A DNA stretch of 31,866 nucleotides from a virus (lineage: Duplodnaviria > Caudoviricetes). The stretch is taken from the IMG/VR virus record IMGVR_UViG_3300046011_011201, positions 1-31,866 of that record. One strand, 5' to 3'. How positions within the stretch are numbered: position 1 is the first letter of the stretch; each line of letters begins with the position of its first letter. The translations under genes and the position numbers were made by a program. Shown piece after piece: positions 1 to 31,866 of the stretch. The notes beneath the pieces are model-generated. The model was not told the DNA's origin and made no database searches. It worked only from the letters and a program-made list of their open reading frames with translations.

Positions 1-1
1 G

Positions 2-121
2 GGATTAAATTCATTAGATCCCCCAGAATCTAAAATTGAAACAAAGAAACAACCTATAAAAACAAAAGCTTTGGGTCAAATAAAAAGTGAAGGGTTAAAG
101 AACATTTTTGATAAATTATGA
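2..121 (+). CDS. 3' end of a truncated upstream gene (hypothetical protein)
   Basis: Frame 2 is open from the window edge (GLNSLDPPESK...EGLKNIFDKL) to TGA at 119-121, overlapping the next ATG (ATGA coupling). Confidence 0.75.
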   Translation, partial: GLNSLDPPESKIETKKQPIKTKALGQIKSEGLKNIFDKL

Positions 122-390
122 TATATATTATTATTTTATTAATTATAGTTATATTCATTTTAGCTTTTGTTATAAGAAATTTACTTCTTAAACAAGAAAA
201 TACTGAAGATGTAATTATTAAATATGAAGAAAGATTTAAATTTATAAATAAAGAATTAGAAAATATAGATATAAAAATAAGTAAAATTGATGAAAAAGAA
301 TCATTTAAAAGTGATGATGAAATAGGATGGTTCTTTAATTCAGTAAAAAAGTTACGTGATGAATTACTGAATTACAAAACAAATATATGA
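118..390 (+). CDS. small membrane-anchored coiled-coil protein
   Basis: Very hydrophobic N-terminal ~22 aa followed by a heptad-like charged helix; ATGA-coupled at both ends. Confidence 0.75.
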   Translation: MIYIIILLIIVIFILAFVIRNLLLKQENTEDVIIKYEERFKFINKELENIDIKISKIDEKESFKSDDEIGWFFNSVKKLRDELLNYKTNI

Positions 391-1292
391 AAAAATCTTC
401 AAAAAATTACTTTACCATAGATACAGAAAATGCTATTATAGAATATAATAAAACTGATGATTCTAGGATAAAAAACAGAATATACTCAGAAAAAATTCAT
501 CATCCATTATTTAAACTTACCCAAAATATTATTCATACCTTCAAATTCTACTATACAGAAGAAACAAATATTGAAGATTTACAACATGAATTAATTATAT
601 TTTTAATTTCCAAATTTTATCGTTATAATCACCGAAGAAACATTCAAGAAAGATTCACTAAAATAATAACTAAAGAATTTAATGAAGAATATAATGATAA
701 TTTTGAAGAATATGTAGGGGATGTAGATAGAGTTACTCAAGATCAAATAGATAGTTTTATAGATTCATTAAATATTACATCCAAGTGTAAAGAAAGACTA
801 AGAAAAATTACTCCCCCCAAAGCATATTCATATTTTGGTACTATTACAAAAAGATGGCTTATTTCATATAATGATAAAAATTATAAAAATAGAAAAAATA
901 GAATTTCTGTTGATAGTATAAAAGAAAATAATGAAATAGATCACAATTTGATTTATGAAAAAGATAAAAGTGTAGATAAATTATACTTTTTTATAGATGA
1001 ATATGTAAAATATTGTGATGAAAATTTATATAATATTTTTCCACCAAAAATAGATAAAAAAACAAAGGAACTTACCTTTCAGGAAGAAGTACAGATAGCA
1101 GATGCTATTTTACAATTATTTAAAAAAAGAGATTCAATTGATATATTTAATAAAAAAGCATTATACATCTATATTAGAGAAATAATAGATGTTAAGACTC
1201 CTAAAATAACTAAAGTTGCTAATATATTATCTGATATTTTTAATAGAAATTATTTATTTTATTTAGAGCATAATTATATAAAATTTGAATAA
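387..1292 (+). CDS. putative phage late-transcription sigma factor (T4 gp55-like, sigma-70 region 2)
   Basis: NYF..TENAIIEY...LFKLTQNII..FKF....EDLQHE...KAYSYFGTITKRWLI resembles the region-2 pattern of gp55/sigma-70 family proteins; it lies just upstream of the structural block. Confidence 0.6.
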   Translation: MKKSSKNYFTIDTENAIIEYNKTDDSRIKNRIYSEKIHHPLFKLTQNIIHTFKFYYTEETNIEDLQHELIIFLISKFYRYNHRRNIQERFTKIITKEFNEEYNDNFEEYVGDVDRVTQDQIDSFIDSLNITSKCKERLRKITPPKAYSYFGTITKRWLISYNDKNYKNRKNRISVDSIKENNEIDHNLIYEKDKSVDKLYFFIDEYVKYCDENLYNIFPPKIDKKTKELTFQEEVQIADAILQLFKKRDSIDIFNKKALYIYIREIIDVKTPKITKVANILSDIFNRNYLFYLEHNYIKFE

Positions 1293-1296
1293 ATTT

Positions 1297-1306
1297 AATA
1301 TTTATA
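1297..1306 (+). promoter_or_regulatory. putative late promoter motif AATATTTATA
   Basis: Intergenic, 15 nt before ATG 1322; the same motif precedes several other genes. Confidence 0.6.
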
Positions 1307-1321
1307 TAAAAATGATATATT

Positions 1322-1660
1322 ATGAGTCAACTAGATCAAATAATTTTTGGAAAAAAATCATTTTCTGAACTTTTAAATGAAATATATAGTAATTCTAAAA
1401 ATAAAGAAAAACAAATATCCACACTTATATCTGAATTAAAACCTTTGATAAATGATATAGGGGATGCTACATTAATTGTTCCTTTAATAAAAGAATATTT
1501 AGAAATAGGAGTAAAGAATGATGAACAGTTAATAAAAATGGCCGCAATTGTACAAAGAGCTTTATTAAATAATTCTAATGGAGAAGAAGGTTTTATAATA
1601 AGTGATTCTGAAAAAGCTCAACTTCTTGAAGAGATAAATAAAATAAATCAAGAAAAATAA
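1322..1660 (+). CDS. hypothetical phage protein (helical)
   Basis: 112 aa ORF preceded by the motif and TAATG-coupled to the next gene. Confidence 0.75.
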   Translation: MSQLDQIIFGKKSFSELLNEIYSNSKNKEKQISTLISELKPLINDIGDATLIVPLIKEYLEIGVKNDEQLIKMAAIVQRALLNNSNGEEGFIISDSEKAQLLEEINKINQEK

Positions 1661-2886
1661 TGTATAGGTATGGATTTGCTGGGTTAAAAAAAGTAGTTTC
1701 CAATCCTAAAACTACAGTAACTTCTATTCCTCAATATTCTGCAGTAAGAGTAAAAGATATAATTTTAGATAGTTCTCACCCATTATTTGAACAATATGGA
1801 GGTTGGAATTCAATAGGAACTATATTTTATGATCAAGTCTCTTCTCCTACTCCATTACCACCAACACAGTTACCATACGCCCTTCCATTTTTTTCTAATA
1901 TAAAAAATTATCCATTAATAAATGAAATAGTATACCTACTTCTACTCCCAGATTTATCTATAGATCAATCAACGGTTAGTAAAATATCTTATTATTTTAC
2001 TCCATTAAACATATGGAATAGTCAACATCATAATGCTTATCCTGATAACATATATGAAGATAATATTCCTGAATCTTTACAAAAAAACTATATTCAAACT
2101 TCACAAGGTTCACCAAATATAGTTCCAAATAATGAAGCTGGAATAAATTTAGGGCAAACATTTAAAGAAAAATCAAATATTAATCCTCTTCTTCCATATG
2201 AAGGAGATATGATATTTGAAGGTAGATGGGGAAATTCAATAAGAATAGGAAGTACTGTAAAAAATTCTAATATAAAAAATTTATGGTCTTCTTTTGGAGA
2301 TGATGGTGATCCTATAATTATTTTACGAAATGGACAAGGAGTTAAATCAAATAATGGTTGGGAAAATATTTTAGAAAACATAAATGAAGATTTAAGTTCA
2401 CTATATATAACATCTAAACAAAAAATTCCAATTAATGTATCATCTAAAAGATATAGTTCTTTTTCTACCAAACCTACTGATCCTCAAGAATATAATAATA
2501 ATCAAATAATCCTAAATTCAGGACGAATATTATTAAATTCTAATTTAGATCATATATTATTAAGTTCTATAAAAAGTGTAGGATTTTCATCTATAGAATC
2601 TGTAAATGTAGATACAAATATATTTGTTGTAAACTCAACTAAATCATATTTAGGCTCAATTAAAGCTACTGAACCTATCCTATTAGGAAACCAAACCACA
2701 GATTTACTAAAACAGCTTATTTCAAATCTTCAAGAATTTATGCAAGTATGTTCTATATTAGCATACGGAAAAGAAGGAACTCCTATTACTCAATTAAACT
2801 TAATATCTGCAGAAGTAAAACTTGTTTTAGATAATCTTATAACCAATATAGATTCAATAAAATCTAAAAATAACTTTACAACATAA
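1660..2886 (+). CDS. putative baseplate hub/central spike protein (Gp5/GpV-like)
   Basis: N-terminal OB-fold-like VRVKDIIL...YPLINEIV; EGDMIFEGRWGNSIRIGS; beta-rich C-terminal half (IILNSGRILLNS...); located upstream of gp25/gp6-like genes. Confidence 0.55.
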   Translation: MYRYGFAGLKKVVSNPKTTVTSIPQYSAVRVKDIILDSSHPLFEQYGGWNSIGTIFYDQVSSPTPLPPTQLPYALPFFSNIKNYPLINEIVYLLLLPDLSIDQSTVSKISYYFTPLNIWNSQHHNAYPDNIYEDNIPESLQKNYIQTSQGSPNIVPNNEAGINLGQTFKEKSNINPLLPYEGDMIFEGRWGNSIRIGSTVKNSNIKNLWSSFGDDGDPIIILRNGQGVKSNNGWENILENINEDLSSLYITSKQKIPINVSSKRYSSFSTKPTDPQEYNNNQIILNSGRILLNSNLDHILLSSIKSVGFSSIESVNVDTNIFVVNSTKSYLGSIKATEPILLGNQTTDLLKQLISNLQEFMQVCSILAYGKEGTPITQLNLISAEVKLVLDNLITNIDSIKSKNNFTT

Positions 2887-4119
2887 ATGGAAATTATATA
2901 CAGATTTAAAATTTTAGATTCTGAAACAAATTTTCCATTAAAAGAATCTGTTGTGAATATATTTTCTCCACCTGTTCCATTAATTAAAATAGGACAACCT
3001 GATGAAAGTGGGGAAGTAATGATTAAAAAATTAGATAGTGAATTTTTAGGATATATTAATACTGGTAATATTCCATATGGATTTAGAATTCAATCAAATG
3101 GTTATAAAGATGTTAATATATTTGCTTTAGATGAAGCTGAAAATCCTATAGTTAATAATTATATAGATTTAGGAAACATATATTTAACTAAATCAAAATT
3201 AGATACTAATAAAGCCAATACATTATTACAAAAAGCTAATGCTGGTGAAATAGAAAGAAATTCTCCATCAAGTATAAAAATAAAAGGAGAAGGTAAATTA
3301 GTTCAAATTTTGACTAAAAATACTATTGATTTAAAATCTCAATTAGTACCTCCAATTTTAGATTTAATATCAAGTTTTGGTATATCTCAATTAGATCAAA
3401 TATTATCAAACCCTAACATATATCAAGATCCTAATCAACTTTCACAATTACTAAAAACAATTCCTAAACAATGTCCTAGTAATATTAATGAAATAATTCA
3501 AAAAAGAAATCTTCTTGTAAAACAACTAAACACAGCATATACTTCTATAACTATAGTTTCTACTTCTTTAACAGGATTAAATACTCTTATAGAAATATTC
3601 CAAACAGTAATCCCAATATTTTCAGCACTTCCTATTCCTAACCAATTTACTACAGTAGGATTAGTAATAACTCTTAAAGAAGCTCAAGATAAACTTAAAG
3701 ATTTCTTATCAACATTATCAACAGTCACAAGCTCAGCAGCTTTAGTATTAGCTATTATGGCTAATGTTTTAAAACTATTAATAACATTGTTACAAATGTT
3801 AGATTTATTAATAAAAGATTGTTCTGAAGAACAGAATATACCATTTTCTGAAGTAAATAGTGAAATTTCATCATTAACTTCTAATCAAGCCATAATAAAT
3901 ATGCAGTCTCAACAAGTTACATATCGAGGATTTATTTTAGAAGTAATTTTGGAACCCACAACAGAAGACATAACTTATCCTAAAAGAAGAGCAGTAGCTA
4001 AAAACACAACAGGAGTTATAATATTGAAAGGAGAAGCATCCTTTTCCTCAGATATTCAAGTACTCATAGATGAATTAAAATTTATAATTGATTCTCAACC
4101 TAATTTAAGACCTGAATAA
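2887..4119 (+). CDS. hypothetical virion-associated protein with long hydrophobic helices
   Basis: 410 aa; beta-rich N-terminus and hydrophobic helical region at about aa 215-310; within the baseplate block. Confidence 0.65.
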   Translation: MEIIYRFKILDSETNFPLKESVVNIFSPPVPLIKIGQPDESGEVMIKKLDSEFLGYINTGNIPYGFRIQSNGYKDVNIFALDEAENPIVNNYIDLGNIYLTKSKLDTNKANTLLQKANAGEIERNSPSSIKIKGEGKLVQILTKNTIDLKSQLVPPILDLISSFGISQLDQILSNPNIYQDPNQLSQLLKTIPKQCPSNINEIIQKRNLLVKQLNTAYTSITIVSTSLTGLNTLIEIFQTVIPIFSALPIPNQFTTVGLVITLKEAQDKLKDFLSTLSTVTSSAALVLAIMANVLKLLITLLQMLDLLIKDCSEEQNIPFSEVNSEISSLTSNQAIINMQSQQVTYRGFILEVILEPTTEDITYPKRRAVAKNTTGVIILKGEASFSSDIQVLIDELKFIIDSQPNLRPE

Positions 4120-4123
4120 ATTA

Positions 4124-4133
4124 AATATTTATA
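4124..4133 (+). promoter_or_regulatory. putative late promoter motif AATATTTATA
   Basis: Occupies the 17-nt intergenic gap, 3 nt before ATG 4137. Confidence 0.55.
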
Positions 4134-4136
4134 ATC

Positions 4137-4538
4137 ATGAATAAACTAGAATTTAAAAAACTTATTAAAGAAGCCGTAAAAGAAGTTATAGCTGATGATT
4201 TTAAAGAAATAATTAAAGAATCTCTTATAGAAATTCTTTCTACCCATACTAATAATACTCCTAAAAAATCACCACAAGTTTCAATTAAAGAACATATGAT
4301 TTCTCCAATAAATTTAAATTCTTCACCTAAATTTCAATCAACTGGAGATCCTATTAAAGATATATTAAATGAAACGGCTAAATCCTTTGGTAATAGTGAT
4401 TGGAAAAATTTTTCAAATCACACAACAGACTCACTAAATAACTTTAATCCAGGAGTTAATGTTAATACTGCTACAGAAGGTAGTAGTTTACCTGCAGGTG
4501 AAGTTAGTTTAGATCAAATAATGGGATTGATAAAATAA
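4137..4538 (+). CDS. hypothetical protein with MxKxEFKKLIKE-type leader
   Basis: 133 aa; N-terminus MNKLEFKKLIKEAVKE resembles the starts of the 25723 and 26491 ORFs. Confidence 0.75.
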   Translation: MNKLEFKKLIKEAVKEVIADDFKEIIKESLIEILSTHTNNTPKKSPQVSIKEHMISPINLNSSPKFQSTGDPIKDILNETAKSFGNSDWKNFSNHTTDSLNNFNPGVNVNTATEGSSLPAGEVSLDQIMGLIK

Positions 4539-4945
4539 TGGCTATAAGAATTCCAAATAAAAATCCTTTAGAAGTCCAAGCAAGAAATGGAATAGGAATA
4601 GCTTTACCATTAAATGGATCTGCAATATTTAAAACAACATATACTACTAAAGATACTATTAAAAATAATTTAATCAATTTTATTTTAACCAATCAAAATG
4701 AAAGAATATTTAATTTAAATTTTGGTGGTAATTTAAGAGCACAATTATTTAATCAACTTACTCAAGACAATGTGGATAATCTTTTATTAAATATATCTTC
4801 CCAAATATCATTATACTTTCCTCAAGTTAACATACTTGAACTCTTAGTAACCCCTATTCCAGATGCTAATCAATTAAAAATAAATTTAACGTATAGTGTA
4901 ACAAATGGAGGAATAACAGATAATATTGAATTAACTTTTAGCTAA
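4538..4945 (+). CDS. baseplate wedge subunit, T4 gp25/GpW-like
   Basis: IKNNLINFILTNQNERIFNLNFGGNLRAQLF matches the gp25/GPW signature (L.T..GER...P.FG..L...LF); 135 aa; directly upstream of a gp6/J-like gene. Confidence 0.85.
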   Translation: MAIRIPNKNPLEVQARNGIGIALPLNGSAIFKTTYTTKDTIKNNLINFILTNQNERIFNLNFGGNLRAQLFNQLTQDNVDNLLLNISSQISLYFPQVNILELLVTPIPDANQLKINLTYSVTNGGITDNIELTFS

Positions 4946-6801
4946 TGGCAACAAATAAAGACATAAAATATCTAAATCGTGATTTTGCTAGTTTTAGGCA
5001 AAAATTAATAGACTATTCTAAAACATATTTTCCTACAACATATAATGATTTTACTCCTTCTTCCATAGGGATGATGTTTATGGAAATGTCTTCGTATGTA
5101 GGAGATGTTTTAAGTTTTTATCTTGATACTCAAATACAAGAAACTTTTATACAATATGCTAAACAAAAAGAAAATTTATTTAATTTAGCATATATGTTAG
5201 GTTATAAACCTAAAGTTACAACTGCCGCAACTGTAAATATAGATATTTATCAAATAGTACCTTCTATCCTTTCAGGAAGCCAATCAGTTCCTGATTTTGA
5301 TTATGCTTTATATATAAATAAAAATGCATTAATTCAATCTAATTTAACTAATGGAGGTACATTTTTAATTGAAGATGATATAAATTTTACATATTCCTCA
5401 TCATATGATCCTACAGAAATATCTGTATATCAAATAGTAGGAAATGAACCTAGTTATTTTCTTCTTAAAAAATCTAGAAAAGCAATATCTGCTAAAATAA
5501 ATTCAACAAATGTTTCATTTAACGCTCCTGAACAATTTGCCACAATAGAAATAAATAGTTCTAATATAATAGGGATATTAGATATAATGGATAATAATGG
5601 AAACGAATGGTATGAAGTTCCATATTTAGCTCAAGAAACAATATTTAATTCTATAAAAAATATAAATGTAAATGATCCTAATTTCAGTATATATAATGAT
5701 GTTCCTTATTTATTGAAATTAGAAAAAATACAAAGACGTTTTTCAACCAAATTTCTTAATGAAACCACACTTCAATTACAATTTGGATCAGGAGTATCCA
5801 CAGATACAGATGAAGAAATAGTTCCTAATTCTAATAACATAGGAATAGGATTATCATTTGGACAAAATAAATTAACTACTGCTTATGCACCTTCAAATAT
5901 ATTATATACTGGTACTTATGGGATTGCTCCTTCAAATACTACATTAACTATAAGATATTTAATTGGAGGAGGAGTTAATTCAAATGTACCTTCTGAAACA
6001 CTTACAACAGTACAATCCGCTGATATAAAATTTTTAAAATCAAATTTAAATAATATAACAGCTCAAACAGTATTTAATAGTATAGCAGTAACTAATCCTA
6101 AAGCAGCTTCAGGAGGAAAAGATGGAGACACTTTAGAAGAAATTAGACAAAACTCTTTAAATTCATTCCAATCTCAATTAAGAGCAGTTACTGTAGATGA
6201 TTATACTATTAGAGCTTTAAGTATGCCATCAAAATATGGATGTATTTCTAAAATATACACAACACCTCAAAAATTAGAAGATTTAGAAATAGGAGAATCT
6301 CCATCAGTATTAAACATGTATGTACTAAGTTACAATACAGATAAAAAATTAAATTATGCTTCTGATGCTTTAAAACAGAATATATCTACATACTTATCCC
6401 AATACAGAATGATTAATGATTCTATTAAAATAAAAGATGCTTTTATAATTAATATAGGAGTAGAATTTGAAATAATAACCCTCCCAGATTATGTAAGTAA
6501 TGAAGTTTTAATTTTATGTGTAGAAGCTTTAAAAAATTACTTTGATATAGATAAATGGCAAATAAATCAACCTATTTTATTAAGAAATTTATATGTTCTT
6601 TTAGACAGAATTAATGGTGTTCAAACTGTTAAAAGTATTAAAATAACTAATAAAAATGGGGTAATAAATGGGTATTCTCAATATTCATATGATATTGAAG
6701 GAGCAACATATAATAATGTTGTATATCCTAGTTTAGATCCATGTATATTTGAAGTTAGGTATCCTAACACAGATATAATAGGAAGAGTAACTAGTTTTTA
6801 A
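4945..6801 (+). CDS. baseplate wedge subunit, T4 gp6/baseplate J-like
   Basis: RDFASFRQKLIDY...YNDF..SS.G; LAYMLGYKP; ASGGKDGDTLEEIRQN...QLRAVTVDDY are typical gp6/J motifs. Confidence 0.9.
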   Translation: MATNKDIKYLNRDFASFRQKLIDYSKTYFPTTYNDFTPSSIGMMFMEMSSYVGDVLSFYLDTQIQETFIQYAKQKENLFNLAYMLGYKPKVTTAATVNIDIYQIVPSILSGSQSVPDFDYALYINKNALIQSNLTNGGTFLIEDDINFTYSSSYDPTEISVYQIVGNEPSYFLLKKSRKAISAKINSTNVSFNAPEQFATIEINSSNIIGILDIMDNNGNEWYEVPYLAQETIFNSIKNINVNDPNFSIYNDVPYLLKLEKIQRRFSTKFLNETTLQLQFGSGVSTDTDEEIVPNSNNIGIGLSFGQNKLTTAYAPSNILYTGTYGIAPSNTTLTIRYLIGGGVNSNVPSETLTTVQSADIKFLKSNLNNITAQTVFNSIAVTNPKAASGGKDGDTLEEIRQNSLNSFQSQLRAVTVDDYTIRALSMPSKYGCISKIYTTPQKLEDLEIGESPSVLNMYVLSYNTDKKLNYASDALKQNISTYLSQYRMINDSIKIKDAFIINIGVEFEIITLPDYVSNEVLILCVEALKNYFDIDKWQINQPILLRNLYVLLDRINGVQTVKSIKITNKNGVINGYSQYSYDIEGATYNNVVYPSLDPCIFEVRYPNTDIIGRVTSF

Positions 6802-6808
6802 TTTCTTT

Positions 6809-6818
6809 AATATTTATA
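6809..6818 (+). promoter_or_regulatory. putative late promoter motif AATATTTATA
   Basis: Intergenic, 13 nt before ATG 6832. Confidence 0.6.
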
Positions 6819-6831
6819 ACCAAAATAAAAA

Positions 6832-7962
6832 ATGGCTGTTTACAAAATTTTTCCTTCTAAGGATGCCACTATATATTCAATAAGTCCTCTATCTAATTCT
6901 GGATTAGATGAAATTATAGAAACATCATTAAATCCTGAAGGAGATTTAACAAATACTGGCCCACAAGTAAGTAGAATATTAATACAATTTGATTCAACTG
7001 AAATAACAGATATTATTAATAATAAAATTTCTGGTTCTCAATGGAATTCAAATTTAAAATTATTTAAAGCTAATATAGAAGGTTTAAATAACACTACAAT
7101 ACTTTATATATACCCTATTTCAAATCCATGGGCAATGGGAACTGGAAAATTTTATGATTTACCTGTAATATCCAATGGATGTAGTTGGATATATACCCAA
7201 GCTTCTGGTTCTACTAAATGGGCTACTTCAAGTTTTGGAGCATATATAACAGCTTCATTCCCTTCTTCTAATCCTGGAGGGGGAAATTGGTATACTGGTT
7301 CTTCAAATCTATCTTTAAATATAGTTCAAACTCAAAGTTTTGATTATTATAGTGATTTGGATATCAATGTGAATGTTACAGATACTATTAAAGCATGGGT
7401 TAGTGGTACTTTTAATAATAATGGATTTTTAATAAAACAAGATAATTCATCTGAATTTAATTCAAATGAATATTATGATATACAAATGAAATACTATTCA
7501 AGAGATACTCATACTATATATCCTCCATTATTAGAATTTAAATGGGATGATTATTTATTCTCAACAGGTTCTTCATACTCTGAAATCAATACTTCAGAAT
7601 TAGTATTTACCATTCCTAATAATAAACAAGAATATCCTAAAAACAATATTGAAAAATTTAGAATAAATATAAGACCTACATATCCTACTAGAGTATTTCA
7701 AACTTCATCTGTATATTTAAATAATTATTTTTTACCTACAAGTTCATATTATGCTATTAAAGATTTAGATACTAATGAATTTGTTGTAGATTTTGATACA
7801 ACTTATACTAAAATAAGTACTGATTCTACATCAAATTATTTTAATTTATACATGAATGGATTACAAGAAGAAAGATATTATGAAATTTTAATAAAAACTG
7901 TTGTAGATGGTTCAACTATAATATTAAGTAATAATCAATATTTTAAAATTGTAAATGGATAA
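6832..7962 (+). CDS. virion structural protein, possibly with a DNRLRE-like beta-sandwich domain
   Basis: KDATIYS...N.G.DEI...SRILIQFD...NNGFLIK...YSRDT...PPLLEFKW pattern; beta-rich; baseplate context. Confidence 0.55.
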   Translation: MAVYKIFPSKDATIYSISPLSNSGLDEIIETSLNPEGDLTNTGPQVSRILIQFDSTEITDIINNKISGSQWNSNLKLFKANIEGLNNTTILYIYPISNPWAMGTGKFYDLPVISNGCSWIYTQASGSTKWATSSFGAYITASFPSSNPGGGNWYTGSSNLSLNIVQTQSFDYYSDLDINVNVTDTIKAWVSGTFNNNGFLIKQDNSSEFNSNEYYDIQMKYYSRDTHTIYPPLLEFKWDDYLFSTGSSYSEINTSELVFTIPNNKQEYPKNNIEKFRINIRPTYPTRVFQTSSVYLNNYFLPTSSYYAIKDLDTNEFVVDFDTTYTKISTDSTSNYFNLYMNGLQEERYYEILIKTVVDGSTIILSNNQYFKIVNG

Positions 7963-8302
7963 TATTAATCTAAATAGATTAGTTTATGATAAAACTCAAT
8001 TTGAGAATACTATTGATACTAAATTTTCTCAATTAGTTTCTCCACCTCCATTAGAAGAACCTTTACCTACTATAGAGGAATTTTTTTCATATTATAATAA
8101 ATTATTCTTTAATATACCTCAGTTTGGGAATATAAATTCTCATGAATATCTTATTAAAACATCAACTGATTATATAAAACCTGAAGAAACAGATCCTATA
8201 TATGAAGCATTGATAGCTGAAATAAATGATTTGAGAAGAGAATTATTATCTGCTAATGAAAGATTTAATACTTTGCAAAATAATTTAAGTAATTTACCAT
8301 AA
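7955..8302 (+). CDS. hypothetical structural protein with C-terminal coiled coil
   Basis: 115 aa, overlaps the upstream stop; heptads LIAEINDLRRELLSANERFNTLQ. Confidence 0.7.
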   Translation: MDNINLNRLVYDKTQFENTIDTKFSQLVSPPPLEEPLPTIEEFFSYYNKLFFNIPQFGNINSHEYLIKTSTDYIKPEETDPIYEALIAEINDLRRELLSANERFNTLQNNLSNLP

Positions 8303-8306
8303 ATAA

Positions 8307-11300
8307 ATGGCTGAACCTATAATTACAAATATAAACCCTATAAAATTTTCATATCAAGAAATATCAAATAATGATACATCTTTAATAAAAAATTTTGATA
8401 TATATTCTAATTTTGGAAACCCAAACACTTATTCAGAATTCCATATATATAATAATGAAATTTTAATCTTTTCAGATTTAAATTACACTCATTATTCTGT
8501 TATAAATAATCCTTCTCAAGCGGGTACTACTAATGATAGTATAAGTTCTATATCTGAAATAAGTGTAGATGTTGTTAAAGATTTAGAAAATGTCGGTATT
8601 TCTGAAGGAATAATAGAAACAGTTTATACATTTTTTAATAAAAAATTTGGTTCATCCCCATCAGATAAATTCTTTATAAAAGAAATTTCTTCAGATAGAA
8701 CAGAATTAAAATTATATTCTAATACTATTTTATCTAATACCATAACTACAGATTATAATAATTATGCTTCCTTTAAAGCAAATAATCCTTATTTTACAGA
8801 TTATAAATTAAATTTTGGAGATAATAATTTAATAATAGCTGTAAATTTTTTAACCCAAGTAGAAAACAATAATTTAGTATTATTAGTTAAATTATACGAA
8901 CCATTACCACTTCAATTTGATATAAAATCGGAATTATGGATTGTTGAAGAAGCAGCAAATCCAATAGGATTTAATGTTGAATTTCCCCCTGAAATAATAG
9001 AAGTAGATGATAGTATATATATTCAAGGTCCAAACTTAAATATAGATATTTTAGATCAAATAAGTAATTCTACTACTTTTCAAAATTATAATAGTTTAAC
9101 ATCAACTACAAATACTAGTTCTTTAAACCAATTAAAAAGCTTATTAGAAGATCAAAGTATTCAAATAAATATCGATTATGAAGATTACTCTAATTTCATA
9201 AAATTTAGTTCAGCATATCAAAGATTATATAATTTTTATTTAAAAGTAAAAAATATTGAAAATTATAATAATGATATAAACCAAATCACTTCAAACATTA
9301 CAGGTTCATCTTCATCATCATATCATATTTCATCTTCAATAACAATTTTACAAAATAATATAACTAATATTATAGAAAATTTTGATGGATATGAATATTT
9401 TTTATATTATGAATCAAGTTCTTATTCTTGGCCTAAAAATAACTTCAACCCAGTAACTTTATATTCTACAGGAAGTGCTCAAACTCTTACATGGTATAAT
9501 AACCAAACTTCCTCAGCTATACTATATGATAATCAAAATAAAGATTATTTAGTATATACTATTCCTGAATATTTAAGAACGGATGAAGATAATACTCCAT
9601 ATCTAGAATTTGTAGATATGGTAGGGCAGCATTATGATAATATTTTCATTTATTTAAAATCTATAACAGATAAATTAGTTGCTGATAATAGATTAACATC
9701 CGGAATAGCCCAAGATTTAACTTCAGATGTATTAAAATCTTTAGGTTTAGAAATATATCAAAATAATTTTACAACAAATGATTTATTTGCTTCATATTTA
9801 GGTGTTACTCCAAGTCTTAATACGCAATTTACGGGAAGTGAGCTCATTACAACGTACATAACAGCGTCTATAAGCGGTTCTCTTTCATCTTCATTGGTCC
9901 CCATCGCAACTTTAAATAATAGTATTTATAAACGTTTATATAACAATTTACCTTATTTATTAAAGAAAAAAGGAACAGTAGATGGTATAAAAACATTATT
10001 AAATATATATGGAATACCTGATACCTTAATTAGAATAAATGAATATGGAGGGAAAGACGATATAAATGTTAATGATTATGATTATTATTTTGAAAGATAT
10101 TCAAATGCTTTTAAAACATATCAACAAGCTCAACCTATAATCCCATGGCTTCCTTTATATAGAAATCTTTTAGCAGAAGGAAATTTTAATGTACCTGATG
10201 AAATACTTTTTAGATTTAAAACTAATGGAATACCAAGTTCATCAAATTATCAACAATATTTATTAGTTAAAACAAGTAATGAAAATTCTTCTAAATTTGA
10301 TTTTGGTATCCAATTAAATTATACAGGTTCATCATTAGTAAGTGGTTCATATAGTGGTTCTGTAGCTACAAGTTCAAAATATTATGGTGATTTAAAATTA
10401 CTTATTTCTGGAGCATTTGGATATGTTACTTCTAGTAATATTAATTTACCATTTTTTGATGGAGATTGGTGGAGTATTTCATTATATAAAAATACCCATA
10501 CTTCAGAAAGTATTATAAATAATGATTATGTTTTAAGAACAGCAAATAAAATATATAATGGACCAGATGGATTTACTATAGGATATACGGGTTCAACTTC
10601 ATTAAGTATTACTGGTTCAACTTCTTCATCATATAATACTTCATGGAATATATATAAACCCTTCACTTCATCATATGTTCCTTATGGCGCGTTATTAGGA
10701 GGATTTTCATCTTCCATATTTTCAGGCTCATTTCAAGAATTTAGATACCATTCACATAAGATAAATTCTTCTACTTTCTATGATTATACTATGAACCCTA
10801 ATTCAATAGAAGGTATAAATATTACAGGTTCACTTTCATATTTTGATATAGTTAATTTTAGAGCCCCATTAGGAAATGAATTAGAAGCTGAATTTTCATC
10901 TTCTCTTACTTCTTCTAATTCTTCAAGCTATAATTCCCATCATCCAGCATATTCTGGTTCTTACCCAACAGCATCTTTTATTTTAGGAGGTTCATTATAT
11001 GGCTTTGGAATATATGGAGGTAATACTTATGGGGGGCCATTAACTTCAAGTAATAATTTTGATGTAGTATATTATAGCTCTTCAATTAGATATAATAATT
11101 CTGTAGATAATATAGAATATTATTATCAAGATCAACCAATAATAGGAATTCAAAATCCTAATTCTAATAAAATACAAATAGTTAGTTCTAGTAATTATGA
11201 AAATGTATTATCATTACAACAATCTATCCAACAACAATATTTTATAAGTTCTTTTAATTCCTCATCTGGAAATTATACAAAGGATATAAATTATGTTGAA

Positions 11301-12050
11301 ATTGCTTTTTCTCCTCAAAATGAAATAAATGATGATATAGCAAATTCATACGGATATTTCAATATTGGAGAATTTATTGGTGATCCTAGATATTATTCTT
11401 CATCTAGAACGGATTATACTTCTTTAAATAATATAAGAGACGATTATTTTAAAAAATATATTGATTCATATAATTGGAATGCATATATAAGATTAATTAA
11501 ATATTATGATAATTCATTATTTAAATTAATAAAAGACTTTACTCCTGTTAGATCTGGATTAGCTACAGGATTAGTAATAAAACAACATTACCTAGAAAGA
11601 AATAGAGTTAGACCAGCTCAAGTAGAATATAATTTTAATGACTATTCTTGTTCCATAGATATGGTTGAAACCTCAGGTAGTACTGCGGGAACCTTTGAAG
11701 AATTTAATGGAATTAATCCTTTTATAAATAATTTTATTCCTGATTTTACTCAAAGTTGGTATGAAATTATAGATTCATCTTTAGGTTTAATATCTGAATC
11801 AAGAAATACTCAAGTTGAATTTTACAATGGAGAATTTAGTGGTTCTCAACTAATTGTTAGTGATGGAAATTTGAATGAAGAAAACCCATTTTTATTTATT
11901 GATACAACTATAAATAATTATGAAATAACATTATATAGAGAATCATATACATCAAATAGTGATTTTTTAAATCCATTAACATCACCAAATTCTGGAGAAA
12001 TATATTTATATTATGATAATGGAGGTACTATAAGAAGAAGAAGCTCATAA
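8307..12050 (+). CDS. large baseplate/tail structural protein (gp7/P2 gpI-like segment plus LamG-like region)
   Basis: 1247 aa; LPYLLKKKGTVDGIKTLLNIYG resembles the KGT..GI motif of P2 gpI/gp7-type wedge proteins; FRFKT...DGDWWSISL...FSGSFQEFRY is LamG/ConA-like. Confidence 0.6.
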   Translation: MAEPIITNINPIKFSYQEISNNDTSLIKNFDIYSNFGNPNTYSEFHIYNNEILIFSDLNYTHYSVINNPSQAGTTNDSISSISEISVDVVKDLENVGISEGIIETVYTFFNKKFGSSPSDKFFIKEISSDRTELKLYSNTILSNTITTDYNNYASFKANNPYFTDYKLNFGDNNLIIAVNFLTQVENNNLVLLVKLYEPLPLQFDIKSELWIVEEAANPIGFNVEFPPEIIEVDDSIYIQGPNLNIDILDQISNSTTFQNYNSLTSTTNTSSLNQLKSLLEDQSIQINIDYEDYSNFIKFSSAYQRLYNFYLKVKNIENYNNDINQITSNITGSSSSSYHISSSITILQNNITNIIENFDGYEYFLYYESSSYSWPKNNFNPVTLYSTGSAQTLTWYNNQTSSAILYDNQNKDYLVYTIPEYLRTDEDNTPYLEFVDMVGQHYDNIFIYLKSITDKLVADNRLTSGIAQDLTSDVLKSLGLEIYQNNFTTNDLFASYLGVTPSLNTQFTGSELITTYITASISGSLSSSLVPIATLNNSIYKRLYNNLPYLLKKKGTVDGIKTLLNIYGIPDTLIRINEYGGKDDINVNDYDYYFERYSNAFKTYQQAQPIIPWLPLYRNLLAEGNFNVPDEILFRFKTNGIPSSSNYQQYLLVKTSNENSSKFDFGIQLNYTGSSLVSGSYSGSVATSSKYYGDLKLLISGAFGYVTSSNINLPFFDGDWWSISLYKNTHTSESIINNDYVLRTANKIYNGPDGFTIGYTGSTSLSITGSTSSSYNTSWNIYKPFTSSYVPYGALLGGFSSSIFSGSFQEFRYHSHKINSSTFYDYTMNPNSIEGINITGSLSYFDIVNFRAPLGNELEAEFSSSLTSSNSSSYNSHHPAYSGSYPTASFILGGSLYGFGIYGGNTYGGPLTSSNNFDVVYYSSSIRYNNSVDNIEYYYQDQPIIGIQNPNSNKIQIVSSSNYENVLSLQQSIQQQYFISSFNSSSGNYTKDINYVEIAFSPQNEINDDIANSYGYFNIGEFIGDPRYYSSSRTDYTSLNNIRDDYFKKYIDSYNWNAYIRLIKYYDNSLFKLIKDFTPVRSGLATGLVIKQHYLERNRVRPAQVEYNFNDYSCSIDMVETSGSTAGTFEEFNGINPFINNFIPDFTQSWYEIIDSSLGLISESRNTQVEFYNGEFSGSQLIVSDGNLNEENPFLFIDTTINNYEITLYRESYTSNSDFLNPLTSPNSGEIYLYYDNGGTIRRRSS

Positions 12051-12062
12051 CAATTTTTAATA

Positions 12063-14423
12063 ATGCCAGCATCAAGTTACACAGGCCCAATTTTCCCAGC
12101 AACCTGGGGAGTAAATCCAGGAATTTTATTTATAAAAGTAAATAGAATAGACCAAAATGGAATTGATAATACTATATCTCTTCAATCTTTAGAAAAAATC
12201 AAAATCAAATATTCAGATATAGGTATTCAAACATATGATGTATTAAATATAACTGAATACCCGGATTACTATTTATTTTATGTAAATCCACCTACACCAG
12301 CAACTTCTTCAGCTGATAATACTATTGTGGATTATAAAATATCTGCTACTGTAACACAATCTTTTTCTTCTGCATCAACAGGATTAATATTTACATCTTC
12401 CATTTTATCCCCTTTAGCTTGGAGTACAGCATCATTATACCCAGAAGGATTTACTTGTTCTAAAACACCTAATATTCCTATTAATGTTACTTTTTCAGGT
12501 TTAGTTAATACAAATGGAGGATTAGATGGAGTAAATTTATATGTATTAAATTCAAGTGGAGTTTCTAGTTTAATAGGTTCTATAGGACCATTAGGAGTTG
12601 GTGCTAATAATTTTACAATAACTAGTAGTTTTTCATTAATTGAAGGTGATCATTTATGGGCTCAAACAGTTCATTCACTTGGAGTTTTCACAAATAGTAT
12701 AACAGCATCTTTATTAGTTACTCAATCTATATCTCCTACTTCTTCAGTTATAGATCAAATTATATTTGAACCATACCTTACTGAAAATTTCATAAATAGT
12801 GATTATAATGTATTATTTAATAATGCTATTACTGGAATATTTAGTAAAAAATATATGGGAGCAGATTATGAAAGTGGAATACTTATTCCTACAAATTTTG
12901 ATCTTATAATAAGCAATTCTGCTTTTCCTGCTGAAGTACAAGATTATTATTATAATTTACAAAGACATATTCTTCCAAGATATAATGGTAGTAAAATGTA
13001 TGCTGCTAATATTAATTATTATACTCCTCCCACAAATAATGCTATATTTGCTAATGGAGAAATTAATCAACAATGGGGAGGAGATAGTTTATCGTCTAGA
13101 GATGTTATAGTATCAAATCCTGCTACATACATATTATATTTTGAATGGATAGGAGGTTCACCTCCTGAATATAAGAATGGAGCAGGTGCAAAAATAAAAT
13201 ATCTTATAAATGAAAATGGAGAAGTTTCTTCACCTTTATTAGATAATCCATATTACTATAATTTAATTAATGCATTTGAAAAAAATTCCTTAGTTCAAGT
13301 TTCTCAACCTTTAACATCACCAAATGATATCCCATCAAACGATTACTTTCCAATATATGCTGCTGGAAAACAATTTGCTCCCATAATATATTCTCAAACT
13401 GGAAGTAATGTTAATGCTATTCCAACTATGAGTTTTGGAAATAATTCAAATACTACTGATTTTAAATTTATTTCATATATATCTTCTTCTTACTATCAAG
13501 ATGGAGGAGGATTTCCAGGAGAAGCTATACAATTTTTAACATCTTCTGGATATTCACCTACAAATGTTAATTGGTCTCCTGCTCCTAATAGTTATATAAC
13601 ATGTAGTTTAGCAAATAATAATAGAATAAAATTAAAAACTAAAATTACATTAACTGCTACTACATTTTCACCACTAATTGATAATCCATCTGACTCTAGA
13701 GGTATATGTACTGGTGTAATTCAAATTCAATCTGTTCCTTCTACTACAAATTTTAATGGAAATGATACTCAAGTATTAGCTCAATTAAATTTTTCTGTAG
13801 GTTTAGAGCAAACAATAACCAAAACTTTAGAAACCAATTACTTTTATCCAGATGGAGATTCTAAACTTAGAGTAGGAGTATTTTACGAATCTGAATTAGG
13901 AGAATTATATGTACAACCCCCTGGTACATTTTTAGTTATTCCTGAATTATTTACTTCATTGGAAGTATATTCAGGAAGCGGTCAGTTTTATTTTCAAACA
14001 GGCTCTACTGCTAAAAATATATTAACAGGATCTCCACAATTTAATGAAATTATATATGATAGAGATCAAACAGATGTTAATGGATCAGGTTATTTTACAA
14101 CTATCCCTTTTACAGTTGAAATTGGAGATACTATAAGATTTGAATATAATGAAAATAAATCATATTACATAAAAGAAATATCCACTCCAGAAGATTCAGG
14201 ATCATTATATTTAACATTAGATAGAAATATAGAAAATGGAACAAACGTTAATTCATTCCTTATAAGAAGATTAGTAGATGATCCTTCATTTATATTATTA
14301 AATGATATAACAGCTGCTAATATTAATGGTGGAGGTTTCATGATTCCTCAGTATATTAGTCCTACATTAAAAAAAGAAATACCAAATATAATTAAAAAAT
14401 TAAATAGTGAAAGTTTAATTTAA
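12063..14423 (+). CDS. virion structural protein (baseplate/tail associated)
   Basis: 786 aa, Ser/Thr/Gly/Asn-rich beta composition, within the structural operon. Confidence 0.65.
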   Translation: MPASSYTGPIFPATWGVNPGILFIKVNRIDQNGIDNTISLQSLEKIKIKYSDIGIQTYDVLNITEYPDYYLFYVNPPTPATSSADNTIVDYKISATVTQSFSSASTGLIFTSSILSPLAWSTASLYPEGFTCSKTPNIPINVTFSGLVNTNGGLDGVNLYVLNSSGVSSLIGSIGPLGVGANNFTITSSFSLIEGDHLWAQTVHSLGVFTNSITASLLVTQSISPTSSVIDQIIFEPYLTENFINSDYNVLFNNAITGIFSKKYMGADYESGILIPTNFDLIISNSAFPAEVQDYYYNLQRHILPRYNGSKMYAANINYYTPPTNNAIFANGEINQQWGGDSLSSRDVIVSNPATYILYFEWIGGSPPEYKNGAGAKIKYLINENGEVSSPLLDNPYYYNLINAFEKNSLVQVSQPLTSPNDIPSNDYFPIYAAGKQFAPIIYSQTGSNVNAIPTMSFGNNSNTTDFKFISYISSSYYQDGGGFPGEAIQFLTSSGYSPTNVNWSPAPNSYITCSLANNNRIKLKTKITLTATTFSPLIDNPSDSRGICTGVIQIQSVPSTTNFNGNDTQVLAQLNFSVGLEQTITKTLETNYFYPDGDSKLRVGVFYESELGELYVQPPGTFLVIPELFTSLEVYSGSGQFYFQTGSTAKNILTGSPQFNEIIYDRDQTDVNGSGYFTTIPFTVEIGDTIRFEYNENKSYYIKEISTPEDSGSLYLTLDRNIENGTNVNSFLIRRLVDDPSFILLNDITAANINGGGFMIPQYISPTLKKEIPNIIKKLNSESLI

Positions 14424-14424
14424 C

Positions 14425-14434
14425 AATATTTATA
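14425..14434 (+). promoter_or_regulatory. putative late promoter motif AATATTTATA
   Basis: Intergenic, 21 nt before ATG 14456. Confidence 0.6.
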
Positions 14435-14455
14435 ATAAAATAATAATTTACACTA

Positions 14456-15115
14456 ATGGGATACCTTAATAATACTGTAGTTACTGTAGATGCAATATTA
14501 ACTACCAAAGGCCGTGAACTTTTAGCAAAAAATGATGGTTCTTTTAGAATTACTCAATTTGCATTATCTGATGATGAAATAGATTATACACTATATAACC
14601 CCGACCATCCATCAGGTTCATCATATTCTGGAGAAGCAATAGAAGGAATGCCTCTTTTAGAAGCATTTCCTTTAAATACTCAAATAATGAAATATAAACT
14701 AGTCACTTTACCCAGGGGTACTGCTAGAATGCCAATATTAGACATTGGATATACTTCAATAGTATTAAAACAAGGAGCTTCATTAGCAATTACTCCTCAA
14801 ACTTTAAATTATTTAGGAGGCACATCAGTTTATGAATCTTCAGGATATACTGCAACTATTTCAGATATTAGATTACTATCTACATTTAATGGTGTAGGTA
14901 TTAACACAACCCAAGCTGAAGCTTTAAATTCAAATCAAACATTAGGAACAAATGTTTCTAAAACTGTAGTAGGAACTACATTTAATTTAAAAGCCACAAC
15001 TATTAATACTTTATTTGGTTCTAATACCCAAATACAAGCAAGTATGATATTTGAAGGAAGAGACAGTGGAGCTCGTATAACCATTCCTATAACAGTTACT
15101 AAAATACAATCATAA
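14456..15115 (+). CDS. baseplate/tail-fibre attachment-like structural protein
   Basis: AILTTKGRELLAK....FRITQFALSDD resembles the N-terminus of tail-collar/fibre-proximal (DUF3751-like) domains. Confidence 0.55.
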   Translation: MGYLNNTVVTVDAILTTKGRELLAKNDGSFRITQFALSDDEIDYTLYNPDHPSGSSYSGEAIEGMPLLEAFPLNTQIMKYKLVTLPRGTARMPILDIGYTSIVLKQGASLAITPQTLNYLGGTSVYESSGYTATISDIRLLSTFNGVGINTTQAEALNSNQTLGTNVSKTVVGTTFNLKATTINTLFGSNTQIQASMIFEGRDSGARITIPITVTKIQS

Positions 15116-15132
15116 TTAAAAAAATATAAAAC

Positions 15133-16185
15133 ATGTCATTTACAAGACTCGAAAATTCAGATTTTTTAGTAGGAGTTGATTCAATAACAGCAACTTGTTG
15201 GAGTAACAATACTCCAACTTTAACTAAATTCTATACTTCATCAACACAGGAAGCTGGATCATCAGGAAATTATTATTTAAGTGTATATCAAACTGCCTCT
15301 AGCCTTTCATCAGCTGAAAAACAATTTGATATAGTTTATGGAAATAAGGTGGGTAGTGGAAGTGTAAATTATAATGATTTAGTACCTGGAGTGTCATACA
15401 CTAAAACAATGTATGGACAATATAGAAATTTAGTTTTAGGAGATGAAAATTCAGATTTTAATTTTGGAGGAACTACTGTTACTGATATTTATGTATTATC
15501 AATTTCAAGAACACTATATAAAGAAAGTTTATTTCCAGGATCTTTAAATTTAACTTTATATTCTGGTAGTGGAGCTGGTAAAAGAACAATTAATATTACT
15601 GATAATAGTAATGACGTAACAACAATAACTTATACAGATGCTGGAAGAGTATTCAACTTAGTTAGTGGTAGTAATGGTTCGGCCATAACTACTTCTCCTT
15701 TTTCAGGAGTAACAGCAGGTTATACTCCTTCTGGATCTTATGGTTGGTTTTTACCAGATATAGGAACCATTATTTTAAATCCAGCAGCATTAGATTTACC
15801 ATATGCTAGTGGAGGTATAAATTTAGCAACAAGTAGATCTTCTGACTCTTCAGGAAATAATAATAGTAGAATTTTCCAAAGAATAGCCTCAGGAAGTGAT
15901 GTTAGTGGAAGTTTCTCATTAAATAGTCAAGAAACTATCACTTCAGATTATATATATGTAAGAGTAAAAAATGCTGAATTTAATTATTCTGAAAATCCTA
16001 GTTTTATATCAGGAAGTACAGGAGAATTAGTATTCTCGGACTTTATTAATAATCCTAAAACATATGTTACTACAGTTGGATTATATAATGATAATAATGA
16101 ATTATTAGCCGTAGCAAAAATGTCAAGACCTCTTAAAAAAGATTTTACTAAAGAGGCACTTGTGAGGATTAAATTAGATTTTTAA
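15133..16185 (+). CDS. virion structural protein, paralog of 16196..17572
   Basis: C-terminal EFNYSENPS...YVTTVGLYNDNNELLAVAK..RPL is shared with the next gene. Confidence 0.65.
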   Translation: MSFTRLENSDFLVGVDSITATCWSNNTPTLTKFYTSSTQEAGSSGNYYLSVYQTASSLSSAEKQFDIVYGNKVGSGSVNYNDLVPGVSYTKTMYGQYRNLVLGDENSDFNFGGTTVTDIYVLSISRTLYKESLFPGSLNLTLYSGSGAGKRTINITDNSNDVTTITYTDAGRVFNLVSGSNGSAITTSPFSGVTAGYTPSGSYGWFLPDIGTIILNPAALDLPYASGGINLATSRSSDSSGNNNSRIFQRIASGSDVSGSFSLNSQETITSDYIYVRVKNAEFNYSENPSFISGSTGELVFSDFINNPKTYVTTVGLYNDNNELLAVAKMSRPLKKDFTKEALVRIKLDF

Positions 16186-16195
16186 CAAATATTAA

Positions 16196-17572
16196 ATGGG
16201 TGCATATAAACAATTTACAACCCAGGATACAATAATAACTCCTTTTAATGTTAAAAAAGGTTTTACATTTTTATCTAATGAATTTACCTCTAGCGATGTA
16301 GGTATTGATAGATTTATAGGTAAAAATATTTCAAGTAATATTTTATTTTCTCCATTAACTTTTTCTTCTGAACCAACAACAGGATTTTTAACAACTCAAT
16401 ATCAAAGATTAGTATATAATTCAATTAAACAATTATATTATACTAATTATATAACTAATCCAATACCAACATCTAGTGATTTTATAGGACAAGATGTTTA
16501 TTCTAGATTTGATAATTATTTACAATCTCCTAGTCTAGATTACAGAACATTCCCTACAGGTACTAATGATGAAATAGGAATAATTTCTATCCCTTCAAAA
16601 TTATTCGGAAATAGAATTCATCCTGGAAGTTTTAAATATGAACAAAATTATCCATTATCACACACACAATCTATTATATTTTCTGCTAGTTCAACATCAG
16701 CTAATGAACAACTGTTTATTACAGAATTAACAGCAAATAATTTTAGCGCATCTATAGATCCATTAAATGGTTTAACATACTTAGACTACTCAGGATTAAC
16801 AGCATCTAATGCTGCTTATTTATTTAATCAATCATATACCTCACCCCTTTTACTTACTGCCTCTTTAAATTTAATATTTACAGCATCTTTGGGGAATAAC
16901 ATTACTTTTTATATAAATTCAGGAATAGGAAATAATACAGGAACATTTTTATATTCTCAATCTATTTCATATATTACTACAGGAAATCCTATAGTATCTA
17001 TGTCTTTTCTTATCACCCAATCTATAACTCCAACAATTAATACTAATTATAGTTTATTTTTTACTAATACAGGAATGACTATGGATGTATTTTCAGCTAG
17101 TATTAGTATTATTGATCCTGCTTATACTCAACCCTATACAAGCTCTGTTATTTTATATGATGATGGTGAGGGAAATGTTTATAACAATATTAATAACTTA
17201 AAATGTGGAAATATAATTTATCCACATGGGCTAATAACAATAACAAGTGGAGGATTCCATTCTAATTTAAAAGAATTTATTACAGGTTCTGGGGTTACTT
17301 GTTCTTTTTCTAGTAGTATGACAATATTTGAAACACAATATAAATGTACTATTAGAGAAAATGAATTTAATTTTAGTTTAAACCCTAGCCTAATGTCTGG
17401 AAGTGAAGGACAAACCTATAATTTTGTTACGGGTTCTATATTTACTCCATATATCACTACAGTTGGATTATATAATGAAAACCAAGAATTATTAGCTGTT
17501 GCTAAATTAGCTAAACCTTTAAATTCATCTGATACAACAGATACAACAATATTAATAAATTTTGATAGATAA
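16196..17572 (+). CDS. virion structural protein, paralog of 15133..16185
   Basis: C-terminal EFNFSLNPS...YITTVGLYNENQELLAVAKLAKPL. Confidence 0.65.
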   Translation: MGAYKQFTTQDTIITPFNVKKGFTFLSNEFTSSDVGIDRFIGKNISSNILFSPLTFSSEPTTGFLTTQYQRLVYNSIKQLYYTNYITNPIPTSSDFIGQDVYSRFDNYLQSPSLDYRTFPTGTNDEIGIISIPSKLFGNRIHPGSFKYEQNYPLSHTQSIIFSASSTSANEQLFITELTANNFSASIDPLNGLTYLDYSGLTASNAAYLFNQSYTSPLLLTASLNLIFTASLGNNITFYINSGIGNNTGTFLYSQSISYITTGNPIVSMSFLITQSITPTINTNYSLFFTNTGMTMDVFSASISIIDPAYTQPYTSSVILYDDGEGNVYNNINNLKCGNIIYPHGLITITSGGFHSNLKEFITGSGVTCSFSSSMTIFETQYKCTIRENEFNFSLNPSLMSGSEGQTYNFVTGSIFTPYITTVGLYNENQELLAVAKLAKPLNSSDTTDTTILINFDR

Positions 17573-17574
17573 AA

Positions 17575-18021
17575 ATGTGGATATACAAAAATGAAGTTAT
17601 AAAAGATTTAAGTGATTTTCCTTTAAATACTTATGGGTTTATATATAAAATAGTTCATATACCAACTCAAAAATTATATATAGGTAAAAAAAATCTTTAT
17701 CATAATGTGAAAAAAAAATTAACAAAAAAAGAACTAGCAGAACAAACTGGTCCTGGAAGAAAGCAATTATCAAAAACAGTACAAAAAGAATCTGATTGGA
17801 AAACGTATTGGGGGTCTAATAAACAATTATTAGAATTAATAAAAAATGAACCTAAAGATAATTTTTATAAAGTAATATTACAATGTGTTTTTGATAAAAA
17901 ACTTTTAACATATTATGAATGTAAATGTCTTTTTAAACTAGGAGTATTAGAATCCCCAGAAAAATATTTTAATGATAATATTCAGGGTCGTTTTTTTACT
18001 AAAGATTTTAAAAATATCTAA
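17575..18021 (+). CDS. GIY-YIG (Seg-like) endonuclease
   Basis: YGFIYKI.......LYIGKK; WKTYWGS; later Glu (YYE) and Asn (YFNDN) fit the GIY-YIG catalytic module. Confidence 0.8.
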   Translation: MWIYKNEVIKDLSDFPLNTYGFIYKIVHIPTQKLYIGKKNLYHNVKKKLTKKELAEQTGPGRKQLSKTVQKESDWKTYWGSNKQLLELIKNEPKDNFYKVILQCVFDKKLLTYYECKCLFKLGVLESPEKYFNDNIQGRFFTKDFKNI

Positions 18022-18030
18022 TAAATAAAA

Positions 18031-18062
18031 TTTGGAAAATCAAATTTTTGTTTGTATTTTAT
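18031..18062 (+). promoter_or_regulatory. candidate host-type (Bacteroidota sigma-A-like) early/middle promoter
   Basis: TTTG (18031-34), a 20-nt spacer, then TATTTTAT (18055-62): a partial match to TTTG-N19-21-TAnnTTTG, just before the primase ATG at 18067. Confidence 0.35.
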
Positions 18063-18066
18063 ATTA

Positions 18067-19002
18067 ATGGTTGATCAACTTTTAATCACACTAACAAATT
18101 CAGTTTTGGGAACAGGGAAACCTACTTCCCGAGGTAATTATGCATACCATTGTCCTTTTTGTAAACACCACAAACCTAAATTAGAAGTAAATTTTACTGA
18201 AAATAAAAATAGAGAAAATCCATGGCAATGTTGGGTATGTTTAAATAAAGGAAAAAGATTAATAAATTTATTTAAAAAAATACATGCTCCTAAAGATAAA
18301 ATTCAAGAATTAAATTCATTATTAAAAATTAATTATCAAATAGGAGAACAAAACCATGCAAATGAACAAATTACATTACCTAAAGAATTTATTTCTTTAA
18401 TAAATAATAATAATTTAGATATTATAGGAAGACATGCTTTAGCCTATTTAAAATCAAGAGGATTTAATGAAAACGATATAATAAAATATAATTTAGGATA
18501 TTGTGATAAAGGAAAGTATGAAAAAAGAATTATAATCCCGTCATATGACAATAATGGAAATATAAATTACTTTACAGCTAGAAGTTTTGATAAATTTACC
18601 TCCAAAAAATACGACAACCCACCAATATCCAGAAATATAATTCCTTTTGAATTTTTTATAAATTGGTCATCTCCTATAATTTTATGTGAGGGGTCATTAG
18701 ATGCTATGACTATAAAGCGAAATGCAATTCCATTATTAGGTAAAAATATTCAAGAAAATTTACTTAAAAAAATTGTTGAATCTAAAGTTAAAAAAATATA
18801 TATAGCTTTAGATAAAGACGCTTTAAAAATTTCATTAAAACATTGTGAATATTTAATGAATGAAGGAAAACAAGTATATCTTATAGAATTAGATAAAAAA
18901 GATCCTAATGAATTAGGATTTATAGAATTTACTAAAATTTTGCATAAAGCTAAACAATTAACATTCTCTAAATTATTAGAGAAAAAACTCCAAATTTTAT
19001 GA
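18067..19002 (+). CDS. DNA primase, DnaG-type (zinc finger plus TOPRIM)
   Basis: HCPFCKHH...WQCWVC zinc finger; RIIIPSY...YFTAR; TOPRIM ILCEGSLDA and IALDKDA. ATG 18067 is preferred over TTG 18052. Confidence 0.9.
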   Translation: MVDQLLITLTNSVLGTGKPTSRGNYAYHCPFCKHHKPKLEVNFTENKNRENPWQCWVCLNKGKRLINLFKKIHAPKDKIQELNSLLKINYQIGEQNHANEQITLPKEFISLINNNNLDIIGRHALAYLKSRGFNENDIIKYNLGYCDKGKYEKRIIIPSYDNNGNINYFTARSFDKFTSKKYDNPPISRNIIPFEFFINWSSPIILCEGSLDAMTIKRNAIPLLGKNIQENLLKKIVESKVKKIYIALDKDALKISLKHCEYLMNEGKQVYLIELDKKDPNELGFIEFTKILHKAKQLTFSKLLEKKLQIL

Positions 19003-19805
19003 TTGAAAAAAATGTTAACATTTATAAAAAAAATGTTACCCGTATACTAGAAATAGATTCGGACTCAAAAAAAGCTAGTATATTAGATAATAGGTTTTAT
19101 ACAAGATATGGAAAATTCTACCCCTCAGTAACTAGCATTTTACAATTTATGCCAAAAAATAAATTTTTTGAAAATTGGCTTAAAGATGTAGGACATAATG
19201 CCGATGTTATAGCTAGAAAAGCAGCAGAAGAAGGAACACAAACCCATGATGCTATTGAGCATTACTTAAAAGGTGAAAAAATTCAATGGATTGATGATAA
19301 TGGAAATTCTAAATATTCATTAGAAGTATGGAAAATGATTTTAAAATTTCATGAGTTTTGGAATACATATAAACCTGTTCTTATAGAAAGTGAAATCCAT
19401 CTTTTTTCAGATAAATTTGAATATGCTGGTACTTGTGATTTAGTAGTTGAAATAAATAATGAAAGATGGTTATTAGATATTAAAACATCTAATTCTTTAC
19501 ATAGAAGCCACGATTTACAGTTAGCAGCATATACACAAGCATGGAATGAAAATTTTGCAGAAAAAATAGATCGTATTGGAGTTGTATGGTTAAAATCTTC
19601 TAAAAGAGGCGAAGATAAAAGTAATAAAAAAATACAAGGTAAAGGTTGGGAAGTTTATGAACCCGATCTTAGTATAGAAAAAAATCTTGAATTATTTAAT
19701 TCTATTTTTAGTTTATATAAATTAGAAAATCCTAACCCTAAACCAAATTCAGAACAATTTCCTTTAGAGATTCAATTAGATCCAAATATTTATGATAAAC
19801 CCTAA
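18999..19805 (+). CDS. PD-(D/E)XK exonuclease (Cas4/lambda-exo-like)
   Basis: YPSVTSIL, EEGTQTHDAIE, AGTCDLV, LLDIKTS, QLAAY motifs. Confidence 0.85.
   Translation: MIEKNVNIYKKNVTRILEIDSDSKKASILDNRFYTRYGKFYPSVTSILQFMPKNKFFENWLKDVGHNADVIARKAAEEGTQTHDAIEHYLKGEKIQWIDDNGNSKYSLEVWKMILKFHEFWNTYKPVLIESEIHLFSDKFEYAGTCDLVVEINNERWLLDIKTSNSLHRSHDLQLAAYTQAWNENFAEKIDRIGVVWLKSSKRGEDKSNKKIQGKGWEVYEPDLSIEKNLELFNSIFSLYKLENPNPKPNSEQFPLEIQLDPNIYDKP
19785..19794 (+). promoter_or_regulatory. putative late promoter motif AATATTTATG embedded in the exonuclease 3' end
   Basis: 13 nt before ATG 19808, the same spacing as the 6809 copy. Confidence 0.5.
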
Positions 19806-19807
19806 GA

Positions 19808-20767
19808 ATGATATCATTAGTTGGAATTTTAAAAGATATAATTTCTGAAGGAGGTAATGTATTTGGTACTACTTCTTCTATTAAAAAAGAATATATCCAA
19901 CCTACTTTAGAAAAATTTACTAAAGAACTAAAACGTGTTTATCCAAAAGTTGATTTCAAATTTAATACTTTAGGATCAGTAGGTAAAAAAGACGAATCTG
20001 GAGATATAGATTTAGCTTTAAATGTAGATCAATTTATGTCTAAAGAAGGTGAACCATTATTAGATAAATGGAATCTAAATCCTACAGAATTTGAAAATTT
20101 ATTTGAAAAAATTAGAAAACGTGCCCGATCTGCTTCTGAAACACAAAGTAAACTTAGAACAATGTTAGAGTTAATAGCAACTCAACTAGAAGAAAAATCT
20201 CAACTTATAACAACTGATATTAAAGCTGCAGGTGGAGGTTCTATATTTTGTAATTTCCCCCAATTTGATAAAAATGGAAAAGAAATATTTGAAAAATCAG
20301 TTCAAATTGACATTAATGTTGGAAATATAGATTGGTTAAGTTTTAGTTATTATTCTAATACTTATAAAGATAATGTAAAAGGATTACATAGAACTCAATT
20401 AATGTTATCTATGTTTTCTGAAGCAGGTTTATCTTTTAATCATAATAGAGGGGTAACAGATAAAGAAACTGGTGAATTAGTAGCTTCAAATCCTCAAGAA
20501 GCTATACAAATTTTAAATGATAAATATAATATTAATTTAACTCAAGATATTTTAAATGATTATTTTGAGTTAATGGATTATATTAAAAATAATCTACCTA
20601 AAAATAAATTAAATAATATTTTAGATAGATATTTAAAAATATTAGACTCTACTAGAGCTGATATTCCTTTAGATTTACAAGACTATTGGATTAAAAACCA
20701 AGATAGGTTAGAATTAAAAGGAAAATTCCTACCAGATAACTCTAATTTAATAAAATATAAAAAATAA
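19808..20767 (+). CDS. Pol-beta superfamily nucleotidyltransferase with cleavable-type leader
   Basis: LGSVGKKDESGDIDL (hGS..DxD) and a third acidic residue in VQID; N-terminus MISLVGILKDIISE then GGNVF. Confidence 0.75.
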   Translation: MISLVGILKDIISEGGNVFGTTSSIKKEYIQPTLEKFTKELKRVYPKVDFKFNTLGSVGKKDESGDIDLALNVDQFMSKEGEPLLDKWNLNPTEFENLFEKIRKRARSASETQSKLRTMLELIATQLEEKSQLITTDIKAAGGGSIFCNFPQFDKNGKEIFEKSVQIDINVGNIDWLSFSYYSNTYKDNVKGLHRTQLMLSMFSEAGLSFNHNRGVTDKETGELVASNPQEAIQILNDKYNINLTQDILNDYFELMDYIKNNLPKNKLNNILDRYLKILDSTRADIPLDLQDYWIKNQDRLELKGKFLPDNSNLIKYKK

Positions 20768-23700
20768 TGTCAGGATCAGCAGGTGGGAACAGAATACCTA
20801 GAGCAGTAGTAGAAAAAACTGTTCAAGATTATATAGACAAAATTCTATCCAAATTCCCAGGCTTTAAAAAAGCTAAAATAACAGGTTCATATAATGCTGG
20901 AGTTAAACAAGATTTTGGAGATATTGATTTAATAGTTCAATTAGAGGGTACAGATAAAAAATTAATTAAACAAGATTTAGCTAAATATTTTGCTACTTTT
21001 CCTGATTCAGTTATAGTACCATTTAAAAGTGATAAATATAAAGGTAAAAAATCACTTAGTAGTGGTGAATTAGTAACTATATTATATCCAATAATTAATA
21101 CATCTGATCAATTTGTTCAAATAGATAACATTGTTTCTATTAGTGAAGAAGAATTAACCTTTAAAAACTCATTCCTAGACTACCCAGCTGAAATACAAGG
21201 TTTACTTTTAGGTTTAGCTAAAATAATTTGTTTAGAAGAAAATCCAAAAGATATATTTAAACGATTAGGTATTACCAATGTTCCTGAACTTGAACCTAAT
21301 CAAGAATATGAATTTAATTTATCTGGAGCAGGCTTAACATTACGTATAGTAACATTAGATAATTTTAAAGAAATAGATAGAACTGATGTATGGAAATCAT
21401 CGGATTGGAATACTGTTAAAAAATTATTTATTAATTATAATATTAATACTGATTTTGAAACATTATTAAAAGATTTATCTACTAATTTGAAAAATCCACG
21501 TTCTAAAAATCGTGTTAAAGGCTTATTTAAATCTATGGTATCTGTTAAAAGTGGAGAAAAAAATACTCCAAAAGGAGATAATAAAGAAAAAGCATTACAA
21601 GCAGTAGATAAATTATTAGAAAACAATTATATTAAAAATTTAGGAGAATATTTAGTAGCTTCTTTACTTCCTGAAGAATTTATTAATTCTCTCCCTAAAC
21701 AAACTATAGCTTTATACCCAGGTAAATTTAAACCACCACATAAAGGACATTTAGAAGCTGTAAAATATGCATTACAAAAAGCTGATAAAGTTATAATTAT
21801 AATCTCCCCAAAATCCTTTGAAGAATATAATGATGAACAATCAAAACAAATTTGGGAATTATATGAAAAAACATTAGGCTCAGATGCTTCTAAAGTTGAA
21901 ATAAAAATTTCAAAAGATCCTTCACCAATTAAAACAGCATATGAAATTATAGAAAATGATCCTGTAAACAATTACATGGCATTATATGGTAAAGGAGAAT
22001 CAAATAGATGGAAATCTTTAAATAATAAAGAAAAATACCCAAATGCTGAACCTTTAGATTTAGGTAGTATTGAAAATAAAAATATAGAAGGAACTTCTGA
22101 AGTTATTAGTTCTACTAATTTAAGACAAGCTATTAAAGATGGTGATAAAGATCGTATAAAAACCTTTTTACCATATGGAGTAGATATAGATCAATTTTTA
22201 GAGATAATAAATAAAAAACCCGAAGATAAAAATATTCAAGAAAAAATATTATCTTATGAATTAGATGATATTGATTATTATGCTGATCAAAAATTATCTC
22301 CTTTAGATGTAAAATTTAGTAATCATTTTTTTGATAGAGTAAATGACCCTAGAAACAAAAAAGATATAACCGATATTGAATTAATAGCATTTTTTGATAG
22401 ATTATCAAAATATAAAAATAAACTCATAGATTTTCTAAATAAATATAAAGAAGTATTAACCACAGATAGTAAATCAAATATTAATATCCCATTTGTAAAA
22501 CAAGCTAATAATATTATAGCTAAAACAGTAATGAGGAAATCTAATTTTGCAACTAATGATGTAAAATTAATATTTGAACAAATAAATAAAATTAATGAAA
22601 ACAATAATAATTTAGAAAAAAAATGGATACTTGATTTACCTAAATATAATCAATCTCAAACTTTAAGTTCACAGTTATTTACTCAATTATACGAATTAAA
22701 AATAAATGAGATATCTCTTAATCCAAATAATGCTGTTGAAATATATGGTGATATAGATAATGGAGATTTTACTGTAGGAGAATATGATTATAATTATAGA
22801 ATAATAAAATTAGATAAAAATCCATATAATAGTGATTCATATTATAATATTGATTTTCATGAAATAGGAAATACAAATCCGAATCCTTCTTTACCAACAA
22901 AAAATGCTAAAGGAAATTATATAAAAATATTATCAACAATTTATAAAATTATACTAGATTTTACTCAAGAAAAAAAACCAGAATACATAGGAATATCAAG
23001 TTTAGATGAAAGTGGATATGGAAATATCTATAATAATTTAACTAAAACTAATAAAATTCATGGGTATTCTAGAAAAGATGCAGGTTTACAATTTAAAACT
23101 AAAGATGGAAAATCTGGAAAAGTTATAGTTTTAAAGAAAAATAATAATTTAAACGAAAAAAATATAAATGAGGTAGGTGAAGGAACATCTCAACCATATG
23201 AAACATTTTCTAGGTACTCTAATAATGAAAAATTCCTAAAATTCTCTACAGATTCAGGAATTGATTATGAAATATCTTTATTTCCTATAAATAAATTTCT
23301 TCAAGTAGATTTTCATTTAGATACTTTTAGTGATGATATTTACCAAGAAACAAATAAAGGAGAATTATTTAGAATAATGTCTACTGTTATAAAAGAAGTA
23401 AAAGAATTTTTAAAAGAAAATAAAGATTTAGAAATATTAGGAATAAGATATGTTCCTCAAGAAAAATCTAAAAATAAAGGTGCATTTTTATCTTCAAATC
23501 AAAGAAATAAATTTTATAAAGCTTTTATATCTAAAATAGTTCCTGGAACTACTTATGTTGAACAAGGAGGAGTAGTATTTGCAATTTTTCCAAAAAAAGA
23601 AAATATTCAAGAAAATACTATAAAAAATCAAGCTTTATATATAAATAAATTAGTAAATTATTGTTGTGATGTTTTACATTTAAAAGAACGTCCAAAAATA

Positions 23701-23985
23701 GTATTAATAAATAATAATTATTATTCTCAAAAACATAAAAGTTTTGGAGGATATATTCCCGGAGAAAAAAAGATTTTTGTAGTATTAAAAGGAAGAAATT
23801 TAAGTGATATATGTAGAAGTCTTAGTCATGAAATGAAACATTTTGAGCAAGATTTAAAAGGAGTATTAACTCCTGAATCTGGACAAGATGGATCTGAACA
23901 TGAAAATGAAGCAAATAGTTTTAGTGGAAAAATAATGAGAGAATTTAACAGAAAATATCCCGAAATATTATCAATAAGTTTATGA
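20767..23985 (+). CDS. multidomain (poly)protein: Pol-beta NTase + HIGH-type nucleotidyltransferase + RelE/RegB-like domain + two related unknown domains + HExxH zinc peptidase
   Basis: ITGSYNAGVKQDFGDIDL...VQID; ALYPGKFKPPHKGH...ISSTNLR; KFSNHFFDR; two copies of DF..(K)G..(I/F).I.ST..K....F..E; SHEMKH...EHENEAN. Confidence 0.75.
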   Translation: MSGSAGGNRIPRAVVEKTVQDYIDKILSKFPGFKKAKITGSYNAGVKQDFGDIDLIVQLEGTDKKLIKQDLAKYFATFPDSVIVPFKSDKYKGKKSLSSGELVTILYPIINTSDQFVQIDNIVSISEEELTFKNSFLDYPAEIQGLLLGLAKIICLEENPKDIFKRLGITNVPELEPNQEYEFNLSGAGLTLRIVTLDNFKEIDRTDVWKSSDWNTVKKLFINYNINTDFETLLKDLSTNLKNPRSKNRVKGLFKSMVSVKSGEKNTPKGDNKEKALQAVDKLLENNYIKNLGEYLVASLLPEEFINSLPKQTIALYPGKFKPPHKGHLEAVKYALQKADKVIIIISPKSFEEYNDEQSKQIWELYEKTLGSDASKVEIKISKDPSPIKTAYEIIENDPVNNYMALYGKGESNRWKSLNNKEKYPNAEPLDLGSIENKNIEGTSEVISSTNLRQAIKDGDKDRIKTFLPYGVDIDQFLEIINKKPEDKNIQEKILSYELDDIDYYADQKLSPLDVKFSNHFFDRVNDPRNKKDITDIELIAFFDRLSKYKNKLIDFLNKYKEVLTTDSKSNINIPFVKQANNIIAKTVMRKSNFATNDVKLIFEQINKINENNNNLEKKWILDLPKYNQSQTLSSQLFTQLYELKINEISLNPNNAVEIYGDIDNGDFTVGEYDYNYRIIKLDKNPYNSDSYYNIDFHEIGNTNPNPSLPTKNAKGNYIKILSTIYKIILDFTQEKKPEYIGISSLDESGYGNIYNNLTKTNKIHGYSRKDAGLQFKTKDGKSGKVIVLKKNNNLNEKNINEVGEGTSQPYETFSRYSNNEKFLKFSTDSGIDYEISLFPINKFLQVDFHLDTFSDDIYQETNKGELFRIMSTVIKEVKEFLKENKDLEILGIRYVPQEKSKNKGAFLSSNQRNKFYKAFISKIVPGTTYVEQGGVVFAIFPKKENIQENTIKNQALYINKLVNYCCDVLHLKERPKIVLINNNYYSQKHKSFGGYIPGEKKIFVVLKGRNLSDICRSLSHEMKHFEQDLKGVLTPESGQDGSEHENEANSFSGKIMREFNRKYPEILSISL

Positions 23986-24497
23986 AACTTAAAGAAATTT
24001 ATAATTCAATAAAATATACCATATACGAAGATTTGGATGGTTGTCTTGCAGATTTCGATAAAAGATATTTTGAAATAACAGGTGTTTCAACACATCATGC
24101 CAATGCTCAAGGTAAAAATGAGTTTTGGGAAATTTTAAAAGATGGATTGAAAAATAAAAAGATGACCGAACAACAATTTTGGGAAACAATAGAATGGATG
24201 CCTGATGGTAGAGAATTATGGAGTTATATAAAAAAATATAAACCTATAATTTTAACCGCTCCATCAAGAAATAAAGAATCAATAATAGGTAAAAATGAGT
24301 GGGTTAAAAAACATTTAGGTTATGTTCCTATAATATTTAGATCTGCTAAACAAAAACATTTAGAAGCGGGTGAAAATAAAATATTAATAGATGATAGAGC
24401 CGATACTATAGAAAGATGGATTAATACTGGAGGTATTGGAATACATCATACTAGTACTGATAATACTATAAAAAAACTTAAAGAATTAGGATTATGA
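23982..24497 (+). CDS. HAD-superfamily 5'(3')-deoxyribonucleotidase-like phosphatase
   Basis: DLDGCLADF motif I, ILTAP motif II, K motif III, ILIDD motif IV. Confidence 0.85.
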   Translation: MKLKEIYNSIKYTIYEDLDGCLADFDKRYFEITGVSTHHANAQGKNEFWEILKDGLKNKKMTEQQFWETIEWMPDGRELWSYIKKYKPIILTAPSRNKESIIGKNEWVKKHLGYVPIIFRSAKQKHLEAGENKILIDDRADTIERWINTGGIGIHHTSTDNTIKKLKELGL

Positions 24498-25066
24498 AAG
24501 ATAATATTTTAAAAAAGGAATTTTCTAAGAAAGATGTTCAACGTATTAGAAATTTAGTTACTAAAAAACACAACGATAAAACAACAATTGGAATTGGATA
24601 TAATCCTGAAAAAGAAGATCATGTTGAAGGAGATATATGGGTTGAAAATGGAAAAAAATGGACTATTAAAGATGGAATAAAACAAAATATAACTAAATTA
24701 GATAAAATTAAAGAATTATCTTTAGTACCACTGTTTTGTCCTTCATGTTCAAATATAATGAATCATAGAAATGACAAGGTAATATATAATAATCATAAAA
24801 AATGTTTCAATTGTATGGTTGAATATGAAACAGAGTTAAGAAAATTAGGATTGTGGGAGGAATATGAGAAAAAAATACATAATGAAGGAATAGATAATTT
24901 TATTAATGATTTTCAAATGTGGGTTGAAGAAAGTATAAAAGATAATAATCAATCATATGTAACAGAACAAGGAGATATTGAAAAATGGGATAGTAATTTA
25001 AATATAGATAAAATAAACCAAAATATGGAAGAATCTATAAAATATCTCAAAAATTTAAAAAAATAA
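24494..25066 (+). CDS. hypothetical zinc-finger protein
   Basis: CPSC...CFNC cysteine pairs; ATGA-coupled. Confidence 0.7.
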   Translation: MKDNILKKEFSKKDVQRIRNLVTKKHNDKTTIGIGYNPEKEDHVEGDIWVENGKKWTIKDGIKQNITKLDKIKELSLVPLFCPSCSNIMNHRNDKVIYNNHKKCFNCMVEYETELRKLGLWEEYEKKIHNEGIDNFINDFQMWVEESIKDNNQSYVTEQGDIEKWDSNLNIDKINQNMEESIKYLKNLKK

Positions 25067-25070
25067 TATG

Positions 25071-25078
25071 TATTTATA
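25071..25078 (+). promoter_or_regulatory. putative late promoter core TATTTATA
   Basis: Intergenic, 30 nt before GTG 25109. Confidence 0.45.
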
Positions 25079-25108
25079 TATAAATAGTTAATATATAATT
25101 CTTTAATA

Positions 25109-25726
25109 GTGGAATCACTCATAATTACTGCAATAATAACCGGAATTTTAGGTCCTATAATAGTTATAATTGTAAAGAATAAATTAGCTAAACAAAAACC
25201 AAAATCCGATCCACTTATTGAGGTTATGGAATTTAATAAGCTAATAGATCAACAATTAGATATTCTTTTAAAAGAATTACACTGTGATAGAACATGGATA
25301 ATTCAGTTCCACAATGGTGGTAATTTATATCCAACGGGAAAATCAATTCAAAAATTCTCTATATTTTATGAACATTTAACCCCAAACACTCCCAGTATTA
25401 AAGATACCCTTCACAACATTCCAGTATCATTATTTAGTAAATCACTTTCTAAATTATATGAAGATGGTGAAATATTAATAAATGATTATGATGAAAACAA
25501 ACATCAAGGATTAGAAATATATAATAATGATTTAAATACAAAATCGTATTATATGTTTGCGTTATTTGATTTAAATGATAATTTTATAGGAATATTAGGT
25601 GTAGAATATATTAAGAAAAAAACAAAAATATCTGAAGATAGTTTAGAATTTATAAAACATAAAACATCTTCATTAGGAACCCTTTTTAATTCATATTTAT
25701 ATACAAATAATACATTAAAAAAATGA
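25109..25726 (+). CDS. single-TM protein with GAF-like domain (possible T4 T-type holin)
   Basis: N-terminal hydrophobic helix, then LHCDRTWIIQFHN...KSYYMFALFDLNDNFIGILGVEY, a typical GAF pattern; GTG start. Confidence 0.6.
   Translation: MESLIITAIITGILGPIIVIIVKNKLAKQKPKSDPLIEVMEFNKLIDQQLDILLKELHCDRTWIIQFHNGGNLYPTGKSIQKFSIFYEHLTPNTPSIKDTLHNIPVSLFSKSLSKLYEDGEILINDYDENKHQGLEIYNNDLNTKSYYMFALFDLNDNFIGILGVEYIKKKTKISEDSLEFIKHKTSSLGTLFNSYLYTNNTLKK
25692..25701 (+). promoter_or_regulatory. putative late promoter motif CATATTTATA embedded in the upstream gene end
   Basis: 21 nt before ATG 25723, the same spacing as the 14425 copy. Confidence 0.45.
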
Positions 25727-26010
25727 AAAAATCAGAATTTAAATATTTTATTAAAGAAAATATTAAAAAAATTGTTAGAGAAGCAAAAAACGAAGAAACT
25801 GAAACTGAAGAAGATTTAAACATAGACACACCTTCAGGTGAAGAAAATATCGATATATCATCTGAAACTGATAGTGGAGATGTAGCAGTTGAAATGGATA
25901 ATGCTTTAGATGCTGCTATAAAAGTAGCTAATTCATATGGAGATCCTAAATTATCTACTTTATTAGATAATGCTAAAATTTATTTAGCTAGAACTTTAGC
26001 TAGAAAATAA
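25723..26010 (+). CDS. small acidic protein with MKKSEFK..IKE leader
   Basis: 95 aa; MKKSEFKYFIKENIKKIVRE followed by an E/D-rich tract. Confidence 0.75.
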   Translation: MKKSEFKYFIKENIKKIVREAKNEETETEEDLNIDTPSGEENIDISSETDSGDVAVEMDNALDAAIKVANSYGDPKLSTLLDNAKIYLARTLARK

Positions 26011-26018
26011 TATAAAAT

Positions 26019-26489
26019 ATGACCAAAGAGGAATTTATTAACCAAATAAAACAGGCGGTTGGAAGTATTTACTCTAATGGAAAGTTTACTTATCAAAAAA
26101 GTGAAAAAGATTTCTATAAAGAAGAAGAACCTAAAGAAAAAATTTATTTTCTTGCTAAATTTCCAAATTTAAAAAGTATAATAATTAGTCTTTTAACCCC
26201 GTCTTACTCAGATTTTATAGAAGATATACATTGGGTATCACCAAAACCTACTACTTTTAAAGTAGTATTACATAATGGTCAATTTTTTTATCTTAAATAT
26301 ACAAACAAATCATGGATTGCTCAGGTAGAAGGTAAAAATTATTATTTAAGTAATGTATCTAATGAACAACAAGCTACAGAATCTATATCTCGTATATTAA
26401 GATACCCATCATCCGGTCTTACAAAAACAACTGAAACTCCTTCAGAAAAAGAAACCCCACCAGAGACACCTCCCACAGAAGAAAAATAA
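26019..26489 (+). CDS. hypothetical phage protein
   Basis: 156 aa; globular core (WVSPKPTTFKVVLHNGQ) and a P/E/T-rich tail. Confidence 0.75.
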   Translation: MTKEEFINQIKQAVGSIYSNGKFTYQKSEKDFYKEEEPKEKIYFLAKFPNLKSIIISLLTPSYSDFIEDIHWVSPKPTTFKVVLHNGQFFYLKYTNKSWIAQVEGKNYYLSNVSNEQQATESISRILRYPSSGLTKTTETPSEKETPPETPPTEEK

Positions 26490-26490
26490 A

Positions 26491-26715
26491 ATGAAATTAA
26501 AAGAATTAAAACAGCTTATAAAAGAAATACATAATTCACAAAACAAATGTGGTTGTGGGTGTAATAAATGCGCTATAAAAAGTGATTCTGATTTAATCAA
26601 TAATTTTGTTGGTGAACAAAGACAATCGATACTAAAAAATAAAAATGCGCCTATAAATAAAAATATTAATGAGGTATTATCTCATAATATAAAACAATAT
26701 AAAAAAGAACAATAA
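26491..26715 (+). CDS. small protein with MKLKELKQLIKE leader and CGCGCxxC cluster
   Basis: 74 aa; KCGCGCNKC. Confidence 0.65.
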   Translation: MKLKELKQLIKEIHNSQNKCGCGCNKCAIKSDSDLINNFVGEQRQSILKNKNAPINKNINEVLSHNIKQYKKEQ

Positions 26716-26726
26716 ATAAAATAGTC

Positions 26727-27794
26727 ATGGATGTATTGGATTTATTTTTTAAAAAATATTCATATAAGTTTCCCAAAGGATATCCTGACATGAATGATGA
26801 ACAGGATGTTAAAATTTTAAATAGTTTATTAGAAAGAATAGGTATTAGTTTGGATGAAAAAGAAAAACCAGAACCAAAAGATTATGATAGTGAAATTTTA
26901 AATTTATTAACAACTTTATCTGATGAAGAAGCTAAAAAGAAAGTAATTAAATATTTAGAAAAAATAAATAAAAAGGAAGATAAAGAAGATAATAAAATAG
27001 AAGACAATTTAGAGAAAGAATTAAAATTAAAAGAATTTAATAAAGAAACAATAGAATATATTTTATTATTAACCTCAAAATACAAAACCACAGAAGAATT
27101 AGAAGAATATTTAAAATCTAATAATTTATTATCATTAAATGATTTAGGTAAAAGTGGAAATTTATATAATATAATAAAAACTAAAACTGATTTTCCTGAA
27201 AACTTTATTAAACGAATATTAACTTATACTCCTGTTGAAAAGGGTAAAGGGTTAGGGGTTGGTGAAATTGCTTTAGCATTATTTTTTAATGCTACAAAAC
27301 AAAAAATAGGAGACATTCAAATAGATAACAAAACAATTGAACTTAAAGGATCTGGTGCTAGATTCCCAGGAACGGGAATGAAAAGATCGGGAGATATTAG
27401 TTTATTATACCAAGATTTTGCTAACAAGTATTCTAATGTAAAACTTGAACCTAAAAATTCTTCTCTTGTATTTTATATAAGTAAAATTTTCAAACAGAAT
27501 CCAGATAGTTTAAATTTTATCAATGATGAGTTAAATAAACTTTACCCAAATACTGATAATATAAAATTAGATAAAGAAAATATATCTAATATTAAAAATA
27601 TACTATATAAAAAATATATATCTAGTTATGTTAATTCACATAAAGAAAATGATTATTATATGATTATATCAAGCAATACATTTAATTATAATTTATATAC
27701 TCCTGATGAACTCATAGATAGTACTGAAAAAGGCAATATACATTTTATGAGTAATATAGTATTATCAACATCATATCCTCAATTGAAAATATAA
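26727..27794 (+). CDS. restriction-endonuclease-like PD-(D/E)XK protein
   Basis: GVGEIALALFF.....GDIQIDNKTIELKG (E...D...ExK arrangement). Confidence 0.6.
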   Translation: MDVLDLFFKKYSYKFPKGYPDMNDEQDVKILNSLLERIGISLDEKEKPEPKDYDSEILNLLTTLSDEEAKKKVIKYLEKINKKEDKEDNKIEDNLEKELKLKEFNKETIEYILLLTSKYKTTEELEEYLKSNNLLSLNDLGKSGNLYNIIKTKTDFPENFIKRILTYTPVEKGKGLGVGEIALALFFNATKQKIGDIQIDNKTIELKGSGARFPGTGMKRSGDISLLYQDFANKYSNVKLEPKNSSLVFYISKIFKQNPDSLNFINDELNKLYPNTDNIKLDKENISNIKNILYKKYISSYVNSHKENDYYMIISSNTFNYNLYTPDELIDSTEKGNIHFMSNIVLSTSYPQLKI

Positions 27795-27832
27795 TATATT
27801 TATTAAAAAACAAATTAATTTATATATTTATA
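27795..27832 (+). promoter_or_regulatory. two tandem late-promoter-like motifs (TATATTTATT 27795-804, TATATTTATA 27823-832)
   Basis: Intergenic; the second copy is 14 nt before ATG 27847. Confidence 0.5.
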
Positions 27833-27846
27833 ATAAAAAACACAAA

Positions 27847-28392
27847 ATGAGCAATAAATTAAATAATATTAATGAAATACAGATTGCACAACAATCTGAA
27901 ATATTAATTCCTAAAACTTTAACCCCTGAAGTAACAAAAATGTTAATTGAAAGAATAGGGGATGAATACACAGCTCATTATTTTTATAGAAATGCTGCTA
28001 ACTGGTGTGAAGATAAATCATATAAAAAAGCAGCTGCTTATTTTACAGGTGAAGCTGAAAGTGAATTAACTCATGCTAAAAAAGTACAGGATTATTTAAC
28101 AGGATGGAATGTAATGCCTTTTGTACCTCCGGTAAAAATGGTACCTTCTTTTATAAATCTTATAGATATTATAAATAAGGCATATGTGATGGAATATAAT
28201 TTATTTTTATCATATAATAGTGATTCATCAATAGTATTCCCAACAGATTTAGCAACATTTGATTTTTTACAAGAATTAAGACAAATCCAAACAACTTCTG
28301 TAAAAGAATATGCTGATTTATTAAATGCTGCTCAATTAGTTAATGTATCAAATAATTTTGAAGTATTGTACTTTGAACAAACATATTTTTAA
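27847..28392 (+). CDS. ferritin (non-heme FtnA-like)
   Basis: DEYTAHYFY...WC....Y..AAAYF..EAESELTHA...YL; AYVMEY; DLATFDFLQ...Q: a four-helix ferritin pattern. Confidence 0.85.
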   Translation: MSNKLNNINEIQIAQQSEILIPKTLTPEVTKMLIERIGDEYTAHYFYRNAANWCEDKSYKKAAAYFTGEAESELTHAKKVQDYLTGWNVMPFVPPVKMVPSFINLIDIINKAYVMEYNLFLSYNSDSSIVFPTDLATFDFLQELRQIQTTSVKEYADLLNAAQLVNVSNNFEVLYFEQTYF

Positions 28393-28716
28393 ATGATAAA
28401 ATTAATAGACATATTAAACGAATCATATAATCCTAAAATATATCAAATAAAAGGAATTTTTCTTCTTTCAGAAGAAAGAAATATATCTGATATTTTGTCA
28501 GATATTAGAGCAGTTCAAGGGGTAACAGTAATAGATGTTTTAGATAAATATGATGTTGGAAAAAATTATAAATATGTTTTATCATTAAAAATAGATCCTT
28601 CTCCATTTTCACCTTTTAATTTTAAAAGATTTAAAGAAATACTAAAAAATATTTTAAATATCCCCGGAGTAATTACAGGTAAATATATATCTCGTCCTAA
28701 AGATGTAAAAGATTAA
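28393..28716 (+). CDS. small ACT/ferredoxin-like-fold protein with MIKLIDILNE leader
   Basis: beta-alpha-beta pattern (ISDILSDIRAVQGVTVI...ILNIPGVI). Confidence 0.7.
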   Translation: MIKLIDILNESYNPKIYQIKGIFLLSEERNISDILSDIRAVQGVTVIDVLDKYDVGKNYKYVLSLKIDPSPFSPFNFKRFKEILKNILNIPGVITGKYISRPKDVKD

Positions 28717-28723
28717 AAGGGGT

Positions 28724-29821
28724 ATGAAAATATTAAAATTAAAACAAAAAGAAAAATCTAATATTTCCGAATATGTAAATCAAGAAATATTAAATCCTTT
28801 AATTTTTGATAAAACCACAATTAAGCCTAAAGTTAAAAATGTTTTAATTAAAATAGCTGAATATTTCTGGAAAGAACTAGAAATGCCATACCCATATAAA
28901 GATATAATCCTATTAGGCAGTTCAGCAAATTATAATTGGACCCAATATTCTGATATTGATCTTCATATTTTAGTAGATTTAAACAAATACTCAGACCCTG
29001 ATTTAGTTAAAAAATATTTTAATGAAGTTAAAAACAATTGGAATAAAAATCATAAATTAAAAATAAATAATAGCAATATTGAATTATATATTCAAGATAT
29101 AAATGAACCTAATGCATCTCAAGGAATTTATTCTTTATTAAAAGATAAATGGATTAAACTACCAACATACGAAAAAATTGAAATTCCTGATTCTGAAATT
29201 AATAAAAAAGCAGATTCATATAAAAAAGAAATTGATAATTTAATAAATAATCCTGATTTAGAAAAAATAAAAAAATTAGTACAACATTTAAAAAATTTAC
29301 GTAAAACAGGATTAGAAAAAGAAGGAGAATATTCTATTGAAAATTTAGCTTTTAAAGAACTAAGAAATTCAGGATATATAGAAAAACTACTTACTTTAAA
29401 AAATAAAATAGTAGATCAAGAACTATTATCTTCTACCACAATAACAAAAGATTCTAACATACAAGAAAAAAAAGAAAAACGTGATCGTTGTCTTCGTATA
29501 GCAGATCGTAAATACGACAAACCTTCCGCTTATAAATCAGGTGCTGTAGTTAGATGTCGTAAAGGTAAAATTTGGAAAGGCATAAGTGAAGAATTAATTC
29601 GAGAAAAAGCCAAAGAAACATTACGTACTTGGTTCAAACGTAAAGGACCTAAAGGTAAAGAAGGTGGATGGGTAGATTGTAATGCACCTGATGGAGATGG
29701 AGGTTATAAAGCATGTGGTAGAAAAGAAGGAGAAAAACGCTCCAAATACCCAGCATGTCGTCCAACACCTGCTCAATGTAAAACACCTGGTAAAGGTAAA
29801 AAATGGGGAAAAACAAAATGA
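28724..29821 (+). CDS. Pol-beta superfamily nucleotidyltransferase fused to basic Cys-containing C-terminal modules
   Basis: LLGSSANYNWTQYSDIDLHILVD and IELYIQD; C-terminal PSAYKSG...LRTWFK..WVDC..CGR...YPACRP. Confidence 0.75.
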   Translation: MKILKLKQKEKSNISEYVNQEILNPLIFDKTTIKPKVKNVLIKIAEYFWKELEMPYPYKDIILLGSSANYNWTQYSDIDLHILVDLNKYSDPDLVKKYFNEVKNNWNKNHKLKINNSNIELYIQDINEPNASQGIYSLLKDKWIKLPTYEKIEIPDSEINKKADSYKKEIDNLINNPDLEKIKKLVQHLKNLRKTGLEKEGEYSIENLAFKELRNSGYIEKLLTLKNKIVDQELLSSTTITKDSNIQEKKEKRDRCLRIADRKYDKPSAYKSGAVVRCRKGKIWKGISEELIREKAKETLRTWFKRKGPKGKEGGWVDCNAPDGDGGYKACGRKEGEKRSKYPACRPTPAQCKTPGKGKKWGKTK

Positions 29822-30246
29822 TTAAATTAATAGATATATTACTTGAAAGAGACCCCAAAACTGGTACTGGTAAAAAACCTAAAGGATCAGATCGTCGTTT
29901 ATACACAGATGAAGATCCAACTGATACAGTACGTATAAAATTTAAAACTGTTCAAGATATAAAAGATACATTATCTAAAACATCATTTAAATCTAAATCA
30001 CATGCTCGCCAGTCACAAATAATTAATTTAATTCATCAACGTGTTAGAGCAGCATATCAAAATGCTAAAGATCCTGAAGCAAAAGCCCGTTTGAAAAAAG
30101 GATTAGAATATATTACTGCAAAAAAAGAAGCATCTAAAGAAAAAACAGAACGTTTACGTAAATTAAAAGAAACAACAAACCCACAATCAGGTAAAGCAGC
30201 ACCATATGGTTCTGGTTATGCTCCTGTTAAAAATGTAAAAAAATGA
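29818..30246 (+). CDS. basic hypothetical protein with MIKLIDILLE leader
   Basis: Start at 29818 gives ATGA coupling and the shared leader; DPKTGTGKKPKGSDRRLYTDEDP motif; tail GKAAPYGSGY. Confidence 0.75.
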   Translation: MIKLIDILLERDPKTGTGKKPKGSDRRLYTDEDPTDTVRIKFKTVQDIKDTLSKTSFKSKSHARQSQIINLIHQRVRAAYQNAKDPEAKARLKKGLEYITAKKEASKEKTERLRKLKETTNPQSGKAAPYGSGYAPVKNVKK

Positions 30247-30563
30247 TAAAATTACTTCAACTACTAACTGAAGCTAAAGAAAGCTTTGAACAATTTGCTA
30301 AAAACCGTTTAGCAGGTGCTGAAAAAATTATAGCTAATGCTAAAGAAAAAGGTGGAGATGCTTTACTAACATACACTCACTTTAACGTAAAACCATCTTA
30401 TTATAAAAAAGCAATAAATGGTAAATTTGATAAAGAAGCTGCTAAAAAAGAATTTAACGAAACATATAAAAAAATATCATTAGATATGACCCAAACTGAA
30501 TTTCAAAGAGAAGTTGGTCGTTTAGAGGTATTAGGTGAACTATTAATAAGAGAAAAAAAATAG
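30243..30563 (+). CDS. hypothetical protein with MIKLLQLLTE leader
   Basis: 106 aa, ATGA-coupled. Confidence 0.75.
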   Translation: MIKLLQLLTEAKESFEQFAKNRLAGAEKIIANAKEKGGDALLTYTHFNVKPSYYKKAINGKFDKEAAKKEFNETYKKISLDMTQTEFQREVGRLEVLGELLIREKK

Positions 30564-30564
30564 T

Positions 30565-31188
30565 ATGTTAAATAAAAATATCCCAAGTTTTAAAGCATTA
30601 GTTCGCAAATCATATTTTACCAAAAACCACAAAGATTCAGATGAGTTTTATAATGTGTATGTTTTTGGTATCCAATCGTGTGCTGGAGTTATATTAACCT
30701 TTCATGTTATGACAGATAATGGGATGGTTCGTTCTAGAGTTCCACTTTCTGAAATATATACAAAGATTCCAACAAAAGATATACCATTTAATTTTAAACA
30801 ACTTTGGGATTGTTTTAGCGAAAATGTTTCTATAATAGAATATAGTTTTTTAGCTTACCATAGAGCACAGGTTGTTTTAAGAGATGGAAGTAAAGTCTGG
30901 GGAACATATATGTTTACAGTAGATTGGTATAATAACCCATATAGTGATGAGCCAACAGATTACAAATGTGGCCATATTTTTGAATCAGATGAAGGATATT
31001 TAATGTGTATGCCTAATAATAGAATATTTTGGAAAGATTCAAATTGGGTAACTAAATCACTTCCACAAGATCTAAAACAATTTAAAGTAGACACTGAATT
31101 GCCATCAGTAGAAAACCAATCTGATAGATGGATAACTGAAGATGGAGATTCATTTTATTATAACATGAATGAAGTTAAAGAAAAATGA
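30565..31188 (+). CDS. hypothetical phage protein (QLWDCFS / PNNRI motifs)
   Basis: 207 aa, aromatic-rich beta protein: QLWDCFS, YMFTVDW, KCGH, PNNRIFW. Confidence 0.75.
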   Translation: MLNKNIPSFKALVRKSYFTKNHKDSDEFYNVYVFGIQSCAGVILTFHVMTDNGMVRSRVPLSEIYTKIPTKDIPFNFKQLWDCFSENVSIIEYSFLAYHRAQVVLRDGSKVWGTYMFTVDWYNNPYSDEPTDYKCGHIFESDEGYLMCMPNNRIFWKDSNWVTKSLPQDLKQFKVDTELPSVENQSDRWITEDGDSFYYNMNEVKEK

Positions 31189-31866
31189 TTAAACTTATAG
31201 ATATATTAAAAGAAATTACTACTAGAGAAAAATTAATTCAAAAAGAATTAGAATTATCTCAACTGCTTAAATTACAAAAAGATGCTTTTATTTCTTTAGG
31301 AAAAAAATACGGATGGAATAATAATAAATTAAAAGAATTTTATACTAAATTTCCTCAAATTTCTAAAATAAATATAGAAAAAATGGGATATGACGAATAT
31401 AATTCTTTTTCTTATTATGCTGAAAACTATTCTACTCAATTTAAAGAAACATTTCCTGAGTTATATAATAGTTATTTAAAAATCAAAAATCAATATGATA
31501 AAGCTATAGATGATATAAGAAATAAATATAAATCTGAATCTGATTATAAATTTGGTGATAAAGATATTAAATATGTATACCATTATACTACATTATCTAA
31601 TGCTAAACAAATATTAAAAAGTAATTCTATAAAAGGAGATGCTAAAAAATTAGGTAATTCCTTTATATCTGTGACAACTGATAAAGATCTACTTAAAAAT
31701 TTTAGTATAGATTTTAGTGGTGGAGATGGTAAAAGATCTAATTATTCTTTATTAGCATGTTTTGTGATAAATTTTGACAAAATTAAACAAGACGGATTTG
31801 AAATAGATTATGAACCTTCTGGAGCTGAATATGGAGAACAAGAAATAGAAATATTAAATAAAGATC
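31185..31866 (+). CDS. partial ADP-ribosyltransferase-fold protein with MIKLIDILKE leader (runs off the window)
   Basis: Not in the ORF track. Manual translation is open to the window end: MIKLIDILKE...YVYHYTT..NAKQILKSNSIKG...FISVTTD...EYGEQEIEI (H / S-x-T / E-x-E). Confidence 0.6.
   Translation, partial: MIKLIDILKEITTREKLIQKELELSQLLKLQKDAFISLGKKYGWNNNKLKEFYTKFPQISKINIEKMGYDEYNSFSYYAENYSTQFKETFPELYNSYLKIKNQYDKAIDDIRNKYKSESDYKFGDKDIKYVYHYTTLSNAKQILKSNSIKGDAKKLGNSFISVTTDKDLLKNFSIDFSGGDGKRSNYSLLACFVINFDKIKQDGFEIDYEPSGAEYGEQEIEILNKD

Follow-up and report, generated by a model that had tools for sequence, protein, structure and literature searches.

A modular protein of a T4-like phage with glutamate joints as a probable head-cargo polyprotein

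Why would a phage string six enzyme-like modules on a single open reading frame (ORF), and what could part them? The question arises in a large, uncultured T4-like, Immutovirus-like phage represented by 31,866 nucleotides of DNA (IMG/VR record IMGVR_UViG_3300046011_011201, positions 1 to 31,866; hereafter the window). T4 gp21, the prohead protease, cleaves after L/I-X-E (PMC9026906), and a first-pass annotation of the window had placed such sites at every domain junction of a 1072-aa ORF. The ORF itself, the sites it named (LLE285, NIQE492, INE611, INE648, LNE797, NINE802 and NIQE949) and the order of the six modules, recovered with profiles built from relatives, are all borne out (Table 1). 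We find it probable that the chain is a head-cargo polyprotein cut by a gp21-type prohead protease; its cutting and its packaging are what we infer.

Table 1. Coordinates of the candidate polyprotein, its parts and the upstream partner gene in the window
Feature	Position	Strand	Remarks
Partner gene, 319 aa	19808..20767	+	14-aa leader ending IISE, then probable paralogous NTase
Modular protein, candidate polyprotein	20767..23985	+	1072 aa, 122.8 kDa
Module 1 (aa 1-285), Pol-beta-type nucleotidyltransferase	20767..21621	+	ends at LLE285
Leader-like internal segment (aa 286-303)	21622..21675	+	ends LLPE303; resembles HIGH-first N-terminal leaders
Module 2 (aa 304-492), HIGH-superfamily nucleotidyltransferase	21676..22242	+	HxGH; ends NIQE492
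Module 3 (aa 493-604), T4 RegB-like fold, predicted endoribonuclease	22243..22578	+	ends LIFE604
Pro-piece of module 4 (aa 612-648)	22600..22710	+	predicted helix 633-648 up to INE648
Module 4 / domain A (aa 649-797), GNAT-like fold, DUF6934-related	22711..23157	+	Foldseek, BFVD, Pfam
Module 5 / domain A' (aa 803-949), probable paralogue of module 4	23173..23613	+	hhalign, PF22028
Module 6 (aa 950-1072), zincin-like HExxH peptidase	23614..23982	+	invariant motif residues

Over the whole protein the motif count is unremarkable, with 20 (I/L)-x-E sites observed and 14.3 expected from composition. Inter-module residues make up 13.4% of the chain and hold 11 of the 20 sites (binomial p=1.3e-5), and shuffling inside the linkers gave a mean of 4.2 sites against the 11 seen (p=2.5e-4); both p-values are too favourable because the borders of the module cores were seeded with sites already known. 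The remaining 9 lie in cores. The annotation had counted 8 sites in the ORF, and its list lacked LPE303 and LIFE604. Each of the five inter-module gaps holds at least one site, a modest result taken singly (p ~0.05). A matrix trained on leaders parts linker from core sites weakly (p=0.034), and its best-scoring site in the ORF, E877, is inside a core. NIQE also occurs outside the ORF, in a sigma-like gene (E88) and in the primase (E230), as the annotation had warned. The real support for glutamate joints lies in the relatives rather than in the occupancy of all five gaps within the ORF.

These relatives match the ORF in blocks only, with block ends near module ends, and their complete ORFs show 27 architectures of the six modules. 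Modules 3, 4 and 5 also occur as stand-alone genes that bear leaders, so that of the two arrangements proposed as a check, stand-alone with leader or re-ordered, both were found. Of 114 homology breakpoints mapped with all motif residues masked, 60 were no more than 8 aa from a site, where 26% would be expected. The suggested check of linker enrichment also came out in favour: relative to shuffled expectation, [ILV]xE stood at 2.30x in 91 linkers and at 0.60x in cores, whereas control motifs with xD, xQ, xK, xN, xS or xT stayed at 0.7-1.2 in linkers and cores alike. The ratio was below 0.85 in all six cores and in the partner, vs 2/20 other families, with the reservation that in module 1 the depletion of [ILV]xD (0.45) is as deep as that of [ILV]xE. 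Among complete relatives of at least 450 aa (n=95), 26 begin directly at module 1; of the 69 that remain, 27 have no [ILVF]xE in their first 20 aa (start taken as the first Met). An alignment of the full protein with 142 module fragments was discarded (mean column identity 6%).

Around module 3, the fixed residue is glutamate. Internal copies carry it at +6/+7 on the C-side in 71/71 cases and in 21/21 neighbour groups, where ~10% would be expected, and the residue that follows varies widely across the 71 copies. On the N-side, Glu is found at -6/-7 in 77/81 copies and 19/21 neighbour groups, with L or I at motif position 3 in 10 of these 19 groups; the (I/L)xE rule therefore holds for the glutamate and is not strict for I/L. 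Among the copies that close a chain, 7/8 show a stop codon at +6, an exchange of stop for Glu that involves two lineages only, the sequences not being independent. Glu is held across the entire module 3 tree, with one stop clade nested within. E604 is kept in 0.84 of 63 aligned relatives vs 0.58 of 24 for E611. Single-sequence contig scans with modules 3 and 5 gave almost no matches.

The fold of module 3 supports the earlier RelE/RegB-like guess. In VIA-align its best match is T4 RegB (2hx6; Z 8.1, rmsd 2.9, 110 residues aligned, 12% identity), followed by RelE (Z 6.3), and the RegB profile PF10715 matched 21/36 members, below its cut-off. H520 and R524 are invariant, a His-x3-Arg arrangement that we take to recall the catalytic pair of RegB. 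RegB itself is a stand-alone enzyme outside the virion. Structures were predicted for two pieces, module 3 and the pro-piece with module 4; low model confidence at the ends is expected of cut-out pieces and was not used as evidence. Sequence searches of the PDB with module 3, module 6 and the partner gave nothing useful.

Module 1 has invariant D52, D54 and D120, is matched by PF14792 below cut-off (E=3.3e-4; 11/27 members) and matches Glr2806 (E=3.8e-5); a PDB sequence search returned no PolX chain among the matches. The residue before it is Met in 63/66 sequences and the end of an E-ending mini-leader in 3/66. Linkers between modules 1 and 2 carry Glu at +6..+8 in 32/33, and their last 14 aa hold [ILVF]xE in 33/33. 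The ORF does lack a leader at its N-terminus, as had been claimed, but residues 286-303 form a leader-like segment within the chain, whose LLPE recurs in three of the leaders that open HIGH-first proteins. A split form, with a leader of its own, occurs in L027/L028, and among HIGH-first N-termini the leader holds Glu in 40/46. Module 2, with invariant H328, passes the superfamily models PF01467 (E=1.1e-6) and TIGR00125, both above cut-off; NMN adenylyltransferase was rejected as its family, the NMNAT, NadD and CoaD models being far below cut-off. A fixed single Glu offset was sought at modules 2 and 6, and none was found.

Module 4 is preceded by its pro-piece in fused as well as stand-alone genes, with Glu at -6 in 32/32 and 64/66 (two counts). 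GNATs fill its Foldseek PDB list (best E=6.8e-3, none at E<=0.001), its BFVD matches extend to proteins annotated as Alt in T4-like phages (E=8.4e-5), and PF22028 matches below cut-off. A search of ESM Atlas returned hypothetical viral clusters only, with DUF6934 in 14% of the members of one. That modules 4 and 5 are paralogues, as had been surmised, is weakly supported by hhalign (probability 25%, E=8e-4); PF22028 matches module 5 at E=0.017, and P0001 and P0002 are stand-alone forms of it with a leader. In module 6, H1021, E1022, H1025 and E1046 are invariant, and its Pfam peptidase matches are scattered and weak; MPTase-PolyVal, sought in 21 members at E<=0.01, gave no match.

The stop codon of the partner gene overlaps the start codon of the ORF. 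The partner's paralogy rests on an hhalign match (probability 49%, E=1.8e-4), and among 38 placeable N-termini (43 rows) its core comes after Glu in 33 and after Met in 5. In distant relatives, partner, module 1 and module 2 are three separate genes without leaders.

A suitable protease is present in the relatives. PF03420, the gp21-type protease, was found in 2/5 and 16/25 relative records, in 6/6 records with a completeness of 90% or more, and, as gp070, in Flavobacterium phage vB_FspM_immuto (immuto); the relatives' enzyme aligns to T4 gp21 (5jbl, E=1.3e-16), and in 18 proteases viewed by eye an xNE/xQE/xKE site precedes the C-terminal tail in nearly all. A near-identical sister contig ends after the portal and head-core genes, so the protease gene of the source phage should lie beyond the available DNA. 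Leaders, scaffold and prohead protease all bear the motif, unrelated genes carry short E-ending leaders, and a capsid protein has V-x-E no more than ~5 residues from where the T4 gp23 cut projects. The ORF has tail/baseplate genes on one side and terminase/portal on the other, but the genes that it follows directly are primase and exonuclease genes rather than head genes.

Given the module shuffling and the near-constant Glu at start and stop positions, the chain is likely packed in the head and cut by the head protease; in-core sites, the loose position 3, leaderless relatives and non-head gene neighbours speak against this. Six freely shuffled modules joined at glutamates would be loaded into the prohead through internal leader-like helices (286-303, 633-648) or through the leader-bearing partner. 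Cuts would fall at about E285/E303, E492, E604/E611, E648, E797/E802 and E949 and release pieces of about 32, 22, 13, 17, 17 and 14 kDa, with in-domain sites such as E748 shielded by folding. The resulting small proteins would likely be injected into the host. As a kit they are predicted to combine two NTase types that modify nucleotides or nucleic acids, a RegB-like enzyme that cleaves RNA, a GNAT-like pair that acetylates and a peptidase that cleaves protein.

The same protease might instead cut the joints in the cytoplasm, or late at the prohead surface, with the enzymes acting in the same cell and not being injected. We consider this unlikely. It would suit the adjoining primase and exonuclease genes and the lack of an N-terminal leader on the ORF, on the immuto polyprotein gp088 and partner gp089 and on many relatives, but it sits poorly with the Glu-bearing leaders of HIGH-first proteins, with the leaders on stand-alone modules and with the gp21 substrates known so far, which are prohead components (PMC9026906). 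Quite unlikely, too, is that the joints are scars of gene fusion, left by TAA->GAA stop-to-Glu change or by recombination at leader ends in a protein that stays uncut. The joint codon is indeed GAA in 63/71, terminal stops share its offset, Met follows Glu in 8/19 groups, and distant relatives keep partner, module 1 and module 2 as separate leaderless genes. Mutation of a stop codon can, however, yield Gln, Lys, Tyr, Leu or Ser as well, and despite this every internal module 3 copy has Glu, before a variable residue; the nesting of the stop clade inside a Glu-bearing tree argues against scars as well, and they would not predict motif depletion in cores.

Self-cutting by the HExxH module strikes us as highly improbable. 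Its zincin motif is intact, it may act in trans, and such a role was proposed for the peptidases embedded in polyvalent proteins (Iyer et al. 2017, PMC5512222), where a polyprotein analogy is drawn and, in the portion available, no joint motif is given. Yet 25/51 complete module-3 proteins of at least 600 aa have no HExxH, whereas almost every module 3 copy is flanked by Glu, and leaders, scaffold and prohead protease share the motif. Our chains resemble polyvalent proteins in joining disparate enzyme domains mosaically among phages, and the zincin peptidases, Pol-beta NTases, GNATs and BECR-fold RNases of polyvalent proteins have probable counterparts here, although Pol-beta NTases are reported in PMC5512222 for conjugative-element versions only. 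They differ in that half of them have no peptidase, and ArdC, MuF and MPTase-PolyVal were sought as Pfam matches without success.

The closest parallels to head cargo are T4 IPI-III and Alt (capsid targeting sequence, gp21), Alt being known head cargo (PMC9026906). Shared features are the gp21-family protease in relatives, the L/I-x-E-type sites, the short E-ending leaders on other genes and the fold link of module 4 to Alt-annotated proteins. In the sources as available, however, T4 and SPN3US cargo proteins shed terminal propeptides only, whereas in this chain as many as six folded modules would part at internal joints; the N-terminal capsid targeting propeptide is missing, the ORF opening with module 1, and unlike in the T4 motif Glu is strict at the ends of mature pieces and position 3 looser. 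Giant phages likewise have a gp21-related protease (phiKZ gp175, SPN3US gp245) and many head proteins cut after Glu, and in SPN3US every reported cut except self-cleavage removes an N-terminal propeptide. A literature search found prohead-protease polyproteins not described, although the supplementary architectures of Iyer et al. 2017 may list the family, and found no virion proteome or cleavage data for any homologue; the main text of the PANV1 paper holds no mass spectrometry.

There is perhaps an even chance that a plug-and-play polyprotein code operates in aquatic T4-like phages, in which any Glu-flanked domain can be spliced into head-cargo chains as long as 2,000 residues and freed by the prohead protease. 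The injected kit would then be stoichiometric and include GNATs, an NTase pair and a RegB-like RNase carried in the virion. If true, dsDNA phages would have polyprotein processing in the style of RNA viruses, Glu replacing start and stop codons; prohead proteolysis would widen from propeptide trimming to freeing several enzymes from one chain; and large 'hypothetical' phage proteins could be split by a sequence rule into candidate injected effectors. It would also offer another answer to what cuts polyvalent proteins.

Immuto is a cultured phage, with LMO8 as its host, and open to a direct mass-spectrometry test. Its gp088 (YP_010114595.1) is the orthologue in the same gene order, 42.8% identical to ORF residues 1-521, and has modules 1, 2 and 6 and the Glu joints in common with it. 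It differs in its length of 907 aa, its other modules and its annotation as NMN adenylyltransferase only, and the RegB-like module of immuto is encoded by a separate gene, gp080.

We conclude that the ORF encodes a real, modular protein with selected glutamate joints, a reading that is well supported, and we infer candidate processing and delivery of the chain. The window is AT-rich (21–30% GC) with all genes in a single direction, including phage genes for baseplate, primase, exonuclease and ferritin-like proteins. The ORF protein had 13 matches among 50,697 phage records; the top ones were four records of the cultured Flavobacterium phage vB_FspM_immuto (42.8% over residues 1–521), which shares the window's gene order and carries T4-type portal, prohead protease and gp23 genes near the orthologue. 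The original description of immuto was not found in the literature searched. The protein recurs at 100% in two IMG/VR contigs, one of which is 99% identical to the window in their overlap and extends into terminase, portal and core genes; it ends before any protease, and no protease gene was found on it.

All the (I/L)-x-E sites named in the first-pass annotation, which read the ORF as a polyprotein, are present, but the protein has 20 such sites, vs 14.3 expected. Eleven lie within the 13.4% of the chain that separates module cores (p=1.3e-5), where linker composition predicts 4.2. The sites were already known when the cores were seeded, so this p-value is not blind and two independent checks carry more weight. 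With the motif masked, 60/114 homology breakpoints fell ≤8 residues from a site, vs 26% expected (22 relatives, 31 before near-duplicate removal; breakpoints are non-independent and some spurious), and the joint glutamates sit where relatives have natural stop and start codons.

The joint map needed revision: the conserved end of module 3 is E604, and two segments, one leader-like and one a predicted pro-piece of module 4, were added. The claim that the ORF has no leader holds for its N-terminus, the leader-like segment being internal; its LLPE also occurs in the leader of three HIGH-first proteins. Linkers between modules 1 and 2 have Glu at +6 to +8 in 32/33 and [ILVF]xE within the last 14 residues in 33/33. 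In many stand-alone genes a MIKL-type leader precedes the module 4 pro-piece.

Positions of the features (window coordinates unless a locus or residues are named)
Feature	Position	Strand	Observation
Partner, upstream gene	19808..20767	+	
ORF	20767..23985	+	1072 aa
Leader-like segment	ORF residues 286-303		
Module 4 pro-piece	ORF residues 612-648		helix predicted at its end, E648
Partner, module 1, module 2	19808-21621		conserved trio
Further family	15133-16185		[ILV]xE depleted as in modules (0.28)
Further family	26019-26489		[ILV]xE depleted as in modules (0.56)
Genes opened by MIKL-x-x-(I/L)L-x-E leaders	28393, 29818, 30243, 31185		
Second jointed protein	28724-29821		NTase (PF01909), NIQE248, DUF5872 module; immuto encodes the last as a gene of its own, with a leader (gp084)
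ORF listed from 29803	29803-30246		MIKL-type leader starts at second Met; small GKAAPYGSGY peptide module, recurrent between Glu sites in many chains (L020, L036, L037, L034)
Zinc-ribbon-like Cys-rich small module (ICDxCGWxW)	L010, L012, L013, L023		inserted between Glu joints
HAD-like module (FDFDDTL)	L037:463-3675		insert flanked by a Glu joint on each side
Long protein with GxSGxS repeats	L084:14190-19175		downstream of head genes

Relatives' loci were collected through the whole protein (68), module 4 (36) and module 3 (the best 80 of 343). After module 3, Glu stands at +6 or +7 in 71/71 internal copies and 21/21 downstream neighbour groups (~10% expected), and before it at -6 or -7 in 77/81 copies and 19/21 groups; a stop codon occupies +6 in 7/8 chain-final copies, but these come from just two lineages, of which one is nested within Glu-bearing copies. 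Module 4 is preceded by Glu at -6 in 32/32 locus copies, in only two neighbour groups because the pro-piece travels with it, and in 64/66 database proteins; Glu follows at +7 to +10 in 20/21 internal copies. For modules 2 and 6, the offset of the Glu sites varies. The residue before the partner's core is Glu in 33 and Met in 5 of 38 placed N-termini, counted by eye (5 further rows unplaceable).

Relative to shuffled expectation, [ILV]xE reached 2.30 times in 91 linkers and 0.60 in cores, and six control endings 0.71–1.19. Core scores fell below 0.85 in all six modules and the partner, vs 2/20 other families (portal, capsid, scaffold, core and protease rows excluded); in the module 1 core, [ILV]xD is as low. 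The two further depleted families in the table may encounter the same protease as the modules.

The first-pass annotation had looked to relatives for the modules in other orders or as separate leader-bearing genes, and both occur: the six modules come in 27 arrangements among complete ORFs, with many further inserts and chains reaching 2,104 aa, and modules 2, 3, 4 and 5 have stand-alone leader-bearing forms.

T4 gp21 cleaves after L/I-X-E and T4 cargo bears short targeting propeptides, according to the accessible parts of PMC9026906 and PMC7411985. A PF03420 protease was found in 2/5 and 16/25 records searched, among them 6/6 near-complete genomes and immuto, and one copy aligns to T4 gp21. 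By eye, an NE/QE/KE-type site lies ahead of a short C-terminal tail in nearly all 18 proteases inspected, and such sites abound in scaffold and core proteins, the single scaffold scored reaching only 1.2 times shuffled expectation.

It is probable that the chain enters the prohead and is cleaved there at its joints, which would release pieces of about 14–32 kDa destined for injection. The ORF would then work like T4 head cargo, but differs in its missing N-terminal leader. This absence, shared with immuto and many relatives, and the nine sites inside cores argue against this reading. That the chain is cut without being packaged is unlikely. Uncut fusion scars would account for the GAA codons and the Met after Glu, yet leave the exclusive use of Glu and the core depletion of the motif unexplained, and we regard them as quite unlikely. 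Cleavage of the chain by its own HExxH module, whose zincin motif is intact, is weakened because 25/51 complete module-3 chains lack any HExxH, and is very improbable.

The chain resembles the polyvalent proteins of Iyer et al. 2017 (PMC5512222), but its cutter is likely different; the comparison with published work also drew on PMC10052503, PMC7824862 and PMC9239159. No description of prohead-protease polyproteins was found in the literature searched, which covered few subscription papers.

Three aspartates are invariant in module 1, whose matches to the Pol-beta palm are weak; the partner, adjacent in nearly all loci, is probably its paralogue. Judged by sequence, module 2 is a HIGH-superfamily transferase; its 'NMNAT' label in immuto finds no support from family-level profiles. 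Of 48,161 chains compared with the predicted structure of module 3 (pLDDT 74), T4 RegB was the top match, with Z 8.1 and rmsd 2.9 over 110 aligned positions; RelE/ParE proteins came next. The module 4 model (pLDDT 77) gave weak GNAT matches from PDB; its BFVD matches were phage proteins that are uncharacterised or, in several cases, annotated as Alt, with no aligned ranges given. Module 5 is weakly supported as a paralogue of module 4. In three distant loci (L046, L057, L062) the trio of partner, module 1 and module 2 is kept as consecutive, separate, leaderless genes, which suggests that its members serve one pathway. Both NTases, partner and module 1, retain a Gly/Ser-Gly start, which either loss of the Met or cleavage after Glu would expose.
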